A DNA stretch of 64,000 nucleotides from Klebsormidium nitens (GCA_000708835.1 DF237020.1:124001-188000); one strand, 5' to 3'; positions 1 to 64,000 are shown, numbered from the stretch's first letter. Numbers and translations: made by a program. Notes: generated by a model from the sequence alone, not told the origin.

Positions 1-48
1 GCAATCTCCATCAAACTTTCTTACGTCCGGCTTCCTCCTATTCCACAG

Positions 49-605
49 AACGAGCTATGTCCACAATTCCAGGAGCTGTGACAAAGGACGATTTCTTGCA
101 AAATAGCACGAAGCTTGCGGCCGGGAAGGACGTGGTGGTCACGTACTGCACTGTGGGGATAAGAGGAGGCCGTTTGGCTAAACAAATCAAGGATGCTCAT
201 CCTGACTTGAAAGTGAGATTTGGCGCATAAGGTCATAGTTGATTTTTGTCATAACTTGTTGTAGTGGAGTCTCTGGCAAACTAAAGCAGAGCAACAACCA
301 CTTGAAAGAGGAAAAATGTGAAAGGCTGCACTTTGGACTATCATTGCGTTTGATATGATTCTGGTGACAAATGCGTCCAAAACGATTCTTGAGTTGGACC
401 CTGAGATACTTGAATGAAGTGCTGTTATTGTTTCCTTCCGCAGGTCAAAAATCTTGAAGGTGCCATCATTGCTTGGGCTCATGCAAGCGGGCCCCTTGTG
501 GATGCAAATGGTGCACCCACAAAGACCTTTCACCCTTTTGGGCCCGGAGTGATGAAGTATACACCAAAAGAGAATGGTTATGAAGCCAAACTTGAGGACC
601 AATGA
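49..605 (+). CDS. Rhodanese-like domain protein, last two exons (49-212, 444-605); 5' end lies outside the window
   Basis: The spliced translation reads ERAMSTIPGA...VVTYCTVGIRG...DAHPDLK|VKNLEGAIIAWAH...EDQ*. This contains the rhodanese motifs (H/S)IPGA, the C-x4-R active-site loop and the NLxGG/AxxAW C-terminal motif. Junctions are canonical (cacag|, |gtgag, cgcag|). Confidence 0.8.
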
Positions 606-1541
606 GGACCTTCCGTCCAAGTTGTCCTCTGAAACGGCAAAGTTTTGTACGTAGTGCAATCGACACATGGGTTTGCAAGGTTTTCTTGCGTGAGGGGTAT
701 GTTGAACTGAAATAGAGTAAGTTGTCAACTAGAATGATGTTACTTGATGACAGAGTTGAAACGTGTGTTGGATGCTGTTTAGTTGGCGATTCCCTGTAGC
801 CGGACGTGCGCGTGTTTCAGACTTAAACCCCTTAACTATGCGCACACTTCATTGAACTGAAGGTGGACCTGAAGGTGGACGAAACCATGCAAAAGGCTGC
901 CTGTGATAACATGTGGCTGCTGCCGGTGGGCCGCCATCGTATGGTTTGTTGTGATCACTCGGACACTTATGTGGATCGCAAGTCGCATAGCTGGCGACGG
1001 ATGGAATAGCAGGGCATCGTGCACACGGCCGCGAGCTTTCAAACCTCTGATGCGACGGTGCTATAGAAGATGGTTCCAGCTCCAGAACGGCCATACATTT
1101 CGAGATGAATAGATACTATGATGCATATGGCATGTCCGATCATTTGGAGCGGGCCTAGCTTCGACTGTTTTCGCTGAGTAGTACCTGATTACGAAAAGGA
1201 TCCGGAGACGGCCAATAATAGATGTGTACCTAGAATGCGCAATTATTAAGCCTGCGCAAACTCTGGCTCAAGTGCAGGACACAATTATCATCCAAAAGGG
1301 CACATCGAGAAGGATTGCCGCCGGCACTTTCGTATACTATGCCACTGGTCAGTTGCTGGCATACAAAACTAATGTTCGCATTTATAACCTTTGATGAGTT
1401 CGACGGTTTTACGCATTTTTCGCATGAGCACGTACCGATGCAAGGTGACGCACATGTTGCACGTGCAGGTTTTACTGACAAAATTTTTCGGCTTTCTGTT
1501 CTGTGCGTGCATCCTTAATTTCATTGGTCCTGTCCAGACCA

Positions 1542-4500
1542 TCAAAGCACCCGAACAAAGTGCTGCGGGGGGCTAGCCCCCGTCGACCAGTCTGACTCGT
1601 ATCCTCCTGCGCGGTCGTTCTCCTTGACCATGCTCATCTTCCTCAACTTGCTCATGAGCATGCTTTGAAGGCCTTCCGCATCTTCTTCGGCTTCCTTGTC
1701 GCATCGAGAAGCTTCAACGTCTAAGAAACTCGCCCTTTCCCAACCACCAGCAGTCCCCTCTTGACCGTCGTCTTTCGCTCCGTCATTTGGAAGAGACAAC
1801 CTTTCTTCCTGCTGCGGGAAAACTTGGTCGTCATCCAGAACCGCAGCAGTCCATTCCTCGAGTACTGAAGCGTCCGCCAAACCCTTTTCTTCCAAGCTTC
1901 GCGCTCCTGGAACGACCGACTGCGTTCGACCGTCACCTAAGCCTTCGCCCGCCCTCGAGCCAGAGGCCCACAAGTCATCCTCCATATGCCCGTTGGCGAC
2001 TTCCCCATCTTTCGTTTGCCGTCCGCTTCCCATTCTTGTTTCATTTTCCTGATCTTTCGCAACCGCATCCGATACCCGAGCTCGTGTATCGAGCTGCCAG
2101 TCCCCAAATCCCAGACCCTCAGCGTCCCCGTTAATTCGCTCGCCATCTCGAAACACTTTTCCGTTCGGATGATCCCCCGCCCTTTGCCCTGTGTGCATTT
2201 CCTCCGCTATTGTATCCATCCTTTCCTGCGTCCCCAGCTCCGCTTGTTCTTGCTCGCCTTCCGCCTCGAGCCTCTCTCTAAACTCCTGCATGCCTGCCCC
2301 AGCTTCCCAGTCCTCCCCCAACTCTCGCCCCGTCGGCTCCTGGCGCGCCCCGAAACCCTGCCCGCTCACGGGCAGCGGTCCCCAATAGTCTACCGCGCCG
2401 GCATTCGCCCGTTCATCGACCCCGCGAATCTTTGAGTCCGGTCGCTTTTCAAAACCCTCCGCGCCAGTGGCAGTGGCGCCCCGAGATTCCTGCGTACTTT
2501 CAGCCAGCTGTCCCCACAAGTCCACCAGATTCGCTCCCATCTCTTCGTCAAGCCCCTCCGCACCCGCGTTTTCTAATCCCCACGCATCCAACTTCGCTCG
2601 CTCCTGCAGCACATCCCCGCGCGCGTTTCTGACGTCCTGCGCGCTCCCACCCGTCAGCTCTTCGAAGCCCTGCGCCTCAGAGTCCGGACGCTCACCCAAA
2701 CCCCCCGCGCCTAAACCCCTAAACCCCTGCGCGCTCGCGTGCAGAACGTGCTCCAGCTCCTCCTGACTGATCCGCACCTCCCGCGACGCCGACGAGCGCC
2801 GCCGGGGCGCCGAGAACGTCGTCGCTGACGTCACGGGTGACGCCGCCGCCGCCGGCTCGGTCTCCTTGGCGAACCGCGAGTGGACACGTGGCGACCGGGG
2901 GGGCGTTCGATCAGGGTTGGGCAGGCTATTGCTGTGCAGAATGGAGCGCGCCGGAGTGGGGGTGCTCTGGGCGCGGCCGCGAGTGGTTTCGGCGGAGGGT
3001 TTGGCGCCGTCGGAGACGCGTCGGGTTGTAACGAGGGCCTGGAAGGGAGTTTGAGAAAGAAATAAGAAGCTGTCAAGGGAGAACAGAGTGAGTTTGAAGG
3101 AGAGGACGATAATACCCGTCTTCACTGCTGGATTAAAGCATCAAGTTTCGGTCAAGGACCCTGTGATTTGCCGCAAAGCGAGCCTTTGCGCTGTGGAAGG
3201 CAATGAACATGCAAGAATGCACTCAGGTTCTTGTAAAATACACTCTCTTTGTAAACAACCGTATCACCGCCATTGCAACGCCTGCCTCAAACGTAAAGTC
3301 TCCGAAAATTTTAAGCCCTTCGCTATAGACTTGCCGGTGCTTCTCGAAGCCATAAGTTGGAAGTGCCAGATACGCAAGATGAAAGAGAGCGATGATTTTG
3401 TAATTTTCATGTGTGGTCCTTCAAACAAGTGACGAAAAGAACCGACGCAGCAGGTAATCACCTTTCTCCGTGCGTCCTCTGCGGCCTTCCTCGTCGCCTC
3501 CTCAATCTCCCCGCAAGCGCGCTCAAACATGAAGAGGAACTCTCGCGTCGTCCGACAGATCTTGGGCTCCCGTCCAGCGTCCACCAACTCCCCGAAGTAC
3601 ACCGATAGGTCGCGCATGTCAGCCTCTGCTTTGGCTGCGAGCGCACGCAGGGACGACACCTGCCAGGGTTTCGGGGTTTAGGGAAATAGCGAGGTTTGAA
3701 ATCGGCCCGCCTCTGCCTTGGCCGCGAGAGCTCGCGCACAGGGACGACACCTGCCAGGGTTTCAGGGTTTGGCGAAGTAACAAGAGTTATGGGATATTAG
3801 GTCAGCCTCCGTCTTGGCCGCGAGCGCGCGCGCAAGGACGAACCCTGCCAGGTTCTCAGAACCTAGCGGCCTACCCTCTGAACAGACTTCCTTTCTCCCC
3901 TTTCATCGAGCTTCGTCCTCGATAGACACCTGCTTCGTCAGAGACCTCCCATATATGAGAGCAGCTTTCGTTGGAAGCTTTCAAGACTCGGGCCACGGCA
4001 AGGTCGTTCACTTAAAAACCTGCATCGAGTTTGCCTCGCTGCTCATCTCATTTGCGGGATCAAGCGGCTTCAAAACTGGCCGTATTCATGCTTTTCTCCT
4101 TTGGGGCGACACAGGAACAAGTGACAGGGGAAACGAGAAGCGCAGTCGGCTCCTTCAGTACATTGCACATGGTCCACTCTGCCAACCCACCCCGCAGCCC
4201 CTCACCTCTTCCTCCGCCTTGTCCGAGAACTGCGCCATGACGTCAGCGAAGCGGTCATCCTCCCGGGGACCCTCCTCCGACAGCACCGACGCCTTGAGCC
4301 CCTCTTCCTGGACGGTCACGAGTCCCTTCTCTAGTTCGGTGATCGCGGAGGCGATGGAGTCCAGGCTCAGGTTCGCGGCGACCTTCACGCTGGCCAGCTC
4401 CGCCGAGAGTCGCCCGATCCCGGGGTCCTGCTTCAGGAGCTCACCCACCACAAAGTGCAGTAGGCTGCAAGAGAGGTGTGCAGTTTGAGTAACCTGCAGG

Positions 4501-7500
4501 CTCGATCCACATAGATGATGACTACTGGTTTTTCCCTGACCACACTTTCTCCTTTCTTCTTGTCTGCAAGTTTACATTCTCATTGGCCGGCTGAATGTGG
4601 ATCCACTTCAACCTTTTGTTCAAGCCTTTGATTCGTAACATCGATTGACCTGTTATCCATGGGCCCAATCTTTCGTCCCGCTCTTTTCTTCCAAGCACAC
4701 TATGGCCGCAAAAACGGTGCATAGAAAGGAACAAACACGGCTCAATACATCGATACAAATACTAATAATTTCCTGTACGGCAAGCAGCGCCAAGCGGGCA
4801 TGGAACGGAAGAGGCTGCCAAAAGTAACTGTGAGCTTCTCCGAGCAGAGCACTGACTCTCCGAACCATGCAAACCGCCCACCTCGTTTTCTTGTCCGAGC
4901 CCTTGACGTCCATCAGCTTCAGAAGCGCATCCAGCTTGAACCCGGTGGCCTGACCCCGGTAGGTACCGCCGTTCAGGTGGTTCCCGACCGCCAGGACCGC
5001 CTCCAGAATGCGCACGAAGCCCTTGCTGCCGCGCAGGTCGTGGTGCGCTTTCGACAGCAAGTCCAGCTCCCGCCTGGAAAAGGGGTTGGGCCATGGTTGA
5101 GAATGACCGAAAAGATACTCTAGACAGACTCAATTCCGGACGAGCTATGCAGCATCCAGGAAAGTGCTATTTCTTGTACGGAGCAAACACGGCTCCGCGC
5201 ACGATCTGCGCTAGAACGTAGGGAATGACATTTAGCGGTTGCGTCTAAATGACGCTTCAGTCGGGTCCCAACAATGTAGACCTCTTGCGCATGCGGCCAG
5301 TCGCGCGTACGCGCAAGTTAGATTGGCTTCCAAAGAACCGGCATCAAGCCTGCTTTCCTATGACCAAACTCGCTGAACGACGAATCAACATGGAAAGCAA
5401 ACGTGTACGCAAGCAACAAATAACCCAAGTCCGCCAAGCAGCCCCCGCTTCGAACCGTATTTCGCCGAGCTGTCACGTTGATGCGCTACAAACGTTTTCC
5501 GCTCTCTCCCTCCACTTCGACCTCGGCAGGCTGTGGAAGCCTCAGTATATGCGCTCCGCCGAGCTGACGTAGCGCTTCCTGACCAGCAACACTTGGATAC
5601 GCTCCAAAACCTTCTCCTTCACTCTGGTTCGACCTTCGCAAGTCGCAACTTCCCCATTGTATGAGCTGACGTACTGCTCGTTGACCAGCAGCACTTTGAC
5701 GCTACAAGACTTCTAGCCCCCTCTATAGTCCAGAATCTGCGGCGAAGTCCTCACCGTACGCGCTCCGCCGAGCTGGCGTACTGCACAGTTATAAGGTGCA
5801 CTTTGATGCGCTCCAAAAATTCTCCCTTTATCCAATTAAATTCTCGCAAGCCGCTTATCTCTAACCGTGTGCGCTCCGCCGAGCTGGCGTACTGCCCTTA
5901 ACGAGCGACACTTTTTACGCTCCAGAAGTTTCTCCCTCTCTCTAGGTCAACTTCCGCAAGCTGCGGATTCCAGGAAGGTAGTTGTTCCGCCGAGCTGGGT
6001 ACTGCTCCTTGACCAGGGGCACATTTATACGCTCTCAAAAATGTTCCCTCTCTTTAGTTCGACTTCTGCAAGCCGTAGATCTCTCACCGTATGCGCTCCG
6101 CCGAGCTAGCGTACTGCTCCTTGACGAGCAGCACTTTGATGCGCTCCCCCAGGCGCGGCACGTCCATGACCTCCAGGAAGAAGCGCTCCGCCGTGCCTAG
6201 TTGCTCCACGTCGCCCGTGTACGCCTTCAGTAGGGCCACCTGCAGGCAGTCCAAAAGGTTTGGCTCAGACTATCAGGACCGGAGATGTTTGAAGTTCTTG
6301 GCTTCCAGGTTTTGGGTTTCGAGGCTGGGAGCGAGGTTCTGCCAAGGGGTGGAGGAGCGCCGGCGGATAAGAGATAGAACAAAGGAGTCAGACCAGACGG
6401 GTTCCAGCTTTTGGACACGAGTGAGGAAGAAGCTAAAATTCCAGATAGGGAGTTTTCAAAAGAGCAGGGAATATACTGAGAAAGAAGGTGATAGATAGAA
6501 AGGGAAAGGATGAAGGGGCAGATGCATCTTCGAACTCAAACGACCTTGTCGTGAAGGCTACTGTGGGACGGCAGCCAGATCCAGTGGGAAAGAGGCAAAG
6601 AGAGGCTTGAGCAACACATTGTAAGAAGAAGGGCGAGCCGAATCGAACGAAGCCTAAAGAATCTGCACTTTTTGATAAGTGCAGTCGCACTCCCTGGCGG
6701 ATTTTAAGCAATTCTGCACCAAGTCTAAGACCGTTACAGTCGATTCCAAAGCGGCGTCCAGTCAGCGAGGACAGCATAATCACATACCTCCGCGTCCGTT
6801 GGCACGGCCCGGTCCAGGACGCCCAGGATCTCCGCCGTGAGAATGCTCTCGTCCATCGACAGGAGCGCCTTCCGGGTCTCCGAAACGGGCCGCCGCACGC
6901 CCTTCAATTGAATGCTGATGTTGTGCGCGCGCTTCAGGTCGATCAGCTGCACGGCGCGCGTGCGCGCGCTCACAGAGCCGCGCGCCTTCGCGGGCGGCGC
7001 CTCCTTGAGCGCGAAGAGCGACTCGAGCTGCTGGAAGTCGAGGCTGACGTCACCCGCGTTCGCCTGGTCCCAGACGGTATTCCCCGTGTCGCGACTCGAG
7101 AGCTTGTCCCAGTGAAGCGCCTTCATGCGGATGCGTTTCGGGGGGGGTGGTGGGGGCGCCTTCAGCCCGCCTGTTAGGCCTGCGCAGGCGGGGGGTTGGT
7201 GGTTTCAAAGGTCGATTCGTTTGGAAATGCTAACAATGGAGCTACCTGAAAAAGTGTGATCTCCCTTTTGTTTGCAAGCTTTTTCTGGTCGCTCCAAGAA
7301 GAAAGCTTAAGCGCACATCTTCAGTGTCAGAGGCGAACGGCGCTTCAGGGGCTGAGGTTGAGGACCGGCCTTGAATGGTGTCGTTTTAGATAGTAATCTA
7401 CCCGGGCAGGCGAGTATCATAAATGTCTTCAGTGCGTTACAAGTTCAAGAAAGAAATGGAAGTAGAAGACACACAACAACGGTTTTAATGGCAATGGCTG

Positions 7501-10500
7501 TTAAGGCTATCTCGAAGTGATTGCAAGCGGCCTCTTCCTTTCTCTCTGTATCGGCCGCTCGTAACCGAGCCCGACATGCGCACCTGATGGGGACGGCGGT
7601 GCGGGCGGGCCCTTCCCTTTTGGCGGGGGGGGCGGCGGGGGGGGTTTCGGGGCAGCTGACGGTGGGGGAGGAGGGGGGGGTGGAGGCGGCGGCGGCGGCG
7701 GCGCTGACGGCGGGGGGGGCAGGGGCGCTTTCGGTGAGGAAGGAGGACTTTTGGCTGACGTGGCAGTTTTGGATCTGACGTCCTGAGCCCCCTTCTTGGG
7801 GGGCGACCGTGCACGGTTTGACCGGGGGGTCTTAGGCCGATCGGGGGACTTCGACCGACCCCACCGGTAGGTGGTAGAGTGGTCGGGGGAAGCGGAGCGG
7901 CCCCCCCGGTTGGTACCGGAGCGATCAGGAGACGGGGAGCGGCCTCCCCGGGGGGAGGGCTCATCGTCGCTATCTTCTCTCCGCCTCGAGGAAGGCTTCG
8001 AGTACAGCGAAAACTGCGGCCGCGCCTCTTTCCTCTGCACGCCTCTCTCCGGGGACCGCAGGCTGCTGGCAAAGCGGGAGCCCGGGTCCTTCCCCCGGTC
8101 CTGCGAACTGTCCGAATCCGATTCCGCAAAGTAGATTCCTGATCTGCCCTGCCCTCCCTGGGGGGCAGCTCTAGCCCCCGTTGAGACCCCCCCGTGAGGG
8201 TTTCGCCTCGGACTTCCGCGCTCGGAAGTGTGAAAGCTGTGGCTCGAGTGCGCGGCCGGCTTGTGGGGGCGGCTCGAGTAGCCGCCCGATCGAGGGGTTC
8301 CCCCTAAGCCCAGCGCTCTGTCCGGGGAGAACGACCGGTAACTTCGCAATCCGCTGCCCAAACTTGACGTAGTCTCCTGCCCTGAAAGCTCTCCGCTGCT
8401 GGCCCTAGGAGGCTCCCGGGCCGATTGATGGAACGCAGGCGCTTGTTTGGAGGTGCTGACTTTCATGCTTGATCCAAGATCGGCTCTGCTCGGCCCCGTC
8501 TCCGTTAACTTCCTTCCCGGCCCCGCCTGTCCCAACCTGTCCTGGCTTTGGCCGGAAAGAGATGCTACAGCGGTGATTGACTGGCTGGACTCTCCTGGAG
8601 CGTCGGACCTGTACGGGAAAGAAGAAGCTTGAGCTCTTAAAATTCACTTTGGCAAACTTGATCTACATTGAGGAACATCAGTGCTACAGTTCCTGTAGAG
8701 TCGAGCTTCAGCGCAAGCCCTTCTCATTTTCCAGTTCGCCTACTCTCACTCTAGGCTCGAATCAAAGTTACTCAGCAACCCTCGCTCATAGCGCCACTTC
8801 TGAGAGCTCCCCTCACAAAGCTTGGAGTTCTCGAAGTACCCAACGCATGGTATGAAGCACTCTTTCGTCTTTCGAGCGTATCGTTGAATAGTCGACACTC
8901 ACTCTGCCAGCTCGAAGTCCTTCTCTACCCAATCGCCTTTGCTCTTCCGCTTGAGCGTCCTGATTTTAGCGTACTTCTGGACGTAGGACGATTTCCAGGG
9001 GGCCCCCCTTTCCGTGCGACTTGCCGGCAAAGGCATACCGTCCGACTGGCCAGTGCTTGGCAGACCGCCCTTTTCCGCCGCTTCCTCGGCCAAGAGCGTG
9101 TCTAGGTTTTCGAGCTCGGTTGCAATCTGGAGATTGAGGTACTCCTCTATGGACAGAGAGACCGCTTCTCTGGTTGCTGAGCTACTACCTGACTGGGGGC
9201 TGGGCTCGGCCTCTCCCTGCGTGCTGAGAGCGTCCCGGATTGGACTGATGATTGGTTTCACGACATGTTTACCTACGTCAGCTTGTGCTTCTGTTTCGAC
9301 CCTAATTTGACTGCTGTCGCTTGGCTGTTCCTTGAGCGGAGTCTGGCTCGACTCTGACCCTAAAATTTGACTTTGTGGACTGTGCTGGCCCTCGTCACTG
9401 CTAGGCGAGCCGGCGGTCTTTCTACTACTAGGGGCTTCGACCTGCATCCTGCCCGACGTTCTTGACACCCGCCCACTCATCACGTCTCTCGCCAGCACGC
9501 CCTCAAACGACTCATCTCCACTCAACCTGTAAGCTTCTTTCTCAAACTCCCTGCTTCCGTTGCTCGACACTGCAGCCCGCGGCACACCCTGTAACCCGTT
9601 TTCCCTCTCCCACTTCTCTCCAGGGTTCGGAATCTTGGGAATGGCAGTCAACGCCAGCGCTGCTAGGACTTTATTGCTCGTGAGAGACTTGCTCGACGTA
9701 GAGGGGGCGAACCGTCTCTGGAGTGAGGGCGACCCGCTCCTTGGTTTCGGATGGTCCTCTTTGGAGCCCCCCATCTGGTACACTGTCTTCCTTCTGTCCA
9801 AGTCGCGACGCCCCTGTGCCGGACTGAAACCCAACTGCAACGACTGCTTTGCCAGTTCCCTGAGGTCAACTGCACCATCCGACTTTGCCGTAGGCCTCGA
9901 GCCGCCTGACGGGGGTGTCAGACTTCGACCAGGAACAGAAATCGGCGCCAAGCTTGCTGCCATGTCCGAGTCGGGGTGCACTTTACCAAGGCGCTTCGGA
10001 TTTGCCGTCACTGTCGTTTGGCTACTCTTCACCTGTGCCCCGAACTTCTCTGCCACGTCGGTGTCCCGGCTGGCAGACACTCTGCCGCCCCGCATCGGGT
10101 CAACAGACTCCCGACTTTCTCGGATGATGCGCGCTGCTTCGTAGGCCCCCGGGCTGGGGGGGGGCACGTGCTGGCTGCCAGGAGCCCCCCCGGCACGCCA
10201 GCCGGCCAGGTTGCGCATCTTGGTCACGCTGGAGGCCACAATGGCAGTGGACTTGAAAGAAAAGCGCCGTTTCTTGAATAGCTCGGGGGCCTCCTCGAGG
10301 AGGAGCGACATCACGCTGGCAGACTTGAGCTTCTCGATGTCGGGGTTTCTGTATTGAAAAGATAGAGTTCTGCTCAGAAAAGACAGAACGAGGAATGCGG
10401 AGAGGTTCTACACAAGGGAAGCAAGAGGGGGGTCGAATCTGATGGTGCCATTAACTTGAAAGTCAAGATTCATCATTGGCTGAAGGGAAGGGTAATGGCG

Positions 10501-11380
10501 AGATGACCACCAACAACACGTGCTTCAAGACCTCATCACAGTTGGGGATAAGGCAATTCAACGATTTAGAACCATGCAGAAAGCATGGTGGAAAAGACCT
10601 CCAATGCAATGTAGCTGCTACTCACCCCAGTCCTGTATTCGTTGCGGTCTCAAATTGCAGCAGCACAGGCCCGAAGAGTGCTGCCAGCAGGCCTTTTGGA
10701 TGGGTCAACTGAACAGATCTCAGCAGAGTGACCAGCTTTTTGAGCAGCTGATAGTGACCGTCAGGGAGCTCGTGCAGGAGCATCCTTGTTGCCCAAAGCC
10801 GAGTCCGCCTCTCTGGAATTACTGCAAACCCGCAACTCGGTTCAGTTGCGATCAATTTCAGGGGTAAGCATTGGTCACTAGTCTTTGAGAAGCATGCTCA
10901 AAATTCTGATTAAAATGCACTTTTTCCCGATGCCACCTAAAGCTGTACATAGTCAATCAGGCCTTCAACCTTACAAACCAATCTGCAGCTATGCTGACTT
11001 GATATCTGCAGCACGGTTGGCTACCAATGAGAATGCTTTGAAAAAAGAAGAGAATCTTCAGTCAGGAGCTCACATGTTGCGCTTGTGAGAGGCTGGTGAA
11101 TTGCATGAAGCAAAGGTTCCTCCAATGCCAGAAAGAGTTGCATCAGCAAACTGGCCGTGAGGTATGGATCATCTTTAAGGAGTGGTGAATCGTAAGCTGC
11201 CTGCTCTTCTAAGACCAGTCTCCTTCGAAGCTCCGTGACAGTTTCTCCACCCTTGACCTTGAGAAAGAGACCCTCTCTTAGTGCACCGTATTTCAGAAGA
11301 GACTCGATGACTGTGCTGATTGTCTCCATTGCAAGGCGTTGAAAACTCCCAGCGCTTCTCCTGATCTTGCCAGGAGTCAT
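1542..11380 (-). CDS. Class III-type formin: RhoGAP-like N-terminus, long low-complexity region, FH1 polyproline, FH2, acidic C-terminal tail; multi-exon, start codon uncertain
   Basis: FH2 motifs are KRIRMKALHWDKL...VW (7126), AHNISIQL, GTAERFFLEVMDVPRLGERI (exon 6088-6239), ILEAVLAVGNHLNGGTYRGQATGFKLDALLKLMDVK (5060-4882) and TLLHFVV. The FH1 poly-Pro tract is at ~7600-7735. RhoGAP-like motifs are GALREGLFLK, DPYLTASLLMQLFLALEEPLL (11380-11100) and LLHELPDGHYQLLKKL...LAALFGPVLL (10622-10855). Confidence 0.88.
3629..3865 (-). repeat. Three tandem copies (~91-94 bp period) of a formin acceptor site plus exon start; only the copy at 3659 is the real exon
   Basis: The motif ttggc(c/t)gcgag...gc(a)(a/g)ggacga(c/a)(a/c)cctgccagg recurs, with the minus-strand acceptor (plus-strand ctg) at 3660, 3751 and 3845. 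Confidence 0.85.
5549..6150 (-). repeat. About five decayed tandem copies (~100-120 bp period) of the 3' end and donor site of formin exon 6088-6239
   Basis: The motif gcgctccgccgagctg/a-cgtactg...cact(t)tga..cgctcc occurs at ~5549, ~5660 (partial), ~5757, ~5869, ~5987 and in the real exon at 6091. Confidence 0.88.
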
Positions 11381-12159
11381 GCAACGGAGGCAAACCCGTC
11401 TCTATCAGGTGAACCGGGATATGACTGCGTGCTCCTCTTGCTCAACTGTCTTCGATGTCGCTTCATTCTGGCAGACTAATTCGAATGAACATTTCCTTCC
11501 CATTAAATGCGCCATGGAAAAACACAAATTGACATCTATCAAATGTTGTCAGGAATGTAATCCAGCACTCGTGCCTCTGACTCGAAGATACAGAACTTCA
11601 AGTTCAAGTTCAAGAAGGCGCCAGTAAAACATCAGGCTGGAGCGAAACCCTAAAATGGCTGGCGTTCCAATCTACGAGTTTGAACGAAACGGGCAGGGCA
11701 AGTTACACCAGAAACGAATTATCGGCCGTTCGATGTTGTAATTTGGAGGGCATCGACGGCACTAAAGACTGTTGAGGAGCACTGGGGTAGGAAGATTACC
11801 AGGGCGTAACACGCTATTGTCTACTCCAGGGCAGCTAGAGCCTCAGGCTTTAGTCTAGAGGCTGACCATCCCCCTTTAAGGCTTCATGCTTCAGCCTCAG
11901 GAGGAGAGCAGCATCATGGCGGCTGCAAGGCGGCCACGAGCAACTACGTAGTGATCAGCATGCAGAAAGGAAAAGCACGACATGTGATCCATGGCTCCAT
12001 CAACGTGAAGTGTCATTGAAATCCGGTTTTGGCTAACAAAGTGGCGTGCAAATCTGAGATAGCTGGCTTCAATGGAGCTGCATCGTGTGTCCCAACCCGC
12101 ATCCTGGGATATGGAACGTGCAACTTTGAGTTTTTGTTTCCTCTAAGTCCCCAACAAAG

Positions 12160-15100
12160 ATGGCAGGGTCGAAGCAAGAGCGGATGCGCCTCTTGCCAAG
12201 GCTTGCCATGTTGTTACTCCAGCGCGCAACTTTTGTGAGCACTTTGTGCTATTGCGCCGGAGTGGTGGGAATCCTCCTTCTGCCTGCCATTGCCAAAGAG
12301 ACTTACGTGGACGAAAATGCACTCAGTCCAGGTAAACCCAAAATCTCCTGCTTCTAGGCATTTGCCAACTTCTCAGATCCTTTCTTGCTCGATCACAATT
12401 TTGTGCAAGAGATGAAATGATAACCTGCAGGTTCGATTTGAAAGGTCACAAAGAACACTGCAAGCTTTTCCATTTGCCGGTTACAATGTGGCCATGATAG
12501 ACTGATAGCAACCTACCTTTCTGAATGGTTAAAAGTCAAAGGTCCTTTGAAGGAGCAAAAACAAATGGTTTCTGTCCTTGTCTTCTGGACAGGGATGGCA
12601 ACCCCTGGAGGTTTGTACGAAGATGTCCAGCAATTAGTGGCGGAGATCAGAAAGAACTCATCCCAGTGAGTATCAGCACGTTAGCAATCAAGGCCAGCCC
12701 TCGCTTCCATGCTGAAACAGCTGACAAATCAGATTTTGAGAGTCAGGCTTTGGCACCCCACCTCAGACACTCTGATCATCATACATATGACCACCATTTT
12801 GCGCTACGACGTCATTGATTGTTGTCTGCGGGCACCTGTGCCAATTTACTTGCAAGAGAGTACCCCAGAGTTTCCGGCAGCAAACGTTTGTTAGAGCAGT
12901 TTAAAGTGCTGTGATGGTACTGCTTCAAGATGAGGCCTGATGGAAGGATGATTCGTCCCCAAACTTGCATTCTGGTGTCTTTGCAGGACACTCCACTCCT
13001 GGGTGGTGCAACGGCTCACAGCTCTTGGTGTAGACTCCTGCACACACTCCTTTCCCACTCCTCCCCTCCCTCACAACTCCCCTTTCCAGTTTTCTGAACC
13101 CCTTACACGGACGGCTACCCAGGCAAAAGAATCGGGTCACAACATAGTTGGGGTAGCGAGAGCCTGGAGAGGAGAGGGCAACGAGTGCATGGTCCTCGTC
13201 ACCCCCATGTCTGCGGAAGACACAGCGGCTGGGCCAGATGCTATTGCCCTGGCCATAAGCTATGTCGTCTTCCGCCATCTTACGACAGTGCCCTGGCTAG
13301 CCAAGGACGTGATCTGGGTGCTTCCGGACAGTCGCTACGGTGAGATACCATAGATGATGCGCTATATCTACCCTCCACAAGTGCTTTGGTCTGAGACGCC
13401 CTGAACTATTCATCGACTAAAGCCTGCATAATCTTCTGCACAACGGCACAAGAGCGCATGGTGGGTGAAAAGCGCTTCGGTACCAAGTCGAGCAGAAGTC
13501 ACTTCCCATTTCTGTCAAAGTTTATCACAAGACTCTACTGAAGCGCATGAATCTGAATGCGTAAAGATTATTGAAGTCAAGATATGAGTAAGTCAGAACG
13601 CTCTATCTTATCTGGGCCTAACAGCAATGATCGTTGTACAGGTGGAACAACGGACACCTACCTCTTGCATGAGAAGTCAGAGGACCGGACTGTATTTATG
13701 AGGGTTTTCCCCAAGACTTTCACGCTAACAGGGTCATTACAGCTCTCTCTCGGCTTTGCAGGCGCAGAATACGCCCTCTCCCAGTGGTTGGCAGACTACC
13801 ACTCCCCGTCTGCAAACTCCACCGGTCGCTTTCTCAGGGGGGGAGCAATCCAAGCTGCCGTCGCGCTCGAGATCGATGCGGGGTACCGTTCCGGGCCGTT
13901 TGACTTGGTGGAGCTGCGGGGCGAGGGGCCGAACGGCGAGATGCCAAACATGGACATGTTCAGCACCGTAACGTTCCTCAACAGGTGTGCGAGCCGCTCC
14001 TTTCGACCAGTCCCTGGCAAACACCTCTCTTCGACCTACCTTCGACACGTCTGAGAAATTCGGCAACTGCTTCTCCAATTGTTAAGAGGGGGAGGTTGCT
14101 GAAGCAGCAGAGTGCTCAAGAGAAGCCGTCAAACAATAAATTAGATCCTTGTCCACTCTTGTCCACTAAAGACTTCGTTGGGTTGCAAACGTTGGGAACA
14201 GTATTTTGCTCGACTGTGGCTTCGAAGCCCCCAGCGGAATCCAAGACAAAGCAGCTGCCGCACTCTGACCGTACTAACTATCAGAACGAGTCACAGTTTG
14301 CTTGGCAAAGTCTGCCAGGTCTCTTTTTCTTTAAATTGCTCCGTGGAAACAATTCAGCGCACTCTAGTTTCCTGTCACTGATAGAGTCCGTCGTCGTGTT
14401 ACTTCTAACCAGGTATCAACCGGTGCACTGGGGCTTGCGCTTCGAGCTGGCGCGGTGGTGGGGGCTGAGCAAATACCTGGGGCCGTTACTGCCGTTTCTG
14501 CGGTGGGCAGCGGACGAAATCGGACGGACGTCCGGGCAGGAGTACGGGCGGCACCTGGAGATGCTGGCGGCGTGCATGCACCGGCAGGTATGAATACTTG
14601 TGGCTCTCTGTAATTGGAGCGAAAATTCGTAAGCATAGAATGCCTTACTTTCTGTTTTGAGAAGGACATAGAAGCCCCACTCTCTTTAAAAGACTCTTCA
14701 CTGCACACAATGAACGTGCCTGAGCACCCTTCGATGAGCGACGATTGATATTTGTTTAGCTCTGAAGGTGGCACAAATTCTGCCACGGCTTTGTGCTGGT
14801 TTTGCCTCACTAAGACAAACGACTCGCAAGCCCACCGGTGCCAGATGTACGTGCATCCCGATACCTTTTCCATCTTGAAGGTAACAGTGTAGTTGCCAGA
14901 TGTCATTGACATACTAATGTCGCCGTCAACCCTGGCAGTGTAGAAAAGGTCTCCCGAAATCGAACGAACGAGCAAGCGCGTCCGAAACGCGAGACAGGAA
15001 AATCTTGCGGACAGATATACACGCTTTGAGTTACTGCCAAGCTCCGAGTAACGCCTGTTCTAGTCTCTACCTTGCAGGCCGTGGCGCGGCGATGAGAGAG

Positions 15101-18100
15101 TACGGGGCGTTCCGCCAAGACGTCATCAAGAGCTTCGTTCAAAACAAAACCGACCAGCAAGCAACTCCCGTTCACAAAACCTTCTGTACACACACACGGG
15201 TCGATGATAAGCCCCGAGTGACGCTGTTCTTGTCACTATCTTGCAGGCGGTTGGGGCGTCGACGGGAGTGCACGGGACGTTCCGCCGCTACACCTGAGGA
15301 AATTCGTCCATATCCGAACCGACCGGCAAGCTACATGGCATTCTGTATACGAACAAGGGTTGATTATAAGCTCCGAGTGACGCTGTTTTTGTCACTACCT
15401 CGCAGGCCGTCGGAGCGTCGACGGGAGTGCACGGGGGGTTCGCATGTACAACACCAGGAAGTTCGTCAAATCCGAACCCACCAGCAAGCTACTCCCGTCC
15501 ACAAGACCCTCTGTACACACACAAGAGTCGACAGAAGCTCCAAGTGACCTCGTTCTTGTCACTACCTTGCAGGCCGTTGGAGCGTCGACGGGAGTGCATG
15601 GGGCGTTCCGCCGGTACACCATCGACGCCCTGACTCTCGTGGCGAAGCCGACCGGCGACAACCACGACCCGACGGCAAAGGTGTCGGCGGCCGCGGCAGC
15701 TGCTGCGAGGCATGACCAGGCGCGAAGCATTTTGAAGATCTCAAGGTGAGGTCAGATTGCTGGTTTTGCCTGGCTTCGCTTGATCCTCGGCACGTTGTCC
15801 CCTACGCTGGTCTTCTTGGTCGACTGCTTCTCTTTTGAGCGAGTCAGGAGCCATTTTAAGCGATTTGTGGTCCCTTTATTTACGGCACTCCTCAGCTCTC
15901 ACAAATACCAAGCTTGGTATGTCTCCATTCTGCTTCGCCTCACCTGTTGAGTTGTTGCTCTGCAACAGGCTTGGATTACGTTTCTTTTGTCCAGAACCTC
16001 TTTTGGCCATGTCAGGAGGCGATCATCTTCTCATTGTCCTTTCACCAGCTGCTTTTGTTAAACTCCATACGCCTCGACTCGCTCAACCTTTGCTGGCCGT
16101 TTCAACGCCTTTCAGGTCCATCTTCCAGACCCAGGAGTGTGAATGAGTGCGTATTCGTCCAATTTGATCCGTAGTTTGCCGGTGTCTTTTCAAAGCAATT
16201 TTCTGGTCCGTGACCTTGACGTCCACCTCTCCTTCTTAGGCTGCTCGAGCCACTCCTTCGCTGCCTAACCAAGCTGCTCATCCGCTTGCCTACCTTTGTC
16301 ATCATTCTTTTACTACTTCGGTTTTTCAATGTTTAATCTGTTTGCCTGACTCGTCTAGGCTACTCGAGTTCTTCCTCCGCTGCCTCATTGAACTGCTCGA
16401 GCCACCTTCTTTACCGCCCTCGGCAAACTGTTCAACCACTCACCCAGCTTTTTGGGACTCGTTGTTTTTACTCTCTTTTTGAATTTCTCTCCCTTAACCT
16501 ATTCAGGCTGCTTGAGTCCTTCCTCCGCTGCCTCAACAACCTGCTCGAGCGCTTCCACCACTCCTTCTTCCTCTACGTCCTCGCCTCGCCCACTCGCTTC
16601 GTCTCCATCGGCGAGTACATGATCCCCTTCGCGCTCCTCCTTGCAACATTGCCGCTCACTGCCGCCGCGCTGGCCGCCAAGGGGTTTTTGGTGCCCTGCT
16701 TACAAGGACAAGGTGAAAGCGCGGGCCAGAAAACGATGTTCGAAGCTGGCAAGAAGTCGGGGTCGGGCAAGGGGACGGGAGAGTTTGCGGAGAAAGTTGC
16801 GAGCGGTGAGCGGACAACAGAGAACGTCCGGCGAACTAATGACGTCACCAAGTCTCAGAGATATGCGCCGGAGAAGAGCGTATCTGGGGAGATGTCGGGC
16901 TGTGCATATCCTGTCAAGTTAAGTAGCAAGAAGCCCGCGAATCAAAATAGGGTGGGCTCGGCGGAGGAAGCCCTGCCGAGTAGCTTATGCCTCCTTCCCG
17001 CCAACTGGACAGGAGCAGCGGCAACCGTTGTCACCGCATACCTGGGGGGAGCTTTTCTGTGGCAGATCACCCCCCTGCTGCTTGACCTCGGAACGGCTGC
17101 CTCGCAGCGGCTGGGAACCGCCGCCGACGCGACGAGCGTCGCAGTGTGGGCCGTCGCCGCACTTCCGCTGCTGACATCAGCAGTGCTCGCGGTCCCTGTC
17201 GGCGCAGAAACCTCTTCGCTCTCGTTTACTGGTGCTGCGTCTGACAAGGCTGGGGTGATAATGGGCGGGAGTGTGCAACACGATATTCGAGAGGAGGGGA
17301 GAACGGGAGCGCGTTTCAGAAAGGCGGACTGGGTTGCATTGAAAAGTGCGACTCTTGCGGTTGCGGGTCTGGCGCTCGGGGCGCTGGTGAACCTTGACTA
17401 CGCGCTCGCTCTCTTGTCGGCGGTCTTTCTGGTCCCCATCTGCTTGTTAGCACGGCCGGTCCGGCTGTTGAACGTCAACAAAGTCGAAGTGTTGCAGAAA
17501 TTGGACGACTCGGCCCCCGTAGCCTCGACAGAAGGGCAAGAAGATGAGAAGCAAGATTTGCGTAAAGTTACAGGTTCTGGAGAGTCCGCGGAAAGTGAGC
17601 GAGGGTCATTGAATCGCGACCAAGTGGAGGGTATTGAAAGCTCGGATGTCCGGGAAAAAGTAGGTTCCGAGTCTCGGTCGGAAGACCGGTCGCCCAGCAT
17701 GATTGCTCTCTGCGAGCAAGTGCGTGCGAACTTTGCAGAGGAGCGGCGACGGAGGCAGGAAGCAAGGGCGGGGTCTCGGGCGGGAAGGCTAAAAGCAACG
17801 GTGAAAGGGGCAGTTCTGTGGGTCCTGGACAGACGAAGGGCGGCGAAAGATTGGGCCAAGCGAAAGCTGGGGCGCCGGCGGACAGGCGACGAGAGGTCCT
17901 CTCGTAAAACAATTTTGAAGCAAGTGGTTCTCCTCTTGGGGGCAACTTTGGCTTCCGTTGGGCCCTTCTTTGTGTTGGGTTGGGAGCAAGAACAGGGACC
18001 TAGCGTCGGCACCCTCGTCCAAAGGGTTAAAAGCTCGAGTTCCATAGCAATGCCGTGGTTGATTGCGGGGTATTTGCCCACCGTTGCCTTGTGCCTGAGA

Positions 18101-18130
18101 GTCATTTTCTCGCCCCCGTTTGATCGCTAG
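12160..18130 (+). CDS. GAA1: GPI transamidase subunit GAA1/GPAA1 homolog, multi-exon
   Basis: Motifs are LLLPAIAKETYVDENALSPG, LVLVTP, WLAKDVIWVLPD, LSQWLADYH, RGGAIQAAVALE, GPNGEMPNMDMF, QAVGASTGVHGAFRRYTIDALTL and RLLESFLRCLNNLLERFHHSFFLYVL...FVSIGEYMIP, followed by several C-terminal TM helices. Approximate exons are 12160-12331, 12987-13349, 13764-13985, 14430-14588, 15573-15745 and 16507-18130. Confidence 0.9.
15030..15625 (+). repeat. Four tandem copies (159-169 bp period) of a GAA1 intron end, acceptor and exon start
   Basis: The motif gctcc(g/a)agtgac...ttgtcactaccttgcag|gc(c/g)gt(t/c)gg(a/g)gcgtcgacgggagtgca(c/t)ggg recurs, with exon-like starts at 15078, 15247, 15406 and the real one at 15573. 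Confidence 0.9.
16230..16560 (+). repeat. Three copies of the acceptor and first ~50 nt of the last GAA1 exon
   Basis: The motif ag|gct(g/a)ct(c/t)gag..c(t)tcct(c/t)cgctgcct(c/a)a...ctgctc follows tag at 16237, tag at 16356 and the real cag at 16504. Confidence 0.8.
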
Positions 18131-18567
18131 ACCGTTTGTTGACAAGGCTGGCTGTCCTCAGCCCAACTTGAGTCGCCAAGTATGTCAGTCGACTTAACAT
18201 GCATGCGAAGGAGCTCAAGTTCGCAGCCATGGTCGTTAAATCCCCGTCGATCTAATTGACGTCTTATGATGGCTGCTGTTTTGACTAGTGACCTGAGTGC
18301 AACCTCTGATGATCTAGTCTTTGTCAACCTCTCCTCAGTGACTAGTTGAAACCATGCACTTTCTTGTTGTAACGTTCTAGAATAATGCCTGCCCGTGATG
18401 TGCAGTTCATAGAAATAGTGACTCACAAACATTTACCAAAGCACAGCCAGTCCGGCCAAACGCGACGGTCTCTTTTCAAATACGCCGTAGCCAAATAGGC
18501 CATAGGCTATTCATGGCACACAATGTTTCGGAGTTCGTAAAAGTATGCCAGCTCTAAGATTGACACA

Positions 18568-18749
18568 CTACCCTATCAACCTACGTGACCGGGCAAAGCC
18601 TATCCAAGATCTTTTGTACGTGTCAACGGTAGCTGTCCGTGGCTTCATCTAGCTATGATAATTTTAAAATGCACCGCCGCGGCGCAGAGTCCGTTTCGGT
18701 TATCTCGGATAGGCTTTGCCCGGTCGGATAGCTCAGCTAGGTAGGGTAG
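18568..18749. repeat. Intergenic inverted repeat (24-bp arms with 1 mismatch, 91-bp spacer, plus weaker outer arms)
   Basis: gaccgggcaaagcctatccaagat (18587-18610) pairs with atctcggataggctttgcccggtc (18702-18725). The outer arms are ctaccctatc (18568) and ggtagggtag (18740-18749). Confidence 0.85.
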
Positions 18750-19554
18750 AGAACAAACTCACAACATGAGGCATGCAAAACGTCAGACCGTTAAAGAACT
18801 TCCATGCCCCCCGGCCGGGCCCAAACTTCAAAGCTTAGGGGATCTTTTCGTCATATTCCAAGGGGAAAAACGTATCGGAGTTGTACATGGTCATACGTAT
18901 TAGGCATAGACGTTTTGCGATCGGATGCAGATCACGGGAGGCTTCATCGAATCATGCTCAGACCCGATCTCATGTAAACTGAGCAATCTTATACCGTCTT
19001 TGCAATGTAAGCAAGCCGCACCAAACGGATCAGAAGCTGCATTAAGAACTAGTTGCAGCACATACATTTTCGGGTCCAAGGGCTGCAGCACACCACCATT
19101 TGCAATTGACTCGTCGGGCACGAGCTACTTGAATTACATATGGCGCCCATGCACTGCCATATGGACCGTTGGATCGTTCCGTCTAGATCATGCAGGCTGT
19201 GATACAATGCTCACATGGATCACTAGCTGTGATGGCCAACATTCGCGGTGCATCATTGCGCAATCAGAGGTTCTGTATTCTTAGGTTTAAATGGGTCCGA
19301 CTGTCTGCTTACAACCGCAATCAGTGCAGTGCATGATGCACTGAGTCGCAGTTTTATTTAGTACAACAAACAAGCGAAAAGAAGACGTCGATTAATCGGT
19401 AGACATTCAAAATTTCGCGCACGAACACAGGTTTACCCTCAGTATTTCGTCACCATCGCAGTCACAACACAGGCCGGCTCACCGTCGCACCTCATACCAT
19501 TACCTGGGTGAGTTCCTTGTGCTTGTCTCATTGCAAAACTCTTCACCTTGAAGG

Positions 19555-21897
19555 TTACTCCTTCAGCCAAGGGGTCATATCCCTGGTCCATTCCACCACC
19601 TCAGTCTCCTCGAACCACAGACCTGTTGGAGATGGAGAGATAGGGAACTCATCACTGGGGTGTGAACACTAGCAAGTGAGTGCATCTCGACTCGGTCAAT
19701 AGCATCTATCCGGTCACCAACAATCTCGTGCTGAAAGCATTTCCGAGCTGGCAGCTCAGAAAGAGGACCCCACTGCAAAACAAGGTCAATCGACGGGGAG
19801 TCGTCATATTCAAAGCAAGGCTTGGAACCACCTTCAGTTTGAAAGCAGATTCATCGAAGATGACCGGTGAAGATGAGCTTACCAATCTCACGCTCCCCAT
19901 TCTCAGGGCTGTCACTTCCATGGACCACATTCCTGCACAAATGAAAGTGGTCTGCTTAGAGGCCTGCTTCTACAAAACCGGTTCAGCTGTTTTAGAGCGC
20001 TGTGTGGATTTGAGGTCGCGTAGTTTCCCTTCTGCAGCCGCCCAAAGGACCTGACACAGCGCATACGTATCTGAGTCGGGATGCATTCAATTGTCCCCTG
20101 GCACCCTGATCTGAAAACCATGTTGCAAGGGTGCTTGAGATGGACTCGAAGTCCGACACCTCACCGCTTCACCATGAAGAATTGTATTCAGTGCTCCGTG
20201 AACTCGCTTTGCGATGCCATCCATCTATCAGAAGCAAAGTCGACATCACTGCTAACATACAAGAGTTGAGTTTGCTACTCACCTTCCAACTTCAACGGCA
20301 AAGTCGCCGCGGATAGTCCCTGGCTCAGCTGCGAGCGGGTTGGTTGCACCAATGAGCTTCCTGGCTGACGCGACCACGCCGTCCCCCTCCCAAATCATGG
20401 CTACCACAGGGCCTGAGATGATGTAGTCCACTAGCTTTCCATAGAAAGGCTTTGAAGCGAGGTCCTTGTAGTGCTCCTGCGCAATCATCACATGCGATTC
20501 TCTTGTTGAGAGCTGGCTATCTTAATGGTAGGCCTCTTTTTTGGTGCAACATAAAACCTTTCATGCTAGGTTGCCTTACTTTGTAACTGTTTGCCGGTGT
20601 TTGGGACTTCTGTACTTGGTCAGACCTTGGGCCACCCGACGCCTATTCATTCTTGTACCTTCTCCAAACACCACTCACGGGCGAATGTTCTTCCTGTTAA
20701 CTCTTGCAAAGAACCAACCATAGTCTACTTTGATAGGCCAACTAACTACTGACAGGTTGTTTGATACAACGCCTGCACGCCTTTCAAAGAGAGCGAGATG
20801 TATACTGGCTGCAAAGCATGACTCCACAAGGACTATTACAGGCAAACGGTAAGTAGCTGAGGACACTGTATAAGAACTTGGTCCCACCTTTGCAAGATCC
20901 TCTGGTGTTTGGAAGAGCTTCAGTCCTTTCAGCTGGAAGCCTTTCCTCTCAAAACGGGTGATGATTTCCCCAACAAGGCCCCTCTGTACACCGTCAGGCC
21001 TGTCATGAAAGCACTATGAGTGCTGTATGCAGATCCTCAACCTGACCGTTGTAAGTTGTAAGTCTGGCAGCCAAGAACGATCACTGTGTGCAATAAAGTA
21101 TTGTTGATATTACCACCTGATCAAACCTAGTAAGAGACAGCAGACCACAAAGGCAACAGCTACTCGAAAAAGCAAAGGAAAGTGAAAAGAGTGACTCATG
21201 AGACGCAGAACGAGAGCGATAGCCAAGTTCAGCTAGTTGACTCACTTGATCATCACATAGGAGCGCTCCTGCGAGATGGAAGTGAAAAGATCAGACGACT
21301 GGTATTTGAAAAGCCAGAAGTACTTTTCTAGACTGGAATCCATGAGGTACTCCTTCTGATTGGATTAGATCCCCGTAATCTTCCAACATTGTGTTTGTCA
21401 AGTCATCAGTACATGTGGAAGTCAAATGCCTGATGGGGTGGCATATTTTGTCTGCCTCAGCAGAGGAATCGATGTGTCCAGCAAAAGACACATATTGAAG
21501 ACCGGTACACATACGTGCATTGCTGATTGAGGTTAATCGCGACCTAGAGTCCACCACCAACAGACGCCGCCTATGCACAGTGATGTTAGTGCCACCACAT
21601 AGGTGCGCTCACCGCTCTGATTACAGGACCCGTACTCTGCCGAGCCACCCTGCATTGGAACCTGGTGGTCTGTCTCCTCAGTTGATCGCACCCAGGGGCA
21701 ATGGAAAAGTGCGATCCCTGCACATTCTGTCTGCTGGTTGGTGATGACAATGCAGGGGACCGGCGGTGGGGACGAGTGCGAGCGAATGCCGGGGCGATAG
21801 CGAAGGTGGTTGCCTGCGTATTTTGGAGGGAAGAGGAAGACGTTGCTGAGAAGGAGGAGGTTGCACGGGTGGCGGAAGCAACGGCGGAGGAAGCCAT
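19555..21897 (-). CDS. NDPK2: Nucleoside diphosphate kinase, plastid NDPK2 type, with N-terminal transit peptide
   Basis: The spliced protein has an S/T/A-rich presequence [18 protein letters not shown]..., then ERSYVMIK|[31 protein letters not shown]...GATNP...[14 protein letters not shown]|[16 protein letters not shown]|GLWFEE...PWLKE*. The catalytic His is in HGSDS, and the C-terminus resembles plant NDPK2 rather than NDPK3. Confidence 0.9.
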
Positions 21898-22315
21898 GAT
21901 GGATTGGTGGAGCTCAGGCTGTCTGGGTGAGCAATGCTGGGACTGTGAATGTGGCGAATGTTGATGGGACATTGATTTATCCTTCAATGCAACTTATATT
22001 CAGTCTTATTCAGGCTCCGAGGATCCGATCCGACCGTCAAAAGTGGATAGAATGTGACGTGGGAGATCGCAAGGCGTCGATGTACTTGGATATCCGGGCA
22101 GTTGAAATGTGTCTGCAAGAAAGGATCTCCTGAAGATCCATGAGACAGAGTCGGGACGAGAAAAGGCAGCAGCAAAGCAACCATTGCAGGGGCGCTGCAA
22201 AAGAAGAGCTAGAGCTAAAGGGTACAAGGAAAGGGTTTTGCGTAAGTGCATCTCTCGAGGCGAGGGCGGCGTGAAGTGGCGGCGTCACATTGCGCAGAGG
22301 CAAAAAGCTGTAAGC

Positions 22316-25300
22316 ATGGGTGGAGGCGGAAGCAAGGTCGATGCAATGGCGGTAGTCAACTCCTCCGTTGACTTTCGACCTCCAATGGGGCCCCCTAGTG
22401 CTGACAACCCTTTGGTCTACTTTGACATCAAGCTGGGGCGCTATGGCGATGCCAAGCCGCTGGGCCGCATTGTGATGGAGGTGTGTTCCTGCTTGCGTAT
22501 ATCTGGGCGAAGAACAGAATGGGTGCAATTCAATTGGAGCAAATGGTCATGTATCTCTGGCGGCCCCACATTCCTCCTTCAGCTCTTGTGTCAGGCAGTG
22601 GCGTCGATTGAATGTGATGCATGTGCGCTTCCAATCAGCAATGGATGCTAGTGCTCATGATGGTGGATGTACTGATCGAGTCCTCTGATTAATGATCATT
22701 TGCCCACTTCCTTCAAGGTAGCACCGTCGAAGCTAGACAAAAAGCTAGACAAATGTAAAGAGTGCACCGCACCTCGAATCCACAAGTACATGGGATTTAA
22801 GGGCCCCGCTTTCACATGGAGCAATGTGGCGCCACAATATCATCTTCGAGGGGGTTCTGCTTTGCATGTTGGCCCTAGTTCCTTCTGGTGTTCAGGTGGT
22901 GATCTGCGAAGAAGTAGAACAGGAAGAAGTTGGAGTTAGCACTGGTTGTTGAGTCTGACTTCCTCTGGTCATGTTTCTAGGCTGATCATATTGGAGGATT
23001 GACTTCGGGTACCAGGGTGGAAGAATAGCACTAGGAACTAGCCACCTTCTCCATGTTGTCATAGTCACCCCGGCTGGGCATTCCCAATCAAATATGTATG
23101 CGCAGTTTGAACCTTAACAAGATTTCCATGCAAGTGAAGTTTCAATCTATGTACTACTGCTCCACATTCCAAGGCGGAACGAAATCTCAAAGCTTGCACC
23201 ATCCTTGATGCAGTTGAAGGCGGACGTTGTGCCTGAGACGGCGGAGAACTTCCTCCAGCTTTGCCAGCGGCCTGAGGGGCAGGGTTTCAAGAACTCAAGG
23301 TTTCACCGCGTTATCCCCACCTTCATGTGCCAAGGTAAGCCATCTTTCTCACGGTTCTCAACGCCAGGTCAGATCGAAAACCACTTGCGTTAGTCATTGA
23401 TGTCCTTCCTCATAATTTTCTTGTCCCCGGCCTTAGGAATCCTCTCATTCTGCATGGAAACCTGTACCCCCTTAGTCTCTACCCTTTGATGCATGAGTCG
23501 CCTGGAGTCTGCGACCTTAAGTTGACTGGCGAGAAGCAATGCTCTTCGTTGAGTCCTCGCTTTTGTCGCCCATAAGGAGACATGTTAGCAACAAGATGTC
23601 ATTGCTGCAGGTGGTGACTTCACCAACGACAACGGCACTGGGGGCCGCTCCATCTATGGGAACAAGTTCCCTGATGAGAACTTCATCCTCAGGCACGTTG
23701 GACCTGGTGAGAGGTCAGCTTTGGTAATCTCGCAAGATTGCAATATCTGACCGAGCAGCATCTTGACCGCCGGGCATAGAACCTCTTCCATAGATCTCTT
23801 TCAGCTCAACCGGTGAGAAATGCTTGCAGGCTCGGATTATTTTTATGGATAGTTATTCCCATCGTCAGAACGGAGTATTCGACGAATTGGCGTTCTTGAT
23901 CCACACTTTTTCCCTTGCAGGCATCCTTTCCATGGCAAACGCTGGCCCAAACACCAATGGATCGCAGGTAAAGCGCCAAGGATTGTTCCAGTGAAGATTT
24001 GTTTCGTCAGCAAAGACAATTTTTAAGAATGTCGTATGCTTTTACCGGCTGTGCAAAAGCCGTGGAAAGCTGTTGCCCTCACTTAGCTGTGCTACGTCAG
24101 CATATCGTGTTGTCATCTTTCGTTTTGCAAAGAACCGGATATCTTCGCAATGGATTAAAGATCTTCGTGCTACAGTAGGTTCTCAGGGTTTTCTGCTCAT
24201 CAAAGAAGAAAGCAGAGGCAGTATATTAGCAATTTCACAATGTTGAGCCTCCGCTTCGAGCTGTCAGCTTTGTTCTCTTGTTCGGAGTACTCGACTAAGC
24301 TTGTTTCTGTCTCTCGTTGCACAGTTTTTCCTCTGTGTTGCTGCTACACCTTGGTAAGGCTTCTGTCTAAGTCTTGCCCGTTGATTCTAATTGCTTGGCG
24401 CCAGATGCGCTTGAAAGAGCATGTGCCACTTGAAGTTGGTTTCTCCTCATGTTTCTTGAATGAGGTTCCATTTGACGAATTTTTCGCACCAATTGAACTC
24501 TCTCAAGCTTGTGTCCTGCGTCTGATGCTAACATCAAGATCTGGGCGTGCATGATTGGCCACGAAACTAACCAAGTGCTCATGCTACAGGTTGGACAACA
24601 AGCACGTGGTCTTTGGACAGGTCGTGGACGTAAGCACAACCGCTTTCGGGCTCTTGTTGTCTCTTACAGAGTGCCAAAGTCGGCCAAAAGAAGTTGTCCA
24701 TGTAGTGTGAGAAGTCCAAGAGACGCAGAAGGATTTTCATGACGGCAAACATTCGTACCTTTCAATTGCAGCAGACAGACAAACACGGTGTCGCGAACGG
24801 CTCTTCTAGATTTTAGAGCGCTTGCGTAATTCTTTTTTTCCCTGAAAGAGATGAGCTTACGAAGGATCAAGGCGTAATACGGACTGGAGCCTGTGTTGAC
24901 GCCTTATGGATCATTTCGTCTTCGGAACTGTCTCTTGTTCACGCTGCTGTGACCACCACTGCAGGGTTACAACGTCGTGAAGGCAATCGAGGCTCTCGGC
25001 AGTAGGAGCGGGGACACGTCCGAGGTACGTTCTAGCTGCTCTTGCTGCTAGGTCGAACGGACGCCTGGTTTGAGGGAGAACAGTTGGGTTGGCTTAAAGC
25101 AATCACCAATTCTTCTCGACCTTTCTACTGAGATTCGATGTGAAGCCTGTTACGTATTGACAAGCTGCAGAGCGGAAATAATACGACAGAACTTGGACCG
25201 ACAAGTATTTGAAGAGATCTGCAGAAAAGAAGCCCACTCTTTCGGCGCTTTGATCTTTCAGCTTTGGTGGCACGTGCAGCCGGACCTGGCAAACGATGTA

Positions 25301-26535
25301 GAAACAAGTGCCTAGGATGCAGCGCGACGTTTGATATTCCAACTCGAAGCATCTGAGCGCTACGTTTGACTGACATTCTTGAACCGTTTGGATTTCGTAT
25401 CCATTGACGATTCCGGAATTAGTGTTCAGCAGGAGAGCTCGGTGTAGGTCATTGCCCCTGCAAAGCCGCAACTCATCGATCCGTGGGCCTTCGTAAGTAA
25501 GCGTACATAGCTTCTCTACTCCTCCCACACTCTCTAACCACTGAAAAGCCTTACCTTCTGAACAACAGGACATCATGATTGCCGACTGCGGTGTCGTTTC
25601 CGCCACAACTGCGCGCGCGTCGTCGGCCGTCGCCCCCAGAGTGGCAGCCCCGGTTAGATCCGCGGCCCCCACTTGGGCGAAGCATAGCCTGAGCGGAGCA
25701 GCTTCAGCGGCAGCGGCTGACGTTGCCAGGCGGGGCAAATGTGCGCCCGTTCGCACGCACACGATCCAGACTGTCCGCCAAAACGCTCCGGGAACAGCTC
25801 GGTTCATGCCGGTCGGAACGGTGGCATCGAGGGGGACAAACAACATGGTGAGCCTCCTTTCCAGAACAGTTTGGGTGGTTCAGATTGACCCGCTGGACGT
25901 GGGTTTATACGGGTTGTCTGTGACTTGTTGCATCCGACAACGATCCCGACGATCGCTGCGATGCTGAGTATCCTGCGGAAGGACTTTGTGACTTAGAGTT
26001 GCCGGCCTGGACCCCGGCTCCTTCCAGTGCTCCCCGCATCAACAATCGACTTCGACCGTAACTTACGAGTTTGCCCTCGTTCCGCCTATAATAAGCAGAG
26101 GCGGGTTCAGCTCGGCCACTCGCGATCTACGTCGTCCTTTCCATGGGTTCTGTGAGCGTAATGTGCCGGTGCCAAGTGCGTAAAGTGCTCCGTGCCTACG
26201 AATTGCGGTTCGATAGTTCTTGAGAACGGGGCCAGTCTTCTGCGCCATGTCTACGTCAGCCCACATTTTCCCGTTCCAAACATCCTGCCGAGACAAATGG
26301 CCGACCACGAACCCGTGCGTCTTTGAGACTGTCACGTGCACTTTACGGCGTCGGCTCACATTTGTCGCTCTGTTGCACTCTTACGGCGTCGCAAACTTTG
26401 CGACCCTGACTTGGATCTTAGGTCACCAGATGTCCTAGCGGTGCTGAAATGCCCTCTCTTCCTCTCCTTGTGCAGACGAGCACAGTGGTCGCCAATGTAA
26501 GAATGCCCATCAGGTCATTGACCTTCGCAGGTTGA
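22316..26535 (+). CDS. Cyclophilin-type peptidyl-prolyl isomerase (paralog A) with a possible N-myristoylation motif and a ~100-aa basic Ala/Ser/Thr-rich C-terminal tail
   Basis: Exons are 22316-22480, 23214-23334, 23611-23706, 23921-23967, 24325-24353 (29-nt microexon [10 protein letters not shown]), 24590-24629, 24965-25024, 25569-25847 and 26476-26535. Motifs are [44 protein letters not shown] and [12 protein letters not shown]. Confidence 0.93.
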
Positions 26536-27392
26536 CCATGGTGCAAGGCACAATTTTGTCAGATGCAATCAGTTGTGAGGCAACCATAGACTTAGTAAAA
26601 CAGGGTTTCTAACGACCCGCGTTGAGTTGGTTATCTGAAATCAATTCGTCAATTTTGATCGACTTGCGGCAGCGCTGATAACACAATAGCATTCTCAGAT
26701 CCTCTATGTGTTCGATGTGTGTCTCCAAGACCTGTGTCTCCTGCCTTTCATTGTAGCATGTTGCCATGTTAAACATCAATATAAGTCAAGTCTGTATGCG
26801 CCGTGGTATAACAGGGAGATGCCAACGACGAGTTGGTTGTTGCATTATTTTTATGCACGCTCTATGAGAAGCTCGTGGCAGTAATCACCATGCACGTTGA
26901 CCAGATGGCAGTCGTTAAATCTGCATCACCAAACTACTTCACCGGAGTCAATAAACTTGAGGGAACACGTTCTTCATATTGGATCTTGCATGGTCAGATT
27001 TGTAGATGTCGAATGGCTATTCTATATGGTATGCGAGTAAAAGCGTCCCAAAAGCGTCATGGCTTCAAAGTTCAGATATCTTAGAAGTGAAGATATTTGA
27101 TAGATATCTGTCCGACGTGTGTTCGTTGCAACCGTCGATGCCCTCCGAACGTCGTTGGCCGATTATCCCTGCAAACAGAAACCGTCCGATAGAAATTTTC
27201 CTTCTTGGACGTTTCCGATGAATGCAATGTTGAGCCAGATCCTTTCCTGGCTAGGCCCATGAAAACTTGAAGTTGCAGGTTGCAGCATTTGCAACTGAAA
27301 GAAACCCCTTGCAGGACGCATCTTGTGACGCTTTTTAGGAGCCAAGAACTGCACAACGGCTCCTTTCTGTGCGCAGGTACTATCCAGCAGCC

Positions 27393-27893
27393 ATGCCTCG
27401 CTCTCAGAAAAATGACAACTTCATTGACAAGACGTTCACCATTATCGCGGACATCCTGTTGCGCACAATGCCGACGAGCTCCCGCGAGAAGGAGGCATTT
27501 GCGTACTACAGGGACGGCATGTCTGCGCAGGCTGAGGGCGAGTATGCAGAGGCCCTGCAGAATTACTACGAGGCGATGCGCCTAGAAGTCGATCCCTATG
27601 ACCGCAGCTACATCCTGTACAACATCGGGCTCATTCACACCAGCAACGGCGAGCACACGAGGGCGCTTGAGTACTACTACCAGGCGCTGGAGCGAAACCC
27701 TGCACTGCCGCAGGCGCTGAACAACATTGCAGTGATTTGCCACTACAGGGGCGAGCAGGCAATTGAGCAGGGCGAGCCCGAGCAAGCGGAGTCACTCTTT
27801 GACCAGGCGGCCGAGTACTGGAAGCAGGCGTTGAGCCTCGCCCCAACCAATTACATGGAGGCGCAGAATTGGCTGGTGGTCACGGGGCGGTCC
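27393..27893 (+). other. ycf3: Ycf3 domain (photosystem I assembly TPR protein), 167 aa, nuclear copy
   Basis: The sequence [24 protein letters not shown]...[54 protein letters not shown]...[14 protein letters not shown]...AAEYWKQA...[13 protein letters not shown] is recognisably full-length plastid-type Ycf3. Confidence 0.97.
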
Positions 27894-30800
27894 AACCCGG
27901 GGGAGAACATGTCGTCAGGCACTCTGAGGGCTAGGGCTAATTTCAGCGAGAGAAACAGCAATGAGTTCAAGCTGGACGGCATGAAGACTGATGCCTTCAC
28001 GGGGGCTGCGGACAACGCACCGGTAGACAGGAAGTCTGTAGACTACCAGCCGCCGTTGGGCCAGCCAAACCCCGAGAACCCTGTTGTGTTCTTGGATGTC
28101 AAGCTGGGACGTGGAGACGGGAAGCAACTTGGACGGATCGTTATTGAGGTAAGGAAATTGGCGACCACGTGTATTCGTGCAATGCTGTGGCGCTGAGCTG
28201 TTCTTGTTATTACAATCTTATATATGGCCAAAGCTTGATTTTCGAGGCATTTTGAAAGGGGTTGATATCTTATGTCAAACTTGTGAAGGGGATTTATGTT
28301 TGGGCTGGCCGGAAAGTGCATGGCCTAATCTCAATCTAAGTGATGAAGACACTCAGCAATCGGATTGTCATTACCACCACCTTCTATAGTGACGAGCTTT
28401 TTGGTGCACAACATGTTCAAAAGTCCTCTTCTGAAGAGAGCCAGCTCTGCTGTGTCAAGTGTCTAGGTTTCTGTTTCCTCATCAAGTGTATCACCCACTG
28501 CGCGTAAGGAAGCCTCTCATTTATGTATCCTCACAAAGGCCAGTGAATATTTACCTGTCTGTTTGGAGACGCCCCTTCTCTATCACCAATTTAGGGGACA
28601 TTTTGATTCTACTGGTCTCGCTTCCTTGCAGTTGAAGAAGGACGTCGTCCCCAAGACTGCGGAGAATTTCCTCCAGCTGTGCCAGCAGCCGGCGGGTCAG
28701 GGTTTCAAGGAATCAAGGTTCCACCGCATTATCCCCGGCTTTATGTGCCAAGGTAAGAGGTTCTTGGTGGAAGGTGGACGCACATGTACCCTGACTAATC
28801 CCAGATTGTGTATTTTTCTGCATCTCCAGCAATTTGATGAATGTAAGAAGTCCCTTTGGAAACTGCAATGATTCTTGCGGAGTAACCTTATGATGGACAA
28901 ACTTGACTTACCACGAGATGGCTGACAGAATAAGTTTAATTAATGTCAAGAATGTGTCTTATCCTTTTCAGGTGGGGACTTCACGGATGACAATGGAACG
29001 GGCGGTCGCTCCATCTATGGCGACAGCTTCCCGGACGAGGACTTTTCTCTGAAGCACACCGGGCCAGGTACGGTTTTTTTCTTGTCTCCTGTCAGTTTAT
29101 CTGCACCAGTTCACTTGTTGACGAGTCTTCTTTCATGCAGATCAGCCTCGCCTCAGCAGATTTGGGTCCAGAGCCATTTTGACACTTGACTCGCATGGTC
29201 CAGGTGGAGGTCATAGCTGTTGTTGCGGCAGATTCGGCATGCATTTGCAGGTTTCGTATTTGCCTCAGCGGTGCAAGTTCACACCTGTCCTCCTGTCTTG
29301 CAATTGACTTTCTGCCTGTTGTTGCTCAGCAGTCCTGTGATGACATTATCCTAAAGTTCATGGTATAGTCATCTTACTGGGACACTCATGGTTCGTTTGG
29401 ATTTCAGGGTGTGGGTAGTGTGCGGCGCAGGTTACTTTCCGGATTTACGTTGCAGTGTTACTTGAATGCTCATTACTACATTAGCTTAGTATAACCTCTC
29501 TTAAGAAACACAGTTCTGCGGCTCCTTGTGCAGGTGTTCTGTCTATGGCGAATGCTGGACCTGACACCAATGGGTCCCAGGTAAGCCTGTTTGCACCATT
29601 ATAAAAAGTACAGCAATTGGTCAATTGGAATCGAAGCTATGGTCCGAGTTGCGTGGCAAGTTTGATCATTCTCACTGCAAATTATTTATCTGAATCTGTT
29701 TGGTCAAAGTCATGCAACAGAGCGTCGGAAGCTCTGGAAAAGCACAGGCTTGTAGCAGAGAAGCAGGCCCGGTTTAATTTGAGAGAAGCAAGGTAGAATA
29801 AGCTCTAAGATAGGCCGTCGAATGGTTAAAAAGTTTAACAAGGGCATGGGGAGGCTGTTTCTGACCTCTCGCCGCTGCCTTGTCGGATTGTATTGAGAAA
29901 AACGCACAACTTTCGTTTCTAAACTGTTTTTCTGACTGCGCAGTTCTTCCTCTGCGTTGCCTCGACGCCTTGGTAAGCATCGTTCAAAGCCTGAAGTAAT
30001 TGACATGCACCATTGACGAGTGGGGCTTCCTGTAGTGGCCAAAAGTCGTTTCCCGCACTCTCCGACTGCTCTTTGAGGCAGCCCATCTCCCATTTGCAGC
30101 CATGTGCAGATTCATGTAGTCATGAGCAGTCAGAGTTTTGGCCACTTCGGCACCCGCTATGAAGTATGTCTCAGGACCGGTTCTCATGGTCATTCGACAC
30201 TCTCTCCTAACATTGCAGGTTGGACGGAAAGCACGTCGTCTTCGGGCAGGTCATTGAGGTAAGGAACCTGCCTCGCATCGCTCTGAGGGTTGTTCCAGCA
30301 GACGACGCTTTCATTTAATGCTCGTAATTCTCAAGTAGTGACGGATCACTTATAAACTGTTACGAGCAAGAGCGAGATCTAGTCTTCATGGGGCTTTGGT
30401 GTTCGTCATCAGACACGTGGCATCCAAGCGGCCCCCATTTTTGAGAGCAAAGCACGTGAAAGGCCGTGCTGACGAGTCGGGGCACCTGTATTCGCTGCCC
30501 TTAGTCTCCTCGTTTCAAGGAGGTGAAAACGAAAGGTCTGCGATTCATTTTTACAAGAAGGAATGAGGGCCTAGATTTGCAGGTATACTCTTAAGTTGGT
30601 GATCCCCTGAAGATCCACAGAGGTTCTAGTTCTGCTACGTTTTGGAGTGTCATGGTCTTGATTTTCAACTCGAATCTGTAACGCGCAGGGCTACGAAGTC
30701 GTGAAGGCGATCGAGGCCATTGGGAGCCAGAGCGGGGAGACGTCCGAGGTAGGACCTTTTGCGGAATCATTGTTGTCACGGCTTCTTTTATGTGGGGTCA

Positions 30801-32001
30801 AAGGGTTTGCGGATCCTCGCGCCCTCTGAATCTTTGGACGACGTCAGCCTCTGGCCGAATATGGTCGTATCGGACACAGTTGCCGAAAAAGTTCCTCAAG
30901 GCCGGTCCGTTTTACAAGACCATCGCACTCATGCCTGCTCCAGAGCACGGGCAACGAAGTGCATCCGTCACTTGATGCACAATCTATCCTATTCCCTATT
31001 TTTCCCTCTGTGTCTACCAAAAGGTCTGCTTTCTTGGTCTTGAAATGAAGCCTTTGCAAGGACCCAGATCACCACTTCTTGTTTTCCACGTTGAATCTCG
31101 AAGCGCTCGATCACGGCACAGCCGCTGTTTGCCGCCCCCACTCGCCAGTAGTATGTGGGTGATTAAGTTGACCCGCCTCCGCATCAAGTAGGGCAAACTT
31201 TGCAAGATATCTTTACATCTCGGATCGTGTCAGCTCGTCACGGCCGTCAGCTCCCATCTCTGTGTCCAATCTGTTGCCCGCTTAGCACACCGTCCCTTGC
31301 TTTCAGGACGTCATGATTGCCGACTGCGGCGTCGTGTCAGCCAAGGTCACGGCCCACGTGGTCGCCCCTGCGACGCTCCCGCGGGCCCCGCTCCGTTCGG
31401 CCCCTGTCTCCCCAGCCTGGGCGAGGTCATCTCTGGGTGGAGCCGCTTTCCAAACGGCTTCGGATGTTGCCCACGGTGTTCGGACGGGGGTTGTTCCTAG
31501 GGCGGCGGTCCGAACGTCCGCTCCTAGGGTGGCCCGGTTCGTGCCGGCGGTGGTTGTTGCTGCCGGGACCGCGCCTCAGTTGGTGAGCCATGTAACTCTC
31601 AAGTCTTCGAAAGATTATTGCCATGAGGAGTAGCAGCGACACTTACCCCAAAAGCTGAACTCGGATTTAACGATGCTCCGCACCCTTTGATAGCTTAACT
31701 CCCTGGCTATTCCCACCCGTCCCTGGGCTTCGGTATATACCTTCATGGCGCTTAATCTTAATGAGTCCGACCGAAATGTTTCATTCGGAACCGTTGAAAA
31801 ATGAACGAGCACAAGCCACCACTTTGTTTGCGGATTTCAGCTGCTTAACTTCACTTTTGTGGCCGGAATATTTGCGACTCGGACAACTTCTTTCGTCTGG
31901 TCACGCAGGGTGGTGCGCTGATTTCTGCTGCGTTTCTCTTGCAGGCGCGCTCGTTTGTTGCTGGAGCCAGGATGCCCGTTCGAGCCTTCGCCTTTGCATA
32001 A
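27393..32001 (+). CDS. Ycf3-cyclophilin fusion protein (paralog B); true start may lie upstream of 27393
   Basis: Exons are (27339/27377/27393)-28148, 28632-28752, 28972-29067, 29534-29580, 29944-29972, 30219-30258, 30689-30748, 31307-31582 and 31945-32001. The first exon encodes full Ycf3, a linker and the cyclophilin N-terminus with no stop. All 8 intron positions match paralog [17 protein letters not shown] and [14 protein letters not shown] are intact. Confidence 0.88.
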
Positions 32002-33259
32002 CGAGTGCACCATGGATTATAAATTGGACATATGATACGGGCCTCTGAAGTCATAGGTTTTCGTACCCGTCCACGTTGAGGCGTCATTTGGTCTCGCATA
32101 GAAGCACAAGTTGTGAAGCAACCACAAGGTTGTCTAGAAGTTTGCAGATTATTTCGTACATGAGGGTTGCATGAGAACATTGCGTGCAGGAGATGTTTGG
32201 TCAGGCGCTGAATTGGGGGCCCCGGATCCAGAATTATTCGCTTCAACATTGTATTGAAAATCTCGTCGGCATGGCCGGCCAGGCTAATCAATCCGACGGA
32301 CTCACCGACCAATTAAGGCTCAGTGGTTTGTAGGACGACTGCAACTGCACGCACAACTCCAAGATCTGCATGCATGCATGGAAACTCCTCATCCGGAATG
32401 CATTACTTTCGGAGCTGGCTATTGCGCAGCGCATGTCATGCATCTAGGTAACATGCACGCCATGGCGTGCAGCTCGCACCTTTCCAAATATTCAAAGCTG
32501 TCTGATGATTGATCGTACATATGTTTAGAGCTTTGTTCCGTCATGCGGTCGATCAATTCTCACATGGTCACGCATGCAAAGGATCGTGCATATCTTGTGA
32601 ACGGGTACATGGTGCGCAGGTAAGATCGTTTATAAGAGTCTGGGCCGTTGAGACAATTATCAAATTGCGCATGGATGTACTGCACTTGCCGCCATGTGGA
32701 CTAGCAACGCCACGATCGAAAGATTTCACGTGCACGGGGAATCGCACATCCGCATGAAGGACCACCGGCAACGTTTTAATCTCGGCGCCTTCCAGGAAAG
32801 ACTTCGCTTAGGTGGGACCGTAAGGATGCATCTGACATCTCCAGGCTATCACGTTCATTTTCATGGCTTACACAAGCCACGTTCCGCTTCCTCCCAAGCA
32901 TAAAGTTCAGTGCATTTCTCTGCAAATAGAAAATGAATTCCTCATGAGAATCAATCACGATCTTCCTGTCTGTAACGAGCAAGATTCAGATTACGGAAAT
33001 CGAGTGACGAGTTCGACATCAAGAGAGACTGCCACAGATGGTTCGCAGAAGACCAAAGCAGGAAAGTGGACTGGTGACAAGCCTGAACATCTCAAACATG
33101 GCCGTGGCTGATAAGCAGCTCCTCCATTGCAAGCTCATGAAACGCAGGAAACTCATCACCTGACACGTAGCTTCCAAGACGCTTGAGCAATAGCTTCGAT
33201 TCCTGGGCCTACCTTAGATTCCCGTGGTGTCTCGCCAAACAGGGGTGCGTCGACGATCG

Positions 33260-36200
33260 TTAAAGGTTTAGCACAGCCGATGAGGATGCCATCGCGTTGA
33301 AGAGGAACGTTCCCGACAGTGGTACAAACTGCTTCGTGATCAGCTGTAGACAAAGAACAACTCTTACTTACGTATGTTGGGTAAGGCTGACATTCGTCCG
33401 ACTTACATTGGGATGCGCAAGACAAGCGCAACGCTCCGACTTTAGTCCGCAACCTTGACGCGAGCTCTCCGTCAAGAACATGGAGTGGCGGTCTTGTGAC
33501 GGACTAAGGGAGCGACTGCCTCCGATCGACTAGACGCTCCTAAATGAAAAACGCTGGTTGTCAATAATTCGTTCAACCTCGTCCAAGGGCGCTCCATACC
33601 TTGATGGCCTCTTGCGACGCGATCCCCCCGATGATGGCAGCGACCGTGTGCAGCTCACCGGCGCCAAAACGGCAGACCTCAGTGACGTAATCGTCCGGCA
33701 AAGCAGCACCTGAAGCGCACAGTGACAGGCGCAATGACGTCGGCTCTTGCATCTGGGCCTACACAACGACTTTTTGAGGGGCAGCTTGTCAGAGCTGGAA
33801 TGCGGTTGTGCAGACTCAAAGGAAGCGCAAGGTTGGAGACTAGGCGCTTTGGGGAACCCCGCTGGAAACGTGATTGTGGAAGAGCCAACGTCAGTCTCTG
33901 ACTGCCTCGTAAGGGCCGTGTTCCATAAGCAGATCTTGCCCAAAGGTTCCAGACCTGAACGAACGCGCATCAAGCCGAGGACTTCGAGAACCGCCAACCA
34001 AGAAAGCATCGGTCAGAAAAGTTGAATCACGTCCGCTCTCGGCAGCTAAAACAAGCGGGAAATCCTGAGCGAAGCCCACCTGAGCCCCCTTCGTTAAGCA
34101 GCCCCCCAGCCACCGCCTTGAGCCGCGACACGTCCTCCTCTAGTTCGCTGTCGAAGACGCCCGGGAAGCGGTTGTAGGTCGCCGCGAAGTGGTCCGCGCC
34201 CCGGAGCAGCAGATACAGCGCCGCGTGGCTGTTGTCTTCGGACCCGAGCAGGCTCTGCAACGGTCCATAAATTCAAAATATATTAGAGGAATTTTCCACA
34301 TGGGCAGAGTGCGTCTTAGCTCTTTTGTTTGATGAGGCTTCTTGTTGACTTCGAAACACTCAAATCCCATCGTTGAAGCGAAAGCTCCACGCTCGACTCC
34401 GGAAGCGCTCTTTCAGGAGTCCGTCTGTTCAATCAAAATTGAGCAACCTGCGAAAGAGTTTTCTTCGACACATGGCGCCTCGATCTAGCGGAGAAGAGAA
34501 ACTCCCTTCCCTCAAAATCAGAGGCCAATATGGAGGGGAAGCTAGAATACTAAGACAGGAAAAAGAAAGTAAGAGAAAGTAAGAAGGATAGTGCACGCCA
34601 GCAAGGATGGAAAAGAAAAAGGAAACAGGGAATGGCCCCACCTGCAGCTCGCCCTTCTTGTTGCCCACCGCCCCGTACTCCTCCGCCAGCGGTCTGTACC
34701 GGAGTACCCGCAGGTTGCGCGCGTTCTTGCAGAAGTGCTTCACTGTGGGAGGGGAAATGGACGCCGGTTCCCGTCCGAGCTTTTTGAGCAGCCTGCGGAC
34801 GTGCCCCTCCACCGCTGCGGCGTCCGAAAGGGCCTTCTCCTGGTAGACGCGCTGCAACCCGACGTACGACCTGCGCTCGGCAAAGCGGAACTGCTTGAGC
34901 CGCGTTTGAGCCTCCCAACTTCAAAATTTGGAAAGGAAACGGACGATAAAACCTCTGCGGCTATTCCACTCGATCATCCGACACTTTCACGCTTTCTTGA
35001 TTGCGTTTGACGTTAGGAGGAGGACGAGCAGAAAGATCGGTCTTTCAAGGGTTGGGTCCGGAAGCAGATTGCGCAGATTCAAGGAACGGAGCGTTCGCTA
35101 TCGTTCTCACCGTCAGGAACAACTTCAGCTTCAAAGTCAACTTGTGAGCCTTAGAAGGGTCGGAGATTGGGAAGAATATTGCATATCTCTTTCTCAGGAT
35201 TCGTATGAGAGGCGCTCTTACTCCGTGAATGAAGTCATGTCCGGTATCGACCCCTCCAGTGGAAGCTCTCCGGCGCCCTCTCCCTTCACGAATGCGTTCA
35301 AAGCAGCTACCTGAAACGATTGGAATTGTCGTCAGAGCCCGGCGCATGCAGTTATTGCACTTGAGGAGGCAGGCGATGCCTGATGTTTGACCCTCGTCCT
35401 CGGCTCAAAGATCATCCACAATTCATCATCGATTACACGAGAAGTGTAGACCATCATCAGAAAAGCTATCAGGAATGATCGAGACGCTTAACAATGGTTG
35501 TCAATGGAAATATCGGCAAGTAGCATGCAGTAGCGCTTTGCATGATGTGCGACTGCGTTCACTGATTCCCAATCGCTTCCTCCAAAATTTGGAAACAAAC
35601 GAAGACCCGGGCATGACTTTGTTCAGTGGAAATGGAGAGAACGAAGAGAGCTCTCTGAGCGCTTTTAAGGACAGAAACATTTTATACTTACCAGGATCCA
35701 AAAGACAGGCGACTTCGCGTCCAGGGTCTCGGCGGCTCGATCATCGAGGACCGTCCGGAGTTCGGAGCTGATGCTGGGGGGCGACCAGACCTTGAAGGCA
35801 GCGGCGAGGGCCTCCTTGTAGTTCTCCTCCTCTTCGAGCGGGTTCGTTCGTGCTTTGATTGCTTCCTGCCAAAGAGAAACTTAGTTTTCATAGGAAATTT
35901 CTGTGAAAAGTGTTCATTAGGGTGGAGAACTTGGTGAAGCTCCCTGAAACAGAGCGTCTGCCCCACGTGGCTTGCACGTAGGGCAGGCAACTGCCTCTCG
36001 CCTCAACAGGAATGCACTGTGAGGAGGCGGCGAAATTAAAACTAAAAATACTCTGAAAGAAGATGCACTAATACGTTCTTGGTTGGTTCACGAGATCGTT
36101 CGGCGAGATCATCAGACTGAAAGATGGAAAAAGCTTCGCTCATTCGACATCCACCGCTGCTTCAAAAACTTTAGAGCAGGCGTGCAATCACATTTGCAAC

Positions 36201-38329
36201 CTCACAGCCACGACCTTTCTATTAGAATAAAAACAAAAAATCCTTTTGCAGAGAAAATAGAAAGTGGACACTGAACAGACACCGCGGAAATTGAAGAACG
36301 AAACTGACAGACGTTTAGCATCGACCGTCAGAACTTTCTGCTCTGACGAAAGCAGAAAGTGTCTAATAGATCTATTAGTGTTGATCTATCAGACAATGTT
36401 TCTAAAAGGTCAATGGGGCAGTACCTTGAATTCAGCACGCTCCTTTGAGTTAGCCGGCAGCTTCCCATCATGCGACGCCTTCCACTCCTCGGTGACTTTG
36501 AGCAGAATAATACCGTAGGGGATGTGCTTATGAGTAAGAGGGTCTTTGGTGTCGATGTCAAAGTCTGCGGCATACTCTGTAAGGGCTGGCCAAGGGCAGT
36601 GGAACCGCAGATCTTCAACTGCACTGTCTGGTTTCGACTCGATTACTGTATGTTCCTGCAGCAGGTGCGAAGGCTGAGTTAATGACCAGCACTGGCAGGA
36701 CCACACGATAATACGCATCCCTTCGTTTCCAGGAGAAGGCAGCCGAAGACAGCTTCACTCTGACTACAGGTCTTGACAGTGATTCTTCGTCCATTGATAA
36801 TAGACTGATATACCCAAAGGTTGATACAGGAGAGCGATTCACGACAAGAGAATTGAGCTTCTAAGCGGTCCTCCACGATCTACTTCCAATTTGCGAGCTG
36901 CAGACATATTGCCCTGACATCCACAATCTGTGTTCAGACACTTGCCTCTGTGCTGATTCGGACCAGTCCCGCCAACCCGTATGATCGAGCAACCAAGAGC
37001 GTGACAGAGTGCTCTCGACAGATCTTGTCGAGTTTGAGAAGAGCACTCTCAGTGAGCTGCAAGAGTGGAACCACAATCGTTAGATTCTCTGAGCAACTTC
37101 GACCAAGTTGTATAAAACAAGGTGTAGAACAGTGTAAAACAAAGACTTCCTGAACGAGGGGAAGTCACCGAGCAACTTCTGCCAGACTGACGCACAAATA
37201 TGAGCCTTTCTCGTAAAAATTGCAACCTTCAACAGCTTCATTTGCAGGTCTCAGGATGAAACGCAATCCAGCTGGTTACCTGGGTGGCAATAACAAGCGT
37301 GAAGTCGCCGAAGAATCCAGGATTCGAGTTCAGCAGCGCCTCTGGTGACTCTTCGACAAATTGAGCGTCAACAGTGTCGTTGAGTTCTTGAAGTAATGAG
37401 GTGGCGGTCTTGGCCCGAGATGAACCCAGGCTGTCATGATCAACTGCAAGAACCAAAAGGTTGCGTAAACTCTTCATAAATCCTTCGTGAAACAGTTCTA
37501 CACTTTGTGTCGACACTCATAGACTTGATGGGGGTGGTGCCAACAAAGGGTCTCAACGCTAGGATGACAAGTGACTGATAAGGTTTGCTAAGCTGGCTTC
37601 ATACTTCTGGTCATCTTCAATAAGGCCCCCGCAAAGAAAGCAAAGACGGGTTGGTGGTGTGGTCGACCATCACTTTTACTCCTAGCACAGGCTTTTCAAC
37701 ATCCTGACAGGTTCACCTTGCTTTCTCACAATGCCTTGCTGTGACAAACGAACACAGAGGCAGAACTGATCAAAACCTTTCACGGCTTCCAACTTTCAGG
37801 ACCACTGTCACTCAAGACATGCATAAGCATATGCTGATCGCTATGCTCCGCTTGACCATGGTGGCTTGGAAGGGGACATGAAACTCACGTAGGAAGTTGT
37901 TGCCCAAATCAGAAGGTTCCACTTTCTTCCCATCGACAATTGTGAAAGATCCAATCCCTCCTAGTACCAAGTTCTTCAGGGCTTCAGAACCAGTTGGGCC
38001 ACAGTTTAGCAGGCAGACCTTTGCATTTTCTAAAGCTTCCTGTCCATGCTCGCCCCAGATCCTGCACAAGAACCAACCTGAGAATCAAAGCCTGCCTCAA
38101 AAGTTGCATCATGGGAATAAAAGCTGCTCGTTTGCCAGCACCACCACATCAATGCCACTTCTCAGATATTAAACTTGACTCAACTTTCAAGAGAGTGACT
38201 GACGTCGAAAGAAGATAGTGAAGAACAGGATTGGTGATGGCGCCAGTGGTGGTACTTGACAAGTAGTTCTGTAGCAGGGCATGAGACTAACCTGAGCTGC
38301 CGATCATACTTCTGCTTCTTTTGGGCCAT
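33260..38329 (-). CDS. AXR1: NEDD8/RUB-activating enzyme E1 regulatory subunit (AXR1/NAE1/APP-BP1)
   Basis: The spliced protein runs [13 protein letters not shown]|[44 protein letters not shown]..., HTVIESKPD...[72 protein letters not shown]|[18 protein letters not shown]...LNL*. Confidence 0.93.
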
Positions 38330-38838
38330 TGTCTGCTTGTACTAATCAAAAGCACGGTGGTTCAATGCAACCTGCAGTCTGCTTCTGTGCACAATTTTGA
38401 ACAAGAGAAATTGCGGAAAGACGCTTTTGATTGCGCCTCAAAGCTCAGCTCCAAAAGCTGGTGAAGAGACTGATAAGCAAGGTCAGAACTTCAGATCCTT
38501 GAAATGAAAAGATTATTGAAGGAAGTCGCCCTCTTTCTTCCTTCTCTTCAACGTGAAGTGTTCCTCTCTGCAATGACATTTGATTGAAAGTTGCCATATC
38601 ATTATGGCATGTCCAGCCTCCAGGCCAACTGAAGCAGACCGAAGCAGGCTATATTAGGTATTTTCTACATGCATTCGCGAATGATAGTAAACGTACTGTG
38701 ACATTTTGTCCTTGCCCGATCGGCGACCCTACAGTATCGTGAAATCTCTTCGAGGGTCGCTTTCGACAGATATCAACTACCGTATATTGCTTGAACTACA
38801 GAAAATAAGACAGTATAAATGACCAGCTTATACACTTA

Positions 38839-39134
38839 AGGTAGAAGTATGGCATTCAACCGCCTGCAGAACCCTTGGTTACGTTTGGGGTCATAGAATG
38901 GTCCAAACCTAACCAAATCGAATCGAGATTTTTGCAATGGGTTCGGGAGTCGGGACCCCAAGGGGGTCCTCTGACCCGGGTCTCGANNNNNNNNNNNNNN
39001 NNNNNNTCGAGACCCGGGTCAGAGGACCGAACCCATTGCAAAAAACTCGACTAGATTTGGTTAGGTTTGGACCATTCTATGACCCCAAACGTGACCAAGG
39101 GTTCTGTAGGCGGTTGAATGCCATACTTCTACCT
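38839..39134. mobile_element. Foldback/MITE-like element with long inverted arms and a 3-bp TTA target-site duplication (PIF/Harbinger-like), spanning a gap
   Basis: The layout is TTA|aggtagaagtatggcattcaaccgcc...tctgacccgggtctcga NNN tcgagacccgggtcaga...ggcggttgaatgccatacttctacct|TTA. The arms are reverse complements over ~125 bp with few mismatches and a ~20-bp extra segment on the left. Confidence 0.72.
38987..39006. other. Assembly gap (20 N) at the centre of the inverted repeat
   Basis: There is a run of n characters; the true length is unknown. Confidence 1.
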
Positions 39135-39305
39135 TTAAAGTAGAACTCGATGAAAAACCGTAAATGCTAGCACAATTCTGTGCCAGCTGCCAGCTGAGCA
39201 GTAGTAGAGGGGGGCGATTGACTTGGGTCACTGCATTTGGCTTTCGCCACTCAAATTGGAGCTTCCTTGAAGCGCTGTGCCTCATCACAAAGAAAGTATC
39301 TCTCC

Positions 39306-42300
39306 ATGGACTCTCCAACTGTGGTGACAGCGCCAGCCGCTGAGGCAGAAGTTGCAGAACTCAAGGCCGAGGAAAGTGCTCCGCAAGCGGAGCAGAAAGG
39401 GGTACAATCGAAGGGCTTAGCAACCACAAGTGAGATGAAGGTGCAGACCTCGGAGATTGAGGAGGAACCTCTGGCATCAGAGAAGAATGTGCTGCAGCCA
39501 TTGCTCAAATCTGACGCTGCCAGCGCCCAAGTGCCTGCCCAACTGTCTCCCAATTCAGGAGGCTGGGGCTGGGGCCTATTGGCCAGCGTAGCAAAGGCCG
39601 CGGAGAACTTCACGGAGGCGGTATGCATTCCAAAATTCTGCCTTCCTCCTTACTTCAATTGTTCAGAGGGGCAGAATAGGGTTTTGTATTACATTATGCA
39701 ACGGCCAAGTGTGGCAGCTGATTGAGAACCCCCAGTAGCTATGCGGCAAGTTTTATTTGTTGCAGGCAAGAGCTGCTTCTCCGTTCAGTAGGACTGCCCC
39801 ACATGAAATTGTTTACGGCCAAGTGTGCATCGATGCAACTCTCTTGCAAGTTTCGTCACCTGGCTATCAAGCTATGCTGTCTTAACTCTTTGTCTTCAGC
39901 TTCTATAATTCATGTTTGAAAAGGACACGATGATAACTAGTGCTACTGACCATCCAAGATCAGACCACAGGGATTGTTGGGTTGACTACCAAGCTCTGTC
40001 AAAAGGTCTCTTTTGGAATGAGCCAACCGTTATGGGCATAAGCTGAATATTCCTTCCAATTGCCTTCTTTCTCCAGCGGCACCCATCTTAGATTATCCAG
40101 ATTATGATTGTCCTCTGCAGGCTGTGGAAACTGCCAAAGAAGCCGCAAAGAGCGTGGCTGAGCTGCAGACAACACTTGTAGAGTCTCTTGAGGGCGAGGC
40201 TAATCAAGCACCTGCAACGGAAGGTGATGCCCCAGTGACGAAAAAACTTGATGCGGCAGAGACAAAGGGTGAAGCTGAAGACAAAAGTCTCCCTGTAAAG
40301 GGGGCCAGTGAGAGCGAAGAAGATAAGCGACGGCAGGCTGCGTTGGACAAGCTGGGGAATGCGAGCAAAGACTCCTTCCTTGGACATGTGAGTCCTAGTT
40401 AATCCGCTTGACTCACCTGCAGTGAGCTCTTTTTGTCATCTGCACCCTCATCTTTGCTTGATTCACTTGCAGTGAGTAATGTTTGATACTTGTAACTTCT
40501 TGTTTGATTGTTCAGTCAGCTTGATTCCCTAAAAAATGAGGTATATTCTATACAAGTAAGTTTTTTGTTTGATTGTTTCATCTGCTTGATTCACTTTGCA
40601 CTGGTTTCTCTTTGATACTTGTGACCTTCTCTTTGAACTACTGTAAAGCAAAATATGATCAGATTCTGAAAGTTTGTTCTTTCCGTTATATCCATTTAGT
40701 GTGCTGATTGAGCCTCTCAATTGAGGCCCAAAAGCGTAGCCTTCCTAACGCCAACTTTTGCACCGACTCTGCCTGTCATTTCCCCTCAGGACACCACATG
40801 CTTTTGCACTATTCTGTCATATTGGTTCGGCTCATGTCATTTGTTGCAGAGCACTCTGTAGCACCGAGTATATGAAGATTCTCACATGTCAAGAGGGTGC
40901 CCTTCTCCTGGTGCAGGGCCTGAAGGTCCTGGACGACTCGGTTGAGAATCTCGCACTGAATGCAATGGCTGCGTTTGGGAGTGCGTGGAAAGGCTCTGTG
41001 AACATCGTACATCAACTGGAGCAGCAGGCGGAGGCTTTGGCAGAGTCTGAGAAAGTCAAGTCAGGGCTGAAGGTGGGTGCCTCTGCGGGTGCCAATGCCC
41101 TGATCTTTCCTCCCTGATCCCATCATGGACACCCTCAAACCGATTGGCAAGCGCGGTGTATTTGCCTCTTGCCATGTTCACTTTTCTTTAGTAAAGCTCC
41201 TGTTGAACCTGCTGTGAGTGGCAGAAGGAAGGCTTGTATTTGTTGTTGTTTGCGTATGATCTTCTTGAGCCACTCGTCCACTGAAGGCATTGTTGTCCTT
41301 TGCAGAGTGGCAGTGGGGTGCTGGCCAAGAGCACCGCAGTGTTTGAGGGCATTGGACGCCGCACCATGGTGAGATCCCTCTTCCTTACCTTCGATTGGGT
41401 GAAATATTAATTAGGACCTTGTCCTTACTAATCGTACACCCATATGTCCTTCATCTGCTTCAAGAGCTTACAATGGGCTGATTTTATTCTTTATGATCTC
41501 AAAGCTTACCGGTTGACTTCAATTCCAATGCCTGCAGGAGTTGCTGGCTGAAGAGACTGGCATCGAGCTGGAGAAAGACGAGAACGAGAAGGCCGTTGAA
41601 GACAAGCACGACGAGGAGGCAGGGGAGGAGGTGACCTTCGACAGATGCTTCTACATCTACGGGGGTCCCGAGCACCTCGAGGTAAATTGGAAGCTGCTGG
41701 ACGGATCGTTTTAACCATTAAACTTCACTGGACGGGGTTCTCCACTTATTTGGGCTCTTGATTTGAAGATCTGTGAGCTGTCTTTCCAACCCGTTCTGGC
41801 AATCTTGTGGAGTTTTCTGGGTAAATCCGGCTGCCTTTCTTACGTACTTGACCACGTTCGTTTCGCTGCCACCTCGTGACAACTTTAAGGAACAGCAGTC
41901 AGCTCCCCACTTAGTCCTTTTCGAGGTTAAACACCTGACATCGGGCAGCAGTTCTCCATCCCCTAGCTCGCCTTCTCTCAGGGAAACAGCGATGTCTTCG
42001 AAATATTCTTTCTGCTTTGACTTTTCGAATTGTCCCTTTGCTATCGTTCAACTAGGTTGTCCGTTTCACACTCTAATACATTCGTTTCACCCTACCCCAT
42101 GCTCAACTGAGCCTTCATATCGAATTGTCTCAGCAAGCGTATGTGGATGTCAACTCCTCCTCTTTACTGTTTCAGGAGCTAGAGGCCCTGTCCAACCACC
42201 ACGCTCTCATGTACAACCGCGCCCGGGCAAAGCTTGCGGGCGATAAGAGGGCGGCCCTGGAAGCCACGCTCAAGGAGTTGCAGAAGCTCCTGACATTGGA

Positions 42301-44819
42301 GGCGGAGGAGGGGTCTGCAAAGAGCGCAGCAGGAAAGAAGGACGACGAGGAAGAGGGAGAGAGGGAAGCCGAGGTACGTCAGTGCGGAAGATATATTCGT
42401 TTTGTTTCCATACTGTTGAGCGGCAAGCTCTTTGGTCCCCGGCAGAACGGAGACAAAGTTGTTTAAAGAGATACACTTTAGTTTGATTAAAGAGAGGCAC
42501 AGAGATGCGGCAGATTGCCGTTTGCTACGTTGCGTCGAAGCGACGCCTCGTCAAGTGAGATCTTAGGGTCCCAATTACACCAGAGAAACAGCTGTTTCAG
42601 GTTCCACTCAAAAGCAAAGCAATGTGAGTTTGGATTTCCCTTTCCAGTTGCCAATATCTGGAACTGTGTCTGGCATCATTCTTCTCGTCCTTAGACATCA
42701 GACCTCTGTCGTCAAGTCAATAGCGACCTTCGTTTTGTGAGTCAGCTTCTGCAGTTACGCTTCTAAATCAAACAAACCGTCCTCGCATCGTTTCGCTCGC
42801 GCCTAGATCCGGTCGCTCCGGGAAGCCGGCATCAGCCAAGCCACGGACATGGCTTCCACGTTCACGACGTCACTGGGCAGCGCTTCGAGCGACGCCGCCA
42901 GTCAGCTGGAGGAGGTCTTGAACAAGGCGACCGAGCGACTGGAAGAGATCAAAGGCGAAGGTGTCCACGTAAGGATCTGTCTCGTGTTTTCCCACCGGGC
43001 ATGCCAAATGCTGCATGAGTTTTTAGATATGCTGATCACCATCCAGGCTCCGAGGTGAATCCCGCACTGTTCTTGACTACGGGAGTGGTTCCGCAGTGTT
43101 TCCCGGTGGGCATGCCAAAGAGCTACACGAGTTCTCAGATTTTTGATCACCATCCAGCTCCCGGTTTGAAGTGCACGGCGTTTCTTTGACGACGGGAATA
43201 AATCCGCAGGACTTTGGTACCAACTACAGGACCGGAGATTTTGGTTTTGAAGCAGAGAGACTTTCCTATCATAGTGACAATCTTCTTGCGTACATCTTTT
43301 GTCCTTCCATTGCGCTCCACCTGACGCAGCTCCAGTGGCCGTTACGTTAGTATTGGACCATTATTCACGAATCCAAGTTGCATGTTGTGAGGAAACCATG
43401 CGATCAAGTTCGCCGGCTAATCAGAGTGCCGCTGTACTACAGCGACTGTCCGAACTTTGCGCGCTGTGCATCTCGCACTTGCTTCTGTTGGGCGAGGCCG
43501 TCTTGAAGACGGGTTCAGGCGAAGGCGCAGAAGCACTGACACCGTCGAAGGGGACACCGCTGAGGGTCGAGTGGCCGGAGGACGTCGTCAAGCGCGCCGA
43601 GCTGATCAAGGAGCGCGCCAGATCGATGCTGCGAGATATCGAGTTGTTGTCGGTGGGTACCCTGCCCTCGTTCCTTGTTGGGACTCTGATTTTCACTTGC
43701 TCGAGCGTTTTATCAGCGATTCGATCTTTGCGAAGGCCGAGTTGTTGGCATAGAGGAATATCTCCTTTATCAAGAGCTTGCTAGTTAGGAGTGTGCAGAT
43801 CAGGGTTCGAGTGTTACTTGGCTGGGTCGACAGACAATTGCTCGGAAGGTTGGGAACACTGTTGCAGGAACCAGTCAAGAAGCCGTCTCGCCTTATTGAG
43901 GAATGGGCAGACAGAATCTGTGTCACAGGAGACGTTCCATGACTAAACCCGGGGTCCTTTTGCGTGCGTCTCGTTTGGAGTCGGCCCCGGACAACTCATG
44001 AAAGCGGAAACCGACAGTGTCAATGGCAGGAGTTCTGAGTTTTTGACGCCGTGATTCCACGGCAGAGCTGTCGTGGAGCTGTGCTTAATGGCCGGCCACT
44101 GATTCTCACAGCACAGAGATTGAAGGCTCGAGCCCCCCAGGAAACTGTGAAATCTTATAGAGGTCGTCTACACAACGCCCTCGTCGGGCCAATACAAGCA
44201 GCATTGGGTGCTTGGAGTAAAGTGCTGCCACCAGCTTTTCAATGACAACGGAGCGCAAACACTCCGTTTCCACTGTCGCCCTGCGACGTCAGGCGTTAAG
44301 GGCCCCACGACTGAACCTACTGGGAAAGCAGCTCACTTCTTTTGCACGCTTCTCTTCAGGACGCCTTCACGACGTCCATCTCGGAGGTTGTCAAGGCCTA
44401 CGAGACGGTCTCCTCCAGCTCTGCCTCCGCTGCCGAAACCGGGGACGCTTCAGCGACCAAGTCTTCCCCGCTCGATGAGAAGCTCGCTGCGCTCAGTGGC
44501 GACCTGGAGAGCGACACGCATACTGCGGTTGGGAAGCTGCAGGTGAGCGGATGAGAGATGTTCCAGGAAGAGTTGTTCGCGATGTGCCGATAGGCAAAGT
44601 GCTTTCGCTCTGCACCTGCGAGGTAGGATCTCTTCATTTGTGTCGAGCTTGCTTGCATGTTGGCCTGGACAAACTTTTGGTCAAGCTTAGAGTCATTGCC
44701 GAAGATTGCGCAAGTTAAGCTCCTTCGGGGACTGGGTCTTAGTGTTTCCATTTTCTTGTTTGTAGGACGGTTTGCAGTTCCTCGTGTATCCTGTTGTGTC
44801 AACATCAATGAAAGGGTGA
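39306..44819 (+). CDS. FAM114/BAT2-domain-like plant protein of unknown function, multi-exon
   Basis: An acidic N-terminus is followed by GGWGWGLLASVAKAAE, GLKVLDDSVENLA, EVTFDRCFYIYGGPEHLE|ELEALSNHHALMYNR, LSELCALCISHLLLLGE, VEWPED and a last exon DGLQFLVYPVVSTSMKG* (44766-44819). The family assignment is from my recall of these motifs. Confidence 0.7.
42975..43200 (+). repeat. Two-copy ~111-bp tandem duplication in a FAM114-like intron
   Basis: gtgttt(t)ccc...gggcatgccaaa...gagtt.t.agat...tgatcaccatccag...ttgac.acggga occurs twice, with gggcatgccaaa at ~42997 and ~43108. Confidence 0.75.
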
Positions 44820-45825
44820 AGTTGAGCAAAAATGGCATAGCAGAAAGCTAGTTTGAGGTGATTCCCCAACTACTCTATTGGTGGTAATCTCCTTGTGAAT
44901 ACTGTCCTGGGATTCTGGAAGGTAGACTTACCATACACGTCCTGCTCTCTGACAATTCTGATTGCTGTACACAATTCTATGATTCAGCAGGATGTATAAT
45001 GTGACGGGCTACTTGTGAACAGTCAAGCTGGCCGCCCATCTTTGGTCTTCATTATTCAATTCCAGGACTAGCATCTCAGGGTTTGTTCCGGACATGTGCT
45101 CCGAGCATTCACTGCTCTTTCTCATGGCATACGGTCAATCTGCAGGCTGTATCCATGGTAACGTTACGTGCCAATTTTCAAAATCTCAATGAGCATAGAT
45201 TATCATGGTACATAAATGTGTGCTGCGTGCATAGGCATTCGTGCAATGATGCATCTCAACTACATGCAGGTGAATTGAGTTCCAGCTATTTGATTGCCCC
45301 TAGGCATGTCTAAGTATCCTTTTTTTCTTGCGTGAAATCATAAAGATTTCACATGGTGCGCTTGCAAGAGTTCGGCCTGTATAAACGTGCTCGCCCGCGG
45401 CTCCAGCTTGCACTGGCATGTGACAGTCTGCTGGATCAGGCGCAAAATTACTACCATCGTATGAAACATGCGAGCATTGTACGTTAGCGAATAGGCTGGC
45501 ATACAGGTAGAACCGTGCAGCTGATCGACTTTGTGAGACTTGCAGATTAAGTCAGTCACTTGCATGCCATGCAAAGGTGAAACAATCTTGCACGACTTCA
45601 ACTCAAGGCTCTTGCACAAAGGTGTCATGATGGCTATGACGTTTTCTGAAAATTACTCCACTTTGTCAACATCTACGACAATCTCCACATTCTTCTGCAC
45701 GACCCTCTCTACCGCATCAGTGGTTGCATTTCTAGAGTTCCGCCAAAGCTTCGATCAGCTCCCAATGGTCATCTTTAACGATCAGCTTTTTGCATGAAAT
45801 CGTGTTCTCAAAGCGTAATAATGTC

Positions 45826-47100
45826 TCAGCGGCAATGTTCTTTGAATTCCAAAGCAAGGAATCCTGCGCCTTCTCCTACAGTGCTAAGGTCGTAGTATCG
45901 GTCACGTGGATACTTCACCTCCACCTCATTCAGATTTGGACACATGGATGGGAACGTCCAAAGGGCATCCGCATTGGGGAGACTCCCGTCAAGGATGACG
46001 TGCTTCAAAGAAGAGAACTTTGCACCGCCGGTGGCAGCCCAGTATGTGTGGTCAATAACCTGCCCATCTGCAACACTACTGACCGTTGTCGAAGAACCGC
46101 GATCTACAATGACCAGATTCTTCAACTTTGGACAGCCCTTGGCAAGAGGTGCCAAGTCGTTTAGATGAAACGCCAAAGGCACTACCTTTTCTCCAACCAG
46201 TGACAGTGATTCCAACTTTGGAACGTGTTGACCAATCAGAGACAAGGTCTGAGGTGTGATTGGAGCAAAGTCCTTCTCCTGAAGAAAGCCCTCTTCGAGC
46301 ATATTCCTCATCTGGTCATGTATAGTATCGAATGACCCATTCCAGACTCCCAACTCAAGAGAGACAATGCTTCTTCCGGCCTTTTCTAAGAAGCTTAGCA
46401 AAGCTCTCTCCTTGGTGAAGGTGTTCTTAAGGTCTACCTTTCTCAGCGGCAAGGTAGAGTTTCTTTGAAGGTCAATTGAACGCACTTTGCAAATGCCGGT
46501 CACATTCAGAACCTCCAGTTGAGGACACGCTAAGTAGATGGACTCAAGCTTGTGTGCCCCACTAATGTCAAGGCTAGTCAGTTTTGGTAAATGGAGATTC
46601 AGGTTACAGAGCCCTTTGCCTTCTTCAGAATACAAGGACTCTTCAAGGTAAAAGATGGACAGATCCTCCAAATTTGGGCAATTACGGTGCAAAAGATCCA
46701 CCACCCTGTCATCGAACCAGCTTGCAGATTCAACAGATTCAGTGAAACCTGCGTCCAAGTCCGCGTGAACTGAAAGTGTGAGAATTCTGATCCACTCTGT
46801 TCGTCTAGTGTGCAAACCTCCAGCAAAAAGCGACAAAACGCTTTCCTGGTATACAGTGATATCAACTTCCTCCCAGAGCACCTCATCATCTGCGATAGAG
46901 CGGAATCGTTTGCAAACTTGCGCAAGCGTTCCTACACACCCCTTCAGATTTGTGAACAACCTTGGAAAGCGGTAGGGAGGTCCGGAGCGCTTGTATTTCT
47001 TTTCTAACATTTCCAGCTCTTGCTTACCAAGGACATCTTGGAAAATTGACAGAACCAGGTTGTCGGGCAGCTTGTCAAAATGGCAAACTTCGGGAGCCAT
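45826..47100 (-). CDS. F-box / leucine-rich-repeat protein, apparently one coding exon
   Basis: The first ATG in the open frame is at 47100. The F-box reads FDKLPDNLVLSIF...LAQVCKRFRSIADDEVLWEEVDI, followed by LRRs (CPNLEDLSI, LPKLTSLDISG, CPQLEVLNV, VPKLESLSL, CPKLKNLVI, CPNLNEVEV). Confidence 0.85.
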   Translation of the reverse strand: MAPEVCHFDKLPDNLVLSIFQDVLGKQELEMLEKKYKRSGPPYRFPRLFTNLKGCVGTLAQVCKRFRSIADDEVLWEEVDITVYQESVLSLFAGGLHTRRTEWIRILTLSVHADLDAGFTESVESASWFDDRVVDLLHRNCPNLEDLSIFYLEESLYSEEGKGLCNLNLHLPKLTSLDISGAHKLESIYLACPQLEVLNVTGICKVRSIDLQRNSTLPLRKVDLKNTFTKERALLSFLEKAGRSIVSLELGVWNGSFDTIHDQMRNMLEEGFLQEKDFAPITPQTLSLIGQHVPKLESLSLVGEKVVPLAFHLNDLAPLAKGCPKLKNLVIVDRGSSTTVSSVADGQVIDHTYWAATGGAKFSSLKHVILDGSLPNADALWTFPSMCPNLNEVEVKYPRDRYYDLSTVGEGAGFLALEFKEHCR

Positions 47101-47384
47101 CTTTCTCTGAGATGCATTCGCCTCAGCCTCAGGCCGCAGGCTTGCCCTCCAATGCCAGCTAGCTGGCTCCACACAGCGCGCTTGACTCAAATCTTTGACA
47201 AAGCCACCCGCAATGCATGGTCAAGACTCAAGCCTCCTGTGTAGCTTTTGACAGACCGGACAATTTGACACTACCGGAAGTGTCACCTCTAGGTTGGTAC
47301 ATGGACGTAGGTACGTAAGTTTGCTAGTCTTACAAATTGCGTCACTGGTGATGTCACACAGGGTTAACACCCTAACATACACTA

Positions 47385-47417
47385 AAACCCTAGGGGTAAC
47401 CATTGACCAAACCCTAA
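47385..47417 (+). promoter_or_regulatory. Two telo-box (AAACCCTA) motifs in the divergent F-box/RPL27 promoter
   Basis: AAACCCTA is at 47385-47392 and AAACCCTAA at 47409-47417, with a site II-like AGCCCA just downstream. Telo-box plus site II is a known signature of plant ribosomal-protein promoters. Function here is inferred. Confidence 0.45.
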
Positions 47418-47918
47418 GGCGTTCCGCCAGAGCCCACCCGTACCCACCCTAACCCCCCAGCTAACCCCACCAAGATCAGTGGTTTGTGCTGTTTGTAACC
47501 CGCGATTGCCCCGAGCACCTACCGCACCCGGTTGAACCTGGCGGTACCGACCACGTCCCAACAGTACCATACCGAACCACAGGTATCGCTTATGTCATCG
47601 ATGACGTATTTTGGAGACTAGCAAAGTTACGTAGTCTGCTGTTTTGTTGACTCAGACCCAAGATCCTCGAATAGGGACTTGTGGACAGTGTCAAGAAGAC
47701 AGCCAGTCCCCCGGGGGCCTTCACGCACACATGCAAGTCAGAACTACCGGAGTGTTACTCCGCTGGTCTCCTCTGTCGGCGACCATGAACCGTCAATCCT
47801 GCATTCGTGGTCGCTGCTCCGACTCCCTTGCAATCGTCTTCCTGACCGTCTTCGCCTTGCCCTCCCTCTTTCCAAGCTTGGGCGCGGCAGCGTAGGGCAG
47901 GAAGCGGCGCCAGGCACC

Positions 47919-50587
47919 ATGGTGAAGTTTCTGAAGCCCAGCAAGGTTGTGGTCCTCCTGCAGGGCAGGTATGCCGGGAGGAAGGCAGTCATCGTCAAGA
48001 ATTTTGACGATGGCACGCAGGGCAGGCCGTATGGGCACGCACTAGTTGCCGGGATTGCAAAGTACCCCAGGAAGGTGAGTGGGCTTCTGCAATACAGGAG
48101 GGAGCACTTGCTGGTTTCTGTGGAGCTCCGGTTGGTACTTACCACGATCGGCACCATAAAGAGCTGACGTTGAGCAGATAATCGAAACCCTATCTGATTG
48201 TTTAAGGCACAACAAACTGTAATCTACCGATCAGACGGTAATGGTGCAGCAGCATCTTATGCGTCTTCTTTTGTAGTGCAAAGCTATGTTCTATCTGGAA
48301 ACTGTCAGCAAAACCTCAAATGGTAATGGTAGAGGCTAGGCGCCTGCTGGTCTTTGGTGTTCTGGCAATCAGTACTGAGGAAAAGCACTCATGCCACAGT
48401 TACTATGTGGCAGTCAATTCGGCTGGATAGTTGAGGGGGCGGGCAGCGAGGTGGATTTGTCATTGCAGCAGCTTCTGAGCAAGCTGAATAGGTTTTCAGT
48501 CATTCCGACCCGGTGCTCTTGATAATGGTACTCATGTTGCCCGGTGATTTAGTGGCCCGTTGACCAAGCACGCGTATTGGAAGCCCGTTAGTCAGCAAAC
48601 TTTTGACCTCTCATTGTGCGAACCTCGTCAGACTTTGTATGTGCAAATTCCGTTAGAGATGATCCTGGATCGCTTGCTTTATCATGTTTAATAGGCTTCG
48701 TCGTCTCACTTCTGCGGTTTATGTGACTGGTTTTCCTCGGTGATTCCGAGCTTCAAGAGCTACCCTCAGCAGGGACTCCCTTATTGGCCTGGAAGAAAAG
48801 TGCCCAGAAATGATGCATCTAGTTGCTCTCAGCACGGGACAGCATGGGAACAAACTCATCCCACTTGTGGAGGTGCAAAACCATTTAGGGAGAAGAATAC
48901 TGTGGCCATTGTTTTTAATCAGTCAAGGCTTTGCATCAATAGGAAGAGTACGGGGGATTGAAAAGAAGCAAACCGACAAAAAGAAGGAAGTTGATACCGG
49001 GATCTTTTGGCACCGGCAGGTCATCAAGAAGTCCTCCGCAAAGACCATTGCTCGGCGGTCACGGCTCAAGGCCTTCATCAAGGTCGTCAACTACAACCAC
49101 ATCATGCCCACCAGGTGAGGGGTTAAGCTTCTCGTTGTCAGATTAAACCCAAGGTTTGCAGAAGCCTACTTTGGCGTATAGCTATCCGGTTTACACAAGC
49201 CTAACCCATCTCGAACCCGTCTTTGGCACCCTGATTGTTGTTCTCAAGTTGACCACCTTGAACATAGTTCGGGGCGGTCAAGCAGACACATGGTTCGGTT
49301 AGAAGAAAGGGATATGACTTGAGTCAGGTAGTCATTATTGAACTCAGACTTCAGGGTTCCGTAGGCAGAGGTGGGTGCCAAATTGTGGTGACAGCATTCG
49401 AAGTTGTGCAGCGGGAAATGAGGCAGCTGCCCGTGTTTAAAAACCTCACCTTGCCGAACTGGTGAAGCTCGACACAACCATACAGGGACCTTAGAAATGT
49501 GTCTCCAGAGAAGAGAGGCTTGAAAGGACTTCTTTATCAAAGTAAGACTGAGAGACAAGCTTCAATTCTGGGCCGGCCGAGCTACATGATCGAAGCATTA
49601 CAAGACTACCGTGATTCTCATCCAGTGGCATACATTACCCTGGATGGGGCCGCCAGTCTCCAAGATTCAATTTGAACAATCTGGCACCAAGCATGCCTGC
49701 AAAGCTGTAGTGTTAGCCCTGGTCCCACTTTCTGAGGACCATTTGAAGCACATTCTGAGGGATGCACTTAGCAAGGGGAGGTTGGAAGGGGTCAGGAGTT
49801 CGCTCTTAGCCAAGTCGGGGTCGGGATTCAGAACAAAACATGGCGAAAGATTGAGATTCTGGTTGGAATGGTCAGGACAGGCTTGAGGCTGACGCGGTTT
49901 TGGACTTGTAACCTCTTACACAGATACACCCTCGACGTGAACCTGAAGGAGACTGTCACTGCAGAGAAGATCGAAGCCAAGCCAAAGAAGGTCGACGCAC
50001 TTAAGGTAAGGCCTGCCGCTCTTACTGTGAATGATTCTGCTTTGCCCTGCAGGTCCTTTCTGAGTAGGTCAGAGTAGGTGAATCCTGGGCGGCCGATCTC
50101 GTCCTGCTCCGAAAGTGGCTGGCCCTACCACAAAGTTAAAGATTAGGCACAAGAGAAACTGGGCGGTTATGGTCTTGAGGCGTAAAAACGTCTCTTCTCA
50201 TATTGAGCCCAGGGTCCACTTAGATTGTGGGCCTTTTGATACAGAAAGTGACTGGACGGTGCTGCATGCGGCCAATCTCTGTAGCCTGTTCAGCACGTGG
50301 TCCACAAAACGGTCCTTGAGATGGATTGCAAAAGAGACGCGATAGCTGGGTTGACTTTGCGGAAGAGAAAGACCGGTTGTCTCATGCTGGTAACCAGCGT
50401 GGTAAGGTGTGAGTTGTGTTTTTATTTGTCTCAGTGGTTTGTTTGTTCATTCGTGGCGTACTATTCTGTGGACCTCCTCAAACTGACACCTTCTCTGGTC
50501 TTTCTTTCGCAGGAAACGAAAAAGGTCTTCGAGGAGAGATTCAAGACAGGAAAGAACAGATGGTTCTTCACCAAGTTGCGATTCTAA
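47919..50587 (+). CDS. RPL27: 60S ribosomal protein L27 (eL27)
   Basis: Exons are 47919-48074, 49020-49114, 49924-50005 and 50513-50587. The protein is [32 protein letters not shown]...KYPRK|VIKKSSAK...[10 protein letters not shown]|YTLDV...|[24 protein letters not shown]. Confidence 0.97.
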
Positions 50588-51728
50588 ATGACCATAAATT
50601 TTAAGTACGTGAGGGGACTCATTTTCGGACCACCACCCGCTCAAGTCGTATTCAGTGCTTCTCTCGTCTTTGTTGCTGGCATGTCGTGCGATTTGTGAGT
50701 GAGGGTCTCCTGATCAAGCTGGTGATTCGGCCACTGCTATGCAACCCCAATTTCGTTCCGTCTCCTAGTGGAGCTTGTACATGGGCATCATGCACAAACC
50801 CCTCTACATGCTGGCGGTTTGGGCAGCTTCTGGCCATACTGACGCAAGTATATACAATGTCCAGATCGTAGAAATTGCAGCAACCGCCGAATCAGTCTGA
50901 ACACGAGACGTACAACTCGCATCTTGGGTTACCAAAGTTTTCATAGAACTTGCACATCATTGCACATGAGGGTCCGCCCTTCCTCTGCAGAGAGGTTTCG
51001 AGATCTAGCTATCGCTATGTATGCACTTGCATGAGCGTGCATCATTGACATGTTCAGAGAATCACACCGCTACTATTAGTCAGGCCCCCCCTGTCACCCC
51101 AAACCAATGCATGCCAGCCCAATCGTGTAAGCATAAACCGTTTACTAAGCAGCATGCGAGTCTGAAATTTTGCGCAGATTGTTGTACGCGGCTAAGTCAA
51201 TTAGGACAACTTGCTACATGGTGCACATGAAGTAAACATTGCAGGTGCAAAAAGCGGGCATATTCATATGGATATTGCGCGGTTCGTCTGCATGAGGTAC
51301 ATGTATGCATCAACACGAATGCTGAATTAAGTTGAGCAGTAATTTGGACCGCCCGCATATAGCTCCATACGTAGAAGCTTTCAGCTACATGTGCACATGC
51401 AGAAATCGCTATGACTGTGAACATGTACACATCTCGACACACAGAAGAAAGTCAAGTTTTTAGATCCAATCTTGCCATCCAGAGATATGTACCGGCCCTT
51501 GCAGATAAAATCGACTGTGAGCTATAAAACACCTCAACAAAACAAGTGTGCATGCTTCCGATGCTCTTGGCGAAGACAAACAAAGGCTGATGAGTAACTA
51601 TAATGCGTCAAATGAGTGGACAAGAATAATCTTCAAGTTAGTCTCTTTATAAAGAGATTGCGTGTTTTATCAGCACAGCTTGCTTAATGTACACAGCGTC
51701 TGGTCTCATGTCAGGTCTTCCCAGTTAC

Positions 51729-54700
51729 TTAGTGTTTCTTGAATTTGAAATAGAGGATGAGGATTATGGCAAAAACGAGCGCCGCAATAATACCGTACAT
51801 GATGATCTTGTTGGTCCGGATCCTTTGGGCCATTCTGTTCAAGATCTGCCTGCTCTTTCCAATATTGTCGTCAACACCATGGAGCTGCAAAGCAAGGGGA
51901 AAACGCATCAGAAGCAAGACAAGAAAGCGCCGCCCAATAACTACGATATCCGATATCGTGTCCAAGCGAAACGACCAAAAGGGGCAGCCTTCGTCATGCG
52001 CTGAGATAAAATACACCTATAACGAAGTACCACCTCAAACTACTCATCCTCCAAAATTGAGTACTGAAGATATATCCTTAGGCTTGTCGGCGTCTGCCAA
52101 TCAGCGCAGAAAGAACCATTGTCGACGCTCAACTAATCTAACGTACTTGTCTCAAGGAAAGGCACCCCAGGAAAGGATGCCAGTGCGCTCATGACGTAGA
52201 CGTTCTAAGCAGCCCTATGCAGACTACGAAGCTTCCTAAAAGACCTGGCAGATTCGAAAAGATACACAGCACAATCTGTTAGTGACCTGCGAAATTACCC
52301 TTTCAAATCGGCCCGCCAGCGGAGAATTTTGTACTCACCGTCCCGCGCGCATGCAGGAGCGTCTCCCGTTGTTGTGAGAGGCTGCCCAGAATCTGTGCTC
52401 CAATGTCCTCGGTCTCTATCGCCACCCGCTTGCTCTCCTTGATCCGCTCTCCCGACTGGTTCAACCGGTCAGTCGTCTGCAGCAACCGGTTCCTCTGGTC
52501 CGCAGAGACCGACTGCACGAGGGATCGGAAACATTCACGATCATGAAACCTTCACGACAATACTACCAACGTCTGCATGCAGGAATGTGGAGAAGCATTC
52601 AGATGGTTACAGTTGAGGCTTCGAATTGGTCGGTTGCCAACTGATTGCCGATCCAAAGATGATTATACCAACGAGGGTTCAAATACTTCAAAGTGCAGGC
52701 TACCCAGCAACTTCACTATATGTGCGCGGCTTGAACCTGTGTAATCTGCACATCGCACGTCGAGTACTCTGATAGGTCGAGAAGAACCCAGCAGAACCCG
52801 TTCGACCAGACACACGAGGAAGACATCTAGCATTGCTTCGCCGGTGTGGTTGTGAGCCCATGTGGCAACCTCACTGGAGCTTGGAGTCAACATAAGAACT
52901 GGAAAACGAGCCAGACGTTCATAAGGGTTGGCCGAAGAGGGCCAAGAAACGAGCCACCGAGGTTGATCGGTTTGACATGTGTACTGAACTGCCAAAACTC
53001 GATTTGACTGTACGCAACCGTTTTGATTAGCCATCTTGGATCGACAATCTCCGTGGATTCAACTCTTCAAAATCACGGTTCAGGCAAGCAAACTCAATTT
53101 TTCGGCTGTGTCTACAGACGGATTCATCAGTCGTCTCAGATCGAACATCTCCTAAAAATCGCTCTCAAATATCACAAATCAGCCAATCAAACATACACAC
53201 ATAATTCAAAGACAAGCCCGCAAAACCAGCACCTAACACCAAAGCTCCAGAGTCCCTCTGAAATCACATCCAAGCAAGCTGATCTTACACAAAAGCCAGC
53301 CTCTTCAAGTGGTCAATGAAATAGCGCTTCCGCTTGTCAATCGCAGAAGAGAAGGCCGTAACACAGAAAAAGGTGGGAAGTAGGAAGTCTCGAAGGAACG
53401 AAACTTCACAGGCGTTTTGGGTAACCTGCTCGAATTGCCGACATTCAAAGCCGAACGCGCTAAGCTCTGCAGTTCTGATTGCATACAGACCTTGAAAGAA
53501 AATATCACAGTTGGCTTGCCACCAGAACACTTCCAACATCATGCCCATCTTAACGAATGATGGGGAGAGGGTGATATTAAGGATCCTCGAAGGAACGGCA
53601 AACCAAGGCGGAAACTTACCCCCAGGGGTTCTCCCAACCCCCTCTCCATCAGCTCCTGCCTGGCCGCCACCTCATCCGGCAGCGCAGCGCTCGCCTTCTT
53701 CGCCTCTTTCTTGACGTTATTGAGGCCTGCTTTGTACTCAGCCAGCTTGGACTTCAGGGTGACCAGCTCCGCCTTGGAGAAGCTCCGTGCCTCCAAGTCC
53801 ATCTTCCGGATCTGTAGCATTTCATCAAATTCCTTTAGGGAGAGCCCTTGAAGATGCAATTTGAATGCGTGAGAATCAGAATCCAATGAGCGCCTGGAGG
53901 TATTAGTCCAATGACATGCACAGGGCTGAGCCTTGAAGATCTTCAAAGTTCGCCTTGTCGAACCTGGATGAGCTGGAGGCAACAAATACCTGATACATGT
54001 GGGCGGTGGAAACTACCTAGCCAGGACCCAGATCCTTCACTTCCGACATGGCAAGCAGCAACTGAGTGATGTTTGAGTATCAATCAATCAGACCCACAAT
54101 CATGCCAACACTTGGAAGCTCTTCGTGCCAGCGTGCACTTATTGTTCCGCAGGTTAGCATGCGTCCGCTGAACAACGGAAGCCCCCGTAGTGCTCTCATG
54201 CTCATTTGACCATTGCTTTGTCGATGTGTTGGTTAGCTCCAGCTGAGATGGTGATATAACAGGCTGTTTTGCTGGACGACAAACGGACATGCTAGTCTTC
54301 AAACTACGAGCTACTCGATGCATGTCAAGCATACAGAATTCTGCTACCACGAAGTTTGGATGTTTGTAATACACTCCAAACTTACCAGAGCCTCTGACTC
54401 ATCAATCCCCTGCTGCAACTCCTTCAGTTTCTGCTTCTTCTGCTCTGCAAGGTGCAAGAACATGCACCTCAAACATGATCCAGGACAATGCTGACGTGTC
54501 CGGTCCAACACTGATGTAAGGCTACAATACTGGCCCGGCTTTTTCTCTCAAAACCCACAAACTTTTCATCACAAAAACCCCAACATTGAGCATCCACCGA
54601 GCAAAAACGAATGTCACGTAATAAAATTGATGGCTTCGAAACATGGTTCACCAATTACACGGACAGGACTAACAATTTTAGCAGAACCCTAAACTCGACT

Positions 54701-55025
54701 TACATTAACTCTTGAATGAGGCGACCATGTCATCGACCAGACAGCCCCGTCGATGCAAACACCTTATACAGCAGACGTGCACTCACCTACAATTGACCAA
54801 CTTATGCCAAAAGAAGGGGCCTGACAAAAGCGTCCGCATCAGCAGGAAAACGTGTTTACATTCCCTCTTCAATCTGAGGGCAGTACTCCTGTCGATTCAA
54901 TGTTGCCCTCCGATCAGATTGTACTCACCTCCAGATAAAAGAGAAACATTCTCCACTTTCCTCTTTAAGCTGGCTAGCAACTCCGTGTATTGCCTCTCAT
55001 AACTCTGGAACATGTTCTCCCCCAT
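51729..55025 (-). CDS. VTI1: Qb-SNARE VTI1 family protein
   Basis: Five exons give MGENMFQSYERQYTELL..., EQKKQKLKELQQGIDESEAL|IRKMDLEARS..., DQRNRLLQTTDRLNQSGERIKESKRVAIETEDIGAQILGSLSQQRETLLHAR, and LHGVDDNIGKSRQILNRM...IIMYGIIAALVFAIILILYFKF (C-terminal TM). Confidence 0.94.
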
Positions 55026-56950
55026 CTTTGCTTGCTACTTTACTGCGCCTGCGACTCTAGGCTCGTGACCTCAATGAAAAGTTCACGCTGTGCAAAGCAG
55101 CCGCTCTTACAAACACACTGAAGGGAGAAGGACAAAGGATTATCCTTGGTCTGTATGTCCGCTTAATTTCCTCACTTGCGATCCCCCTCCTAGCCGCAAT
55201 CTCCACAAATCGATGACCAAAGGCAACCCTAAAATTCTCCATTCATGAAGAGAAGGCTCGGCCTTCAATCCGGGCAACTTTCTGGTTGCGTGCCGCCTCA
55301 GGCTGTTACATATCGGAGCTTGTGGTCTTTGACACCAGAATTGCAGCCTAACGACAACGTTAGAGGCGGACGCGCTTTGTCGCGTAGGTTTGTCTAACCA
55401 GTACGTCATTTGCCCCCTTAACGTGGATTATTTTGGTGAACTCTTTTGCCATCTACTTTCGACGGCATAGCCAGATAAAAATAGTGTTAAGGAACCTCCC
55501 CGCGCGGGAAAAGCTTAGACTGCACACTGCAACTTCAAGTTCAAGTCACGTTCCAAGTTCAGCCCTGCAACAATTTCATCATTTGAGCTTCACTTTCTCG
55601 GCAAATAGGGCGCACAAGTGGCGGCTATACACCAACAGCCTGGACTTGCAGGTCAAGGGCAAGGGATCAACGAAGGCTCCCTTTGAGGGTAGGCGACTTG
55701 CGTTGTCCACTTTCAAGAAAGACATTAGCGTTTGCACAGAGCGCTGTGGAATCAGGTCCAGCAAGTGGTCCCCAAAGGAGCGCCTGTCCAGAGGAGCGGT
55801 GTACTGTCTTCCTTGGATAGGCGCTCTCCGCGAGCGAAGTTCGTTCAATTTTCTGATAAAGAAATAAGGTACACGTCAGGTTTTACCAATAGCATTGGGC
55901 CCCAGGGGCCAGCTCCGAGGGGCGGGGTGGGCTGGGACGACTTCTTGCAAAATGAAGATGGTAATATGCTGATATGATGCAGGAAGGTTGCATCCCCAAG
56001 GTTTTGAGGTGAGATATATCTGCTGACTTTCTGGTTTTGAGAAGGACTTGGATGCAGAGATGCAGAGTGTTCCCTCTCCTATCACTGTGCACCTGGTCGT
56101 GCTACAGGCGAAGAGCAGCATCGTGTTCCTGGGGAGAGGTTCATGTCCTTTTCCTGTCTGTTTGAAGGGCGTGGTCTTGCAAATTGTTAACAATGGAAAG
56201 GCGCAAGGTGCATCATGCTGCTGTTTTTGTGCAGTTTCTTGATGGGACTGTTTGCCGTTCTGCTCGTGTACCTTCTCTGAGCACACTCTAAGTTGCAGCA
56301 AATGGCTTTCCTGGTGGTTTGTTTACGAGCACGATTTGATTACCGGGTCTCAAGCTTTGCCGCTGGTTTCGGGTCCACTTTACCATCATGTTTTCAACTG
56401 GTAGAGTTCTGAGCAAGCACAGGTGGTTCTTTGTTGTGTGCTTTAGGTACCCTTATTACCTCTGCACTTTGGTCAGAGTTAGGGTTCAGCACTACCTTGC
56501 CCCATGGTTTGAGAGTCTGGCGGTAATAAGTTCATCGCTTACCGCAGTCGCTATCAAAGTAGAAGAACTCTTCATAAGCTCATACATCCATTTTGTAGGC
56601 TTTGCGAGCACTTTGGTTTCATTGGCGTAGTGCTCAGAGCGGACCAGGGAATAGTCTTATTTATGTTGCAGGAGATGCGTCATGCTTGTGCCTTCGATTG
56701 GTTTGTAGTGACATTTTGGTGGCGTGTGATACGTCCATATATCTTTGCACTAGGTTGCTCTTGCCCAATCAGCTCATTCAAGTGATTTTACGGTTTAAAT
56801 AAAAGTAGTTCATTGGCAGGCAGTTCTTTTAGCTGTTGATTAACCATCTTTTGCTATGTTTTGCAGCATCTGTCCACGGTGACGGCAAGCCCCGCCTGCT
56901 CCTCAGCTCGTCTCCTTCTTTACAACCACACGACTGCGCTTCTAAGTGGT

Positions 56951-59900
56951 ATGACCATGGATGAAGCAAGGCACAGGAAACTTGCCAAGGGCTACGCCTA
57001 CGAGCCAATGTCAGGCCCCGTTGCCACGAGCGGCTATCCAGACTTCGAAGGCAAACGGCAGCGGCAGCACTCTGCCAAGTATTCAGACGAGATGGTTCCG
57101 ACGCCTCGTTCAAGCCAGGGTCAGTGGGACGCGCGCGGGGTAAAGCGCAAGGCTGAGCATGCAAATGGGGGGGCCCACTGGCAGGAGGGGGGCAGGGGGG
57201 AGTATGTGGATGAAGACGTGAAGGCCGCAAAGAAGAAGGCCAAGAAGGAAGCCCTCATGCGGCAGTTGGCGGAGCTGCAGACGGCTAAGGCAACGCTTCG
57301 TCAGCGGGAGCAAGTGTTGCTGAGCGGTGGGTCTGCAAGGGACGACGAGTCGCGGGACGCTTGGCCGCAGAACGGGGGTGCGGCGCCCAGGCCGATGCAC
57401 CCCCCCCAGCAGCCGCAGCTGTCGCGGCAGGCGTCAGACGGCAAGGAGAAGCGGACGCCGAAAGCCAACGTGCTCTATGCAAATGAGTACGTGTCGGCAC
57501 CGACTGGGCAGGACCACTTAGCAGCCCACGCGTTGAGCAAGGGGGGATCGAACGGGAAGGCGGCGAAGCGGCCAGCCGGGGGGGATGCGCGTGCCGAGAA
57601 GATTGAAAAGGAGCGGGTGAAGCGGCGGGCGGCGATCTGGAAGAAGATCCTGGTGATGCACAACAGGAAGCTGATGGGGGACCGCCTGAACTCGTGGTAT
57701 TTTGCGGAGCCGGTCGACCCGGTACAGCTCAATATCCCAGACTACTTTACCGTGATCAAGCACCCGATGGACCTGGGGACGATCCGGAAGAAGCTGCAGC
57801 GGGAGCAGTACGCGAGCTTCGAGCAGTACGCGGCAGACGTGCGCCTGACGTTCCGCAACGCGATGACGTTCAACGGGCCCGAGAACAACGTGCACAAGGC
57901 GGCAAAGTTCCTGCTGCACGAGTGCTTTGATCAGCAATGGTGGCCCCCCATCATGCGAGACATTCAGCAGGACCGTGAGCAGACCAGGATCGAGGAGGAG
58001 GCGTTAGCTGAGGCCGAGTGGCAGGCCCCAAAAGTTCCGAAGGCCCCCCCGGCTGCGAAGAAGGCGCCCAAGGCCGCGAAGGCCCCCTCCGCAGCGCCGG
58101 CGTCGAGCAAGCAGAGCGGCGGGGGGTACGCGCAGCAGGTGCACAGGCCCCCCCCGCCGAAGCCGAAGGTCAAGCCGATGTCGATGGAGGAGAAGCGGGA
58201 CCTGAGCATCGCGCTGAGCGACATGGGGGCGGATCTGCTGACGGGGATCGTGGAGATCATCAAGGAGCGGCACGCGGAGCTCATGTCGAACGACGAGGAG
58301 CTCGAGCTCGACATTGATGCGCTGGATGATATCACGCTGTGGGCGCTGAAGCGGTATGTCGAAGAGAAGCAGGGGGAGGAGGCGGAGTCGCGGCCACCAG
58401 CGCAGGTGAGCTGCTCTTCCAACCATGTGACAGCATTTCTTGTTTAGTAGTGGGTTCACCAGCAGAAATGCTCTTCATGGAGCTCTTAAGCCATGTTTTC
58501 ACCTCATTTGGGTCGATATTTGTTCTGAGGTTCAGGGGGTGGGTTCTGGAGCAATTTGCAGGCAGTTGGAAGAGTCCCATTGGGGCTTGTCGAGGGGTTC
58601 TTGTGGAGGACCTTTACTTGAAAACGTTCAAGGCAGGGGCCCCAGGTCTTCGCCTCCTAGGCGTGCAGATGAGTCTCCAGGCTCCTTTTCAAGCTCTACC
58701 CTTTCCAGGCTCTACCCCCTACTAGAGTGAATCATCTGCACTTCTTGATCCCCTTACTGTTTGATATCATAATATCCTCATTCTTCACCCGTTCATCTCT
58801 TGTGCTTCTCTCTGCTTTGGTTCTCTGTGTGATTATCCCTCCAGTTTGAACGGTTTTCAGCTTTCACACATCTTTTTTTCTTGTTACTCCTCCTCCTTAC
58901 CCCCCCAAATCTGAACGGTTCTTCTGTATATCTCACATCGTTATGTTTGTTTCTCTGTGTTCTATCCCCTCAAGTCTGAAGGATTCTCTGATTTTTCACC
59001 CCTTCGTTTTTGTTCCTCCTTCTTATTCCCCCAAGACTGCAAGGTTCCGATTTCCACCTCTTATTTTTCATCCTCCGTCCCCTTATACCCCAAATTCTGA
59101 ATGGTCTCTTCTTTTTCATTCAGGAGGGCGACGGTTCCACCAACCACGACCGGGAGCCCATCACGCCCGCAGGGGGGTCCTCTGAGGAGGTGCCCTCGAA
59201 GCAGAAGAAGGCAAAGGGCCAGAAGTCGAGCTCCACCAGCTCTAGCAGTGGCTCCGAGTCGTCGGGCAGCGGTGAGTTCGCAGAGCTGAGATGCGAACTT
59301 TGGAGAGCTGAGGTTCTCGTTTGCTGACCAGTGGCGCCAGCATTTTTGTAATCACACATGGGACTAGTCGTCGGGAGAAGCAGTGGAGACTGTGCGCAAA
59401 AAGTGTGCATTCGATCTTCCCTAAAGTACCAGCATCTGACTGACATTTGTCAGCATCTGAGTAAAAAAAGACGACTTTTGTCAGCATCTGAGTGTACAAA
59501 GATAGGCGCAGGGAGGCAAGAAATAAGGAAACAAAGAACTCGGTTTTGAAGACCAAGCGTCTTGTGATGGCTTAAGGCCGTTGGTAACATCGGCACAATG
59601 GGATGTCTTGAACCTGCGTTCGTTGGAGAGGCAGCTCTTCCATTTGGATTGAAGCCGAATGGTCAAAAGTTACTGCCCCTTTCAAGTCATGGTTGACTTG
59701 GGAATGTGGATCCCGATCGTGCTACCTTTTTGCACGGCATAAAAGAAGCGCAGAAGCAAAGACCCTGCTTATGGCTATTGGTATGCTGCTTTCTGCATCT
59801 GATGAAAGGAGCGCAGAAGCAAAGCGGAAGCAAGTCAAGTCCTTGGTTTGGCCATGGTCAGGACGCCGTACTGGAATTTCTGCTGAGCTTCTCGTCAGTG

Positions 59901-62900
59901 CCTTTTGATTAGCAACTCACAGCGGTTCCACATGTTTTCGCAGGCTCCTCTGGGAACTCCTCAGGTTCTGGCAGCGAGTCAGAGGCTGACGAGACCAAGC
60001 AGAAGGTGCGTGCAAGCTAGCTCCTAGCTTGCTCGTGCCGTTTGCTGATACCTAGGAAATAGCTAGCGCATCGAGGTTAGAGGTCTCAGGGTGCTAACAT
60101 CTAGTATGTCCTCTAAAGGCCTTCGCTTGTGTTTCGCATCCGGTCAAGTCGTCCAAAAAAGACATTGTAAAGTAGCGGCTGGAGAGGGGCTTTCTGTAAT
60201 AGAAAGTGGCCCCGTATCTGATTATCGAGTTTCACGTTTCGGAAAGCTTTTTAAAGCACCAAGCTTTATTGTGCTGCTATGCGAAGCAAAGGATTGCACA
60301 GGACCGCACAGGACCGCAACTCACACTGCGAGTGATCCTCCAATCAGCTCTCTCCGTGTCTCGGCACGTCGTATGGACATAGAGGGCTTTCTCAGAAGCC
60401 CTCAGAAACTCTCGACTTAATGTTGACTGGTCAACAAACAGCGAGGCTGAAAAGTCGCTCGTTGTCTTCCTGCCCAGAAGGCTGCCGGTTCGGGTGACCG
60501 CCGGGGGGGCCCTCCTGCCAGCGCCAAGTCCCCGGGCAAGGCGCCAAAACGTGCGTAACTGAGGGTGTCCCCTCAAGCCTCTTTCTACTTGCTGCTTTTG
60601 TGAATGCTCAATAGCTTTTGGACCTGATCTCGACGTTTGAGAACGTTTTTCTCAAGAGGTGTTGCGTTTTCGAACGTGTCAGCCGAGTGTTGTATCAAAA
60701 CAGGTCCAAATTTGCATGAAGCGTTTCATAGAAAGCGCGAGCGTCGTTGAGGGGAAATGTTTGCACCAGAGTCTTGCCACGGAGAGCTTGCGAGAACATT
60801 TCGCCTTCTCCTAGTCAATCTACTGGCCCCAGGTAACTCAGCGGCGTAATGCATGCCTGACAAAGTCGCTGACTGCCCAGGCTGACTGCAAACAATCAGA
60901 TTTGCCTACATGTATCTGGTCTTACCAACGACCGACTTGGTTGCTCTGCTCGTGAGAGGAGACCCTGAGATTTAGGCCGTGTTTTATTTGACATGGAAGC
61001 ACTATCTATACAGCTTGAAGCACTTCGCATCCCGTCGGTTTAAGAAGGCGAACGGTCTCAAAGGAGTGGAGCTTCGAAAGCTTCTGATGCAGGAGATCCA
61101 GAAGGAAATTGGCGGAAAGTTGTTGGAGACAACAGCATTACCCACAAAGGGAAGTGGCCAAAAGCTGTTGAGCGCTTGTCCGCTTATTCCACTTTCTGAG
61201 TCTCAGAAGACAGCGTTCGGTTCTTATTTGTTAAACCGTACCGTTTGCAGAGGGCGAGAGGGGCCAGCCTGCCAGCGGCAGTAAAGCGCAGCTGCCCCTG
61301 GCCCCAGCCCCCGCAGCGCCTGAGGCCATCCCTGAGGCCATTCCCGAGGCCATTCCGGAGGTAGAAATGACAGGTAGGTTGAGCGCCAAGGGAAGCGCTC
61401 CTGAATCACAAAGATCTCTGGAGCTTGTGACACTCACTCTCTGGAAGGTTCCATTAAAAAGGCGCGCTTCTGGGGAGAATGGAATAGAGCAGACGTTCAG
61501 TCTGCGAGCCCTGCTTACCTGAAGAAACCTTTGGGATATTCCCGCTCCTGATGTTGTGGGAACGCCTTTCGAAGCACCGTTTGATCTCAAAGTTTCTGGA
61601 TCCTGATCTGGTTGGTTTCGATGCTGCCTGTGGTTTGACCAAGATCGTCATTGTCAAGTCTGTTGAAACTGACAGGCCCAGACTGCGTCACCCAGAATCG
61701 ACTCCAGAAGTCAAGCGACCTGGAGTTTGGGCTCTTTTCGGGTTCTTATTAAAATGAGGCCATTCCTTCGAAAGCGCACAACCCTCTGGTAGCCGGCCAA
61801 AGACCGAGAATATGTGCGTCACAGCGAGCAAACGACCTCCGTGCAAGCATGAAGAAGAATGACGAACGACGAACCAGAATGTTTCAATGCATGTTCGAGG
61901 ACAGGCGATCACCTCTTAAGAGTTCTGAGCCAGGTTCGCCTGCCTCTTACAGAGGAACAGCGCGAGAAGCACCGGCGAGCGCTGGAGCTCCGGGCCAAGT
62001 ACACTGACACTATCATCCAGGCGCGCACCTCCGACCTAGGGCCAAAAGCGCCAGTGTCAAGGGTGGGTGCTTTGAAGGGGCCGATGACTTGGCCATGTTT
62101 GCTCAACGTATGTACTGCTGAGTGCTTGATCAGAAAGCTTCGCTCAAAGCACAGCTGGTAAAGTCCCTTTTGTGTCGACTGCACAACCTGGTGCGGGTAA
62201 GGGTTCCGGATCTGCGAGGTCTCAGGTCCTCAAGCGGCTGACAGCAGTCGAAGGAAAGGTTGACAAGAAAGGTTCAAGAAAAGTTCGTCACGATATTATG
62301 CGAAGCGCTTGCAATTGGTCGTCATCAGAAGAGTGAGTCGTTCTGAGACTGTGTCGATGCCTCTCCTAGTCCTTCTACTGAGAATTCAACTCGCCGATCC
62401 TTGATACATGACCACAGATTGGCATGAATCATGTGCGAGTCCCGCAAAGAGTTTTCTACTACCATCGGTCAATCTCCGTTGGGCAGTCTGCATGCTAAAT
62501 GACGTCAACATGGCCCCTAGATTGGCAGCTTCGTTAGGTCGAAAATGGTAGGCACTCTGAATCACATCGATGCAATACGCCCCATTGTCGTGAGGAACCC
62601 ACAACTCACGATCAGCTCTTTGCAGCAAGGACTTCTTTATCTTTCAGGTGCAGCGCTGTTAGGATCAGCAGGCGCACCAGTTCACGGAATGTGATTTGGT
62701 AGAGAGCAAACCCAAAATACTCTCTTCTGAATAAACCGCCGATTTCTTGACCTCGTACCTCTCCCGCCCTTCCACAGAGCGCTGAGGAGATCCGCCGAGC
62801 GCAGGAAGAGCGGCGGCAGCGCGAGCTCGCGGAGGCGGCGCGCATCCGGAAGGAGGCCGAGGTGGCGCGGGCCGCCGAGCGCCGTGCTCGGGAGGCGGCG

Positions 62901-63771
62901 GCGGCAGAGGAGAAGAAGAAGATTGAGCAGCAGAGGGAGGCGGAGAGGCTGCGGCTACAGCAGGTGAGGGGATAAAGGCCGGGTATCGTGGCCGTGTTTT
63001 GTTGTGCTTAGGACTGTGGTTGCGGTCCGTTCATGAAACAAGTCATGATTGTGGCTTTGCGGATGTCCATCAGGTGCTGCTGTTTACACTTTGGAACAAG
63101 TTCGCGGTGCAACGGGAAGCCTGAACGGCGATATTTTGGCATTCGTCAATGGAGGAAATGCTCACGGGTCAGATCTGCACACTGGCAGACAAGCCGGCGT
63201 TCAAATCCAGTCGCTTTGAACCTTTGCCATCAGCAAAGGCGTGTTGTACTCCAAGCTTCAGGAGCGCTATGTACGGATTCCAGGCAACCTTCAGAAGTCA
63301 ATTGGTCAACGGTATGGGTATTGGCAGGTCTTGCGTTGAAATGACCCTTTTGTAAGAGGTCAGCTCCTCGAGCCCTGCGTTGCCTTCTCGATTTTCAGGC
63401 CCTATCATCCCTCCTCTTCTTTGCAGTTCAACCGCGGCGTCGAGCTGGACAGCCACGACATCGAGAAGGAGTACCAGAAGATCAAGACGCTGTCCCCCCA
63501 GGACGAGAGCCGCAGCCGCAGCCCCCACCTTTCGCCACCCTCCCCCGAGGCAGAGGCCGAGGAAGACAGCCCCGGGGGGGTGATGGAACAACTGGGCCTG
63601 GTCATACGTCACGATGACGACGAGGCCACAGATGACGAGTATGATGACGAGGAAGAAGAAGCGAACGGGGCCACGGAGAAGGACAGCGAGGGGGAGGAGG
63701 ATGCCGCGATGGAAGAGGGCGCGGGGGGTGCGCAGGCAGAGGAGGGCGAGATGGAAGACGGGGAGATTTGA
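56951..63771 (+). CDS. BET/GTE bromodomain + ET domain transcription factor (GTE8/9/11-like architecture)
   Basis: The bromodomain reads WYFAEPVDPVQLNIPDYFTVIKHPMDLGTIRKKL...DVRLTFRNAMTFN. The ET domain reads PMSMEEKRDLS...ELELDIDALDDITLWALKRYV. Next come Ser-rich exons, RALELRAKYTDTIIQA, a coiled coil (62778-62963) and a C-terminal MEQLGLVIR...EDGEI*. Confidence 0.9.
58840..59122 (+). repeat. Degenerate ~60-65-bp pyrimidine-rich minisatellite (about 5 units) at the 3' end of a GTE intron
   Basis: The motif cc(c)aa(a/g)(t)ctgaa(c/g/t)gg(t)t... recurs near 58845, 58907, 58971, 59031 and 59091. Confidence 0.6.
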
Positions 63772-64000
63772 GCGGGGGTGAGATGCTCGGGGCTCAAGGT
63801 TGAGAAGTGTAGGCAACGATCCGGGGTCGGTCTTTCAGTATGCCCGTTTGTTACTATGCGGTACAGTAGCTAGAGACGTATGGAGGTCTCGTTGAAGTGC
63901 TCGAGTGTTCGGTCTCGGGGTTTGGTTTCCAGCAACGCGGCCGCGCAAATGCGGTTTTGTTGTGCCGGCCGTCAATATCTTCAGAAAAATATAAACAAAA

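What the first reader, a model, noticed from the sequence alone, without database searches (positions are those of the whole stretch)
27393..32001. Nuclear-encoded Ycf3 fused in frame to a cyclophilin: candidate endosymbiotic gene transfer plus domain fusion
SEEN: a full 167-aa Ycf3 (27393-27893) runs without a stop or intron through a ~45-aa linker into a cyclophilin whose remaining 8 exons are intact. The catalytic Arg in FHRII and the CsA-binding Trp in TPW are both present. The Ycf3 protein is highly conserved, yet its codons are GC-rich like the flanking nuclear exons: by hand count, 23 of 30 codons in R31-E60 end in G/C. It has no group II introns. Residues such as [16 protein letters not shown] and ICHYRGEQA resemble the plastid version more than the cyanobacterial one. 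ESTABLISHED: ycf3 is normally plastid-encoded, AT-rich and essential for photosystem I assembly, and it carries group II introns in land plants. TPR + cyclophilin combinations (Cyp40 type) act as co-chaperones. INFERENCE: this is an old, selected nuclear copy rather than a fresh NUPT, and may be a chimeric PSI assembly factor that couples the TPR scaffold to prolyl isomerase activity. I know of no described Ycf3-cyclophilin fusion, but I cannot search for one.
Basis: partly seen in the sequence, partly recalled or inferred. Interest (0 to 1): 0.96.

Follow-up and report, generated by a model that had tools for sequence, protein, structure and literature searches.

The report
Nuclear Ycf3 fused to a cyclophilin
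In the streptophyte alga Klebsormidium nitens, the photosystem I assembly factor Ycf3, normally chloroplast-encoded, sits in the nucleus and is expressed as one spliced mRNA fused to the front of a cyclophilin; the gene is real, under selection and already annotated, it has no N-terminal transit peptide, and how the protein reaches the chloroplast is unexplained.

Summary
Window 27393-32001 (+) holds a 9-exon gene. Its 493-aa product is letter-for-letter GAQ81119.1, "putative ycf3 precursor" of Klebsormidium nitens. The product is a full Ycf3, a disordered linker of about 40 aa, a CypD-like cyclophilin, and a tail of about 100 aa.

- **Expression:** RNA contigs from four runs carry the Ycf3 exon spliced to the cyclophilin exons. 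All eight introns are removed.
- **Conservation:** A relative's contig (81% aa identity) has the same nine exons. Against it, dN/dS is 0.02 for Ycf3 and 0.05 for the cyclophilin, with dS about 1.3.
- **Origin:** The nuclear Ycf3 copies form a clade sister to the plastid Ycf3 of other Klebsormidiophyceae. This points to a lineage-specific transfer, not a fresh NUPT.
- **Host gene:** Ycf3 was grafted onto the second copy of a tandemly duplicated cyclophilin.
- **No N-terminal transit peptide:** The 5' UTR is contiguous with the genome, and in-frame stops lie just upstream of the start codon in all orthologues.
- **The tail:** It is basic, free of acidic residues and transit-peptide-like. It predates the fusion and occurs in a green-alga-wide cyclophilin family whose members start with a myristoylation-type MGxxxS motif.

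The import route is the open question. The gene is annotated, but I found no paper that describes the fusion.

The parts
27279..27392 (+). 5' UTR of the fusion mRNA, as far as the RNA contigs reach. It contains no ATG and has an in-frame TAG.
   Evidence: RNA contigs start at 27279 (X4), 27327 (X7), about 27323-27332 (X10) and 27383 (X1), and run collinear with the genome into the Ycf3 ORF.
27393..27893 (+). Ycf3 (PafI) coding part, residues 1-167. It has no intron and GC3 of 0.80.
   Evidence: NCBIfam NF002725 at 275 bits. 83-86% identity to streptophyte plastid Ycf3. 86 of 86 conserved positions kept. AF2 pLDDT of 85-98.
27894..28022 (+). Linker, residues 168-210. It is predicted disordered and fast-evolving, and holds a conserved internal Met (27981) in '[10 protein letters not shown]'.
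   Evidence: AF2 pLDDT below 50 for residues 177-210. 47% aa identity to the L001 orthologue. Motif conserved in P0001-P0003 and P0125.
28023..28148 (+). End of exon 1. It codes the cyclophilin family's N-terminal extension ([15 protein letters not shown]) and the first beta strands.
   Evidence: Aligns with exon 1 of the upstream paralogue CypA and with green-algal homologues. Donor GT at 28149, confirmed by RNA joints.
28632..30748 (+). Cyclophilin exons 2-7: 28632-28752, 28972-29067, 29534-29580, 29944-29972, 30219-30258, 30689-30748.
   Evidence: All joints are present in RNA contigs of four runs. Pfam PF00160 at 1.7e-47. Best solved relative is human PPIF at 3e-73.
31307..31336 (+). Start of exon 8: end of the cyclophilin domain ([10 protein letters not shown]).
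31337..31582 (+). C-terminal tail, first part (residues 394-475). It is rich in A/V/R/P/S, has 1 acidic against 12 basic residues, and is predicted disordered.
   Evidence: Composition. AF2 pLDDT of about 34. dN/dS of 0.2 against L001. No homologue outside close relatives by phmmer.
31945..32001 (+). Exon 9: the last 18 residues ([18 protein letters not shown]) plus the TAA stop.
   Evidence: The loose end at 31583 in all four runs reads the sequence found at 31945 onward. The L001 orthologue has the same mini-exon. The family-wide C-terminal pattern is R followed by four hydrophobic residues.
22316..26535 (+). Upstream tandem paralogue CypA (P0152, 298 aa). It has an MGGGGSK start, the same exon structure and the same kind of tail, and its own transcript ends at about 26700.
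   Evidence: tblastn exon map. Pieces are identical to P0152. RNA joint 25847>26476 and no joint to the Ycf3 exon.

Best explanation
This is a functional nuclear ycf3 gene of Klebsormidium nitens. It arose by a lineage-specific plastid-to-nucleus transfer.

**Shown.** An intron-less plastid ycf3 reading frame landed in frame at the 5' end of the second copy (CypB) of a tandemly duplicated cyclophilin gene. It replaced that gene's myristoylation-type MG start and took over its expression. The gene is transcribed as one mRNA. Translation from the native Ycf3 Met gives a 493-aa protein: a Ycf3 TPR module, a disordered linker of about 40 aa, a CypD-like PPIase with an intact active site, and a disordered basic tail of about 100 aa.

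**Inferred.** The plastid copy has been lost in Klebsormidium. The fusion protein, or a Ycf3 fragment cut from it, must therefore enter the chloroplast and do Ycf3's job in photosystem I assembly. The attached cyclophilin is either a passenger or a helper foldase.

**Inferred and weakest.** An N-terminal presequence is excluded, so import must use a non-canonical signal. The best candidate is the transit-peptide-like C-terminal tail, which the host cyclophilin family already carried.
For: **Gene model and identity**
- Searches give the gene model and its domains.
- The product is identical to GAQ81119.1, 'putative ycf3 precursor [Klebsormidium nitens]'.
- The locus is nuclear. It has spliceosomal GT-AG introns, and its neighbours are Gaa1, F-box/LRR and bromodomain genes.

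**Expression**
- In four runs from four studies, one RNA contig spans the 5' UTR, Ycf3 and cyclophilin exon 2 (word depth 150-750). All downstream introns are removed, and intron 1 has no coverage.

**Age and selection**
- A metagenome contig of a relative (L001) has the same tandem CypA plus Ycf3-CypB and the same nine exons.
- dN/dS against it is 0.02 for Ycf3, 0.05 for the cyclophilin and 0.2 for the tail, at dS of about 1.3.
- 86 of 86 conserved Ycf3 positions are kept.

**Origin**
- The five nuclear copies form a clade (100/95) sister to the plastid Ycf3 of Hormidiella, Entransia and Streptosarcina (88/79).

**Loss of the plastid copy (indirect)**
- ycf3 is not among the 90 genes retained in all 20 streptophyte plastomes in PMC4877394. 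The losses that paper lists for Coleochaete and Zygnematophyceae do not include it.
- Entransia, Chara, Chaetosphaeridium, Mesostigma and Zygnema have plastid Ycf3 entries. No Klebsormidium plastid Ycf3 appears among the 120 best hits.

**No N-terminal extension**
- The 5' UTR has no ATG within the 114 nt covered by RNA.
- In-frame stops lie 3 to 21 codons upstream of the start codon in all four orthologues. In L001 and L003 there is no AG between the stop and the ATG.

**The tail**
- It has 1 acidic against 12-13 basic residues, is rich in A/V/R/S/T/P, and has no transmembrane stretch.
- It is predicted disordered.
- More than 60 green-algal homologue clusters carry such a tail.
- A C-terminal reverse transit-peptide-like signal is known for TOC159 (PMC8836251).
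Against: - Nothing here shows where the protein is located or what the tail does.
- The known C-terminal transit-peptide-like signal of TOC159 targets the outer envelope, not the stroma.
- The cyclophilin family that donated the tail starts with an N-myristoylation consensus. That suggests a cytosolic, membrane-associated protein rather than an imported one.
- Loss of the plastid ycf3 in this species was inferred from a figure legend and from database silence. The plastome itself was not searched.
- Logan contigs drop rare isoforms, so a minor transcript with another 5' exon cannot be excluded in K. nitens itself.
Confidence: 0.8

Rival explanations
1. Borrowed presequence or polyprotein. Read-through or alternative splicing joins the transit-peptide-like tail exon of the upstream cyclophilin (CypA) to the Ycf3 exon. 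Ycf3 would then get a presequence, or be made as part of a Cyp-Ycf3-Cyp polyprotein.
For: CypA lies 1.5 kb upstream on the same strand. Its tail exon ends at a GT donor (25848), and AG sites lie upstream of the Ycf3 ATG at 27278 and 27376. An earlier first-reader note (s1-324496) proposed this route.
Against: - RNA contigs join 25847 to 26476, which is CypA's own last exon with its own stop. None joins into the Ycf3 exon.
- From 27279 the frame meets a TAG before the ATG, and from 27377 the frame is shifted (and reading).
- In the L001 and L003 orthologues a TGA lies 3 codons before the ATG with no AG in between, so no conserved route exists.
Confidence: 0.03
2. The fusion protein does not enter the chloroplast. 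It has a new cytosolic or envelope-surface role, while PSI assembly relies on a ycf3 copy elsewhere: one retained in the plastome, or a second nuclear copy with a normal transit peptide.
For: There is no N-terminal transit peptide. The host cyclophilin family carries a myristoylation-type N-terminus. The known C-terminal transit-peptide-like signals lead to the outer envelope. The plastome was not searched directly.
Against: - dN/dS of 0.02 and 86 of 86 conserved positions show that the constraint of a working Ycf3 is unchanged.
- No other Klebsormidium Ycf3, plastid or nuclear, appears among the 120 best database hits, although its proteome and plastome entries are in those sources.
- The PMC4877394 legend implies that ycf3 is lost from some streptophyte plastome, and Klebsormidium is the only candidate left.
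Confidence: 0.12
3. Artefact: a recent NUPT or pseudogene, plastid contamination, or a misassembled junction that only mimics a fusion.
For: Plastid DNA fragments in nuclear assemblies are common. The Ycf3 part has no intron while the cyclophilin part has eight exons.
Against: - GC3 of 0.80, like the neighbouring nuclear exons.
- Spliced RNA contigs cross the junction in four independent studies.
- Five independent assemblies of relatives carry the same continuous ORF from Ycf3 through the linker into the cyclophilin.
- Strong purifying selection.
Confidence: 0.01

Closest known systems
Plastid-encoded Ycf3 (PafI), photosystem I assembly factor with three TPRs
   Same: It matches the full length of the equivalog model and shares 83-86% identity with streptophyte plastid proteins. 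It keeps every highly conserved position and gives a confident all-helical TPR model.
   Different: It is encoded in the nucleus, uses nuclear codon usage, has none of the group II introns of streptophyte ycf3, and is covalently followed by 326 further residues.
Functional plastid-to-nucleus transfers that became active by joining a host gene. From my own knowledge, not checked here: rpl32 joined to the Cu-Zn SOD gene in Populus and mangroves; infA, rpl22 and accD transfers in angiosperms.
   Same: An organelle reading frame gains expression by integrating into an existing nuclear gene. The organelle copy is then lost.
   Different: In those cases the host gene supplies an N-terminal transit peptide upstream of the immigrant. 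Here the immigrant sits at the extreme N-terminus, the host contributes everything downstream, and no presequence exists.
Cyp40 / PPID-type TPR cyclophilins
   Same: One polypeptide combines a cyclophilin PPIase with a three-TPR module.
   Different: The domain order is reversed (TPR first). The TPR module is Ycf3, not an Hsp90-binding co-chaperone TPR. The cyclophilin's best solved match is PPIF (CypD), followed by PPIA.
Green-algal 'MG-cyclophilin-tail' family (K. nitens CypA = P0152, Chlamydomonas CHLRE_13g588100 = P0180, Mesostigma P0161, Micractinium P0159, and others)
   Same: The cyclophilin half shares 70-79% identity with them. It has the same N-terminal extension motif (Y.PPLG.PNP.NP), the same tail type and the same C-terminal ending.
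   Different: The MGxxxS start is gone and is replaced by Ycf3 plus the linker.
Reverse transit-peptide-like C-terminal sorting signal of TOC159-family receptors (PMC8836251; Lung and Chuong 2012)
   Same: It is a C-terminal segment with the physicochemical character of a chloroplast transit peptide: basic, free of acidic residues, and rich in hydroxylated and small residues.
   Different: That signal delivers a membrane protein to the outer envelope. Ycf3 has to work on the stromal side. No sequence similarity was tested or expected.

Membership tests
Ycf3 / PafI | Full-length match to the curated family model above its cutoff | tested here: met
   NF002725 equivalog: 275.4 bits against a cutoff of 143, profile positions 1-168 of 173.
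Ycf3 / PafI | Conserved residues of the family retained | tested here: met
   86 of 86 positions that are at least 95% conserved in 98 plastid-type sequences.
Ycf3 / PafI | TPR fold (three repeats) | tested here: met
   Pfam TPR_1, TPR_2 and TPR_12 hits. The AF2 model has eight helices over residues 5-163 at pLDDT 85-98.
Ycf3 / PafI | Acts in the chloroplast in PSI assembly | not testable with these tools
   Inferred only, from the unchanged constraint and the presumed loss of the plastid copy.
Cyclophilin-type PPIase | Pro_isomerase domain with the active-site residues (Arg, Phe, Met, Gln, Ala-Asn-Ala, Gln-Phe, Trp-Leu, His) | tested here: met
   PF00160 at 1.7e-47. The residue-by-residue alignment to human PPIF shows all of them identical.
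Cyp40-type TPR cyclophilin | N-terminal cyclophilin followed by a C-terminal co-chaperone TPR domain | tested here: not met
   The order is TPR (1-167) then cyclophilin (229-392), and the TPR part is the Ycf3 equivalog.
Functional endosymbiotic gene transfer | Nuclear location, transcription and correct splicing | tested here: met
   GT-AG introns and nuclear neighbours. Spliced RNA contigs in four runs.
Functional endosymbiotic gene transfer | Purifying selection after transfer, and an origin inside the host's own plastid lineage | tested here: met
   dN/dS of 0.02 at dS of 1.3. The nuclear clade is sister to Klebsormidiophyceae plastid Ycf3.
Functional endosymbiotic gene transfer | Organelle copy lost | tested here: inconclusive
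   The evidence is indirect. ycf3 is absent from the list of genes kept in all 20 streptophyte plastomes (PMC4877394). No Klebsormidium plastid Ycf3 appears among the database hits.
Functional endosymbiotic gene transfer | Acquired N-terminal transit peptide | tested here: not met
   The first ATG of the mRNA is the native Ycf3 start. In-frame stops lie upstream in all four orthologues.
Green-algal MG-cyclophilin-tail family | MGxxxS N-terminus | tested here: not met
   The paralogue CypA has MGGGGSK. The fusion has Ycf3 in that place, with only an internal 'GMKTDAF' left.
Green-algal MG-cyclophilin-tail family | Basic tail of 65-105 aa, poor in acidic residues, ending in R followed by four hydrophobic residues | tested here: met
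   The tail is 101 aa with 1 acidic and 12 basic residues, and ends ...VRAFAFA.
Recent NUPT | Plastid-like base composition and no selection or expression | tested here: not met
   GC3 of 0.80. Expressed. dN/dS of 0.02.

The most novel reading that the evidence does not exclude
The basic tail of about 100 aa, free of acidic residues, at the C-terminus of this green-algal cyclophilin family is a genuine C-terminal chloroplast import signal. If so, a plastid gene could become functional in the nucleus simply by landing upstream of a tail-bearing gene. Klebsormidium Ycf3-Cyp would then be the first natural stromal or thylakoid protein imported through a C-terminal transit peptide. The same signal would operate in Chlamydomonas, Chlorella, Ulva and Mesostigma homologues.
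Probability: 0.25. Interest if true: 0.9.

Novelty: new variant of a known kind. Interest (0 to 1): 0.62.

Why it matters
- **A rare transfer.** As far as I know, ycf3 is plastid-encoded throughout the green lineage, and recent functional transfers of photosynthesis-related genes are rare. This one is a dated, lineage-restricted transfer in a close algal relative of land plants. It is expressed and strongly constrained.
- **An unusual activation route.** The immigrant gene sits at the very N-terminus of a host protein and has no presequence. Either chloroplast import can be driven by something other than an N-terminal transit peptide, or an essential PSI assembly factor works in an unexpected way.
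- **Directly testable.** Localisation and import assays of the full-length, tail-less and tail-only proteins would answer this.
- **Practical bearing.** The result bears on efforts to move plastid genes to the nucleus.
- **An unstudied family.** The work also exposes a widespread, uncharacterised family of green-algal cyclophilins with a myristoylation-type start and a transit-peptide-like tail.

Tried and rejected
1. **Upstream coding exon or borrowed CypA tail.** Rejected by RNA joints and in-frame stops.
2. **Intron-1 retention giving a free Ycf3.** There is no coverage at 28300-28499 in any run.
3. **Homologues of the tail.** phmmer against 1.84 billion representatives found only the relatives' own tail exons. 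The ESM Atlas features and structure search was uninformative.
4. **Search with the relative's linker (P0002, residues 165-262).** Only P0002 and P0003 were found.
5. **Metagenome scan with linker patterns.** It found only ordinary Ycf3 C-termini and no further fusion loci.
6. **DNA similarity between the linker and CypA's 5' region.** None beyond the cyclophilin coding part.
7. **Transmembrane or tail-anchor reading of the tail.** The highest 19-residue hydropathy is 1.37, and the stretch is not conserved in L001.
8. **Literature.** No paper in the library links ycf3 with a cyclophilin fusion or states a nuclear ycf3 in Klebsormidium. The Chlamydomonas gene id gave no hit. CYN28 papers concern a different, FtsH-related cyclophilin, and I could not link it to this family. 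Vallon 2005 and Fu 2023 are not held. No supplementary file of the plastome or genome papers mentioned ycf3: none is held for two of them, and the one held file had no hit.
9. **Initial guesses of a dinoflagellate, Paulinella or euglenid origin.** Dropped once the Ycf3 hits proved to be streptophyte.


Full report
**What is in the sequence.**

The ORF at 27369-28196 (+) contains, from the ATG at 27393, a complete Ycf3. It scores 275 bits against the NCBIfam equivalog NF002725 (cutoff 143), covering profile positions 1-168 of 173. Pfam finds only its TPRs. The frame continues without a stop into the N-terminal strands of a cyclophilin, up to a GT donor at 28149.

Eight further exons with canonical GT-AG borders complete a 1482-nt CDS:
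- 28632-28752
- 28972-29067
- 29534-29580
- 29944-29972
- 30219-30258
- 30689-30748
- 31307-31582
- 31945-32001

Its 493-aa translation is identical to P0124 = GAQ81119.1, 'putative ycf3 precursor [Klebsormidium nitens]' (UniRef A0A1Y1HV92, 'peptidylprolyl isomerase'). The window is therefore K. nitens nuclear DNA, and the gene is already annotated.

GC3 is 0.80 in Ycf3 and 0.74 in the cyclophilin, while the introns have 0.40-0.52 GC. Neighbouring ORFs encode Gaa1, an F-box/LRR protein and a bromodomain/BET protein, which are ordinary nuclear genes.

**Expression.**

I laid Logan RNA contigs of four runs from four studies on 25700-31699.
- In every run, one contig runs collinear with the genome from 27279-27383 through the whole Ycf3 exon, and is spliced from 28148 to 28632 and from 28752 to 28972.
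- The other introns are also removed: 29067>29534, 29580>29944, 29972>30219, 30258>30689, 30748>31307.
- A loose end at 31583 reads the sequence found at 31945 onward, which gives the last intron.
- Word depth is 150-750.
- Intron 1 has no coverage, so a read-through product ending after Ycf3 is not a notable form.

The fusion is one mRNA and not an annotation merger.

**The N-terminus.**

The RNA contigs show no joint into the AG sites upstream of the ATG. The 114 nt of 5' UTR they cover contain no ATG and hold an in-frame TAG.

In the orthologous loci L001, L002 and L003/L004, in-frame stops lie 3 to 5 codons before the ATG. In L001 and L003 there is no AG between the stop and the ATG.

The protein therefore starts with the native [10 protein letters not shown] of Ycf3, and it has no N-terminal transit peptide. 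This also disposes of the earlier idea that the upstream cyclophilin's tail exon is spliced onto Ycf3. That exon joins 25847>26476, its own terminal exon with its own stop.

**Relatives, age and selection.**

A database search found three further ORFs that cover Ycf3, the linker and the cyclophilin start: P0001 at 96% identity, and P0002 and P0003 at 83%.

Their contigs (L001-L005) come from a JGI metagenome and Logan assemblies. L001 carries the same two genes in tandem, CypA then Ycf3-CypB, and I could rebuild the orthologue with the same nine exons.

Compared with L001:

| Segment | aa identity | dN/dS | dS |
|---|---|---|---|
| Ycf3 | 96% | 0.02 | about 1.3 |
| Cyclophilin | 91% | 0.05 | about 0.95 |
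| Tail | 56% | about 0.2 | 1.3-1.9 |
| Linker | 47% | about 0.16 | saturated |

All 86 positions that are at least 95% conserved in 98 plastid-type Ycf3 sequences are kept.

In a maximum-likelihood tree the five nuclear copies form a clade (100/95). That clade is sister to the plastid-encoded Ycf3 of the other Klebsormidiophyceae: Hormidiella, Entransia and Streptosarcina (88/79). The transfer therefore happened inside this class, on the line to Klebsormidium, and is old enough for synonymous sites to be near saturation between species.

**Is the plastid copy gone?**

I could not search the plastome. The indirect evidence is as follows.
- In Lemieux et al. 2016 (PMC4877394), the legend listing the 90 genes retained in all 20 streptophyte plastomes has ycf1, ycf4 and ycf12 but not ycf3. 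The losses the paper spells out for Coleochaete and Zygnematophyceae do not include ycf3.
- Plastid Ycf3 entries exist for Entransia, Chara, Chaetosphaeridium, Mesostigma and Zygnema.
- No Klebsormidium plastid Ycf3 is among the 120 best hits, and no second K. nitens Ycf3 either.
- Civan et al. 2014 (PMC4007539) score both ycf3 introns as absent and mention 'several other' missing genes, shown only in a figure.

By elimination, the loss is in Klebsormidium. I rate this as likely but not shown.

**The host gene and the tail.**

Upstream at 22316-26535 lies CypA (P0152, 298 aa). It has the same intron positions as CypB and about 70% identity to it.

CypA starts MGGGGSK, an N-myristoylation consensus. 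CypB has Ycf3 plus a linker in that place. A conserved '[10 protein letters not shown]' at Met197 (27981) may be the old start.

Both paralogues end in a tail of about 100 aa. It is 22-26% Ala and 11% Arg, with 1 acidic against 12-13 basic residues and no transmembrane stretch. A last mini-exon ends ...RMPxRxxxFA.

phmmer with the tail finds nothing outside the close relatives. A search with the cyclophilin domain, however, shows that the nearest homologues share one architecture. These homologues span the green algae: Chlamydomonas CHLRE_13g588100, Volvox, Chlorella, Micractinium, Coccomyxa, Ulva, Bryopsis, Cymbomonas, a pedinophyte and Mesostigma. The shared architecture is:
- an MGxxxS start;
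- about 30 aa with the motif Y.PPLG.PNP.NP;
- a CypD-like domain;
- a tail of 65-105 aa with 0-3 acidic and 10-18 basic residues.

Anchored at the C-terminus, the last four residues are hydrophobic or small, and Arg is enriched at position -5. An R-(P/R)-F motif recurs 25-45 residues from the end. The tail is thus an ancient feature of the host family and predates the fusion.

AlphaFold2 on an alignment of 73 sequences models Ycf3 (residues 8-170) and the cyclophilin (211-395) with pLDDT mostly above 85. The linker (177-210) and the tail (397-493) stay below 50.

The cyclophilin's best solved relative is human PPIF (3e-73), with every active-site residue identical.

**How it most likely works.**

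Shown:
- ycf3 has been relocated to the nucleus.
- It was grafted in frame onto the 5' end of one copy of a duplicated cyclophilin gene.
- It is expressed as one mRNA and is under the constraint of a working Ycf3.

Inferred:
- The product must reach the stromal face of thylakoids to assemble PSI, either intact or after cleavage in the linker.
- An N-terminal signal is excluded, so the candidates are the C-terminal tail or an internal, uncleaved signal. The tail has transit-peptide composition, is disordered and is conserved under mild constraint.
- A C-terminal 'reverse' transit-peptide-like signal is documented for TOC159-family receptors (PMC8836251), but it leads to the outer envelope.
- The myristoylation-type start of the parent family argues that those cyclophilins are not imported.

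I therefore give the tail-import idea about one chance in four. Whether the PPIase contributes to PSI assembly or is a passenger is open.

**Comparison with what is known.**

It is a true Ycf3 and a true cyclophilin. It is not a Cyp40-type protein, because the domain order is reversed and the TPR has a different origin.

As an event it resembles known functional organelle-to-nucleus transfers that were activated by joining a host gene. It is the mirror image of them: the immigrant is N-terminal and gains no presequence.

No paper in the searched library describes a Ycf3-cyclophilin fusion or a nuclear ycf3 in Klebsormidium. GenBank's product name shows that the annotators saw the Ycf3 similarity.

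**Verdict.**

The gene is already in the databases, but its biology is undescribed. That covers its origin by grafting onto a tailed cyclophilin, the absence of a transit peptide, and the family-wide tail.

Interest is moderate to high because it offers a concrete, testable case of non-canonical chloroplast targeting and a rare late transfer of a photosynthesis gene.

Noticed in passing
window 22316-26535 (+); proteins P0152, P0159, P0161, P0180, P0189, P0194, P0215, P0224 and about 55 more: A cyclophilin family found across the green algae. Its members share an N-myristoylation-type MGxxxS start, a Y.PPLG.PNP.NP extension, a CypD-like domain, and a basic tail of 65-105 aa without acidic residues that ends in R plus four hydrophobic residues. 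I know of no described function for the tail.
   Followed up: partly
window 27981-27983: An internal Met (residue 197) in the motif [10 protein letters not shown] is conserved in all orthologues, although the linker around it is poorly conserved. It may be the former CypB start, and could serve as a second initiation site that gives free cyclophilin.
   Followed up: partly
window 27277-27279: The longest RNA contig (run X4) begins at 27279, immediately after an AG. This could mark an acceptor of a 5' UTR intron rather than the transcription start. It would not change the protein, because an in-frame TAG follows.
   Followed up: no
window 16388-18130 (+), 45826-47190 (-), 56861-58447 (+): Long ORFs with Pfam hits to Gaa1 (GPI transamidase), F-box/LRR and bromodomain plus BET. 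These are ordinary nuclear neighbours.
   Followed up: no
window 25103-25846 (-): A 247-aa antisense ORF overlaps the GC-rich tail exon of CypA and has no Pfam hit. It is probably a by-product of the biased composition of the tail-coding strand.
   Followed up: no
window 31114: One run (X4) reads T instead of C in low-depth intron-7 sequence, probably a strain polymorphism.
   Followed up: no
L001 3288-7719 and L003 313-3389: The relatives' contigs keep the CypA paralogue directly upstream of the Ycf3-CypB gene. The duplication and the graft therefore both predate the split of these Klebsormidium-like species.
   Followed up: partly
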